From the NCBI RefSeq assembly GCF_021869535.1, contig NW_026262690.1, positions 24,366,001 through 24,430,000 on the forward strand: DNA of 64,000 nucleotides, given 5' to 3'. The notes under the pieces are model-generated. The model did not search any database and was not told the origin of the DNA. It worked only from the letters and a program-made list of their open reading frames with translations. This DNA comes from Mytilus californianus (Eukaryota). Position numbers and translations under genes: made by a program. Shown in pieces: positions 1 to 64,000 of the stretch (within the stretch, counting starts at the first letter, position 1; each line of letters begins with the position of its first letter).

Positions 1-977
1 TGCGCAATACTGTGCAATTGAAGATTTCTTGCTATTGTGCAATACTGTGCAATTGAAAATTTCTTGCTATTGCACAATACTTATTGTATAATAATTTACA
101 CATCCTGTTTGGTGTGTATTTCCTACCATATCATTATTATTTGCTTTTAAATATAAATCAGAAATAACCAACTTAAAATGGAAAATTTTAAAAGAAAAAA
201 AAAAGGAAAAAAAGAAAAAAAAAAGAACCCCCCCCCCCCCCAAATTTTTTGAACCCCCTTATGATTCATCACCCCCAAACTCAATCCCAGCCTTCCCTTT
301 GTGGTATGGTATCTTGCAGTACAATTTCAGAGAGATCCATACAATTGAACACAAGTTATTGTCTGGAAACTAGAAAAATGCTTATTTTTGGCCCCTTTTT
401 GGCCCCCAATTCCTAAACGTTTCGGGCAATTACCCCCAAACTCAATTCCAGCTTTCCCTTTGTGATATGGAACCTTGTAGTACAATTTAAGAAATATCCA
501 AACACTTACACACAAGTTATTGTCATGAAACTAGAAAAATGCTTGTTTTTTGCCCCTTTTTTGGCCCCTTATCTTAAAATTTTGAGGCAATTACCCCCAA
601 AATCAATTACAGCCTTCCCTATGTGATATGGAACCTTGTGGTACAATGTCAGAGAGATCCATACACTTACACACAAGTTATTGTCTGGAAGTTACAAAAA
701 TGCTTATTTTTGGCCCCTTTTTGGCCCCTAATTCCTTAACTGTTGGTACCATAACCCCCAAAATCAATCCCAACCTTCCTTTCATGGTATTGAACCTTAT
801 GGTAAAATTTCATGGAGATCCATTAACTTAAACTAAAGTTAGAGTGCGAAAACTAATGTGTCTTCGGACGACGCTGGACGACGACGACGACGCCAACGTC
901 ATACCAATATACGACCAAAAAATTTTCAATTTTTGCGGTCGTATAAAAAATTTTCAATTTTTGCGGTCGTATAAAAA
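1..977 (-). mobile_element. Helentron-associated non-autonomous element (HINE/DINE-1-like), family A; 3' part runs off the window
   Basis: Reverse complement of the copies at 45867 and 59169. Terminal ATACGACCGC subterminal-inverted-repeat hairpin, (GAC)n microsatellite at about 865-895, and internal tandem repeats of roughly 155-160 bp at about 260-830. Confidence 0.7.
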
Positions 978-1462
978 TGTAATTTGCCCTTCTAATGATT
1001 CTTAAAATAATTTTTGTATTCAATATTTTGTCAAATTTACATAATAGTACATTTTTTGTACTTATATCAATCGTGGCTAATCATGTCTGTAGTCATGATT
1101 GTAACAGACATTTGTTTTTGGCCCATAAGAGTCTAAGGGCCCTCCATACTTCTTCAAAAATTCCCTACCTGATCCGGGATGATAGCATCCAAAAGCTTTC
1201 AAAATGAAAAAAATAAGTTATTCCAGCTATTCTTGTTTTTCTCAAGAATTTACATGAAGAAACAACTTGGAAAGAACTACATAAACTGGAGTGCCTAACA
1301 AAATTGTACACAGTTTTAGAGTGCCTAACAAAATTGTACACAGCTTTAAAGTATTGTCTCTGTTTGAAGTTTTATAACTGTCATGTCAACATAGGTATTA
1401 ATAAAAGGTGTGCTTTTAAAACAAAAGTAAAGTTTTTTTATCAGTGTTATTACATTTATGAT

Positions 1463-1815
1463 GGATGGCTGTTTAACGTCCAGCGACAAATTAATATGTA
1501 TATTCAGGACAAGAACATATTAATGTAATATGAATATTAATTAACCCTGCTTTGTTATAGACCGACACTCTCAGCCGCATTTTCAATGTGCTAGTTCACA
1601 AGGTAACTGTCCGCAGGAAGACATGTCACCTTACCCGGACACATTATTCGGACTCTGAGCTCACCAGTCTTTGCTCTTACTCCTTAATGCAGAGTGCTTA
1701 GCTGAGAAGCAGCAAATACCAATTTTAAAGTCTTTGGTTTGACCTGGCTGGGGTTGGAATCCACGACCTCCCTCACTGGAGGCCGACACACTACCACAAG
1801 ACTACCGAGGCAGTT
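1463..1815 (-). mobile_element. tRNA-derived SINE, probably of the bivalve Meta-domain type
   Basis: Minus strand begins with A-box-like GGTAGTCTTGTGG and B-box-like GGATTCCAACCCC. The core AAAATTGGTATTTGCTGCTTCTCAGCTAAGCAC...TTAAGGAGTAAGAGCAAAGACTGG follows, then a tail ending CTGGACGTTAAACAGCCATCCATC. Family name is from recall. Confidence 0.7.
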
Positions 1816-2978
1816 TTGCATTTATATAGAGTAAAGTCTAGATGTAAGTCTGCTCAGTGGTGTTCCACACTTCAAAAGATGTCAGATACTGCTTGTTCAT
1901 GGAATCCACATTATAAATATGAAGTAATCATTTTCATGTGATGTGACCAAATTATTGCCCTTGATTTCCCACTTGTAATTATAACCTTGATTGGTTTAAA
2001 TGGCTCTATTTTAGTATTTACAAAGTTTAGAATGACTGAAAACAGTATACATTGTACTGGTAACAAAAATGTCAAATTGGCTAATTTATTTTGGAAGCGT
2101 TGTTTGTGTCTATTAAGAGCTTTACAGAAAATGGTAAAGACACTTGTTTATTGTTGATAACTGAATGTCACCATTGCTAGAGGTCTTTACTAGATTCTAG
2201 CTTTATCATGTTTTAAGGTAGTCATCTCATTAAAGTAAGCTATACCTCTCTTTTAGTTTATATTTCTACAAAGACCTATCAAATCCCAGTTCACAATTCA
2301 ATTACAAATCACTGTTTTTTCCTTTTCATGTGCATTACATTGTGTATTGATATACTTACAAGATAAAAACATTTTATAGATACATTGTACATGTAAACCT
2401 TATCAAATGGAATACATTCCATACACAATCTTCAAATTGATAACACAGATTTCACCAACTATGATAATATTCATTTTCAAATAAATACAATCATGACAAT
2501 GCTTCCGAATCTGTTCAAATAAATAAAGTTGAATCAAAATTTGATTTGTAAATCTCATTCTCAACCATTGTCAACTAAGTGACTGAAACACTTTTTTGGT
2601 CCAAGAGTATATTTAAATTTCATTCATACCCTTTGCTGAATTGTTATAACCTGAGGGTTGATCATATGACTGGCTGCAGAAACAAATATAAAACCATAGT
2701 AAATGGAAATATATTTACCTGATATTAAAATAAGGAGATGTGGTATGATTACATATAAGACAACCATCTACCAGTGTCTAAATGACTTGATTTTAGCAAA
2801 AAAAGGTCACTGTTCAGCCTCCAACAAAAAGTCACGGACAAAAAAGTCACAATTGAGTTTTTTAGGCCATTTTTCTTTGAAAAAGAAAACACTTATTTTT
2901 TAAAATCATTTTTGTATTTTTATTGAACTATTATATACAAAGCAACTTTGTAAACATTTATTTATATCTTATTTTTAT

Positions 2979-3704
2979 GGGCAGAATCAATTTGCGCGAA
3001 CTACAGTTTTGAAAATGTATCAATTGCGCCACTCTCTATTTTTCTGATGGTATTAATTGCGCCAATAAATGGAATCCAATTGCGCCACATTTACCTGAAC
3101 TGTTTGTACTTATATCTTACATGTTACATATCCACTTTAGATTAAACAGTAAACTCATCAAAGTTAGGAAAACTCACCAATGAATAAAATATTCGGATGA
3201 TCGTTCCTTAAACCAGAATATGTGAATGATAGCTTTAGTGATGATTGAATTCCTGATATGCGAAATATTACAAAGGTAAAGAAGACTTCACTGAGAACGT
3301 ATTATCAATATATATAGAGGATAATGTGTTGTTTACTCCTTCAGAATAGGCTGAAATTCCTTCCAATTCATAAAGAACAAATAACAGACCGCAATCATTC
3401 CACTATCATTGCAACGAACAATTGTATGCTTCGCATCTGTCAATGTTTGTGTTTTTAGATACCCTGACAAAGGTTCAGGCCACGACATACATTGAAATCC
3501 GAAGTGCTGGCTTAGAAGCTGCGATAAAGGAGATGGGAAGTCAATCATTAAGTAAATATATATAAGTAAAAATAATTCACAGAATTGGCGCAATTAGATG
3601 ATTGTTTTATTGGCGCAAATGATACCTTTAGTTTTCAAAATGAAGTGGCGCAAAAGTAGCACTGGCGCAAATGAGTTCATTTTTGGCGCAAAAAGATATT
3701 GACC
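2979..3704. mobile_element. Degenerate TIR element with TTGCGCC subterminal repeats (MULE/hAT-like, unclassified)
   Basis: Clustered ATTGCGCC motifs at 2990-3090 mirror TGGCGCAA motifs at 3586-3690. Flanks ATTTTTAT / ATTTTTAA are a possible TSD. Confidence 0.5.
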
Positions 3705-5568
3705 ATTTTTAAATATATATGCAAAATGTTCGGTTTAAGACACCTTTTTTAAACATGTCAATGATTGCTGTGTTATTAACATGATTAATGTATGTCATGT
3801 ATGATTAGCCAATTTAATTATTATGAAAACAGAGATCTTAATTCAAAATGCACATTCTCAATGTGTTCTGTAGATCAACACAAAAGACTGATTTTATATA
3901 AAATGATAAAATAGACAAAACTTGCATTTTACACTTATGTTCTATTTTTTTCAAATTTATGTTAAAATGGCAAACCCATAGAAGTCTGGTTCAGGCATGG
4001 CACAAACAGACTAGAATATAATTTATCTGACTTACATGGACAATACAACTATTTTGAAAGCCCTGCTTGTACCCTCTTTCATAAATTTTGTGGGAAAATG
4101 GCTAACGTTCAAAGTCTGCAAAAATTCCTCAAACAATTCCATAGAAGCAGGTACATAATTTCAACATATGTGTAATCTTTCTGTGAAGTTTCAGGGGTCT
4201 GGTTTGAAAAACATTAGGAGTTCCCACTTTTCCCTGACCTCTCGCCCATCCATATCCGCCCAACATCACCATACTATTCATACATAAGCCAGTTTAGGAC
4301 TTCCTCAAACCCAGTCAAACATAAAAATAGCAGTGTACAATAAAAAAGGTAAAATTTTATTGATAAATATTCTGAAGCAATCATAATTGTTTTCAAATCA
4401 GGACTAATAAAAGTAGATTAAAGCATAATATGAAATAGTTTTAACTGCAATTTATTTGATAGACATGCTGAATAGTTATAACTATAAAATATTTAATACT
4501 AATTAGGGATCATTATTTTCTAAATTTAAGCAGATAATATACCTATAAAATTATATTAGGGTTGATTTAAAAAAACAAAAAAACAAAAAAACAAAGAAGG
4601 GTTAATAGTTTAAGGAGTTAAGGGAAAGAGTATTTTGCTCAGTGAGAATAATGTATCTGAATAGGGTGACAGGCATTTTTAGGGAAACAGTTTAATACCT
4701 TGGGATCTACATGTATAGCAATATAACTACAAAATGTATCTTGCTCAGCATGTTGTTTTAGTACAAAGCAAGAAATATTCATCTGGCTCATTATTTTGGC
4801 CCTGAGTATGGACGAATAGTTCCAACTGGATGTCAAGCAGCCAATAAACAATCATTACCATATAATGAAAACAACTTCTATAAATATCTTTCAGGGTATT
4901 TGTTTGGATTAGGGTTGGCAAAGTATTATCCGGCGGGAAAATCCGGTGGGAAAACTCGGCTTTTCTCGGGCTGGGCATGCGCAATACTCCTAGAAACTGG
5001 TAATACTGGCCATGGGTAATATGATTTTTCTAACTTATTTTTACACAAAATAGTAAAGACTTGTAGTTTAATAGTATTATAGCTAAATATATACATTTTA
5101 TACAGATAACCATTGATAGTCATTCCAGAAGATTGAAAATTCAATTTCTTCCTTTTCTCCACTAATTCAATGTAGACAGAATACAAGTTTTGGACATTTC
5201 AGGATACCTTGTTAATTTTCAAGCTTAAGCTTTGTTTCAATAATCCAATTTGAAACTTTTGAAAAATGCATTTTATTGCAGTGTTTAAGTGAATTGTAAA
5301 TTATAATTGTTATACAATCATATTGCTACATAAACACCCTAAGGGGACAGGCCATGAACACTAATAGAAATGAAAAGGCTGATTATTGTTATATAAACAA
5401 ATCTGTGTTATAATCTGAATAATTACTCATTAATTAGTGATGTACATAAACATATGCTAAAACTTAGTAAACATTTTTAGGAATGGACAAAAAATGTGTA
5501 AAAGTAATTTACCTTACATAGAATTGTTAATTCTTAATCATGTAATATTAGTTATATTTATTAAAAAA

Positions 5569-6865
5569 ACAAGAGTGCACACGCTGAAATGTCTCGCCTT
5601 CTTTACTAACCATTGATATTATGTTGATAGTCCTAAATATAAAGCAGGTCAAGGTCATATAAACCAAACCAGAAATATACATGCATAAATATATGTACAC
5701 CTTACAATCAATATAGTTGACCTATTGCTTATAGTTTCTAAGAAACAGACTTAACCAAGAAAACTAAACATTGACCAATGAACCATGAAAATGAGTTCAA
5801 GGTCAGATGAATCATGCCAGGCAGACATGTACAGCTTACAATCCTTCCATACAACAAATATAGTTGACCTATTACTTATAGTTTAAGAAAAACAGACCAA
5901 AACACAAAAACTTAACACTGAGAAATGAACCGTTAAAATGAGTTCAAGGTCAAATAAAACCTGAGAGACTGACATGTACATCATAAAATATTTCCATACA
6001 CCAAATATAGTTGACCTACTGCATATAGTATTAGAAAAAAAGACCAAAACTAAAAAAAATTTAACTTTGACCACTGAACCATGAAAATGAGGTCAAAGTC
6101 AGATGACACCTGCCAGTTGGACATGTACACCTTACAATTATTCCATACACCAAATATAGTAGACCTATTGCATACAGTATAAGAAAAACCGACCAAAACT
6201 AAAAAACTTTAACTCTGACCACTGAACCATGAAAATGAGGTCAAGGTCAGATGACATCTGCCAGTTGGACATGTACACCTTACAATTATTCCATACACCA
6301 AATATAGTAGACCTATTGCATACAGTATAAGAAAAACCGACCAAAACACAAAAACTTTAACTCTGACCACTGAACCATGAAAATGAGGTCAAGGAACTCA
6401 CACCTGCCAGTTGGACATGTACACCTAACAATCCTTCCATACACCAAATATACTAGACCTATTGCTTATAGTATCCGAGATATGGACTTGACCACCAAAA
6501 CTTAACCTTGTTCACTGATCCATGAAATGAGGTCAGGGTCAAGTGAAAACTGTCTGACGGGCATGAGGACCTTGCAAGGTAGGCACATACCAAATATAGT
6601 TATCCTCTTACTCATAATAAGAGAGAAATTAACATTACAAAAAATCTTAACTTTTTTTTCAAGTAGTCACTGACCCATGAAAATGAGTTTAAGGACAATG
6701 GACAAGTGACAGACGGAAACTTCGTAACATAAGGCATCTATATACAAAGTATGAAGCATCCAGGTCTTCCACCTTCTAAAATATAAAGATTTTAAGAAGT
6801 TAGTTAACGCTGCCGCCACTGGATCACTATCCTTATGTCGAGCTTTCTGCGACAAAAACAAATTA
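5569..6865 (-). mobile_element. HINE-type element (family D) with about 7 internal ~147-bp tandem repeats, nested in the hAT element
   Basis: Units recur at about 5709, 5856, 6003, 6152, 6300, 6445 and 6592. The end motif (minus) GGCGAGACATTTCAGCGTGTGCACTCTTG resembles the element end at about 41795-41830. Confidence 0.65.
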
Positions 6866-6957
6866 AATTCTTTGACACTTTGACCAGACCAATCCAGACA
6901 GAATGGCAATTATTTAGATTTTTAGAAGGAATATTAAGAAAAGCTTTTCACATGTGT

Positions 6958-7560
6958 CTTATGTGTCTTCATAAAATTGAGAATGGAAATGGGGAATGTG
7001 TCAAAGAGACAACAACCCGACCATAGAGCAGACAACAGCCGAACGCCACCAATGGGTCTTCAATGCAGCGAGAAACTCCCGCACCCGGAGGCGTCCTTCA
7101 GCTGGCCCCTAAACAAATATGTATACTAGTTCAGTGATAATGGATGTCATACTAAACTCCAAATTATACACAAGAAACTAAAATTAAAAATGATACAAGA
7201 CTAACAAAGGCCAGAGGCTCCTGACTTGGGACAGGCGCAAAAATGCGGTGGGGTTAAACATGTTTTTTTAGATCTCAACCCTCCCCCTATACCTCTAGCC
7301 AATGTAGAAAAAACAAACGTACAACAGTACTCACAGTAAAACTCAGTTTAAGAGAAGTCTGAGTCCGATGTCAGAATAGGAAACAAAAGAAAATAATACA
7401 TAAATAACAACAGACTACTAGCATTTACTGACATGCCAGCTCCAGACCTCAATTAAATTGAATGAAAGATTATGTCTTCATCATATGAATATCAGGCACA
7501 ATCCCTCCTGTTAGGGGTTTAGTATTATACCGTCATAAAATATATGACGCTTGTACACTT
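6958..7560 (+). repeat. Interspersed repeat sharing the core AGGCTCCTGACTTGGGACAGG with copies at about 18160-18690 and 37085-37960
   Basis: Shared core at about 7215, 18420 and 37340. Related 5' fragments (GATGTGGTATGA/GAGACAAC) at about 2735, 26120 and 31800. Class not determined. Confidence 0.55.
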
Positions 7561-9037
7561 GTCTTAGGGGTTGCTGGATTTATACACTTTATATAAAGAG
7601 TCTCAAACAAGTGAACTTATAAATTAAAATACTATATCTTATTTTTTTAAAATCTTTAATGTATTGCATTTGTGATAAATCATTGAATCCTCTTTAAAAT
7701 TCAGGCCAGTATTTCATATAACCCGGTAAAACCCAGTCAAACCCAGTACATGTATTTCCCACTGAGCTGGGCAATTCTCATAAAACCCGGGGTTTTTGCC
7801 AACCCGGGTTTGGATACATACACATATTTTAATTTTATTCAACATGTGTCATTTACCTAACTAACATAATTCCTCTTGTAAAACCATTGAATCTCTTTTA
7901 CTAAACTTCACCTTGAAGAAGAGTACCATGAACATATATGCATGACAAAAATGTTTTATTAGATAAATGCAGTGGTTGCTATGCTTCCTAAATATATATA
8001 TGGATTTAAATGAAAATTCAAGCAGACAAAGCTTACTTGAAGAAAATAACAAAAATTAGCTAAACCACAGTGGGACAAGAAAGTCTGGTATGGTATAGGC
8101 ACCAATAAATCAAACTATATGCATTAGGGCATCTGTTGTCCTCCTTGTTTTTCAATGAAGTACAATATAACCAAGTTATAATATGTACATAAATTGTACA
8201 ACTTCTAAATCACACAATTTAAAAAACTTTAATAAGGTCTGCCTGAAAAAAACTCATTTTAAAGGGGAAAAAAACAAAAATATTTCGCTCCATCGCCCCA
8301 TATTTTTGGAGTTGTCTGAAGAATTAGACATCAAATTGGTGTGGCATAATGCTTGAACACGACCATGCCAATTTTGTTGGGTTTACAATTCCATATCTTT
8401 CTTTATCTTTTTTCTTAAATGATTTTTTAAACTAATATAAGCTCCTCTTGCATGTTGTATTATCTCATTAGCTACATTTGTTTTTTTGTTTTGTAAATCT
8501 AATATCTTTTGGGACTTTTTTAAATATATGCTTCAACTATAGAATTTATGTAATTGTAATACATATATATTAAAATGGTGATGCTCTTAGTTAGCATGAC
8601 TGTATAAAAAACTTCAATTCTTCCTTCACAAAAAAATACGTAAACTTTTATATGCAATAACAAATACACTTAAACACACTACACATGCTTTTATCATTCC
8701 ATCAATCAAAGTTTACAGAAGCTGAGAAGCAACAAAATCATGATAAGACGAAATGACTCATTTGAAAAACATTCTAGCCTAATTGCTAAAATCAAATTTA
8801 ATTTTGAAATTACAAAACAATTAAGTGAAAAAAAGGTCTTTACCCTTTTCTAATTTGTAAATCGAAAGTACAAGTTTCTCTAAAAGTTGACAAGTGAAAG
8901 TGAAACTTGTCATGTATATTTGTGGACATCCTTTTTTAAAGAGATATCAATGAAAGGGCCAATATGCTCCTTTTGTTGATATCGTTTTTTTTTCTTCAGA
9001 CTTCAACAAATACTCATTGTTTGACATAATATTTTAC

Positions 9038-9088
9038 CTGATAAAATGCTCCATTTGCCCCGCAAACTTCTACCACAAGGTTTTCCAT
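9038..9088 (-). CDS. FMR1: Fragile X messenger ribonucleoprotein (FMR1/FXR family) homolog, coding exon 1
   Basis: Translates MENLVVEVCGANGAFYQ, then a phase-0 GTAAAA donor. Matches human FMRP exon 1 (MEELVVEVRGSNGAFYK) in sequence, 17-codon length and intron position. No exon 2 found in 1-9037. Confidence 0.85.
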
Positions 9089-9434
9089 TTTGAACACAGG
9101 GAATGATGGGAAATTTATGTATTTTCCACGCTCTCTTTATATCTTACACAGTCCTGAAGTTAAAATGCAAAAGAATAGAAGTTTGTGGTCGAAACTCATC
9201 AATTCTAATCAAAATTAAACTATAATCTGAACGAAAAAAGTACGGAACATCGACTTTCAGGGAGCATTTCCAGAAATCTAAGTTATTCGGATTGTCTCGG
9301 ATTTTTCCCTTGACTTCTAAATAAACCCCGAGAAAAACTTTTGTACTTCCTTTTTTGGATTATTTTAGCAGAAATGACAACACACAGTTGTTGATATCAG
9401 TAAATAATGTTTTCAGTCCATTCCAGGTGACAAA
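9089..9434. promoter_or_regulatory. Putative shared bidirectional promoter / 5' UTR region between the FMR1-like and WDR44 start codons
   Basis: 346-bp interval between divergent ATGs, locally richer in CpG than the flanks. Transcription starts are not determinable from sequence. Confidence 0.55.
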
Positions 9435-9493
9435 ATGTCGTCCGATAGTGAACTAGAAGAATTTTATGACGCGGAAGAAGCAACACCAAAGCG
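9435..9493 (+). CDS. WDR44: WDR44 exon 1
   Basis: [19 protein letters not shown](R), like human MASESDTEEFYDAPED (FFAT-like). Donor GTATGG, phase 2. Confidence 0.9.
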
Positions 9494-12400
9494 GTATGGA
9501 TTGGGTTTATTAGTAAAAAATAATGCTAAACATTTGTTTTTGTAAAGAGCAATCTCTACTCTAGTTGTTTTTGAATCCCTGATATCTCGGCCTATAACAA
9601 ACTCGGCCTATATTATAACATAATAGGCCTCACAAAATCGGACTATAACAAACTCGGACTACTAGAAGAATATAAGTATGATGTTTGATGTTGTTTTCTT
9701 TATTGGAAATTAATTATCAATACTTAATTTGAAATTAATTATGATTTACAATACACCTTATCGCTATTTGTCCGCCATTACTGGACATCACACAGGTTCC
9801 CGTAAAATTTTGACGTCACAATACAAAATATCTGACGCCACAATGGAAAAGTGATTGTTGTATGACGTCAAAAGTTCAAGCGGGACAGATTCTCGGGTCA
9901 GCCGGGAATAGTGATAAGGTGTATTAATTAAATAAATTACATTAAAAAGTTATGTATAAAAAGAAAAGTAAGAATACATTCATGTAATAATGAAAATCTA
10001 CCACTTATTTGTCTTTTCTATATTAATATTTGTAATAGCTATATAGTGTCCCTCTCAAAATAAATTTATTTGATTGAACTGGAAATATGACATCATACTA
10101 CGTGTATCGTTGACACCTTTTTAATCACCCAAGGGAGAACAAAAATACGGTACCTGTAATTACATGAAGTTGTAATTAACTAAATATCCAGTGACTTCGC
10201 AGTAACAGCTTGTGTATAACTGACGTTTTCATGTTCTTTGTTCTTTTTTTTTTTATAGTTTGATTACAATTCTTGTAATTATAAGACAGTGTAGTGAATA
10301 ATATGTTTCTGATCATACTTTTATTGGTTGAATCTCAGTGTAATTTATTTGTACAATGTAATACTATGTAATACTAAAGAAAACATAAGGTTTACAAATT
10401 TTATTTCAGCAGATGTCAACAAACATAACAATGATTTCGTCATTCAAAAATATTGAATTACATACGAATAATATGAAGCATATATAAAACACATAAAGCA
10501 CATTTAAAACTCAAAGGCATTTTGTCATCATCTCTAAGACAGACACCATGCAGATATAAATAGTCATTGTCAAAGCACATTTAAAGCATACATAGCACAT
10601 TTAAAACATACATAGCACATTTAAAACACAGCTATCACATACAAAAAATTCATAGCACATACAGAATTCCTAGTCATATCTTAATATATAAAAGACAACA
10701 TGGAAAAATAATGTTATTGTCAAGAAGCAGAATCATAAACATAGGCAGGAGTAATTAACAGGTAGTCGTTGGACGGACCGTAGATGTTGCCACACTCGCG
10801 AAGTAGCCGGGATGCTGTTATGTCACCTTCTGTATACTGGTCCCAAAAATTATGAAGACGACCTTCCAGCTCCTTGTAGCGAATACATTGGTTCCTGATG
10901 ACCTGTTCTTCAGAAACCAAGCGAACAGTGAGAGCAACAAGCTTGGATTCCCGGTGAAGCGCCAGTACCAAGACGTAGAAGGCGGCATTAGCTTTCCTGA
11001 TGTCGGAGTTGATCCTTGTGTGCCAACCTAAAATAGAATAAGAAAAGATGTAACGTCGTGTGATTACATGTTGCTTTGTTGTCACTTTTCTGGAACACTT
11101 GACGCAGTGATCGTTACCCATGTTGACAATGATATTGGAAATTTTTTTCATGTTATTTTATAGAACTATTTGGTAAGATCAAAGAAATCTCTGTTGTTTT
11201 TTCAATTTTACTCCAAATCTATTTTATGACACTTATGTACAAACATTTCTAAAATCTAAATGTTAAAAGAATTAATTAAACAAGTCATTTTTAGTCTATA
11301 GTCTATATTGTAAAAATTCAAATGGCGGACAGGAATTTTCCTTGAATACCTGCATGTCGAAGTTTATACCACAATAGGTTTCTAGACACTGAATCAAACG
11401 CCTTCCTCATATCTATAAAACTGACGAATGTAGACTGTTTTGATGTTGTTCTGTTTGATATAATTGAAGTCAGGCTATATATATGCTCTTTACTACTGCG
11501 TTTTGGACGAAAGCCATTTTGTTCCTCACACAGAATATCGTTGTCCTCTAACTGCTTACATAAACATGAATTCAAGACACTTCAGTAGATTTTGCTCGGT
11601 ACGGATGTCATCGTAATTCCCCTAAAGTTTGTTGGGAGGCGTTTATCGTTTGTTCCCGGTTATAATATGGGGTTTACAACTCCAGATGTCCACTGTTCAG
11701 GCACTTTACCCAGTTCAAAACAACCATTGCATATGACATACAATAAGTCGATCGCACTTTCATTCTTAAGCACCTCTCACTGATGGAATTTCATCATATC
11801 CGGCTGCTTTGCGTAATTTCTATTGTTCTTCCCATAATCTCCCATGTAGGAATAGCCAGAATAGTAAAATACAAAATGTAGGAATAGCCAGAAGACACCG
11901 TTAAGAAGCCATTCACTGTCAATCAAATTTCTCTTTGTTTGTATACTAATTATAAACACCAAGGATTAAACACAAGACAAACAAGCACACACGCCAATCA
12001 TTAAAACACCTTTTGCCAATAAACATAACAAACGAGAAAATCACAATAATATTTCAAATAGAAGTATATTATCCTCATTCAAAAATATCAAATTCAACTC
12101 ATATAACACATATTTTATATGATGGATCTAAGTTTATTTTAATACATTTCTATATTATATTGTTTTTTCAAAAATATCTATCATTATCTCATAAATTCGC
12201 ATATAATATTTTGTAGATAATTTTTTTTTAAAGTCAGAAAAAAAAAACCCTCAGAAAAAAAACCCCGTTAACAACACAATCTACTAATCATAGTCCGAGT
12301 TTGTTCAATATATTTCTGCATATAAATAATGGTAGGCCGAGTTTGTAATAGTCCAAGTTTGTTATAGTCCGATTTTGTGATAGGCCGATTTTGTTTTAGT

Positions 12401-15400
12401 CTGAGTTATCCAGCAGCGGTTGTTTTTTATGATCGAGTTTCACCGGTTGACCCGAGTTCAGTCGGCGTTAATGACGTCATTGAAAAATCAGTACTTGATG
12501 TGATGTAATAACATAAGCACTGTGACATAAGAAATGCATGAAAAATGCACGAATTTGAAGTTGTTTATTCAGGAGACCTTATTGCTATTTGGGGATCTGC
12601 AACACTTCAATGACTTGACCTGAGAATTTGCAACACTTGAACTAGTATTGATGTCATACAACAATCACTTTTCCTTTAATTTGTGGCGTCAGACATTTAA
12701 TCTTGTCCCGTCAAAATTTGATGGGAGCTTTTGTGATGTCCAGAAATGTCAGACAAATAGCGCGATACTAAAGGTGTATTCTAGCACGTGTGGTTCTATA
12801 AGTCCAATTTTGATTTTGGGCGGTGTTCTCAAGGACTCCCTGATAACTCAGCCCATAACAATCTCATACTCATAACAAAATCAGCTTCACAAACTCTGAC
12901 TACCATGACTATAAGAAGAGTATAAGTATGAAAAACAATGTTATTTGCTTTATTTCAAATTAATTATCAATACTTTATTTTAGATTAAATATATATGTGT
13001 TAGAATGATTAAAAAAATTATTTGAACAAATATCACAAGCAAGAAAGATCAATTACGTTAACAAGATATAAAAAGAAGAGTAAGACTAATTTCAATTAAT
13101 TATGAAAAATAACCACTAATTTGTCTTTTCTATCTGCTAAATTTTTTCTTTCCTTTTATTGAATATTTATGAGATATTTATGTTACATGTATATGTATTT
13201 TGAAACTCACAAACTGTTTAACATGTGACTGATATTTCTGATGTTTATTATATCTATCTTTGTTTTTTTGTTCAAGCTATATAACTTGAAAATTGTAAAT
13301 TAATGCATTCTATGCTGATGAACTGTCTTTTTCAAAGTAATAAAGAATTGGCTTACTTGATTGAACTGGACCTATGATGACATACTGCCACATGTATTGT
13401 TGACACCTTTTTAATCACCTTTAAACTAATAATTGGCATGTGCACTGTTGACACCTTTTCAATGGTTCACCCACCCATAAAACTAAGTAAGAACATAACT
13501 ACCTGTAATTTCATGTACATGACATTGTAATTAACCAAATACACAATGACTTCACAGTAGCAGCTTGGATTGCTATGTGTGTTACTGATGTTTATTATGC
13601 ATTCCTGTACTTTTTCGTAAATGTATAGCAAGGATTTGTTTGTCTTCACATAACCTTTGTATTGAAACTGGACGTTATGTTGGTACTATTAGAAATGAAA
13701 GAAATTGTATTTTTTTGTGATTTAAGAGTAATAGAGGATGAAATGAATACTATGTAGCAGATATACTGGTTTGCGTAAAAAATATAAAAATATTACTGGT
13801 CTAGGCAATCAATTCTTAAGTTAATAGAATTATTGTCTGGTGAAAACACAAAATAGCTTTGTAACTTAGGAAAATATATACATTTCTCTTTTAAATTAAG
13901 AAACAGTTTATTGTAAAGATATTTTGTAATTATGAAACTTCTGACGCCACCTATTGTTATTTTTGCATATTGTTAATATTGTTTGTAATATGCCATATGT
14001 ATACACTCACTGTATTTAAATACACAGGTGAGCCGTATTGCTCAAAGTTAATAAAGAATTTGAAATGTCCTTTTTTGAAATTTGATTACAAATCTTATTG
14101 TAAATTTAATCATATCTCAGCCTTGTCTGCCAGCCAGCAAGAAGAGAATTAGATTAGATTCTGCTATATATATGTAGGACTCTAAAGTGCGATGGGGACG
14201 CCAAAACGTGATGGTCACGCTAAAGTGCGATGGTCTACGCTAAAGTGCGATGGTTTGATACGCTAAAGTATGATGGTCTGTGTTATTAAATGAAACACGC
14301 TAAAGTCCGATGGCTCAATACGCTAAAGTGCGTTTTCCCGACAACAATGGAAATCAACAAAAAAGAAAAAGTGGATTACCTTGATAGTGACGATGTGTAT
14401 GAAACACTTTGAAAACCATATTTTTCAGTAGTTCGGTAAAATTAATTGATAAAGTAATATAAACTTATTGTTGCTTGTTGAACGTATAGTGGCAAATATC
14501 ACATGCATATATACAGGACAATCATATGCATGATCATTTGATAATTTATTCTGAAATAATTTTAGTATTTCTACTAATCATGTTAAGGTTACAAAATATA
14601 ATTTAACTTAAGAGGAAAAGGAGATTCTAGAGATGGTTGAAATTTAATTTAGCAGCTTCTTCTATGTTTGTAATCAGATGTTATGAACTTGTGTGAAATA
14701 AAATCTTCTTTATACTTTCTAATGGAATCATCCTATAAAACATTTTTTTACAATATGGTTCGTTATTTCTGTTAAAGATATGGATATACGTCAACTAGAC
14801 AATACATAACGACCAGATAGACCAAATGTCATTAATGTAAGCAACTATAGGTTACCACATGGCGTTTAACGCAGAACATTGGCTATATCACCGCATAATA
14901 TTCTAACTTGAACGTATATACTAGCAACTGCAATGTCACCATTACACTTTTTTGACAACTATCGTACTTTGAAAAAAAAAAAAAAATAAGACACAAATAT
15001 ACCCAAGACCAAATGTCGTTGATATATGCAACTAATAACTACGGCCTTTAACGTGGAGCCTTAGCCTACGCCGCATAGCAATTTATATATTATATATACA
15101 TAGGGCCACACAATGTCCATTGTAAAACAAATAAGAAGACAAAGACAACGGCTTGATTAATAAATATAACAATAAACTACAATAATAGGAACACATAAAC
15201 AAACGAAAACCATTGCATGAACCCTATTCCTGTTACACCATCGCACTTTAGCGTGCTATACCATCGCAGTTTAGCGTGTCATACCATCGCACTTTAGCGT
15301 TTGACACCATCGCACTTTAGCGTATACCATCGCACTTTAGCTTGACCATCGCACTTTAGAGTACCATCGCACATTAGAGTCCTACATATATATATATATA

Positions 15401-18400
15401 TAGCACATTTAAAACACAAAGCCATATTTAAAATACAACAAGAAAATCTAAAACACAATGCCATATTTAAAAGTCAACAAGAAAATCTAAAACACACAAG
15501 CATTGTCTGCATATAACAATTGAAATAAATTTACATACATTTATAACACTGAATTTTTTTATTCACACATAATTGTAGACTTAAGTAACCAATCTGATTT
15601 ACATTCAGATCTATCTTAACTCGCGTGCTCGTACATGTATATATAAAAGCTAATATATATGAGGATAATGAAATCAGAGATCTGTATTTTAATTAGATTG
15701 TTAAGTAACTGTTTGATGTGACCATTGAAATATAATTCCTCATTTTCCTAAAAACGAGAAATTCACAACTGAATATCAAATAGAAGTTAATCATTCTTTA
15801 TTTAAAGTATTATGTTTAAACTTATATTTCAACTAAACTTCATCTACATGTAATATAACACATATATATTTAACGATATCTTATGGATTCCCTGATTTTA
15901 TTTTAATACATTTTTATATATTTTTTTAAAAATATTTATTATTATCTAGTATATAAAGTTGTTATAAATTAAGTTAAATATACATAATTAGAAAGAAACA
16001 GTGATAAAGGCTATCTACAAATCATAGGCCGAGTTTGTTCACCCAAATTCTTTATATAAATATTGGTAGGCAGAGTTTGTTATAGTCCAATTAGGGTGCA
16101 AAATTAAACTTTAATTGATTTCAATATGCTGAATATAATAATGTATTTAGACTTTGAATTTTGGGCCCATTTTTCAAATTGGTCCACATCAGCTGGGTCC
16201 AAAGGGTCCAAATTTAAATTTTGTTTTATTTCAACAAAAATTGATGGTTACTTTTTCGTTTTTCTTAGGTGTCTTTAGATTAAGTGTAAACAATGGTAAA
16301 GTACTTTGAAATTTTTGTTCCTCATGCAAATTTCCATGTATAATTTTAAATTTGATTTAGTTCCATAAGGAACTTTCAAAATTAATTAAAAACAGATGTG
16401 GTGGCCTTTCACTTACTGCTGAACCCACCATTGCTGAAAAAAAAAAGTAAAATTTTGTTAATTCCAACTTAAATGAAGTTTTACACATACATAGTAGTTA
16501 AAATTGTACATTAATACTTTTTAGGTATGTTCAGAAGAATTCATTGAAAGATGCTCTGGAGAAGTTTTCTGTAAGTAATAAATTTTGGATTATTTATTTT
16601 CAATGTTAAGTCAAACTTGTATTCTAATATATATGTATTCTATTAATATTAATTGCTGTGATATAGCCTTTTTGCTCTGATGCAGCGTAAAGCACACATC
16701 AATCAATCATATTAATACTACAAAAATGTAGCTATCAGGCCCAACCATCTTTGGAAGTCACCCTATAGTGTGTCTGTGTTTTCAACACTTCCTGTTTGCT
16801 CTATACTCCATTGAGTTAATAGATGATATTATTTATGAGTATTTACAAGTCTGCACCAAAATCTTTTCCAACTATAGTTGGAAGACAAATATTTCGATAT
16901 TTTTCTTGCATGTCTAAACAAAAATCTGCAAATACTTACTAGTCAGAATAAAATTTAAAAGGGGCACCAGACTAGTGGCTAACGGTGCAGACTGCTGAAC
17001 TTCAAGAAGGTTTATAATGAAATTGATTTGAATCTCTTGCCTGATGTTCAAAGTCACATAATTAGTTTAAAGTAGCTTTCCTTACAATGCCTCATATCCA
17101 GATTCATAAACTTTATATACCTCAAGGAGTGAGGTAATGATGCATGAGCTTGGTATGAGTGTTCACCATTACCAGAACAAGTGTTGTGAAAAAGATTTTA
17201 ATTGCGAGCTCAGTAATGACTGTCAGACATGTCATTAGAATATTTCATAATAACCATACATTTGTGAATTTATAATTAACATGTAAAATTTCATCAAAAT
17301 AAAACCTTAAATTATGTTTTGACAATGTTTTAAAAATATGTGTTTTTATATGAAATAAAAAGAGAATTTGGAATAGGTGAAACATTTTTGACCTAAGACT
17401 GTATATTAAGTACTCAATCTTCCTTGAATAGGGAGAAACTGTCAACAGCCATGACAGCATAAGTGATCAACAAGACAAGATCTACATGTACAAATAGGAC
17501 AAAGCTGATAAAGACCACTTCTTATAAAAGTTATTTAATTGCCCTTGAATTGTGATTTTACCCTTTGTTGGGTCTTGGGTAAAAACAATAGAGAACAGAG
17601 ATAAACTGAAAATAAAAAAAAATTACCATCAATACAAGATCAACAAAAAAGATATTTTTATTCAGAATTATATATTCTGGTTTCAATTTTGGAGATGGAC
17701 ATAAATCAAGGTGAGCGACACAGGTTCTTTATTATTATTAATGTTTTATAGGAATGTGTAACAGACTCTGAAGAAAGTGCAGATGAAGTTGACAGTGGCA
17801 TATTAAACAATTTAAAATCTGTTGACGAGGAGGAAAAATGGATGACTGTCCATAGTGACAAATTTAAAATATCTAAATTAGATGAGTTGGATGGAACAGC
17901 AGAAAAATGGACTACCATCAGAAATCAGCCAGATAAGTCTGACCAGTCAGATGATTCTGATGACAAAGTTGTTATTCCTAACAGACCTGAACGAGCGGAT
18001 TCTATTCTAGAAGAGGAGGCAAGGTTAAAAGAAATCAGAAGAATTCAAGAGGACAGGTACATGTATTTGCAATATCTTCTTTTTTTTTAGATTCAAGGAG
18101 AAGATACAAATTACTTAGGAAGAAATGAAGCATTGATGATAAATAACTGATGATATATATATAAGAAGAAGTGGTATGATTGCCAATGAGACAACTCTCC
18201 ACCAAAGACCAAATGAGGTAGAGGCTAGCAACTATAGGTCACTGTACACAGCCTTAAACAATGAAGAATGCCCATACCGCATAACAAGCTATAAAAAATC
18301 CCAATATGACAAATGTAAATCAATTCAAACGAAAAAACTTAGGACTTGAATTATGAACAAAACAAAGAAAATTAAAACAAATATGATATACAGCAACAAA

Positions 18401-21400
18401 CGACAACCACTGAATAACAGGCTCCTGACTTTGGACAGGGACATACAGAATGTGGTAGGGTTAACATGTTTGCGGGCGAACCAACCATCCCCTAACCAGG
18501 GACGGTGATGTAACAGCTTAACTTAAGAACAAACGGTAAAAATCAGTTGAAAAGGGCTTAACTGTTCAGATCGATACAACGCCAAATAACAATTCACACA
18601 AGTTCACATCTGAGAGTACTTGCAGTTACTGAAAACTAGTTCAAAGCCGATAACAACTCATAAGAAAATTGTGTATCTGAGACCGATTACCAGGTAGTTA
18701 TTTTTGATAGTTGTAATATAGTTATGTGGCCACTGAAAATGTTAAGTAGTTACCTATAACCTCTGGTACTTTTTGAACTATTTGAACCAAATAAGCCGTG
18801 TTCATTCATAGAGAGTTTACTTTACAAATTATATGGGAATATACATGTACAAAGGAAATAAAAGAATTAATTTGGTTTCCCTAAAAGATTAATTATGAAA
18901 ATTTTGTTTACAGTGCAAAATCTGGTGTGAAGATGTAAGATTCTACAAAACACATTTCTCAACAAACAAAATAATTCCTTTTATAATTACTGAAATTTAA
19001 TCCTTGATATTAATATGTATCACCTTCAATATTCAAAGCATGAAACTTGTAGGCAATTCCTTTTACATGTTTTCCTTAGACAATTATAAGAAAGAAATTT
19101 ACCTGAAGTTAGCTTGTCAATCTCATAGGAAGCATTACATGTAAATGTTGCTTGATATTTTTGGAAAAATTGAAAAAGATTATTTTATTCACATTATGTT
19201 TTTGGTCACATGCACTGGAAGTAATTCATCAAAAATAACTGTGTTTTATTTGATAATTTGAAAAATTAAAGGAAAAAATATGAATTGATGTTAAAAATCA
19301 TATTGAATTTAACTGAATTTTAAGTGATATAAATTCATGCATTTTCTTGGTATATATTTTGTAAGTTTATTTGACATCAAATTCATCTCAATTAGGACAT
19401 TTTCTAATGAAATTATTATGAAGGAAGTTTTTCTGTATAACTCAATATCTTATATTTTCATAATATGTATAATTGCACTTGACATGAACACATACGGTAC
19501 GTACAGTTATCATTTGTCTTTTTCTAGGTTCTTTTATACAAACATGTATATAATGTTTTGCAACTTGGCAAAAATCTTGATTGCATATTTTGAGACATGA
19601 TTTAGTGAGTAAATGTGATCTATATTTCTTGCATGAATTGATTGATATAACTTTGGTTAAGCTTTGTGTTCAGATCCTTTTCTCAGAAAGTTACACTGAT
19701 ATTGTTAAGTGTCTGGTCTCAAAATATTTCTTTTGACGGTCAAATTTGGAGTATCATTGTCCAGGCCTTAGAGGAACATTCTTTTGTTTACATTTTTTTG
19801 GAGCCTACAACATTTTGTTGTGCAGGCCAGATATAACGATCCTATATTCAGGCGTCGGCAGCATCAACATTTAAGTTCAGTCTGTGATTAAAGTTTTTTT
19901 TTAAGTCAAAAACTTTGACAAACCTTCATGGAATTGTATGAAACTTGAACAGAAGCTTTTTTTATGTTCAAAAGACAGTATTTAGAGCAAAATATCGAAA
20001 CAATTTTTTTTTCTTTTCTGTGACTGGCTGAAACTTGGACAGAAGCTTTTTTTATGATCAAAATTTAGGCAGTGTCCAGAGCAAACTTTTGATATTTTTT
20101 TTAATTTTTCTGTATTTTACTGATAAAAGGACTTTTTTTTGCAGTTAACATTTACATGTAGATACAGTCTTGGGTTAAAGTTTTTAGTCCCCTATCGACG
20201 AAGTCGAAGGGGACTTTAGGTTTGCACTCTGTCCGTCTGTCTGTCCGTCCATCTGTCCATCCGTCAAATCAGCTTTCCACACTTTTTTTCTTCGTTCTTG
20301 AAGATGTTGATTTGATATTTGGTTTATAGTTTTGCCATGAAAAGTTATAGATCAAGTTCGAATTTTGTTCTGGTCAGATGATTTAGTCCAGAGTTATGGA
20401 CCATAACTCTGGACCATATCTAATGTTGGAGTACTATGTTAAACCATATTTCTGTACAAAGGGAGATAACTCATTTTTTAAAAGACATTCTTTGGTAAAT
20501 TATTTGAAGAATTTTTTGGCAGGTTGTTTGTTATTTTGTTTAAACTAATTTTCTGAATGCTATATATATATAAAAAAAATTATGAAGTGAAATCCTTTAA
20601 TTAGATAATAATCTATTTTTATTAATGAATATATTACATTACATTGTGTAGATAAAAATTGTTGACATTTTATAGATAAGTTACAAATCTATATTAGTTT
20701 GTGACAAATAACAGAAAAAATATTTGGAACTATTCATTATATTTGATTATAATCTGAAAATAGATATACACTGTATTACATCATATCATATCTAATTTTA
20801 GAGAATTATTAATCATATTAAATGTTAAAGTGTTTTCCACACTTTTTTTCATCATGCTTGAAGATATTGATTGATAATTGGTATATAGTTTAATCATGAC
20901 AAGTTATACAGATCAAGTTCGAAATTTTGTTTCGGTCTGATAATTTTGTGCAGAGTTATGGTCCTTGGACTTGAAAATTCACTCATTTAATCAGTTTTCC
21001 ACACTGTTTTTAGTCACACTTGAAGATATTGACTTGATATTTTCTTTTTGTTTACACCATGACAAGTTAGAGAACAAGTTAGCTTTTTGTTCCAGTATAA
21101 TTAATTTTTGCCCGGTAGGGGACTATGTATTGCCATGCAATACTCTCAGAATGCTTGTTTTTTAAAACAATAAATTTGTTAAAACTCCATAGAATTTATG
21201 GCACTTTGCCTGAAGCCTCTTTTATCAGTCAGGGGTACTACTTGTACAAGTAATCTTTATTTACTTGAAGAAGTAAAAAAAAATATACTTATATAAGTTT
21301 ATTATAATGTTTGAATAATCTCCCCTTAATTTTCTCAAAAATTCACTTGTATAAGTAAATTTTTTTTACAATCCCACAAAAATTCTCCAGTTTTGAGATG

Positions 21401-24400
21401 TAAAAACATGCCTTTAATGATTTTTCCCAGGTTAGCTCATAATTTTTTATTAGAGTTCAATGTTTCATCTCATTAATTCAACAAAGAAACTGATTGGGCT
21501 GCGCAAGGCCTTCAAAAATTGCTCCTTGGGGGCTTGTAAATGAGCAGTGTTCTGAAGATAACAGACAAATGAGATTTTCATTGTCCATGAAATTACACTT
21601 AAATGATAAGTTAAGACATCTGCAAAGGACAGACAATTTAAAATTCTATTAGAGCAAAGAAGTCCTAAGAATTCAAGAAAAGAAGATAGGATGACTTTTT
21701 CACTTATATAAGTAAAAAAATCTGAATGTCTAAGGGACATAACTAAGTCAATTTTTTTTACCTTTACAAGTAAATTAAATACACTTGTATAAGTATCTTA
21801 CAAATTTACTTATATGAGTATATTAATATTACTTCTTCAAGTAAATAAAAATTACTTGTACAAGTAGTACCCCTGACTGTTTATGATTGATAATGATGGT
21901 TTATTTAAAATTTTGAAATATTTTTTTAATTTTTCAGTATTTACTGATTAAAGTACTTTTTTTTTTTTTTTTGCCAAAATCAGGCAAGACACATGGTTCC
22001 ACCCCAGGGTTCTACAAAACCCTTTAAGAAATTTTTCAAACTTAAAGCTAAAAAAAATGTTAGAAAATGTTTTTGCATTTAGCAGTGAACATACCACTAT
22101 TACTTGACAGCAACAATAGTAGGTGAGAAATGGTTTCCGTGGATTTTAGCATATTTGGTGTAACTACATGATTTTGAAGATTCACAAAAATGTATCTATT
22201 CCTGCATTTTAGGAACATATTCCAACAAATTTTGCTTGAATTTACTACTTCAGATTACTGCATTTTTTAACCTTAAATTTTTTTTATATTAACATATAAT
22301 TAAATATGCATTAATTCTCATATGTTGTTTGGGAAACAGTCTGCAAATTTAAACTGGCCATTAGATTTGTAATAATTTTTCCAAAATGATTATTTTGACA
22401 AATTTCTGTATGAATTTTCTTGTATAATAATATTTTCAAGATTACCTTACAAAATGATATAATTTGGAGACATTCTTTCTTTTCATTGAACTCTATAACA
22501 TTACAGTATAAGTTATATTTTTAGGAGGAAAAAAGAAGATGCAGAATTCCAAAATCAACTGGAAGAACTTAAAAGGAAGAAAAGAGAAAAGGAAATGGTA
22601 AATTGAAATGAAAAAGGGTTTGGGTGGAGCTATGTTGCTAGATTGGGTGGAGCTATGTTGCTAGATTGGGACTTCTTTTTAGGCTGTCAAGTATATGACT
22701 GGATAGGGGAAATGGTAGAAAGGGCATTTTTCTTGATTATCAACAGGTTTAATACTGGATGATAGGTGGGGTTTTAATTTGCATGAATGTCGATAGTTAA
22801 GAGGTGATAGATATTTTAGCTGCATGTCAGTACCTAACTTTTGTGCTAAATTACTCTTTTTTTTTTCTTGAATTTGTTTTTTAATCCTAATTCAGCAGTC
22901 AAATTACATTTAGTTAAAATCAGCTTAAAAACATGGTAGCCGCTTTTCCAAATAAAAATTTAATTTTAAAACACAAAATACCATATGATATGCATGTTTA
23001 ACTTCAGAGATATAAAATCAATTTTGATCTGCTAGACATGTATTCACATTTTCCAAATAGAACATATTTTTATAAATCAAGGTCTTTAGTTGCATTCAAA
23101 ACTTTAATACTGCAAATTTAGAAATTTGTGTTTGCATTTATTGTTGCTACTTTTGAACAATGGACAAAAATGCTTGATGAATAACTGCGATTTCAGAAAA
23201 TTTTGTATGCAGTGCTATCAAATAATAAAAAGCTAGTTGTCTCGCTTGCCACAAAAGTCGCGGAAAGCGAAACATAGGGATTTCTTTTCCTTGACGACAT
23301 CAACACTTGTAAAGTTTTCTGCGGAAGATATGCAAGACTTTTTTATGCCCCCGCCGTAGCGGTGGATCATTAAGTTTTACCCTTGTCCATCTGTACGTAC
23401 GTACATACGTCCCAAAATTGGTTTCCGTTCTCTAGCTTGAGTTTGTCTCAACCAAATGTTATTAAACTTACACACAATGCTAATTACCAGAAAACACAGA
23501 TCAGGTTTGAATTTTGGCGGTGTCACTTTATCAGTTCTAGAGTTATGCCCCTTTATAAATGGAAAAATTGCAAAATTTTTAATTTCCGTTCTCTAACTTA
23601 AGTTTGCCTCAACCAAATGTTATCAAACTTATACACAATGCTTATTACCACAAAACACGGATCAAGTTTGAATTTTGGTGGCGTCACTTTAACCGTTCTA
23701 GAGTTATGCCCTTTATAAATGGAAAAATTGCAAAATGTTTAGTTTCCGTTCTCTAACTTAAGTTTGCCTCAACCAAATGTTATGAAACTTATACACAATG
23801 CTAATTACCACAAAACACAGATCAAGTTTGAATTTTGGTGGCGTCACTTTAACCATTCTAGTTTTATTTGACTGTATTTTTTTTCAGATTGAGGAAAAGA
23901 GGAGGAAGGAAAATGAAAAACGCAGAAGGAAATTAGAACAAATGAGACGGCGAGTTTCTGATGGAAGTGACCACATTCTGGTTGATTCCAAAGAGGACAG
24001 TGACTCAGATGTGTCACAAGAATCAGCAAAGGATCCAGTGTCTATCAAATTAACAGTTTACACAGAAAATATTAATGTATCCATTCCAGATATAAACAGT
24101 GCTAATCTAGTCTCCAATTTGTGTGAAGCAGGACGACCAACAACCTTGCAAGCAAACATTACCATTCCAGACACTAAGACCAGTAGGTCCAGTTCAATGA
24201 GAGGGGATTCAAATAGACAAGACAGACCTTTATTGCACGCAAATTTAGTGGTTCAAGATCCTCTACGCAGTCGGTCAAATTCTTCCATAAATTCTTCAGC
24301 AAGTGAAGGACCAGTAGTTACGAGTCGATGTATTCCAGAATCAGATACCATTGTTAATGAAGTTATAGTAGCTTCAAATGAACCAGATATTATTAGAATT

Positions 24401-27400
24401 ACAAAAACTAGAACTCCACCATCTACATTACAGTATCCATCAGCACCTCATAATACTCTTACGTTCCCAGTTGCTCCACCTAGGAAAAAGAAATGCTCGA
24501 GTAGTGAGGTATTAATTTAAGTGATATATATTTGTATGATAATGAGCATATACCCAGTCAAAATTCCATATTTTAAGTTGTCTAAAGATTATAACTGCAG
24601 ACAAATGCATGTCTCAGATGACTGGAGAATAATGAGCCTAAAAGTGAAAAATTTGTATTCAGCTCCTATTAATATACATGTATCCGGTTATACATATTGG
24701 ATCCACTTAATTACCAGTATATATTTTAATGCAACTACATTGTTTCAATTTATTGACTTTAAAAGTTGCTTAAATTTGTTAAATTTATAAATTTTGTAAC
24801 TAAAAACAATGAATACAAATGTAACATCGACTGAATAGTTTTCCTTATTTAACTTGAATTGATAAATGATAATTTGTTTTCCATTTTAATTTTATTTCTT
24901 TGAATATGCAACAGTGCTAGATATTTAGTTGTTTACACATGTACATGTAGTTCCTTACAAGTGAAACAATTGACTTTTGTAACTATAAATGATAATTTAG
25001 GGCATAAACTTTGAAAGTCTCACCAATTCTCCCTATAAGTTTCAAAAAGAGAAGTCACTTCTCCATATGATTCTGAAGTAGTGTAAAATAAATTGTCAAT
25101 AGTCTTTTTTGAATTTGATTGATATAGTCTACTGTCAGGTGTAATTCTTTTACATAAGGATGAAAACTAGAAGTCACAAAAACATTGACTTTGCGGCAAT
25201 TGCCTTTGCAGTGCTCTCACACTTTGTTTATAATTTTGATATTTGAAGTTTTTCAATATATTTATTTCAGGTTTTTATAGGAATGATAGGATGGACAGTA
25301 CAAAAAGTATATCATTGCTTTTAGTTCTGCAATGCAGTCATAGTTCAGTTTTTTGGCATCAATTTACATTCGTTAACATGTTTGTTTAAAAAATCAGTAA
25401 TCTAAAATCAGGTTTCTTCATAGAATTTTTTAGCTTGATAAAAACTTCAAAGACTTAATTTTTTTTCGCTCTGGAAATTATGTCAAACATTTTCACCACA
25501 AACATTGTGATTTAAATGTAATTTTTTTATTGGGAATTTGTACATTTTTCGTTTGATGTGTACCCTCTGATAATAACAGTATCAGTGGACTGATCATGAT
25601 AAAAAAGTTATAGGGTCAGTTCACAATTGACATGCGCGAGTACACCGGTTAAGGATCTACTTTTCCTTTCATTCACAAAAAATTGCACATGACTTTTTTT
25701 CGCAGAAATATGAGTGTTTTTGTGAATAAAATATTTGTCTTTATTTCAGTAAAGGCAGACCTAGTGAAGCTTGTTTGAAGAGATATTGTCTAAATGGTGT
25801 AAAAATTTGAACAAAAAAATATACGAAAAACTTGATCTAGAATATTTTTTGATAGCTCACCTTACTATCCCGATCTGACTTTTCATTTATAAGCTGGAAT
25901 GTAAAATTGTCTGGTACTGTTTCAAGGTGTCTTCTTTTTTCTGTTTCTTGAGAAGGATTTGTTCAACCTGTTCAGTCACTATAAAGTGTTACAGTTCATA
26001 TTCAGACGCAACACATAAAAAGTAACCAGAAAGGTGTCTGTCGCCATTGCATGAGAGAAGCTAAAACAAAAAATAAAATATACACACATTGATAATGTTG
26101 AACCACCATATAAGAATAAGGAGATGTGGAATAATTGCCGATGTGACAACAATTAACAGACCAAAAGCAATAATGATAACAATAACTGCTTGGGCCTTAG
26201 CTTTTCAACATTTCATATAACTATTCAGGGTTGCAAAATAAATTACATTATCTTGCAAAAGCATGATAAGCGACAATAGAAAGACCAAAGTCGAGTTACA
26301 TCTATTAAATATTTGAAATAATGACATGAATTCCGATTAACTACAGACTTGTTGCCAATACCTGAATCTATAATTAGTGCTTTCCTAAAATGAATGTGAT
26401 CATCTTATGCTGACAAGATAAATGTGATTTTGAAACAGATTATCCATCAAATTAAAAGCAAGTAAGAAAAAGATTGAACTACAACAATACTTCTCAAACA
26501 AATAAAATTTTGCAAAATGGTGTTGAAAGCGGATTCAGATTGTATCATTCTTAGTCCAAATGAAGTCTTGAAAGGCTATTTTAATTTTTTGCTGTGACGC
26601 CATTAATTATATGAACTAGGTGTCACAGCAAAAAATAAAAATAGCCTTTCAAGACGTCATAATTATTTGGACTATATCTTTCTATGCTTTTTTGAAGAAA
26701 AAAAATGAAAATGAAACATGAAGGAAATTAGAGTAACCGTTATGTTATCAACAATTCTGTATTTTTTTAAGCATGTTCAAAGCAGAAATAATAAAAGGTA
26801 TTAAAGAATTATAAATTTTCCATTCTTTGGCATTGTGTGATTTGCATTGATTCGATGCAGTAAAGTAGTTTGTTTGCTATTTCTTCTATTCTTATGGTAA
26901 TTTTCTCAGTTTTCAAATTACTGATAAAGAAGAATAAAGGACTTTTTGTTTTTGAAACTGACTTTATCTCCATGAAATATCAGGCACGCCCTTTGGGCTT
27001 ACCTGATAGTTTACCAAAAAAATCAGGCATGCCCCTTTACAAATGGAATAAAAGCTGAATTTTTCGTTTCTGTTCTCTATATTTTGGTTTGCCTCAACCA
27101 AATGTTATGAAACTTATACACAATGCTTAATACAACAAAACACAGATCAAGTTTGAATTTTGGTGGTGTCACTTTTACTGTTCTAGAGTTATGCCCCTTT
27201 ACAAATGGAAAAATTGCTGAATTTTTCGTTTCTGTTCTTTAACTTAAGTTTGCCTCTGCCAAATGTTATGAAACTTATGCACAATGCTAATTACCAAGAA
27301 ACACAGATCAAGTTCGAATTTTGGTGGTGACACTTTTACCGTTCTACAGTTATTCTCCTTTACAAATGGAAAAATTACTGAATTTTTCGTTTCCGTTCTC

Positions 27401-30400
27401 TAACTTAAGTTTGCCTCTACTAAATGTTATGAAACGCATACACAATGCTTAATACCACAAAACTCAGATCAAGTACAACTTTGGATTGCATCACTTTTAC
27501 AGTTCTTGAGTTTTGTCCCTTTATAACGTTATATGCAAGCTGTGTCCCATGAACACATTCCCCATTTATTTTTTTTTGCAATAACAGGTCTAAGTGAACA
27601 TATTTATTAGTTATGTTTTTTAATGACCTGTCTAAAGACTAAATGAAAAAGAAATATGAAAAAGATAAAACTGCAGATCTCTATGAGATATCTGTTTCCT
27701 CTTTTTCTAAAATGATGCTCTTCTTTCACTTTGAAAACAAAGCTGTGTTCAAGTACCAACTAAACACATATGCTTATTGTCACAATTGAACTTGCAATGT
27801 TAGTTGTATTTGAATGACACTGGGGATCAAAATGGACATTTCTGTGGGTGTTGCTTGTTTATGAAATTCAATAAAATCTCATAAGAAGAAATTCTAATTA
27901 CATTTGTTAATTTAAAAACACAAAATTTTATAGAACATTTTTTTGCTTTATCAAATTTAAATCACTTCCTAAATCAAACATGTCTTATGAGAAAGCAAGT
28001 AAGTTCTGTATTTTCCTACTAGAATCAAATTGATTCATGGTAGCCATGTTTTATTAATGATTTTATCACTGGTAATGCATCATTTGTCAGATTGAACCCC
28101 AAGCATTAAAATTTTACACAAACAATGCAACCAGAGTAACAATCTCCAATAAACCATGGCCATCAACAATGCAACCAGAGTAACCATCTCCAATAAACCA
28201 TGGCCATCAACAATGCAACCAGAGTAACAATCTCCAATAAACCATGGCCATCAACAATGCAACCAGAGTAACAATCTCCAATAAACCATGGCCATCAACA
28301 ATGCAACCAGAGTAACAATCTCCAATAAACCATGGCCATCAACAATGCAACCAGAGTAACCATCTCCAATAAACCATGGCCATCAACAGTGCAACCAGAG
28401 TAACCATCTCCAATAAACCATGGCCATCAACAATGCAACCATAGTAACCATCTCCAATAAACCATGGCCATCAACAATGCAACCATAGTAACAATCTCCA
28501 ATAAACCATGGCCATCATGAATTAATTCTTAAATAAACATGATATCTATTTTTATATTTAAAGAATGCAGTTGGACCCTGCTTAGGTTTATGAAGAAACC
28601 TTTGATGAAAAATGATGATTGAAACTTGAACTATGACTGCATTTCTGATTATTTTCAAATGAAGATCTAGATGAAAAGTGTGAAGCTAAAATATATATCC
28701 TATATGTGCTTAAGGAGAAAGAAAACTTCCCAAAACCTTATATAACTGAAAAATAATATCATGTATAGTCAAAATGTATAACTGTTTTTTTTAGCTATTT
28801 AGAATGTATATTTTAAATACATGAAATACAGTAAAAATCTGAATTTTTTTTTGCATTCATGAACAGGGACAGAAAAAGGTAGTTCTATCCATTAATTATT
28901 ATATTACAGTACTCACATACATGTACCCCGCTTTCTTTTGTCTTTTCAAAGCCAACGAGTTTGAAATATTCAGAATTCTTGTTAAAAAAAATACTAATAA
29001 CTTTAACTGTACTTGTTAAGTCTTGTCATTGATAAAGTGTCTTTTTTGTCAATGTTTCTGGTTTTAATACATTTAAAACAATTTTTAATTCATGCTGTGT
29101 TTTAACTTTTTGCATTGCTGTGTTGCTATTTCCATTCTGGTTAAAACATTTTATCTAATATAGATTAAGAACTTTACTTGCCTTAACATCAATAAGGCAA
29201 GTCATCTTTTGTTAGCCTTAGATTCTTATATAAATATCTTTGGTTTCCAATTATTTTATCCTTAATATTAAACTTGGACCAAAGCTTCTTCATTATCAAG
29301 AAAAAGCATCTGTAGAAAAAATTTGAATTATGATTTTTTTTAACTTTTCAATTAATATTATACTGATAAATAGACTAAGTTTTGGGAAATAACAATTAGA
29401 TACAGTATAAGTTTTAAAACATCAATAATAATCTTTTTCCAACTTTAATTGAATTTCAGGAAACTTTTAGAGAAGGTTCTTCATAATCAAGTATTTACCA
29501 TCTAGATCAGAATTTTGATTTTTCTTCTTTATTCTGAATTTTAACTTAAGAATGGACAGTTATGTAGCAGTCAACATTATGTACATTCTATATATAGCTA
29601 TTTTTTAAGATTTTAAAATTTGTATTACTTATCCAAACCTTCATGGAATTTTATGAAACTTGAACAGAAGCCTTTTTATAATCAAGAAATAGTACACTTA
29701 TACAATGATAGGAGCAGGCACAACACAGGGTTTCATTAATTATTGAAACCCTATACAAATTCTCATATCTTGAAAACTATAATAGAGACTGTACACTTTT
29801 AAAATGATCTTGTAATTGTCAATAAGACAGAAACCAATAATTGACTTAAAACGATAGTATGTTACCAATTTTAACTCAGTAATATATAGACAGAAACTGT
29901 AAACAGCAAAACAAGATCTAGAAAAAATATCAATATGACCATGATGACTGATTACTCCTTACAGGAGTTCTTGCCTTTAAATGGGATTTTTTTTTACCAA
30001 TTTGATCATTTTGGCCTAGCCTATTATTTTGAAAACTTAAATTAATAATAGATTGATTGATTGTTGTTTGCTTTTGAAAAGATAGAAGAAAAATGTATAC
30101 AGCAAAAATGATATCTAAATAAATCTAATGGACAAAACTGTCAATGGACTTTTTATTGGAGATATTGTCCTAAAAATAACTTTTTTTAATTTTATTTAAA
30201 TTAAGATTTTGTATAGCAAATTTTTATCCTAATTTTTGCATAAATACTTATATAGCACATCTTTGCTAGATGAGAAATCCATACCTCTAGTTGTATATTT
30301 GACCTTCATAGTATGGTAGGAAAGCTACATATAAACATTGCTAATAGTAGTTCATCCTAATTATAGTGGTATGAAGGAAATATCTAGAAGTTTTACCTAC

Positions 30401-33400
30401 TCTGGCCCATTCCAACTGTAGACAGGTTAAAAAGTAAAGGAGGTTCTTTTTCACGAAATTCTTTGATATCTCATATAAGTTTCAGTGAATTCCAAAAAAT
30501 GAAAGCAACACTTTATAATTATATAAAATGTGTCCAAAGCGTTTTTCTGGATCTGCCTTCACCAGGAATGCTCAATGCCAAATAGTTGAAAACCAAGCTG
30601 TACTTTAGAGGGTATAAGTAGGAAATACACAACTTTATGAAGTTCTTAAGATAGCTTTAGATTATAAGTTAGAGGCAACAGTAGTTTTGGTTTATGTTTA
30701 ATTCTCATAAATGAGGGGCCTGATGGGTTATTTTCGTTCTTCGTGATCGGCGCATTTTCGCTATCGTGATCCGTTTTTCTACAGATTTTTTTTTTTTATA
30801 TTTTCGTGATCCGTGATCATGGAAATTTATTTTCTGTGAATCGTGATTGACAAAAAAATCAACTCGTGAATCGTGATGAGACCCCCCCATCAGGCCCCTC
30901 ATAAATCCTTTAAGAAGATATGATGAATAAAGGTAAAAAACTAAAACTGAGGTAAATACATGCCAATAAGAATTAATAAGTTTAAAAATAAGAATTGTCT
31001 GAATTGATTTTTCCAATAGCTTGCAAGAGAATGATTTCTCATTTTGAAAAAAAAATGCTTAACAAAGAATCACTATATAGGAATATAAAAGTTTGCTGAA
31101 GATTCACTAGAAATTGAATAATTTGTTTATCTATCAAAATATAAGAAATATATGTATAAATTTGAATTCACATTACTTATCCTCAATCTCTGATTCTCAT
31201 ATGTATTATTAATGTATTTACTGGATTTCCTATACTGTTGGCATTAAGAAGTAAACATTAATTTTATAGAAGTGTTAATAGTTAAAGTATATTATGTCAT
31301 TTACATAGCAGCATGTTTTTATTTCCTTGGAAAAAATAAACATACATGTAGCTATAGATATCTATAAAGAAACAATATTGTTTCCACAGCTTTCAGACAG
31401 TCCTTCAGAGTGGAGTAATCGTACATCTCTAACTTTACCTACACCTACCTCAACTGTTGATAAATTGACAAGAGATTTAGAATTCACATTAGATCTTCAG
31501 AGTGCCTTAGGTGGTGGACGCCATATCAGAACTGAAGTATGTATAAGTTTTATAATTACTGTGCTAAAGGATTTGGCATCTGTGATTAGTTATTGTCTGA
31601 TGTCTTTAAACATACACATTTTCATCTTTCTAAAACTTGGCCAATATTTAACAAATTTGAAATATGAATGGTGATTGGAAGGTCCTCTACAATCAATCCT
31701 CAGATCAAACACAGCTTGTTATCAATGGTTACTGTCTATCATATTTGTTTTTTGTTTTGTGCATAATTCAGGGCATCAGTTTTCTTGTTTATAAAAAAGA
31801 GATGTGGTATAATTGCAAAACTATCCACCAGAGTTTTAATGAAGTGGATGAAAGCAATTATAGGTCGCTGTACACCCTTCAACAAAGAGAAAAACCCATA
31901 CTGTACAGTCAGATATAAAAGCTATAACATGACAAAATGTGAAACAATTCAAACAAGAAAACTAACAGCCTAGTTTATAACAAAACAATTTATGAAAAAC
32001 AATGTCACTTGTATTTCGATCAATGCTAACGCTCAGTATAAATATATCAACAAATATAATGCCTACCTATGTAATAATGAGTATAGAGGATGGCATGATA
32101 GAATTCTTTCTTAATGTTGTTACAGGTTTGGTTCATTGTGTTATTGTTAATACTGTGGATTTATTTATTTTCATGGGTATAAATTTTGGTGGATTGATGG
32201 AAATTTGATTTCATGGTTTTGCCAAAATGTGCATACAAGACTATAAAAAATCATACTTATATATATCCCACAAATAATACTGAATCCACAGTAAACATAA
32301 AATATGCATGTAGTGGTTAATAGGGGGATTTGGTCATGTCTGCAATTTTGTTATTTCGAGTGATACAGGTTAAAGTGTCATTCAGATAGACAAAACTTCT
32401 CCTTTAGGGTACACTACTTTGAGGGAGACTATGTTGTCAACTTTATCATTTTAAGTCAGTCTTACATCATGATTTCTTTTGTAGGATGTAGATGGACATG
32501 CCATCAACTCAGACAAACCAAGATTCTTTAAGTCAGAAGACAGATTAAAGATTTCATCAGATTCAGAATCATCTCCAAGTTCTAATTTACAGATGTATAG
32601 GCCTCGCTCAAACTCTGGTCGTCTGTTAACAGATCAGGTAACTAATATACAGATGTTTAGACCTGCCTCAAACTCCGGTCATCTGTTGACAGATCAGGTA
32701 ACTAATATACAGATGTTTAAACCTGGCTCAAACTCTGGTTGTCTGTTGACAGATCAGGTAACTAATATACAGATGTATAGGCCTTGCTCAAACTCCGGTC
32801 GTCTGTTGACAGATCAGGTAACTAATACACAGATGTTTAGACCTGGATCAAACTCTGGTTGTCTGTTGACAGATCAGGTAACTAATATACAGATGTTTAG
32901 ACCTGCCTCAAACTCCGGTCATTTGTTGACAGATCAGGTAACTAATATACAGATGTTTAGACCTGGGCAAAACTATGGTAATCTGTTGACAGATCAGGTA
33001 ACTAAGATACAGATGTATAGGCCTTGCTCAAACTTTGGTAATCTGTTGACAGATCAGGTCACTAATATACAGTTGTATAGGCCTGGCTCAAACTCTGGTT
33101 GTCTGTTGACAGATCAGGTAACTAAGATACAGATGTTTAGACCTTGCTCAAACTCTGGTCATCTGTTGACAGATCAGGTAACTAATATACAGATGTTTAA
33201 ACCTGGCTCAAACTCTGGTTGTCTGTTGACAGATCAGGTCACTAATATACAGATGTTGAGACCTGGCTCAAACTCTGGTCATCTGTTGACAGATCAGGTT
33301 ACCAATATACAGATGTTTAGACCTGGCTCAAACTCTGGATTTCTGTTGACAGATCAGGTCATTAATATACAGATGTATAGGCCTGGCTCAAACTCTGGTC

Positions 33401-36400
33401 GTCTGTTGACAGATCAGGTAACTAATATACAGATGTATAGGCCTTGCTCAAACTCTGGTCGTCTGTTGACAGATCAGGTAACTAAGATACAGATGTATAG
33501 GCCTTGCTCAAACTCTGGTTGTCTGTTGACAGATCAGGTCCCTAAAATACAGATGTATAGGTCTTGCTCAAACTCTGGTCGTCTGTTGACAGATCAGGTA
33601 ACTAAGATACAGATGTATAGGCCTTGCTCAAACTCTGGTTGTCTGTTGACAGATCAGGTAACTAATATACAGATGTTTAAACCTGGCTCAAACTCTGGTC
33701 ATCTGTTGACAGATCAGGTAACTAATATACAGATGTTTAGACCTGGCTCAAACTCTGGTCATCTGTTGACAGATCAGGTAACTAATATACAGATGTTTAA
33801 ACCTGGCTCAAACTCTGGTTGTCTGTTGACAGATCAGGTAACTAATATACAGATGTTTAGACCTGCCTCAAACTCCGGTCATCTGTTGACAGATCAGGTA
33901 ACTAATATACAGATGCTTAGACCTGGCTCAAACTCTGGTCATCTGTTGACAGATCAGGTAACTAATATACAGATGTTTAGACCTGGCTCAAACTCCGTCA
34001 TCTGTTGACAGATCAGGTAACTAATATAAAGATGTTTAGACCTGGATCAAACTCTGGTCGTCATGTTGACAGATCAGGTAACTAATATACAGATGTATAG
34101 GCCTTGCTCAAACTCCGGTCGTCTGTTGACAGATCAGGTAACTAATACACAGATGTTTAGACCTGGATCAAACTCTGGTTGTCTGTTGACAGATCAGGTA
34201 ACTTATATACAGATGTTTAGACCTGCCTCAAACTCCGGTCATTTGTTGACAGATCAGGTAACTAATATACAGATGTTTAGACCTGGGGCAAACTTTGGTA
34301 ATCTGTTGACAGATCAGGTCACTAATATACAGTTGTATAGGCCTGGCTCAAACTCTGGTTGTCTGTTGACAGATCAGGTAACTAAGATACAGATGTTTAG
34401 ACCTTGCTCAAACTCTGGTCATCTGTTGACAGATCAGGTAACTAATATACAGATGTTTAAACCTGGCTCAAACTCTGGTTGTCTGTTGACAGATCAGGTC
34501 ACTAATATACAGATGTTGAGACCTGGCTCAAACTCTGGTCATCTGTTGACAGATCAGGTTACCAATATACAGATGTTTAGACCTGGCTCAAACTCTGGAT
34601 TTCTGTTGACAGATCAGGTCATTAATATACAGATGTATAGGCCTGGCTCAAACTCTGGTCATCTGTTGACAGATCAGGTAACTAATATACAGATGTTTAA
34701 ACCTGGCTCAAACTCTGGTTGTCTGTTGACAGATCAGGTCACTAATATACAGATGTTGAGACCTGGCTCAAACTCTGGTTGTCTGTTGACAGATCAGGTC
34801 ACTAATATACAGATGTTGAGACCTGGCTCAAACTCTGGTCATCTGTTGACAGATCAGGTAACTAATATACAGATGTTTAGACCTGGCTCAAACTCCGGTC
34901 ATTTGTTGACAGATCAGGTAACTAATATACAGATGTTGAGACCTGGCTCAAACTCTGGTCATCTGTTGACAGATCAGGTTACCAATATACAGATGTTTAG
35001 ACCTGGCTCAAACTCTGGATTTCTGTTGACAGATCAGGTCATTAATATACAGATGTATAGGCCTGGCTCAAACTCTGGTCATCTGTTGACAGATCAGGTA
35101 ACTAATATACAGATGTTTAAACCTGGCTCAAACTCTGGTTGTCTGTTGACAGATCAGGTCACTAATATACAGATGTTGAGACCTGGCTCAAACTCTGGTT
35201 GTCTGTTGACAGATCAGGTCACTAATATACAGATGTTGAGACCTGGCTCAAACTCTGGTCATCTGTTGACAGATCAGGTTACCAATATACAGATGTTTAG
35301 ACCTGGCTCAAACTCTGGATTTCTGTTGACAGATCAGGTCATTAATATACAGATGTATAGGCCTTGCTCAAACTCTGGTCGTCTGTTGACAGATCAGGTA
35401 ACTAATATACAGATGTATAGGCCTGGCTCAAACTCTGGTTGTCTGTTGCCAGATCAGGTTACTACAATAAGTAGATCAAATGGTTGTAGTATTAGTTTGT
35501 GTCACTGGCATTCAATAGAAAGGGTCACTGGCATTCAATAGAAAGGGTCACTGCCCTTAATCATTTACAGTGTAGGAATTCAAGCTTAATTTTCAAAATG
35601 ATAAAAAAAAAATATATACCTAAATGGTGTTAATAAATAGATACCAAAATACGAAATAACTATTCAAACTGTACTATTCTCTTCCTTTACAGAGATTTAG
35701 AATATCACTAAACATCCACTTTTTTCATTGTTTTAATATTTCCTACTGGTTATCAGTAACAAAGAGCACAAGTGCTATAGCATTAAAACATACTGATTAA
35801 TGTTTGATGTAAGACCCTTTGTCCAACAAACATTACTTTTAACAATTGAAGCTGATGTAAAATGAAATAATCACTCAATTTAAACATTTTGGTCAGCTGA
35901 AGATGAATCCTGGGGAGAATATGGAATGCCTAGAGTGTATAACTCATTAGTCAGTTTCATGTCCAGTGGCAGGATTTAAATGTAAGGACAGTTTTAGAAG
36001 TAATTAGCAAGTGATAACCAAGTATGTACATGCATTACTTACTATATATAACCAAGTATGTATCATCTGATTTTGTCATATCCCCAACATTACATAAATA
36101 AAATTGTTCTTTTAATTGTTTTAGTCTTCCGAAGGGACAGAAAAGATTAAAATTGTTAAGTTCAAGCATAAATTTATATTTGCAATCCTATGATTAACCA
36201 TATTTAACCATTTTCCATAAAAAAATATGACATTATCAGAAATTGGTTTCCTTTTTATGGCAAATTTTATCAAACTGCAAAAAACTTTTGCTCTGCATCC
36301 TTGGCAGTCTGTTTTGTTCAAATTGAACTGTATTTCATAGTATAAAATCCTTCCTTTATTCAAAATTTACGATTTTTAAAAGGCCTGTACGAAATCACCA

Positions 36401-39400
36401 GACATTTGAAGACCTGTCAAAGCAGGGGTTTCCCTAATTTTGGACACACATTACACAAAATCTTACGGGTGAAATCATACATTACGAAGATTTCATGAAA
36501 TTGTTCACATTTATCCGATTATTGGTTTTATGAGTTTACCAAAGTAAAGCTAAAAGTCTTAGGTGCTCAGATTCACTGGACTGCACCGTAACTTCAGATC
36601 ATTTTGAGCATTTTCTACAAAGATATGAGCCCTCAAAGTTTAACCCCCATTAGTATCAATGGAAGTGTTGCAAAAGTTTCTTTAAGTGGTATGCATAGTG
36701 TTAACAAATTATTGTATGTGTTACCTTTACCTTTCTTCACTTATTTTAAATGATACTTGAAATATGTCAACAAAAAAAAAATTATGATTACAGGAAATTC
36801 TAGATGCTGTTATGGTTGTCAACTTGGACACTGGTGAAGAAGTTCCCCTAAGTGTAGCCGAGGATAAGATTCCAAAGGGAATGAATCCATTATCGTTACA
36901 TATAATGAGACTGACGAAGGAATACCGTGATCATGCAGGCGACACAGAGAGCATAGACGATGACATGCATAGTGAAACAATGTCTCTCTCAGAGGAACAA
37001 GGGACAAAGAAAAAAGTGTAAGCTTCTTAGAATTATTAGAATACAAATTTTGTATATAACAATTCATTTATGCTTGATTGTAATCAGAAATAAGAAGATG
37101 TGGTATGAGTGCCAATGAGACAACTCTCCATCCACGTCACAATGTGTAAAAAGTAAACAATTATAGGTCAAAGTACGGCCTTCAACACGGAGCCTTGGCT
37201 CACACCGAACAGCAAGCTATAAAGCAAAATGACTAGTGTAAAACAATTCAAACAGGAAAACAAACGGTCTAATCTATATAAAAAACAAGAAACGAGAAAC
37301 ACTTAAGAACCACATCAACAAACGACAACCACTGAAACAGGCTCCTGACTTAGGACAGGTGCAAACAAATGCAGCGGGTTTAAACGTTTTAACAAGCGCC
37401 AACCTTCACCCTAACCTAAAATAGTAGTGTAACATTACAAATATCAATTGAAATGGCTTAACTCATTCAAACAGACATATTAACAAAAACAAGTAAACAT
37501 ACACTGAACGAATAAATTTGATCTATGACACAATGTCAAAAGACAACTATGACCTTGGACAAAATGGTGTTAAATAAAATAACGTACACAGATAAATTTA
37601 AATATAATAATTTTGTTGTTAGGAGAACAGAGATAATTTTTACAAAATAAATAAATTTGTTGTTCATAGTACGAGAACAGCAGTGAAAATTTATCATCAT
37701 ACTATGGGGTAAATACTTAACATAGGTGGTACATATTAAAAATAGTGAGACGAGATATAAGACAAAATAAGTAAACATTGAATAACAAAAATGCATTACT
37801 AATTGTGTAACAGGTCAAATTAACACGAAAGTACGATTTGAGAGTACTCACAGTTACTGAAAGCTAGTTAAAAGCCAAAAACAATAATAAAAAATCATGC
37901 ATCAGAGACTAAAATCAACTAAAACACATCCCCAGGGATTTAGTGTTTTAATTGTCTATAAACAATGTAGGCTCATCAGTATCTGTTATATTCACAAAAA
38001 AAAAAAATCCCAGTCAAATAAGAAGACGAAAACAAGCCAGGAGGAGATAAATCAACACTAGTTGCCTGAATTTTGAATCCAACTTTTCACAAGATGTATT
38101 TTCCATTTGATAAAATATTGTTATAGTAAGATGATTAGTAAGAGAATTGGCTAAAACTTATGCATTATAATAAATCTTTTTCTAAATTTGTAACTTATCA
38201 GAGCAAGTGGGATTATGTAGACCTTGAAAATTGTATGAGGACTATTCAAGAAATGAATGGGAGCTTGGATGAAAAGCATTTTTAATTTGCCTCACCATGC
38301 ATAAAATTTTAAATTATTGACTTTACAAAACATTTCCTAATATGATTTAAAAGAATTTCCTTTCACCCCTCCTCTTCACTACACTACAGACATTTTTAGA
38401 AAATATCATGATTATATGCTATAAATAAACATCTCATGTTTAATTAAAACTAAATATAACAATGGGATACAGATAAAAATGTTTTTCTTGTTTAAATATA
38501 GGTCTAGATTAAGGAAAATGTTAGGAAAGAAAATAGACCGCACTACCAACAGACTTAAATCAGTAGCAGACCAAGGTGAGGTTTTAAAGTTATGTTAATG
38601 ATTTAATGGAAGAAAAAGTAAAGAATGAAAGCCTTAAAACAAGTAAATCATAGTTATGTTGACTGATTTTTGGTTGCTTTACCATCAGTTTTATAGAAAA
38701 AAAATCTTGTTATATTTTGAGAAAAAAATGTTCACTGGTTGAATAATCGATTCGAACACATATTCTAATTTTTTATGGATTAGATTGGAAGGATAAAGTA
38801 CTTTGAAAAATAGATATGATACGATGAATTCCTACACACTGGAAATAGTGTTGATAAATTTTTGATTTTGGACATAATTTAGTGCATTTTATAACTAATA
38901 AAGATTATTTTTACTGATTTAATTGATGTTTAAACTCATTTTTTCACTTGGTAGCTTAACTTAAAGGCTGAAATATAAAGTCCTTCCAACTTCAGTTTGT
39001 GAGTGAGTTGGTTGAGTTTTCACACAAATTAACTTCTTCAAAATATTAACCTGTAAGACTCAAATAACAATATCATACATTCGTTATTTATTGTTTAATG
39101 CTTAACATCCATGTGACAATATGTTTTTTGAGACATTACCTAATTTTATACATTTAACTTTGTAGTATTGCACATGGAAGAAACTGCAGTTGAACAGGAA
39201 ATAATTTTTGATGGTAAAATGTTCAAGGTTAGTGTTTAATGATGAAACTGGTAGACAACATGATCACAAATACTTGACTTTTTAAAAATTGATATCAAAT
39301 ATTGATTAGATAATATATGCACACACTACTACAAGTAAATATGCATTAAATTTAATTCAGTCATTCCTAGCTATCCATGTACTTGCTTAATTTGGCAAGA

Positions 39401-42400
39401 TATTGAATGCATTTATGAAATAATTTGCTATTGATTTTCCATAGAAAAACATTCAGCTCTGTGTATTGACTTTTTGACTACCCCATCCCCCTGTACAGAT
39501 TACTTTTATGGGTTATACAATAAACAGCCTGTCTGTCCACTCTATGTCCTGTGTCCATTGTCCAAATTTCTTGGAACTTTGTAGATTTTCATTTCACACT
39601 TACAATTTCTCTTATCTGCTCAGGTACATGTCACATCACAACAATAACAGGTGATTATGGAGGTTTAGTCTCACTTTAAGGGGATGCTCTATATTCAACC
39701 TGCTGAAACAAAATTAGAAAAAGCCATGATAATTACCTCCCTTTTCCTTTATAATTTGCATTTTATTGCTGGATATGCTTATAAAAACCATTACAAATCT
39801 TTTGAAATTTACAGATACTCTGTTGGGTCCTAGAAATATAAACTTAAGACACATTTTTCAGTTTGATCACACATGTTATTATAATGATATAAAAAGTCAA
39901 AGTAATGACTGGTGTAAATGTTGATTAATTTCAGATTAAAGCAAAAACCAGTAAAATGCAGCATGACTTTGATAAACTACAACTGTTACAAGACATGACA
40001 GGTGTTCATACTGTAAGTTTTTATTATAGCTGATGAAGATAGTGAAACAAAATCTGAAACCAAAGCTTTTAACAGTTAACAGTAAAAAAAATATTTCTCA
40101 ATAAAAAAAAAATCCAGATAAAAACAATGCTTACTTTGTATAACCTACTTTTCAAAGATAAGGAATAAGTCACAATTACTTTAAATAGGAAATTGAATAA
40201 TAACATAATTGTTATTGTAAATAATGAGATATATAGACATTATTGCATACATTTTATGGTTAATTAAAACCCAAATCAGAAGCTGATGGAAATTCTGTCC
40301 TGAATGTGAAATCTGAAACCAGGAATTAAGAATCCTTCAGACTAATAATTTTTTTGGCAAACTACAAATATTTATAAACAAAAGTAAAACAATGATTTCA
40401 TAGAAAATTTAAATGAAGTTTCATGTTTTTCACCTTTTTATGATATGTTAATGTAATGCATATTGATTAGCGAGACACCATAAAACACAAAAAGAATGCA
40501 TTATTTTACTTTGTCTTTATGTTAAATATTTTTCATAGGGTGCTGTATGGATCATGAAATTCTCTCCTTGTGGTAGACTACTGGCTACTGGTGGACAAGA
40601 TAATACTCTGAGGATTTGGGTGCTTAAATCTGCTTTTACTTATTTTAATGATATGAAACAAAAATATGCTGATGGTAAGTGTTATCAAATAGCTTTAGGT
40701 CTGTGTGTTTATTAGTTTGTTTTCAAAAGACTTAAAAGTTCAAAGGACAATAGTTTTGTATAACGAATGATAGTGAAATGTAGGACTCTGGTAACAAGTT
40801 GGAAATGATAGTACATATAAATAAAATATTTATTGCTGATTTGCTCTCACACTGAGTATGCATGAAATATCTGACACTTAACATTATTCAATAAACAAAC
40901 AATCTTTATTTTATAAAAGCTCTTAACATCATATATGGTCTCCCACTTTCAGTTTTATAAAGCACTAGATATAAACATAAATGTCCTTGTTTCCAATGTT
41001 TTTTATTATTCTATTCCAGTTACTATATCACCTGCTCCATCACAGGAAAGCCTTAATTCGTTTCTTTCTGGTAGTTCTGGAGAATTACTGGTAAGTGATA
41101 TTAAACTAACTCAAATGCTTTTAATTTGTCAATCAGTAAAGTTTTTTTTCCCCCAAAAATCAAAGGAACGGTTGTTATGACAGTGGCTTTTGATTGTAGA
41201 GTTCTCCAAAAATAAAAAAAAAATAGTTGTTATGTCAGCGGCTTTTGATTGTACTTGTTTTTGTCTCTCCTGCGACAAAAGTTTACAATTGTTAAGTTTT
41301 CTGCTTTAGTTAGTTTGATAGAAGCTACTTGTGATAGGTCAATGATATTTTCTATAAAGCTGCATTACTAATAGAACATATCAGTTTGACGACTATTTTG
41401 TGACCCTGCCCCCTAGGTCATGGTCCAGAGACTGAATTACTTAGCAATTTTCAGTGTTACATTTTTTGCTTAAGTCCTTTTGATAGGAACTTTAAAGTTG
41501 CATTACTATCAGTACATGTTAGTTTGACAACAATTTCTTCTTTGCCTCTGTGGGTCATGGTCCAGTGACTTTCAATTATTTACCAATTTTCAATGTTTAC
41601 TTTTCTGCTTAAGTTAGTTTGATAGGAAATACTTACAATAGACAAAGATATTTTCTATAAAGTTACATTACTGCCTGTACATCTCAGTTTATTGACCAAT
41701 TCGAGGCCCTGCCCACTAGTTCATGGTCAATGGACTTTAAATTAATTAGCAATGTTGCTGTTCATCAAACAGTCATTTTCTGAATTTTATGCAGACAGGC
41801 GAGACATATCTCTGTGTCAACAGTTTATTTTCTCCAAAATTCAAAAGAACAGCTGTTATGTCAGTGGCGTTTAATTGTACTACTTTTTTGTCTAAAAATT
41901 TAAAAACAGTTGTTTTGTTGGTGTTTTTTTTTTTATTGTACTAGTTTTTTTCTCCAAAAATCAAACGAACTGTTGTTATGTCAGTGGTTATTAATTGTAA
42001 AGTTCTTCAAATTTCAAAAGAACAGCTGTTAATTTAGTGGCTTTTGATTTGTAGGTAGTCTTAGATTCAAAATCCTTTATAATAGTTCATGAATAGAATG
42101 AGATTTGGGGCATGGGTCCATGAGATAGAGACCCAGCAACACAAATAGACATCTAGAGGGCAACATACAGTCAGACAATAGACAGGTGTCCATGCAATAT
42201 GTCAAGCTCTAAATCATTGTTGATAAGTTGGTAAAAAATTAAACAAAAAGTATCAGAAATCTGCTATTGTTATTATTTAATAAAATAAAGAAAACATTTT
42301 GATATGACATGGAAGTGTATCTTAATTGTTAGTTTGACATGAGATTTGATTGATCAATTGATTAGAAACACTGCTGCATTTGTAGATTGAAGTTGTGTGG

Positions 42401-45400
42401 TTACATTTTTTTTTGCCCCAGCCATCACCGGAGGGGGCTTGAAGTATTACCCTTGTCCATACGTACGTACCGAAATTGGTTTTTCGTTCTCTAACTTTAG
42501 TTTGCCTCAACCAAATATTTTGAAACTTATACACAATGCCAATTACCACAAAACACAGATCAAGTTTGAATTTGGGTGGTGTCACTTTTACCGTTCTCGA
42601 GTTATGCCCCTTTATAACATTATATGCAAGCAGGGGCATCATCTGTGTCCATGGGACACATTCTCCATTTATTTGTTTTTGTTTTTTTTTAAATAGTTTT
42701 CATATAGTTTGGTATTTCATGTGAATTTGAACCATCTGATGATCCTGTCTTTTTAATTGTATAATTGTTTGATAGTTATAAAAAAATCATTTGAAATTTG
42801 TGCCATATGTATCTAGTCTCGTCCTAAAAAAAATTAAAAAAAGTAATCCCATTGTCTCAAAAAAAGAAAGATCAATCTAATATATTATTTTAATAATTCA
42901 AAATTTCAACACTGTTGAAAGCATTAAATTCACAGTTGTATAATTTTGATTTAGTAAAAAAAGAAAGCTTGTCATATTTAAAGTCTTTGTTTACATATGT
43001 TTGATATGAACTGGTTTTTTTTAACCAGGAACAAGCTAGCGGAGGCCATGACCCTGAAGATTTAATAGCACCATTCATGCCAAAACCGTTTTGTACATTT
43101 AGAGGACACACTGCTGATGTATTGGATGTCTCCTGGTCAAAAGTAAATACAATTTAAAATATATATGATATAGATATAATTCTCTGATCAATAATTTATC
43201 ACAGTAATACAACATATAGATATGAAACAAAGGAGATGAAGCATAAATGTCAACTGAGACCAACACCAAACAACAGAAGTCTATGGACATTTAAAGGTAC
43301 CATTTATACTGTTAGGTCTACTGCAAATTTTGACTTAGATCAAGTAATTGACATTGAATGTTGATTAAAACTAAAAGACAAACCAGATGATTAAAATTTT
43401 CCCATTGTGAACTTTTCCTGTTTTTGTGTAGCACATGTAAATGGAGTATATACTGAAAACCAATTTATTGAACCCCTGCTCCAAAGGTTGCATTTTTCTT
43501 AGTTACTACTAGTGAGAGGTTCCTGAAATTTTGGTATCAAGATTGATGTGAGCATGCTATACTGAATGATGCTGTTCTTACACATAACTGCTAAGTATGA
43601 AACTTATTGTCACATTTTTCTCAGGAAATACAAATCAAGGTTTTCTAAAATTTGGAATCATGTTTCATGTTGGCATGCCGTACAGTGTGATGCATTTTGG
43701 CATCAATTACTTATCAACTTCCTGTTAATTGAATACTTTTAGCGAAGGTATAAGTGAGCCATAGCTCACAGTTCAACATATTTTCCTGTCTACTTTTTTT
43801 GCATTTAGTCCTTTCTAGCCAACTGCATCAATATATATTTGTGATTTTTAACTTTGTTGATACATTCATATCAGAGCAGATCTAAGTTTGACAAATTTGT
43901 GGCAATTTATATTCCCTTAATTTTTTTACTTGCAAATTCCAGTAGATCTTGCCTATCCTATTATGTTTTCCTTGATAGAGGGTTGTAACGATAAAGTTGA
44001 AGTCAACTCAGAATCCCTGAAAGTTGAAAAGGATGCCATCATGGAATAATAACTGTTGGGCGGATAACCAATGATATTTTCCATTTGTTTGTAGCCACAA
44101 TCCTGTCCTTCTTTTCTTGTTGTGGACATCATGAAACGTGACTTGTCACTTGAGTTTTGATAACCATGATCAACACAAGGGGTTCCACCATTTGATCAGG
44201 AACAGCTTACCCTTGACACACAGTTATTATGAGCTTTGTGTCAGCATTATATCTCTTTGATTTACAAGGTACCAAGATATTGCCCAAAAGTATAACACCT
44301 GATTACAGTAAAAGTACCTGTTGTGTATTTTTTGTAAAAGTATCAATTGGTGTACAGTAAGTTGATAAGCTGCATATATATATATATGGTAGAATGCTAA
44401 AAATTACCCTCAGAAAACTGCATGTATATATATATTGTACAGTGCAAAAAATAGTAACATGGAAAAAATACTTGTTTTGTATCCCAATGTTATAAAACCA
44501 TGAAAATTATTCCTACCAAGATACTTACAAAATCTTGAAAATTAAAACTGTTATATCAGCTTGAAAATATAAATTGAAGAAATAGGTCATTTATGACAGA
44601 TTTAATTACAGTTTTCAAAAATGATGAAGCTATAATGTTATTTTTTCAGAACCACTTTATTTTGTCTTCCTCTATGGATAAAACAGTACGTTTGTGGCAT
44701 GTCTCACGTAAAGAATGTCTGTGTACCTTCCAACATATTGACTTTGTTACATCTATTGTCTTCCATCCAAAGGTAAGGAGTTATAAGAATTTATTAATGA
44801 ATATTTACACCTGCTGAGTAGATTTCTTTTTTTGTTGACTTGTATACCTGCTGTTGTATTTTTTCAGAAAAGTAAGAGTTTTTACATATAAAAAAATTGA
44901 CACTATGTGCACAAGGTATCCCCTATCTACAAAGTCTCACTAGTAAATGGATTTCATTTAGACTTTTACCAATTTTCATTGCATAGTTGCAATTTTGGGA
45001 CAAATATATAGTGTTACCCATGTCTCTTTAGTTTAAGGTAGTCGACTATAAATTTATGGTCACATCAACTTGAAACTGAGAACACATGTGAACTTTCTAA
45101 AACATGTGCCAAGTTAGGGTTGTACAGTTGTTGTTCATAGTATGTAGTATATGTGCATTATTTTTTTCTTGAAAATTGGAGAGAGAAAAATTTATTTCCA
45201 ACAATATTCTCTTTGTTTGCAACTGGACCTGGTGTCCAATGGAAACACTTTAATTTTATTTCGATTCCAAAATTTCCCAAAAATGTTTTTTTTTCTTTTA
45301 TGGATTACATAAGCTGATTTTCTTGCTATTGAGTTTTTTCTGAGAAGTAACATTTCCAATATAATATGTTTCAGCGGATGATTTTTATTGAAATTACAAG

Positions 45401-48400
45401 CTTAGAACTTTAATAATAGAAAATTTCATATTTTTTGTTTTTCACAATTTTTCTGGTATAGATATTTAATTGAGACACATATTTTTTTTTTGGCATATAG
45501 ATAAATTATAAGAAATTGCAGTCAGTGATTTTATTATAGAGTATTGAAGTTCAGGGGAGTTGCAGATAAGAGTTTTATTTCAGCTTAATGACTGATTTTT
45601 ATCAGAATGAAGTAATTTATATTTTCCAATTGCTTTATAATAATAAATGTTTTTAGGATGACAGATATTTTCTGAGTGGATCACTTGATGGTAAATTGAG
45701 GCTGTGGAATATTCCTGATAAGAAAGTCACATTATGGAACGAAGTGCAGGGTCCTTCAGCACTAATTACAACAGCTAACTTCTGTAGGAATGGCAAACTA
45801 GCAGTCGTTGGCACTTATGATGGAAAATGCATATTTTATACGACTGAGGTTAGTATAGTTATGTGCTTTTTATACGACCGCAAAAAATTTTTGTTCGTAT
45901 ATTGCTATCATGTCGTCTTCGTCGTTCTCGGCATCAGCGTCCGAAGACACATTTGGTTTCCGGACAATAACTTTAGTTTAAGTGAATGGATCTCTATAAA
46001 ATTTTACCAGAAGGTTCAATACCTCAAAAGGAAGGTTGGGATTGATTTTGGGGGTTATGGTACCAACAGTTTAGGGGGCAAAAACAAGCATTTTTGTAGT
46101 TTCCGGACAATAACTTGTGTGTAAGTGTATGGATCTCTCTGAAATTATACCACAAGGTTCCATATCACAAAAGAAAGGCTGGGATTGAGTTTGGGGGTAA
46201 TTGGCCCTAATGTTTTAGGAATTAGGGGCATAAAAGGGGCCAAAAACAAGCATTTTTCTAGTTTCCACAATAACTTGTGTTAAAGATTATGGAACTCTCT
46301 GAAATTGTACATTTTTCCCGAAAAGAAAATAGTCTTCAAAATTTAAAAAAAAAAAAATTTGGGGGGGGTTTCAAATATTTTTTTTCTTCAAAATTTTGAA
46401 ATTTGCAAATTTTTTTTATGGGGGAGGGGGGGGGGGGGGGGGTTCATATTTTTTTCTTCAAGATTTTTCAAAATTTCTTGGGGGGGGGGGGGGGAATTTT
46501 TTTTTCATAATTTTTTGGGTTTTTTTTTCCCAAAAATTTTCCATTTTTACATAGATTATTTCTGATTTATATATAAAAGCAACAAATACTGATATGGCAG
46601 GAGATACACACCAAACAGCACAGTATTGCGCAATAGCAAGACATCTTCAATTGAAAATAAATACAAATCTCTTAACCAATTTCAATGGGATTAATTTAAG
46701 TCTTTAATTTTTGAGGGTTCTAACCTTGTATTACTTTTTTGGATATTGGGCCCCATTTTTAAATTGGTCTACATTGAGGTCCAAAGGGTCCAAAATTAAA
46801 CTTTGTTTGATTTCATCAAAAACTGAATTATTGCGGCTCTATGATATGCTGAATCTTATTGTGCATTTAGATTTTTTATTTTGGGCCCTGTTTTCAAATT
46901 AGTCCATATTAAGGTTTGAAGGGTCCAAAATTAAAAATTGTTTGATTTCAACTAAAATTAAATTTTTGGTGTTTTTTATATGCTGAATCTAACCATGTTG
47001 TTAGATTTTGGATATCAGACCATACTTGGTAAATTAAATGTCCCATTTCAAATTTTTAAGATCTTTGATCACATTTATTTTGTGTCAGAAACCTATATTA
47101 TGTCAAAAATTTGATCACAATCCAAATTCAGACAGTATCAAGCTTGAATATTGTGTCCAAACTTGCCCCAACTGTTCAAGGTTTCGACCTCTGCAGTCGT
47201 ATCAGGCTGCGCTAGGGGAAGCATTTTATTACATATTTTAAAGGTATTTTTATAATCTATACATTAATAAATTAGGCCGGTATATATCTACTAATTTGTC
47301 AGTTTGCATAATATTCGATTTGAAACTGATGAATTATTGACTACAATAGGAACTAAATACATGATATCGGTCCATTTTTTTCTTGGTGATAATACTTTAT
47401 ATAAGTATCCATGATGTTGATTGGTTAATAGCTAAAGTATTGTCATGTATTTTCTTTCATTTGATAAATGTAAAATAGTGTCACTGACCATGTATACAAC
47501 TGGGAAAGTTTTATTTAAAATCTGATGGCTGGTATATATCTATGACATTGGTCTCACTCTCTGTCTCATTGGCAATCATACTACATCTTATTTTATATAG
47601 CTCACAAATCTACATGTATATGCTCATAAAAAAATAATAGAAATAGTCATTCCTTCTGAATAATAACGAGATTGCCTTGAATAAAAGCATTGTTTTTAGG
47701 AAATAACTGATCATAAACTTAGGATAGATGATAAAGTTTCATATTTGTTTGATAAGCATGTCAAACAATGGATGTATAATGGTATACAGCTGTCTGTTTG
47801 TCTGTTCATCCTACTGTGTGCGATAACTTAGTCTGTACAAAATTTAAATCAATGTTTAGTTGTGTGAAGAAAATGTCACTTTCAGTTTCAAAGATTTTTA
47901 GATTTGTCATTTCAGAGCTGTGGGTTGTTAATCATTACATAATCAACAATTGTCAAAGTTGTTGATTTGATCAATTTAATAAGAACCAATGATGATATTT
48001 GGCATGGATTTGCATCAGCAACTTTTTCTACATTTGACCCTCAACGCCAATGTACTCATCCAAAAAGTCAATAATTCAGATTACAGGTTGTATGTTTAAT
48101 AAATGATTTATATTGACAGCAATTAAAGTATTATACACAGATCCATGTAAGATCAACCAGGGGTAAGAATGCCAAAGGAAGTAAAATCACGGGTATAGAA
48201 CCTCTCCCTGGTGAAGATAAGGTAAATATAAATAAACATAATGTATATTTTGCATGTTGAGATACATGTACGTGTATATGATCCAATAGGTGCGTTTCAG
48301 CCAGCACAGATTCATTATACATAATTTCTGTCATTTTTCAAGGTTTGAGATAATTTTTTTGTATTGAATTGCACCCAGGGGGTATGAAAAGGCATAGTTT

Positions 48401-51400
48401 CAACAATATGCAAAGTTATCAAGGTAAATCAATATCTGTTTAAGCAAAATGTCTTCTTTTGTGATACAATAGCTTGCATTTATAAATAGGTGTTGTTTTA
48501 ATGACAAAAAGTATTGTAACCCTAAGAAAACATATTTTTTTAAGAACAAATTTAAACCAATAGTTTGCAGGTACTGTTATGGTATATTTTGCCCAAAATT
48601 TTTATTGTTTACCTATTTAAATCGTAATTTAGATTTTATCTAGAGAAAAATTCATACATGCATATGTTAGTGTAACTTAAATACCACATGACCTTTCAGC
48701 TTTTCAGTGCTGTAATTCTTTCTGTGTTAAACAATTAAAACTATAAATCGTAGAGTATGATTGATGATTATGAATTTGTTGTTAAACCACTAAGTTATTG
48801 TCATGATAGTCTTGACCAATTCTTATGCCCTTTTGAACAAATGTATTTCTTTGAAAATAAAAATAAATTTTCAGTTAAGTCAAAAAAATTGTGGTCGCTA
48901 CTAATAAGATAAGCAACTAATTCATGACACTGTTTAACAGTGGCACTCTACTTCAGTGTGAACATTATCAAAAAATTAAAAGAAATATATCTATCCATAA
49001 TTCATCAGAATTTATTTTACCCTATTTTCTATAGTCCACATATAGTTTTAAAATTTTTATGATTTTCAGGTTTTAGTAACTTCAAATGATTCAAGAATTC
49101 GTCTTTATGATTTACGAGATAAAATGTTAACTTGTAAATACAAAGGATGTGCAAATAACAGCAGCCAGATTAAAGCAAGTTTTAGGTAATGTCAAGATTT
49201 ATGTATGATTTATTAGAATATATATGCATTGTCTCAGATTAGAAATAAACTTTTGTCATCCCTGTGCTGGAGAAATGAAATTAATAATTTGTAAATTTTT
49301 TTTTGAGTCTGAAGCATTTTTTCTGTATTTACCTTCATCAAGAACACTCAAAGATACAGATCCAGGATGTTTAAACCCACCAATAAGGCAACTTTAGGAG
49401 TGGGATCTAGGATGTTTAAACCCACCAATAAGGCAACTTTAGGAGTGGGATCTAGGATGTTTAAACCAGGGCTTCCAAAATTATTTTTAGCCAGCCGGAC
49501 ATTTTATATATTATCCTGATTTTAATCCCTTAAGACTAAATAAACAAAAGGCAATTATGGTATTCAGTTGCTGAGTTGGCCATCCCAATGATTGACATTA
49601 AAAAAAAAACGATATTAAACTTTAGATTCAAATTGGAAGTTCTGACTGTTAAATTGGCAGTGCATCATTTGAAGTGTGCAACATCAGCGTACTTATATCT
49701 GCCTTAGACTCTTTATTTGTGCAAAATAACATTGTCAAAAACTTTACATTTGTTAAAATCTTATACCGGATGTTATCTTGACAATGGTAAAACATGGACC
49801 TGAGACGGATACGTAAATTCCGTGTACATTTGCAAAGCATGAATGAGTGTACGTAGCTCTTTCTACGTTATTTCTTCAAGAAAATATTCTAAATAAACGT
49901 GGGATAAAGGTATCAATGACAATTTAAGCATCTTTTGAAGAAATTAGGATGCATAATTAAATTTCACACCTGCGCACATGCGCACACGTGTACTAGTTCA
50001 AACAGAGACATGTGTCTGGTTCAAACAACGTGGTTATGACGATTTTTCATTTCACCTTTTTAATTTTTTCATCAAATAATTAATCATATTTGTAAACGTA
50101 TTTCTGATAATTTAAATCTTTTTGACTAAATTAATTAGATGCAAACCGCTGAAATGTAAGAAAATAACTTTGAATATACCGATCAATGTCCGGTTCAAAA
50201 TAGTTTACCTGTCACCTGAACAGGTAAATTTCAGCTGTTCGACAACTAATTAGCCTTGATTAAAATGAGAAGGTATTAAAGTAGGGGTTGTTTTGATAGT
50301 ACTTAATGATCATGTCACTTTTATGACCGGAAATGTGTGGCTGTTAAAGGCAAAAGGTTGGGTCATTAAGATCGCGAATTATGTTAAAATGACCGTCTCT
50401 TTAGAAAGCCTTGAAAACTAAAAAGTAGATGACCGTTTCATGCTTTGCCCAGCCGGACTTTTACCGGACATTATTCAAATGTCAGGAATATATGACCGTT
50501 TTGGAAGCCTTGGTTTAAACCCACCAATAAGGCAACTTTAGGAGTGGGATCTAGGATGTTTAAACCCACCAATAAGGCAACTTTAGGAGTGGGATCTAGG
50601 ATGTTTAAACCCACCAATAAGGCAGCTTTAGGAGTGGGATCTAGGATTTTTAAACCCACCAATAAGGCAGCTTTAGGAGTGGGATCTAGGATGTTTAAAC
50701 CCACCAATAAGGCAGCTTTAGGAGTGGGATCCAGGATGATTAAACCCACCAATAAGGCAACTTTAGGAGTGGGATCTAGGATGTTTAAACCCACCAATAA
50801 GGAAGCTTTAGGAGTGGGATCTAGGATGTTTAAACCCACCAATAAGGCAACTTTAGGAGTGGGATCTAGGATGTTTAAACCCACCAATAAGGCAACTTTA
50901 GGAGTGGGATCTAGGATGTTTAAACCCACCAATAAGGCAACTTTAGGAGTGGGATTCAGGATGTTTAAACCCACCAATAAGGCAGCTTTAGGAGTGGGAT
51001 CCAGTATGTTTTAACCCACCAATAAGGCAGCTTTAGGAGTGGGATCCAGGATCTTTAAACCCACCAATAAGGCAACTTTAGGAGTGGGACTTGTAAAGTC
51101 TATGCATTAGCTTCTTCCCCCTAAATTTATCTCTGACAAAAATTGAAAGTTAAGGATGTATAATGACCTAAACATGTGAAGAGGTTTACGATCAAATGGA
51201 GTCTAAAAGAATAACCAGATTTATCTAAGGACAAATTTGCCTGAGGGAGTTAGAAGCTGAATTGTTTAAAAAAAATGAGACTAGTATGCTATTCCAGCAG
51301 TGCAGGAGTTAGTGGCAGGGTTAAAAAGTTTTGTATATATAAAGAAGAAGAGCTTAATAATACATAATTTGTGTAAAGTTGGCTTATGTTCTGAAGTTAC

Positions 51401-52923
51401 TGTCTATTATATATCAGTTTGTTTTTACTTTATTTGCCGGTACATGGTTCAGTTGCTTTTTAAAACAGTGTCAAGATTTCATGATCAAGTGATTTATTGG
51501 TAATATTTAGACCCTCAGTATGTTTTTCATAGATACATCACTAGAGCTTTTGTAATTTTGACACATGACACTTATCCTTGGCATGATTTTAGAGATGCCT
51601 TTATATCATACACTTGCATGGAAGTGATACCCTTTGACAAAAAAAAACGTCATTTAAAATTGATCTTGTCCTGACTTTTTTTGCTATGCCTGTAGATGTT
51701 GTGGTGATTTTTGGTTAGTTACTTTATTATGGCGAGTTACAGATGAAGACTTTCTTTTCAAGGAATGACAGGAGTCCTGGCACATCTAGTCATAAATGAA
51801 TCAAGAGTAGATACTTTTTAATTTTTAACATCAAAATATATACATGTTGAATAATTTCCAGTTTTTCCTTGGTCTTGTTAAGAATTTTTTTATTGCTAAT
51901 AACGGTATGGCCATAGAAATATTATATACTGTATATAAATTCCTGAGAAGAAAATTATTAATCCTATATGCATTTGCATTTTCAGTCCCAAAGCCAAATA
52001 TATCATTTGTGGATCAGAAGACCAGTTTGTTTATATCTGGAAACAGAATCATGATTTCTACAAATTTTCATCAGCTCGTAGAGATCGTAACGATTATTGG
52101 GAAGCAATAAAAAGTAGGCCATATTTATCTCAGATTTTTAAAAAAAAAATTGCAAAAAAAAAAAACATGTTTGCATAAGCTGCTGTAAAAGTAACAGACT
52201 TTCATGACATATATAAATATGATGATAAGTGCACATGAAGACATAAAATTTTATTTTTACATGTTATGAAACAGATATGTTAAACATATTGCTAAAAACA
52301 CTTTCCTCATCACCACTTACTTATTCCCAGAGGCAACTGACATTCTTGAAATGTGCAAATTTGAATTATCTTTGTATCCAATATACAGGGGAATTACACA
52401 TATCAGGCAGAAGCAATGAAAAAGAGATTAACAGAACACCAAAAAAAATCTTTAAACAAGAATATAAATAATGCAAAATCAGAGTGCCGAGTATTTTCTA
52501 ATATCACCATTGGACTTTGACTAATACTGTTTTTCTAAAATTATAGCAACAAGTTAATAATACATTCTATGATACAATCTATTCAGGTATCATCATTGTC
52601 CCATGTTTTTAAGGGTCCTTGGTGGACTCTGAAAGAGAAATAATTTGAATGAAATACAAAATTGTGTAATTGTAGTATTTAGCAAGAAATGCAACAAAAC
52701 AATGCATCATTTCTATAGTTTGTTTTATGTATCTCTTCATTTTGCAGTTCACAATGCTGTTGTAACAGCAGCCATCTTTGCTCCCAAGCCTTCCTTATTA
52801 AAACCAAATAGTAAGAAGAAATATGCAGAAGATTCAGATGAAGATGAAGGAGAAGTTATGGTTACAGCAGATTTTACTGGAGCATTGAAAGTGGTCCGAA
52901 ACTTAAAAGGAACATTGCATTAG
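9435..52923 (+). CDS. WDR44: WD repeat-containing protein 44 (Rab11-binding protein), 20 coding exons, 999 aa
   Basis: join(9435-9493,16525-16570,17752-18056,22525-22597,23888-24508,31390-31536,32485-32637,36794-37017,38502-38575,39166-39227,39935-40012,40539-40674,41020-41090,43029-43142,44650-44772,45657-45848,48120-48221,49070-49185,51986-52113,52748-52923) = 3000 nt. All introns GT-AG with matching phases. Contains the FFAT-like EEFYDAEE, the [33 protein letters not shown] motif and the WDR44-type WD40 C-terminus. The middle N-terminal exons rest on splice and frame logic only. Confidence 0.93.
9754..9921 (+). mobile_element. Small MITE with TA flanks, nested in MULE copy A
   Basis: Inverted ends (AATA)CACCTTATCGCTATT / AATAGTGATAAGGTG(TATT). 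Absent from the homologous position in copy B. Confidence 0.75.
10720..11027 (-). pseudogene. MULE (Mutator-like) transposase C-terminal exon fragment
   Basis: (G)[30 protein letters not shown]...[26 protein letters not shown] resembles the EGWH-containing C-terminus of animal MULE transposases. Preceded by a TTTTCTTATTCTATTTTAG acceptor. Confidence 0.6.
11318..11830 (-). pseudogene. Degraded LINE reverse-transcriptase fragment (CR1/L2 group)
   Basis: [15 protein letters not shown]...[14 protein letters not shown]...[19 protein letters not shown]...[20 protein letters not shown], with in-frame stops. Confidence 0.85.
12573..12779 (-). mobile_element. Diverged inverted copy of the 9754-9921 MITE
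   Basis: Reverse-complement match, e.g. GTCATACAACAATCACTTTTCC, TGTGGCGTCAGA, and terminal AAGGTGTATT. Confidence 0.65.
12833..16092. mobile_element. MULE-related element, copy B, a diverged paralog of copy A lacking the transposase fragment
   Basis: Colinear homologous blocks with copy A: 12835 vs 9575, 13360 vs 10070 (GATTGAACTGGA...GTTGACACCTTTTTAATCACC), 13500 vs 10150, 15750 vs 12040, 16025 vs 12290. Confidence 0.6.
14174..15385. mobile_element. TIR element inserted in a (TA)n tract, with subterminal 18-20-bp tandem repeats
   Basis: Ends GTAGGACTCTAAAGTGCGATGG / CCATCGCACATTAGAGTCCTAC. About 6-7 (ACG)CTAAAGTGCGATGG subrepeats per arm. (TA)n on both flanks. Confidence 0.8.
16525..16570 (+). 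CDS. WDR44: WDR44 exon 2
   Basis: TTTTTAG|G TAT GTT...TTT TCT|GTAAGT. Phases 2/0 fit the neighbouring exons. Confidence 0.75.
17752..18056 (+). CDS. WDR44: WDR44 exon 3
   Basis: Open acidic frame ECVTDSEE...RIQED(R), TTTTATAG acceptor, GTACAT donor, phases 0/2. Confidence 0.8.
20182..21160 (+). mobile_element. HINE-type fragments with a (GTCC/GTCT)n microsatellite
   Basis: 5' hairpin TCCCCTATCGACGAAGTCGAAGGGGA and microsatellite at 20230-20265. Internal repeat units at 20270-20410 and again at 20830-21110. Confidence 0.55.
21226..21879. mobile_element. MITE with long TIRs
   Basis: CAGTCAGGGGTACTACTTGTACAAGTAAT...TTTACTTGAAGAAGTAA is mirrored at the right end. Both flanks read TTTAT. Confidence 0.8.
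22525..22597 (+). CDS. WDR44: WDR44 exon 4
   Basis: (R)[24 protein letters not shown], phases 2/0, AG/GT boundaries. Confidence 0.8.
23339..23861 (+). mobile_element. HINE-type element family E, 3'-truncated, about 3 internal ~150-bp repeats
   Basis: 5' TTTTATGCCCCCGCCGTAGCGG, (ACGT)n microsatellite, tandem units. Same family as 27027-27575 and 42408-42672. Confidence 0.7.
23888..24508 (+). CDS. WDR44: WDR44 exon 5
   Basis: 621-nt open frame from [10 protein letters not shown] to [20 protein letters not shown] acceptor, GTATTA donor. Confidence 0.85.
26552..26674. mobile_element. Short palindromic (hairpin) MITE
   Basis: TAGTCCAAAT-GAAGTCTTGAAAGGCTATTTTAATTTTTTGCTGTGACGCC pairs with GGTGTCACAGCAAAAAATAAAAATAGCCTTTCAAGACGTC...ATTTGGACTA. 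Confidence 0.65.
27027..27575 (+). mobile_element. HINE family E, 5'-truncated copy
   Basis: Three to four ~150-bp units nearly identical to 23400-23860. 3' hairpin TGTGTCCCATGAACACA. Confidence 0.7.
28121..28516. repeat. Minisatellite, 9 x 44 bp, in WDR44 intron 5
   Basis: Unit AACAATGCAACCAGAGTAACAATCTCCAATAAACCATGGCCATC. 396 bp = 9 near-identical copies. Confidence 0.95.
30713..30900. mobile_element. MITE, 188 bp
   Basis: TIR GAGGGGCCTGATGGG / CCCATCAGGCCCCTC. Direct flanks ATAAAT (or TAAA if the TIR is 1 nt longer). Internal TCGTGAT repeats. Confidence 0.8.
31390..31536 (+). CDS. WDR44: WDR44 exon 6
   Basis: [19 protein letters not shown]...[18 protein letters not shown] acceptor, GTATGT donor, phases 0/0. 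Confidence 0.8.
32485..32637 (+). CDS. WDR44: WDR44 exon 7 (using the first donor of the array)
   Basis: [15 protein letters not shown]...[17 protein letters not shown] joins exon 8 EILDAV to rebuild the conserved [16 protein letters not shown] motif. Confidence 0.88.
32582..35461 (+). repeat. Tandem array, 48 x 60 bp, derived from the 3' end of WDR44 exon 7 plus its splice donor
   Basis: Unit about CTAATATACAGATGTTTAGACCTGGCTCAAACTCTGGTCATCTGTTGACAGATCAGGTAA. Unit 1 is the exon itself. All 48 keep CAG|GT. Source of the 471-aa and 492-aa repetitive ORFs. Confidence 0.97.
36794..37017 (+). CDS. WDR44: WDR44 exon 8 (Rab11-binding region)
   Basis: [44 protein letters not shown], conserved in WDR44. 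Confidence 0.93.
38502..38575 (+). CDS. WDR44: WDR44 exon 9
   Basis: [24 protein letters not shown], phases 2/1. Confidence 0.85.
39166..39227 (+). CDS. WDR44: WDR44 exon 10
   Basis: [20 protein letters not shown], phases 1/0. Confidence 0.8.
39935..40012 (+). CDS. WDR44: WDR44 exon 11
   Basis: [26 protein letters not shown], like human YDFDQIKVVQDLSGEHM. Confidence 0.9.
40539..40674 (+). CDS. WDR44: WDR44 exon 12 (first WD40 repeat)
   Basis: [30 protein letters not shown]. Confidence 0.95.
41020..41090 (+). CDS. WDR44: WDR44 exon 13
   Basis: [23 protein letters not shown], phases 1/0. Confidence 0.85.
41155..42050. repeat. Degenerate ~55-60-bp minisatellite interrupted by a HINE
   Basis: GAAC(A/G)GYTGTTATGTCAGTGGCTTTTGATTGTA-like units at about 41165, 41225, 41845, 41965 and 42020. 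Confidence 0.6.
41262..41830 (+). mobile_element. HINE-type element (family D-related)
   Basis: 5' TTTTGTCTCTCCTGCGAC, 3' CAGGCGAGACATATCTCTGTGTCAACAG, and two to three internal repeat units. Confidence 0.6.
42408..42672 (+). mobile_element. HINE family E, complete short copy with one internal unit
   Basis: 5' TTTTGCCCC, (ACGT)n, one unit, 3' GGGGCAT plus hairpin TGTGTCCATGGGACACA. Confidence 0.75.
43029..43142 (+). CDS. WDR44: WDR44 exon 14
   Basis: ...[24 protein letters not shown]. Confidence 0.95.
44650..44772 (+). CDS. WDR44: WDR44 exon 15
   Basis: [41 protein letters not shown]. Confidence 0.95.
45657..45848 (+). CDS. WDR44: WDR44 exon 16
   Basis: [30 protein letters not shown]...[13 protein letters not shown]. 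Confidence 0.95.
45867..47228 (+). mobile_element. HINE family A, near full-length
   Basis: 5' TTTTTATACGACCGC hairpin, (GTC)n, ~160-bp internal repeats, 3' GCAGTCGTAT inverted repeat plus short hairpin and T-rich end. Confidence 0.75.
48120..48221 (+). CDS. WDR44: WDR44 exon 17
   Basis: [34 protein letters not shown]. Confidence 0.95.
49070..49185 (+). CDS. WDR44: WDR44 exon 18
   Basis: [38 protein letters not shown](S). Confidence 0.95.
49359..51089. repeat. Minisatellite, about 15 x 45 bp, split by a hAT insertion
   Basis: Unit AGGATGTTTAAACCCACCAATAAGGCAACTTTAGGAGTGGGATCT. Two full units lie left of the insertion, one is interrupted, and about 12 lie to the right. Confidence 0.95.
49467..50512. 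mobile_element. Non-autonomous hAT element, 1046 bp
   Basis: TIRs CAGGGCTTCCAAAA / TTTTGGAAGCCTTG. 8-bp TSD GTTTAAAC at 49459-49466 and 50513-50520. Confidence 0.88.
51986..52113 (+). CDS. WDR44: WDR44 exon 19
   Basis: [42 protein letters not shown]. Confidence 0.95.
52748..52923 (+). CDS. WDR44: WDR44 exon 20 (terminal)
   Basis: [14 protein letters not shown]...[22 protein letters not shown]. Confidence 0.95.
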
Positions 52924-55900
52924 AAATCTAAGGATAAATCATAATAGAAATGATCATTTTCATCATTTTAATGTAGAAGTTTGACTTTATTTCTATCAGA
53001 TTTCTGCCACCAAAGAAGGGGATTTGAGCAAATGAGACTCCAAATGTACTTTTTATGATAGTGAAATTTTCCCTAACAAGATTTTGTTGCATTACAATAG
53101 CTTGTTCAAGGAAATAAATGGCACAGATTATTTTAAAGATATAAAGTACTGGTATTGCAGTTTTAACATTTAGATTTTCATTACCTATTTAGTTTAGCAG
53201 TTCAGAGAATCATGACTATAATGGTGTTTCAGTCTGATATTTAAATATTTACTTTATTGTAGATTTTAGAAATTGTCCGTTTATTTTTTTTTAGAAATTT
53301 TCTAAAATATCTAATTAATTATTATTTTTTAGAAATATATATTTTCTTTCATTATGCAATCTTTCTCAATTAGTAGTACAAACTTAAATAATTATTTTTC
53401 GATTTTTTTTATGTTAATTATGTCATTTTTACCCTTGGAGAATAATTTTGTATTTTAAAAGATAAAAATCACATACATTGTAGTGTGACCTGAAAATAGA
53501 CATCATGCAACACAAATTTTATACATGGTATTATGTGTAAGAATATACAGTTATTTGGTAAACAGGAAGTGGATGAGCAATGAACCTGAAAATGCATTGC
53601 ACAGTAATTCATGCTCACATGAAGCTTGCATACCAAATTTCAGGAAGCTCTGATTTTTAGTTCCTGAGATAAACTTTACCAAAATTTTATGGGAGGTACG
53701 GACAGGCCGACAGATGTTAACCAGTATACTCCCTCCTTTTGAAGCAAGATATAAAACGTTTACAAATTTTAAGATAAAAATTAATTTAAAAACCAACATT
53801 TCAGCTGCTTTTAAAAAAAATGTCATTTATAATTATATATCATAAACACAAATAAGGAAGAGTCTTAGTGAATTTGTTCATTGTATACCCTCCTTACTCA
53901 GGAGAAGCAGTCAGTCTGTCAATCATATAAAAGAACAGATATTTTAAGCCTGTTCTTAATACTTAAGTTTATGATAACTATACAAGTTTATACTTGTTTC
54001 TCAGTCACTGCCATTCTGGCTTGTTTTTACTGCCATTAAAATAGTTTTTTCCATTGACTGGAATTACTAAAGGGTAAATTCAGCAATTTCTTGGATTTGT
54101 TTTGGTCTGATTTACTTAATTAACTTCAATATTAATTTCTAGATTTTTACCAATTTTTTATAGTTGGAAGTTAGGGACGTTTAAATAAAACCCATTGTTT
54201 CAACTGAGCAGTGTCATTTATACCTTTTAATTTGAAAGTGAAAGTTGGGACATATACATTCAGAACATAATGCACAAATTTAAACATAAATTCAGATTTT
54301 TCTTTACCTCTGAAGCTAATGCACTTTTGAATATTCCTCAACTAGATACAGCATTGATTTAAAAACATGTATCTGTAAATGTATCTCATGAGGGATCTAG
54401 AATGGTTTCCATGTACCTGAGATACTGTAAAAATAAGGAGATCCATTTTAGCTCAGGTCTCAAATGTTTGAGTATGTTTTCTAATGTCTATATGTAATAA
54501 TAAGATGATAGATGACAATAAAACATGCCCATTTATTTTATTGTTGCTGAAATAACATTGAATACAAATTTCTTTAAAAGATTGACAAAAATCATCATGT
54601 GTGGGAGATACAATCTTGATAATAAAAAAAAAATTGTGTAAAATAATATGCAAATTAAGCATACTCCTCATAATTCATTTGAAAAAAAGGCAAGTATTTG
54701 AGAACCAGAAGATAAGATGTCATGGCATTAAAATTTGTTTCTGTGTTTTTTACAATTTGTGGTCTAAATTTTAAAAAAACATTTTGTGTGCATGGTTATT
54801 AAAATGGCAATTCCCTCTGTCCTGCTCATGCAAATTTGAATGATTTTAATTACACTTGTTAAGTTTTCAGCTATATTTGTTTTAATTATGATAGCAGAAA
54901 TTATGAGTCATTTAATCTTTTCCAGAAATCACTTTTCTTATTTCTGAAATATAACATGGCTATTAAAATGGCAATTCCCCTGTCACACATGCTCATTCAA
55001 ATTGAAGTGATTTTAATTGTACTTATTAAGTTTTGAGCTAGTTTGTCTGTATTAAGTAAGCCTGTAGATGTATTGAATCTACTTATTAAGTTTTGAGCTA
55101 GTTTGTCTGTATTAAGTATGCCTGTAGATGTATTGAATCATTTAGTTTGTTCCAGATATAAATGTTCTTATTTCTATAATATTATTTATGTATCTTATAG
55201 TATGAGTTGTCCATTTTATTGAAGTATCTGTGCAATATAATTGTCTGTGATAATGTTGTAATGAATTGAATTGATGCAAAAGTAGTATCGTGGATTTTTT
55301 TGAAATCCAAGAACTGACACTTTTCAGGTTTGTACTTTACAAAACATTATTGTATCAGTCTTATTAATATTGTTAACATGGGCATTTATAATGAGAGCCA
55401 ATTTAGATTTAGTGCTTTGTTTTATATCAAATAGATTTTCAAAATTTTCAAACAGACAAATCTATAAACATGGAAATACACTTTGTAAAAACATTTTTAC
55501 TCTTCAATTAAGGTATACATTTAGAATATGGTACACAATTTTTACTTTTTATTTATTTGGAAACATTAGTCTTGTTGATAACTTTTATACAACTAAACAT
55601 TTTCAATTCAGGGAAAGATAATTATACTGAATAAAATGCAATTCAGCCAAATTTGACATTTTTGTGAAATCACTAACTATAAAATCAATAGATAATTATA
55701 GATTATTTGGTTTTTCAAACAAGAATGTGATTCTCAGCTACAATCTCATCGAAAAGGGGACAGACCTGAGATGAGATGTAACTGAATTACCATTGATCAT
55801 CTGTTGGTCATCATAATAGTATACCAACTGTTTATTAATTAATGCCATTAAAAAAAATTGAAATAGATGGCAAAGAATTCATCATAATTAAAGATTTGTT

Positions 55901-58900
55901 TACATTTACATTGAAAATGGGGTTAAATTGAAACATGTAATATCATCAAAATTATTGACCTTTTCCATATCTGTTGACGTATTATAGCAATCGGACTGTT
56001 GAAACATAGTTCCTTTAATTGCTTCTTAACCTTTGTGGCATTGTCATCTTTAAAGTTGACTTGTTTACATGCACCAATAGATTTTCATGACATTAGTTAG
56101 ACATCAGAATTGTATGATTTAATGGTATATGGCCCATATAGTATCATTAAGTAGCAGTAGCACAGTATGGTCCCATGTAGGGTTACTCTCATCCTATATA
56201 TGGAACAGTGGGATTTTTTTACAGAATTGATATAATTTATGATAATTTGCTTTCTAAAATTGTTCTTTGAAATTAAGTGAGATGCTTGACTTTCCAAATG
56301 TAATAATTGAGATAGGTTTCATAGTAATTCATTTAAATGCTGGGATTTTTTTTAACACTTTAATTCAAGCTAATGGACCATTTTATTTCAATTTCTAGCA
56401 AGTATTAGCTATTTATCAGAAAGGGTATAGAATAAATATTTAAAAAGTTACTTTATGTATGGATAACATAATAAATCCTCAAATATGAGTAATTTTTATT
56501 TAATTCCATCAGAATAAAAAAATAAAAATAAATAAAATAGCAATCAAATGGAAAGTGAAACCACTTGCTTTTATGTAAGTAAAACCTTTTTTTTCTCTCC
56601 AATTTTCAGTAAATAGAATTAGCATATTGTGTTCGTTTGTCAAATGATCTCATATTGCAAAACATAACTAAATGCCAAAGCAAAATGATTTGTATTCTGT
56701 CTCGAATGTGAAAATTCAATTAAGGCAGGACATCATTATTTGTCTGAGGAAAGCATTGACATGAAATAATTATTAAAGCTAAATTTCCCAATTTTCATAT
56801 GGTTTTCCCAAATTTGTATTGAGGTTACTAATTCAATTTTTTGTCACCTGACTTTGATCTCATTTTCATGCTCCAGTGGTATAAAGTTTTCAGGCTTAGT
56901 TCTGTTTCTCATTCACTATCAATGATTGGAAAACAATAGTTGATATGTGGATTCGTAACAAATATATGCTCATTTGGCATGTCTAAATTAAAAAATGTCC
57001 TTGACCTCATTTTAAGACTATTAATCTAGTTCAGTTTTTCAGGATTTAATTAGTTCCTTGTAATGCTTACCCAATAATGTCTGTTGTTAAGTCACTAAAC
57101 ATGACAGGTAACCAATATTGTGGATTTTCTGTAAAACAGTTGATGTCTGTTTTACATGTCATGACAAGTCAATTTAAAAAGAAAGAAAATAGTAAAAAAA
57201 AAATGTTTATCATGACATGTAAAACTATAAATTGTTTTGCTAAGGCTTTTCATACTTAATGTTTGTGCCAAAAAAAGAACCACTCATGACAAAACCAATG
57301 CTTTACAAACTAAATGTTTGATTTCAATCCTCATGTTCATTTTTCATAGAGACACAACTTATTAGAAAATACATTTTTTTCCGATCATTAAAAATTTGTG
57401 AAAACCTGGTTTTTAGCATTTTAAAAAATAAAAAGCTGCATACAAAAATGATCTAGAAACATTGCATTTTTTTTGTTTAGCTAAAAAATATTAAAAGTAC
57501 AGGAATATTTTATGGAAATTGTATATGTATGTTATTACTATATATACAATATATATATATGCCAGTAATTTTGTATTAAAAATATCATATGATCAAAGTA
57601 AACTATCTTCACTGATCTTCAAGTGTTAGTTCAATCTCATACTTTTTAATTATACATGACATATATTTATCATATTCAGAGGGCATTTACAGAAATATTT
57701 ATGTATGGAATATGAATCAATAAATGCTACATGAATAAAAAGAAATTTCTGCTAGTCATGATAGAGGAATAAAGAATCACAAATTGTTCTTTTCTTTAGG
57801 TACAAGACAGAGTTCTAATGATTTATCAAAGAATTCAGTGGATTCTCATGCCAGAAATGAATGACAGGAGGGGGTATATGTCAATCAAAAACACAACAAG
57901 AAAAAAAAACCCCAGATCAAGCATCAACATTTAGTTTTCATCATTGGTTGGTTGGTACAGTAGCAAATTTTGAAGGAAAATCGTTCTCTACTGCTACACA
58001 TGTAGTCTATGGCCAAGGGCTAGAAAAATGTATGTTTCAGGTACCTATTTCGTAGTCACTAGTTTCTTCTGAAATATAACAGTACTCTGATCAATTGACC
58101 ACTAACAGACAACTGATGAGTTTTACGAGGTGTATTATGAGTTCCACTAGAAAAGGGGCCATTATTTACTAGTTATGGATACCTTTTCTGTGAATCGAAA
58201 TAAATATGCTGGACATCTGAATTACTTGCCCTATGTCAACAGTATTACCTGCCAATGTACAGGAAGTATTATACCAGTTTTTATTTATCACTTTGTCTGG
58301 TATAGACAACAATTTGTTGATATTAGCTTAAATAAAAAGATGTTGCACTATTGATAGGTAGCAGGGAATTCTGCTCAAACAGATACTTGGGTCTGCCTTG
58401 AACTTTCAGAGAGGTAGGAGTTTTGCTCCGGTTTGAATGTCACACTGTGACTCATATAAAAGCAGCACTAATTAAATTGCTATTTATTTTTTCGGCAGAT
58501 AGCCTTATAAATATTCATTATTTCATTGGTTGGTAACGTTTGAACGGACAGAACTTCTCTCATTAAAAATGTTCATTTCGTCCTGACAAAGCTTGTTGTA
58601 GTCTGTCCTCACAACATTGAGCGTTTTTGTACTTTCAATGACATAAGAAACGATAATACGTTTTTGAAGAAAAATATTCTGATACATTGAACACAAAATT
58701 AAATCCTCTTTATAAAGTATAATTCCAACTCCTTATGAAGCTACATTATATGGTTAATGCATGGACCAAGTCTGACTCCTTATGTTGCCTTTAGTTGGTG
58801 TCCTTTTTCAAAATCCTAGATCTGCAACTGCTCTGTTAAAATGAACTTAAAGAATACGAAAGATTTCAGTTGCAAAACCTGAACATATTGAAATATCATA

Positions 58901-59168
58901 ATAGATTATCGTGTCCACTTGATTAAACTTTGATTGTTATGCACTAAAAAGGAATTCATAAAACTTCTGAATACATTTCCAGGAATTTTAAAAATACAAA
59001 AAAAAGAAAAATTCACGTTTGGACTATCACCTAATTATTTTGTTCATGAAAACATACAATTTTGTCTGACCAAGTAATCAGAGAGACATACAAATTGAAA
59101 ACACTTCTTAGTCTTTGACAATTACAACTATTGGCATACATATACAGATTTCACCTTAAGAAGTTTAC

Positions 59169-60226
59169 TTTTTATACGACCACGACCGCAAAAATTTTTG
59201 CGGTCGTATATTGGTATCACGTCTTCGTCGTCAGCTTTGTCCAAAGACACTTGGTTTCCAGACAATAACTTTAGTAAATGTAAATAAAAATCTATGAAAT
59301 TTAAACACAAGGTTTATAACCACAAAAGGAAGGTTGGGATTGATTTTGGGGGTTATAGTCCTAACAGTTTAGGAATTAGGGGCCAAAAAGGGGCCCAAAT
59401 AAGCATTTTTCTAGCTTCCAGACAATAACTTGTGGGATGGTGTATGAATCTCTCTGAAATTATACCACAAGTTTCCATGCCACAAAGGGATGGTTAGGAT
59501 TGGCTTTGGGGGGTTATGGCTCAAACCATTTAGGAATTAGGGGCAAAAAAGGGGGAAAACAAGGGTTTCCTGGTTAATGGACAATTAAAAAAAAGTACAA
59601 TATTGTGTTTGGTTTACCTCCCTTACACTGTTTTTAAATTATGTTAAAAGAAATGTTGTATTGTCTTGAGGTGATTAGCTGTCAATTTATTTTTAGAAGT
59701 TACTATTTAAAACTGCTGATTAAGGAATATTAATTTTAGCCATGATTAAGTATGTCATTTTCTATTTAAGACTTTTATGATGTATTTAAATGGGTAATTA
59801 TGGTTGCAAACTCCATTGGAAATTTGAATTGAGATTATAAACATATCTTGAGGGAAAGAATTTTTGGGGGGGAAAAAAGGGGGGGGGAGGTGAAAAAAAA
59901 ATTGGGGGGGAGGACAATTTTTTCTCATTTCAGATTTCAGAAATTAAAAAAAAAATTATTCAAATTATTTTTTGGGGGGGGGGGGGGGTCAATTCGCAAC
60001 AGCATAGTGTATTGCACAAAAGCAACAAATAGAATATAAATTCAAATAACCAATTCTAAGTTCTTTGACTACAGTTATTCTGTGTCAGAAACCTATTATG
60101 TGCCAAATATTTAATTACAATCCAAATTCAGACCTGTATAAAGCGCGAATATTGTGTCTATTTTTGCCCCAACTGTTCAGGGTGGACCTCTGCGGTCGTA
60201 TCAAACTGCGCTCAGCGAAGCAATTT
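59169..60226 (+). mobile_element. HINE family A copy
   Basis: Same termini as 45867-47228: ATACGACC...GCGGTCGTAT hairpin and 3' CTCTGCGGTCGTATCAAACTGCGCTCAGCGAAGCA. Confidence 0.75.
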
Positions 60227-60605
60227 ACTTTATCCTTTATATTGAAAATATTAGATAAAGAATCCAAATAGCAGAGTGATTTTACAAATAGAAGTTTTCT
60301 TACTACTTAAGAATTTTTATAGCTGGAAATTCATCTTTCGATTATACCTTATTTTGATATTGGATTCGTGAATTGGGGAAAAGCAGAGACATATATATGT
60401 CTCTGGGAAAAGTTTAACAGCTCCTAACTTGACGAAATAGATCTATAGATATGTGCTAGCTACGCCCTGAAATATTTGCCACTTGAAGTTAAACAAACAA
60501 CAATCAATTCATCATTTGCTAGTAGAGTATATTCCTTTCTCTCAAGTGGTAGATCCATGACTTACTGTGTCGGTTTTAATCCATGGCGGGTACAGTAGCA
60601 AAGTT

Positions 60606-60873
60606 TAGGGAGCTACCATTTGATTTTTATGGGGGTGGGGGGGCCAGGATGAAAAATTTTGTCCTGCATTTTTTTTTAGTTGTGATCTCTGTTCTGCCTT
60701 TTAATTTTTTTCTCTATTCGGTCCTGTCTTTTTTTTTAATAGTTTATCCTGACTTTTTTTACATAAATTGTCATCCTGCCTTTTTTTTTGGCCAAGTTGC
60801 TCATCCTGCCTTTTTTTTTACTCAAAACTTCTGTCCTGCCTTTTTTTTTTTAAATTTCATCCTAGCCCCCCCC
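60606..60873. mobile_element. MITE remnant with internal ATCCTGCC-poly(T) repeats; outer right TIR missing
   Basis: Left end TTAGGGAGCTACCATTTGATTTTTATGGGGG. Inner inverted pair GGGGGGCCAGGATGAAA / TTTCATCCTAGCCCCCC. Confidence 0.55.
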
Positions 60874-62934
60874 TAGTTGCAATTTTTTTTATAAATCCAA
60901 ACTGTTCAATTATCATGGGAGATAATCAATTTTTCTTTCGAAAAGTCTTCTATATTCAAAAGAATAATGTTTTAGGTTATCTCCCATGGAAACTTATTAA
61001 CAACGTATTGTAATTTCACACATATTTTACTGAATGTAAGATGTTTTAATTCAAATGATGTTTAATTCTTATGAATATAGAAGACTTTTCGAAAGAAAAA
61101 TTGTATGAAAGCTTAGTCTGGACATTTTTATAGCAATTCAAAATTACTACCTATCACCTTTAGCATGACAATAACAATAAAATTTCTATACAAACTGTTA
61201 AACTGATTTTTCATAATAACATTGAAGTGGAATTAAAGTCTTAATGAATTGTAAGTATGTTTTATTTTATCACCTTGCACTTTTACGACTTGACTGTGGT
61301 TTTTTTCAGCAGTTTGTTCAAATTTCTGACCAGTTGAACAGTTTGGTTTTATAGAACAAATTGCAATTTGGGCAAAAATTTTTAATAAGTTGCAATAGGT
61401 TGAAAGCAACACTTACAGTCAAGTTACAGTAGCAAAGTGCTTACCTTTTTCTTCGTCACTAATTTGTTCGTTCAATTGCACCAACAATGGTTACAAGAAC
61501 TTCGCAGTCACTAATCCATCAATGCTATAGTCAAAAAGACAATCTTCGGACCCTTTAAAGTTGGCCCATTAGATTCCATAAGTGCTATTACGGTCATCAG
61601 TGTTCTTACTTGATTCATTTTCCAACTCTTTTATCTTATTTTCACCACAGACGCGCCAGACAAGAAGCCAATAATTAAAAAAAATACACTGTTGAGTAAA
61701 GAATCATCGTTTATCTAAGTCATTTTCTCATTCATACCAGCCGGCATTAAACTATACATGAGACGCCGTCTATGGGCTCCCGAAGGAAGCTGAAATGGCA
61801 GGTTTGTATACTATTGCCCTGGAAAGGTATGCAAGTACGCATAAATATTTGAAAAAATAGAGCGGATGAAAATGCACACAGTAAATGTATTCATAATGTA
61901 TATTTCCTAGCCGAAAATATTCTCTAGGTTCCCTAAGTATATATAGATCTTCGATCAACGCTTTTTCTCAGGGTTTTGCCTTTTGATTTCGGTGGTGGCA
62001 TTTCAAACGGACATGAAGTAGATATTGAAAACTAAGGCCCACATTGTGCACTAAAACAGGAAAACATAAAGGATGTAAATGATAAAGGATACATACTAAC
62101 GTATGGACAATTTCCACTATGTCTGGATTAACTAAGGTAGCACAAAGTCTAATTCAAGAAAATTTTGTGCGGTTGTATTAAATTTGGATATGGTCTAAAT
62201 GGTAAAAATTTAATATTTAATAAAATATATTAATAATATGCACAAACTGTGCAATTACAGTCATTTCCATTCCAAGACAGGACTTCAAAATATTATTAAA
62301 CTAACTGAAGTAAGCAATTTTTCTAAAATCATCAGGTATAGATCATTCCATAAAACAGCAGCTGTATATTTTAAAGAGTCTTACCATAGGTATATTCCCA
62401 CCCTAGGTATTTCTTGTTAAAAAAATAAAATTTGGAAATTTGAATATTTGCGATTTATAAAGTCATCTGAACCAGAGACATGTTAGAACGAAATAGATTT
62501 GCTGCAACACTGAAAGTGCTAATTTCGAAAATACGGAAAGTTACGAAAAATATTATTAGATAAGATAAGAAAAATTTATTTTGATTCGGCATAAGTCAAA
62601 TTTACAACACAAGCTCTAAGGAGCTTTTGACCGAATATAAAAACATATACATAACAAACAAAAAACAGTCTAAGATATAAACAACCTGTAATACAAAGTT
62701 GAATCTCACACATAGCATGCAATTACAATTTAGCAGGAAATTTAGAAAGAAGTAAAGCATGTTTTACCAATTTAAAAGTTTAAAAATTTTGATTAAGTAT
62801 ATGGTAACTATTTAAAAATAGATAATTTTATAAAAATCAAATAAAAAAGTTTGAAACTATATTATGTACTTCGTCATCTAGAAATTTAAGATAAATATAT
62901 AAAAAATATATCAAAATGTCTCAATGTTTCTTTT

Positions 62935-64000
62935 ACTTACTTAGGTTTACTAATTAGGTTCTGTTACTGATGCAGGAACTAGGTTCCTCTTTTCAGTCTC
63001 TTAATCTAAATCTTCTCCATTTCCGGTGATTGTTGCTAAAATGTAGTCTTCGTACATCATTGTTTGGTTCATCCAATATTTATCTAGTCTACCTTTAAAT
63101 GTATTTGTGGTTGGTGATGTCACTATAGGTAGTGTATTCCATGTTTTTACCACTCGTAAGATAAGATAAGATAAGATAAGATATTTATTGGTTTAAATTC
63201 CAAAATTATAGGATTGTTACCAAGACATATACATAAACATACAAACATATATCTGACCACATTTATAAACATTGTATATATATATATTTGTATATTCCCT
63301 CCTTTGTTAAAAGAAAATATTGTAACAATAATAAATGTATATAATCTCTGCTGATGAGGTGGTAGTACCACAAAGTTATTTAGTACTCAATAAAGCATTT
63401 CTAGAGTTGTACATGTCGCTTATGAATTTTACAATAAGTCTAATTATATCAGTCTCACCGCAAGTATACAAAAATTTAAATCTTGCTTCATTAGTAATAT
63501 TTAACTGAGACTACTATAACACAAAAGGTAGAGGCCCCAGCACAGATCATTGGGGTATACCCGAAGTTACTTTTGACCATGATGAAGTTTTGTTGTTAAT
63601 CGAAACGTGTTGTATCCTGTCACTTAGAAAAATGTCTACCAATTTTAGAACTGAAATTTCTGTGCCATATGCTCTTAGTTTGTTCATTAGTCTTTTGTGT
63701 GGAACAGTGCCAAATGCTTTCATATAGTCCATGTATATAACATCGATAGATTTACCATTACCAAGGGCTTCTAGCCATTCTAGTACATTTAATAAGTGAA
63801 GAGATGTAGATCTGCCCGATATAAATCCATATTGACGATCAGTAAAGAACTTGTTGCTTTTCATATGTTTGACAATATGTTCACGTACCAATGTTTCCAT
63901 AACTTTGCACACCACTGAAGTTAGGCTCACAGGTCAATAGTTACCAGCAATACGTTTTTTGCCCTTTTTGAAAATAGCGCTAATTTGTGCTTCTTTTCGT
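62935..64000 (-). mobile_element. CR1-type LINE remnant (RT fragment and 3' end) interrupted by the 3' end of a second LINE
   Basis: 63547-63930 encodes SLTSVVCKVME...QYGFISGRST...YMDYMKAFGTVPHKRL...SGIPQ*SVLGP. 62935-63135 reads RVVKTWNTLP...TFKGRLDKYW plus a 3' UTR ending in (AAGT)n. 63137-63515 is another LINE C-terminus with a (TCTTA)n tail. Confidence 0.8.

What the first reader, a model, noticed from the sequence alone, without database searches (positions are those of the whole stretch)
32582..35461. A WDR44 exon end and its splice donor are amplified 48-fold: a ladder of alternative 5' splice sites
Seen: the 60-bp unit is the last 56 nt of exon 7 plus GTAA. All 48 copies keep CAG|GT; 30 read GTAACT exactly like the first donor. 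The unit is 20 codons, so donor n adds (n-1) x 20 aa ([20 protein letters not shown]-like) in frame with exon 8. This holds through unit 23, before the indel pair in units 24-25. Known: the amplified peptide is the conserved [12 protein letters not shown] segment at the start of the Rab11-binding region. Its serines are reported Akt/SGK-type phosphosites in mammalian WDR44. Inferred: either donor choice yields WDR44 isoforms with tunable repeat length at the regulatory site, or the cell suppresses 47 near-identical decoy donors. Either would be an unusual system.
Basis: partly seen in the sequence, partly recalled or inferred. Interest (0 to 1): 0.9.

Follow-up and report, generated by a model that had tools for sequence, protein, structure and literature searches.

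The report
Splice-donor minisatellite in mussel WDR44 intron
In the California mussel, the end of a WDR44 coding exon and its splice donor have been copied 48 times in tandem, but the available RNA shows only the first donor in use, so this is a large new example of a known kind of silent intronic "mirage" minisatellite rather than a ladder of protein isoforms.

Summary
At 32582-35461 there are 48 tandem 60-bp units, each made of the last 56 nt of WDR44 exon 7 plus GTAA. All 48 keep CAG|GT, 30 have the authentic 9-mer, and the reading frame stays open through donor 23.

The window is Mytilus californianus (HiFi assembly). RNA does not support the "ladder" reading. Two RNA-seq assemblies and one raw read join only the first donor (32637) to exon 8 (36794), and RNA depth across the array is zero. 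Depth is low, so minor isoforms are not excluded.

The copies evolve neutrally:
- The ratio of synonymous to non-synonymous changes is as expected by chance.
- CpG sites have decayed.
- There is a frameshift in units 24-25.
- The RxRxxS kinase consensus survives only in the exon copy (0 of 47 others).

M. edulis, M. galloprovincialis and M. trossulus have just one degenerate second copy. The duplication is therefore old, and the expansion happened in the californianus/coruscus lineage.

This kind of array is already described: human F7 IVS7, IFI6, CBS, LMNB2 and PDGF, and the amphioxus "mirages". In those, the most upstream donor is chosen. The scan has noted at least four similar arrays elsewhere in this genome.

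Verdict: a new member of a known kind, of modest interest.

The parts
31374..31536 (+). WDR44 exon 6 (at least its 3' part), spliced to exon 7
   Evidence: GT..AG joint 31536->32485 in the X1 RNA contig and in 2 X21 reads; tblastn match to oyster WDR44.
32485..32637 (+). WDR44 exon 7 (51 codons, phase 0), ending in [13 protein letters not shown]. Its last 56 nt form unit 1 of the array.
   Evidence: Translation; 100% identical to the exon-7 peptide of the M. californianus WDR44 protein P0255; RNA contig covers it with 0 mismatches.
32638..32643 (+). Authentic 5' splice site GTAACT (9-mer CAG|GTAACT, 8 of 9 matches to CAG|GTAAGT). It is the only donor seen in RNA.
   Evidence: Joint 32634->36791 '(cut +3)', i.e. 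32637|36794, GT..AG, in the X1 contig (2185 nt), the X2 contig (320 nt) and 1 X21 read.
32582..35461 (+). The 48-unit, 60-bp minisatellite. Unit 1 is exonic plus GTAA; units 2-48 are intronic.
   Evidence: TRF; unit table; 31 distinct unit types with higher-order blocks, units 33-38~40-45 and 9-14~30-35 at 1 mismatch each.
32638..33957 (+). Units 2-23: an open read-through frame. It holds 22 decoy donors that would add 20-440 aa in frame; 17 of the 22 have the authentic 9-mer.
33958..34077 (+). Units 24 (59 nt, 1-nt deletion) and 25 (61 nt, 1-nt insertion). The in-frame TGA at 34006-34008 puts a premature stop in any mRNA that uses donors 24-48.
35458..35463 (+). Last decoy donor (GTTACT). The sequence after it is collinear with the flank of the single degenerate second copy in M. 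trossulus.
   Evidence: Alignment A1.
35462..36793 (+). Unique remainder of intron 7. It includes a perfect 23-bp x2.3 tandem repeat at 35501-35553 and a moderately repeated element at about 36101-36700.
36794..37019 (+). WDR44 exon 8 ([20 protein letters not shown]...), the core of the Rab11-binding domain.

Best explanation
This is a 'mirage'-type intronic minisatellite in the WDR44 gene of Mytilus californianus.

Origin: a 60-bp tandem duplication spanning the exon 7 / intron 7 boundary arose before the Mytilus species split. The boundaries share a CTA(A) microhomology. The extra copy decayed in the M. edulis complex. In the californianus/coruscus lineage it stayed intact and expanded, by unequal exchange or slippage of multi-unit blocks, to 48 units.

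Current state: the 47 intronic copies evolve as neutral DNA and are removed with intron 7. The spliceosome commits to the first donor downstream of the exon-7 acceptor, through exon definition or 5'->3' oriented scanning, as was shown experimentally for the human F7 IVS7 minisatellite. The downstream donors are therefore silent although 29 of them match the authentic 9-mer.

Shown here: the structure, the first-donor usage in the sampled RNA, the neutral substitution pattern, and the distribution across species. Inferred: the mechanism of donor choice and the mechanism of expansion.
For: Structure.

RNA:
- Contigs from two RNA runs and one raw read join 32637 to 36794.
- The X1 contig matches unit 1, including its diagnostic bases, with 0 mismatches.
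- RNA depth is 0 across 32701-36100 in three RNA runs, against 5-6 on exons 6-8 in X1.

Annotation: the M. californianus protein in the databases is the single 999-aa canonical form and carries no isoform label.

Neutral evolution:
- 33 distinct variants, 9 synonymous to 23 non-synonymous, against 43:131 possible. The other two frames give the same ratio.
- P(no stop by chance) = 0.29.
- A frameshift with a stop at 34006.
- RxRxxS is retained in 0 of 47 copies, and the exon's two CpGs have mostly become TG/CA.

The array is real:
- The assembly is 45x HiFi with read N50 of 14 kb.
- A DNA contig from an independent individual runs into the array and stops there, and array words are present at low depth, so this is not a genome-wide satellite.

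Evolution:
- M. galloprovincialis, M. edulis and M. trossulus have the exon copy plus one degenerate copy without a donor.
- That copy keeps the TATAGG state seen in the M. californianus exon.
- M. coruscus gene models contain 3 and about 12 extra units.

Precedent for the mechanism: PMC1557585.
Against: RNA sampling is thin: the raw run X21 gave depth of about 1.7 on exon 7 and one junction read. Logan contigs drop rare variants, so use of decoy donors at roughly <20% is not excluded.

In human IFI6 and CBS the first two pseudo-sites are used constitutively, so some use of donors 2-3 would not be surprising.

Two annotated M. coruscus isoforms (P0258 1054 aa, P0257 1231 aa) include repeat units. 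They come from BRAKER, and P0257 needs odd GT..AG jumps inside units, but they could reflect real RNA-seq hints.

Ten consecutive invariant columns around the donor could hint at constraint. However, the number of independent mutations is small, and the +3 donor position is among the most variable.
Confidence: 0.8

Rival explanations
1. Ladder of alternative 5' splice sites. Downstream donors 2-23, and possibly the internal acceptor-like tatacag|ATG, are used in some tissues or conditions. This would give WDR44 isoforms with 15/20-aa modules inserted between the SGK/Akt site and the Rab11-binding domain.
For: - The frame is open through donor 23, and 17 of 22 of those donors have the authentic 9-mer.
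- M. coruscus isoforms P0257/P0258 contain such modules, including a 15-aa module that lacks VTNIQ.
- IFI6 and CBS use their first pseudo-sites.
Against: - Only the first donor appears in RNA contigs and reads, and RNA depth over the array is zero.
- No database protein of 72-227, 279-887 or 560-1780 aa from M. californianus carries extra units.
- All 47 copies lack the -3 Arg of RxRxxS.
- The substitution pattern is neutral and there is a mid-array frameshift.
- The M. coruscus models are BRAKER predictions.
Confidence: 0.12
2. The array is a functional intronic cis-element, for example a cluster of U1 snRNP binding sites. It would boost use of the upstream donor or inclusion of exon 7, or suppress premature cleavage and polyadenylation.
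For: There are 30 good U1-complementary sites in 2.9 kb. The stretch around CAG|GT is the least variable part of the unit.
Against: - No such array exists in three other Mytilus species, which splice the same exon normally.
- The donor +3 position is degraded in 18 units.
- Nothing here tests U1 binding.
Confidence: 0.06
3. Assembly artefact: the array is over-expanded or mis-assembled.
For: Only one assembly was examined. The short-read DNA contigs cannot span the array.
Against: - HiFi reads at 45x with N50 of 14 kb span 2.9 kb easily.
- There are 31 distinct unit types in an ordered higher-order pattern.
- An independent individual has array words, and its contig breaks at the array edge.
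- M. coruscus also has an array.
Confidence: 0.02

Closest known systems
Human F7 intron 7 minisatellite (37 bp, 5-9 copies; Borensztajn et al. 2006, PMC1557585)
   Same: The first monomer spans the exon-intron boundary. The authentic donor is followed by identical pseudo-donors that stay silent, and only the most upstream site is used.
   Different: - The F7 unit holds only 4 exonic nt, against 56 of 60 here.
- It has 5-9 copies, against 48.
- The F7 pseudo-sites were shown by mutagenesis to be functional; that was not tested here.
- It is in a mammal, not a mollusc.
Human IFI6 (6-16) intron 2 and CBS intron 13 minisatellites (cited in PMC1557585)
   Same: Reiterated donors: 25 pseudo-sites in IFI6, and 15-20 repeats in CBS.
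   Different: In those genes the first two pseudo-sites are also used constitutively. Here no use of any pseudo-site was seen, though the sampling was thin.
Human LMNB2 (100-bp monomer) and PDGF intron 4 (81-bp monomer) boundary minisatellites (cited in PMC1557585)
   Same: Long units spanning the boundary, 10-18 repeats, and only the authentic donor used.
   Different: Fewer copies. Those cases are not described as amplifying a regulatory phosphosite motif.
Amphioxus 'mirages' (Adh3, globins; PMC3087553)
   Same: Minisatellite-like tandem duplications of exon-intron boundaries in a highly heterozygous marine invertebrate. They do not disturb normal splicing, and they show length instability and concerted evolution.
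   Different: The amphioxus arrays reported are short (about 3-6 units of 150-160 bp in the globins). Here there are 48 units of 60 bp, and a cross-species series shows a two-copy stage and expanded stages.

Membership tests
Exon-intron boundary ('mirage' / F7-IVS7-type) minisatellite | Tandem array whose first monomer spans an exon-intron boundary | tested here: met
   Unit 1 is 32582-32641: 56 nt of exon 7 plus GTAA. The exon boundary is confirmed by RNA joints.
Exon-intron boundary ('mirage' / F7-IVS7-type) minisatellite | The authentic splice-site sequence is reiterated in the adjoining intron | tested here: met
   48 of 48 units keep CAG|GT; 30 of 48 have CAG|GTAACT.
Exon-intron boundary ('mirage' / F7-IVS7-type) minisatellite | Normal splicing persists: the authentic, most upstream donor is the one used | tested here: met
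   Only 32637|36794 is seen in X1, X2 and X21, with no RNA over the array. Depth is low, so minor use of other donors is not excluded.
Exon-intron boundary ('mirage' / F7-IVS7-type) minisatellite | Pseudo-sites are intrinsically functional (activated when upstream sites are mutated) | not testable with these tools
   This needs a minigene mutagenesis experiment.
Exon-intron boundary ('mirage' / F7-IVS7-type) minisatellite | Length polymorphism or instability of the array | tested here: inconclusive
   Multi-unit blocks with 1 mismatch in 360 nt imply very recent turnover. Copy number differs between species. No population or haplotype lengths could be obtained.
Alternative 5' splice-site ladder producing isoforms (IFI6 6-16 type) | mRNAs that use the reiterated donors are detectable | tested here: not met
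   No such junction, contig or protein was found for M. californianus. Only BRAKER models in M. coruscus contain extra units.
WDR44 (Rab11BP / rabphilin-11) orthologue | N-terminal acidic EFYDAE motif, RPRSNSGR site followed by the Rab11-binding segment, and C-terminal WD40 propeller, collinear with annotated WDR44 | tested here: met
   tblastn of oyster WDR44 maps exons from 9435 to 52905 on the + strand. The locus is identical to the one encoding the M. californianus WDR44-like protein P0255. WD40 Pfam families are on record for it.

The most novel reading that the evidence does not exclude
Downstream donors, and the weak internal acceptors, are used at low level or conditionally in the californianus/coruscus lineage. 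On this reading the M. coruscus 1054- and 1231-aa models reflect real mRNAs. Array length, which is probably polymorphic, would then set a family of WDR44 isoforms in which a spacer of 15/20-aa modules separates the SGK/Akt phosphosite from the Rab11-binding domain. That would be a copy-number-variable modulator of Rab11 effector switching.
Probability: 0.1. Interest if true: 0.55.

Novelty: new member of a known kind. Interest (0 to 1): 0.3.

Why it matters
It is a very large natural test of how the spliceosome picks one 5' splice site among many identical ones: 29 decoys share the authentic 9-mer, and 22 decoys would keep the reading frame. It extends to a protostome the "most upstream site wins" rule that was worked out on the human F7 gene.

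The series across Mytilus species shows the stages of such an array's history:
- two copies, the second decayed, in the M. edulis complex;
- at least about 12 units in M. coruscus;
- 48 units in M. californianus.

Together with at least four similar arrays noted elsewhere in this genome, it suggests that mussels, like amphioxus, are rich in these boundary minisatellites.

There is also a practical point. Such arrays mislead gene predictors, as the two inflated M. coruscus WDR44 models show.

Tried and rejected
- Protein search with the 507-aa read-through ORF: no hit at 279-887 aa.
- Protein search with the segment of three repeat modules (15+20+20 aa) plus exon 8 from P0258: only exon-8-only fragments came back, and none joined units to exon 8.
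- The look-up of encoding contigs for the M. coruscus isoforms P0257 and P0258: not on record, so the M. coruscus genomic array could not be read. Only a canonical RNA contig (L001) was obtained.
- Test for coding constraint: the syn/non-syn ratio equals the neutral expectation, and the absence of stops is not significant (P = 0.29). The open frame is inherited from the exon and from the 60 = 3x20 period.
- My own idea that each unit is a 45-nt cassette micro-exon (tatacag|ATG...CAG|gt): the spacer is only 15 nt, with no polypyrimidine tract, and no such joint is seen in RNA. It appears only in the BRAKER model P0258.
- DNA copy number from short-read contigs: not determinable, because word depth is no copy number and the bins have holes.
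- One paper search failed on syntax.
Full report
**1. What is in the sequence**

The region 32582-35464 is a 60-bp tandem array of 48.0 copies, with 90% matches and a TRF score of 4518.

The frame-1 translation of 32485-32637 reads [51 protein letters not shown] and is followed by GTAACT. The unit is the last 56 nt of this exon plus GTAA.

There are 48 CAG|GT sites exactly 60 nt apart. The only exception is a 59/61 pair at units 24/25. The donor hexamers are GTAACT x30, GTCACT x8, GTTACC x4, GTCATT x4, GTCCCT x1 and GTTACT x1. As 9-mers, 30 equal the authentic CAG|GTAACT, which has 8 of 9 matches to CAG|GTAAGT: 17 of donors 2-23 and 12 of donors 24-48.

Read-through from the exon stays open to a TGA at 34006, just after the 1-nt deletion in unit 24. 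Only unit 1 carries CCTCGC, TTAACA and AATTTA.

**2. Gene and organism**

A phmmer search with exon 8 finds WDR44 orthologues. tblastn of the oyster protein maps the whole gene on the + strand, from 9435 to 52905.

The exon-7 peptide is identical to the M. californianus WDR44-like protein P0255. The locus fetched for that protein (GCA_021869535.1, JAKFGE010000004.1) is identical to window 8435-53923.

The assembly was made from 45x PacBio HiFi with a read N50 of 14 kb (PMC9710001). A 2.9-kb array is therefore well within single reads.

- The Rab11-binding domain of human WDR44 starts at residues 334/340.
- S342/S344 in RPRSNSG are Akt/SGK3 sites (PMC9808001).

**3. RNA evidence**

Exon 6 (31374-31536) joins exon 7 at 32485. 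Exon 7 joins exon 8 through a GT..AG joint reported as 32634->36791 '(cut +3)', that is 32637|36794. Three sources show this junction:
- a 2185-nt RNA contig of run X1, which has 0 mismatches over 32485-32634 and so includes the unit-1 diagnostic bases;
- a 320-nt contig of run X2;
- one raw read of X21.

RNA depth over 32701-36100 is zero in all three RNA runs, while the exons in X1 have word depth of about 5-6. No joint from any other donor was listed, and none into an internal acceptor.

The limits of this evidence are real. X21 was sampled at about 6% and gives depth of only about 1.7 on exon 7. Assembled contigs drop rare variants. The first donor is therefore clearly the major one, but use of decoys below roughly a fifth is not excluded.

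In the DNA run X26, from another study, a contig runs 32199-32649 and stops at the array edge. Array bins have word depths of 0-33 against 6-9 in the flanks. The array words therefore exist in another individual, and the unit is not a genome-wide satellite. By contrast, the repeat at 31701-32300 reaches a depth of up to 35,690.

**4. Databases**

- The 507-aa read-through ORF finds no protein of 279-887 aa.
- A query made of three repeat modules plus exon 8 finds only exon-8 fragments among proteins of 72-227 aa.
- Among full-length relatives (560-1780 aa), M. californianus, M. trossulus, M. galloprovincialis and M. edulis each have one 999-aa form with a single [13 protein letters not shown]|EILDAV junction.

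M. coruscus is the exception. It has three forms:
- the 999-aa form, which is also found in an RNA contig, L001;
- P0258, 1054 aa, with +15+20+20 aa;
- P0257, 1231 aa, with about 12 extra units.

These models come from BRAKER, which combines ab initio prediction with RNA-seq hints (PMC7227121). P0257 contains two SNSGH|QVTDIQ junctions, one of them inside exon 7 itself. Judged from the M. californianus unit, these correspond to removing a GT...AG stretch of 12+60k nt (C|GTCTGTTGACAG|AT). That is how a gene finder bridges a broken frame, and it is not a plausible splice. This last step is my inference, since the M. coruscus DNA could not be fetched.

I therefore take these models as proof that M. 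coruscus has an array. I do not take them as proof that it is spliced into mRNA.

**5. Is there selection on the copies?**

- Among the 45 full-length read-through units there are 33 distinct variants: 9 synonymous, 23 non-synonymous and one 'stop-type' change. The stop-type change occurs only together with a second change, giving CAA.
- The possible changes are 43 synonymous, 131 non-synonymous and 6 stop-creating. The two other frames give the same ratios.
- The chance of seeing no stop is 0.29.
- The open frame is thus inherited from the exon plus the 1-in-3 chance that the period is a multiple of three.
- The RxRxxS consensus for Akt/SGK survives only in unit 1. Codon 10 is GGC, TGC, GCC, GGA or GGG in all 47 copies.
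- The two exon CpGs have mostly decayed. At the second site, CG survives in 7 units, against 17 CA and 15 TG. At the first site, CG survives in 1 unit, against 10 TG.
- The donor +3 base is among the most variable positions: A30/C13/T5.
- The ten invariant columns around CAG|GT are suggestive at most, because variation is spread by block duplication and independent events are few.

**6. History**

The array has 31 unit types arranged in higher-order blocks:
- units 33-38 ~ 40-45 and units 9-14 ~ 30-35, each with 1 mismatch in 360 nt;
- units 4-6 ~ 26-28.

This is far below the species' 2.7% heterozygosity. Turnover is therefore recent, and length polymorphism is likely (inference).

M. galloprovincialis (L002), M. 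edulis (L003) and M. trossulus (L004) have no array. Each has the exon copy followed by one degenerate second copy, 63-67% identical to its own exon copy, without a donor. In M. trossulus the donor position reads GATCTGAC; in the other two it is truncated by a deletion.

In M. trossulus the sequence after the second copy is collinear with the sequence after unit 48 in the window. The second copies keep the TATAGG state of the M. californianus exon, whereas the edulis-complex exons now read TATCGA. Intron identity between the lineages is 72-83%.

The 60-bp duplication therefore predates the split of these lineages. The expansion is specific to the californianus/coruscus side. Both unit boundaries start with CTA(A), in the exon (tCTAATTT) and in the intron after GTAA (CTACAAT). 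This fits an origin by slippage at a microhomology (inference).

**7. Mechanism**

The best-supported explanation is that the array is simply part of intron 7. The first donor after the exon-7 acceptor is committed, through exon definition or 5'->3' oriented scanning.

For the human F7 IVS7 minisatellite, 50 constructs showed three things (PMC1557585):
- the identical pseudo-sites are functional;
- they never compete with the most upstream one;
- the next one takes over when the upstream site is mutated.

That paper also lists IFI6 6-16 (25 pseudo-sites, the first two also used), CBS, LMNB2 and PDGF. In amphioxus such arrays are called 'mirages' and do not disturb splicing (PMC3087553).

Any mRNA made from donors 24-48 would carry the 34006 stop and should be degraded by NMD (established knowledge). 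Products of donors 2-23 would be stable, yet none was seen.

**8. Comparison and novelty**

This is a new member of a known kind. It has several particular features:
- 48 units, compared with up to 26 reiterated donors (IFI6, the authentic site plus 25 pseudo-sites) among the human cases listed in PMC1557585;
- a unit that is 93% coding sequence and exactly 20 codons;
- amplification of a conserved kinase-site motif, whose consensus is nonetheless lost in all copies;
- a cross-species series from two copies to 48.

The scan's own notes list at least four further boundary minisatellites in this same genome: s1-312151, s1-302664, s1-342944 and s1-282082. I did not check them. The 'mirage' term came from the first of these notes, and I verified it in the literature.

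**9. Verdict**

The 'tunable isoform' half is not supported, though it is not excluded at low level.
- The kind is already known.
- Interest is 0.3.

Noticed in passing
window:31701-32300 (intron 6): A very high-copy interspersed repeat. DNA word depth reaches 35,690, against about 6 in the flanks. It is also present in RNA runs, with many loose ends, so it is probably a transcribed transposable element.
   Followed up: no
window:36101-36700 (intron 7): A moderately repeated element, with DNA word depth of about 185-345 against about 6-10 in the flanks.
   Followed up: no
window:35462-35600: A segment of about 140 nt just after the array, containing a perfect 23-bp x2.3 tandem repeat (35501-35553). 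It is present in M. californianus and, with one copy, in M. trossulus. It is deleted in M. galloprovincialis and M. edulis.
   Followed up: partly
P0257 and P0258 (M. coruscus WDR44 models); no DNA locus available: Two BRAKER gene models of 1231 and 1054 aa incorporate minisatellite units into WDR44. P0257 needs GT..AG jumps inside units, one of them inside exon 7. These are probably annotation artefacts caused by the open frame of the array.
   Followed up: partly
L002-L005:1-654 (minus strand); window about 9038-9493: An FMR1/FXR-like gene (Tudor_FRX1 and KH domains) lies head-to-head just upstream of WDR44 in all four Mytilus genomes fetched. The arrangement is therefore conserved across the genus.
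   Followed up: partly
L002:5000-5661 (M. galloprovincialis WDR44 intron): An unrelated 47-bp x14 minisatellite (92% matches) in an early intron of the M. galloprovincialis gene.
   Followed up: no
window:32596-32601 vs L002:17927-17932, L003:15857-15862 and L004:20069-20074: The first Arg codon of RPRSNS is AGG in M. californianus and CGA in the three edulis-complex species. The degenerate second copies of the edulis complex keep the AGG-type sequence, so they act as a small 'fossil' of the ancestral exon state.
   Followed up: partly
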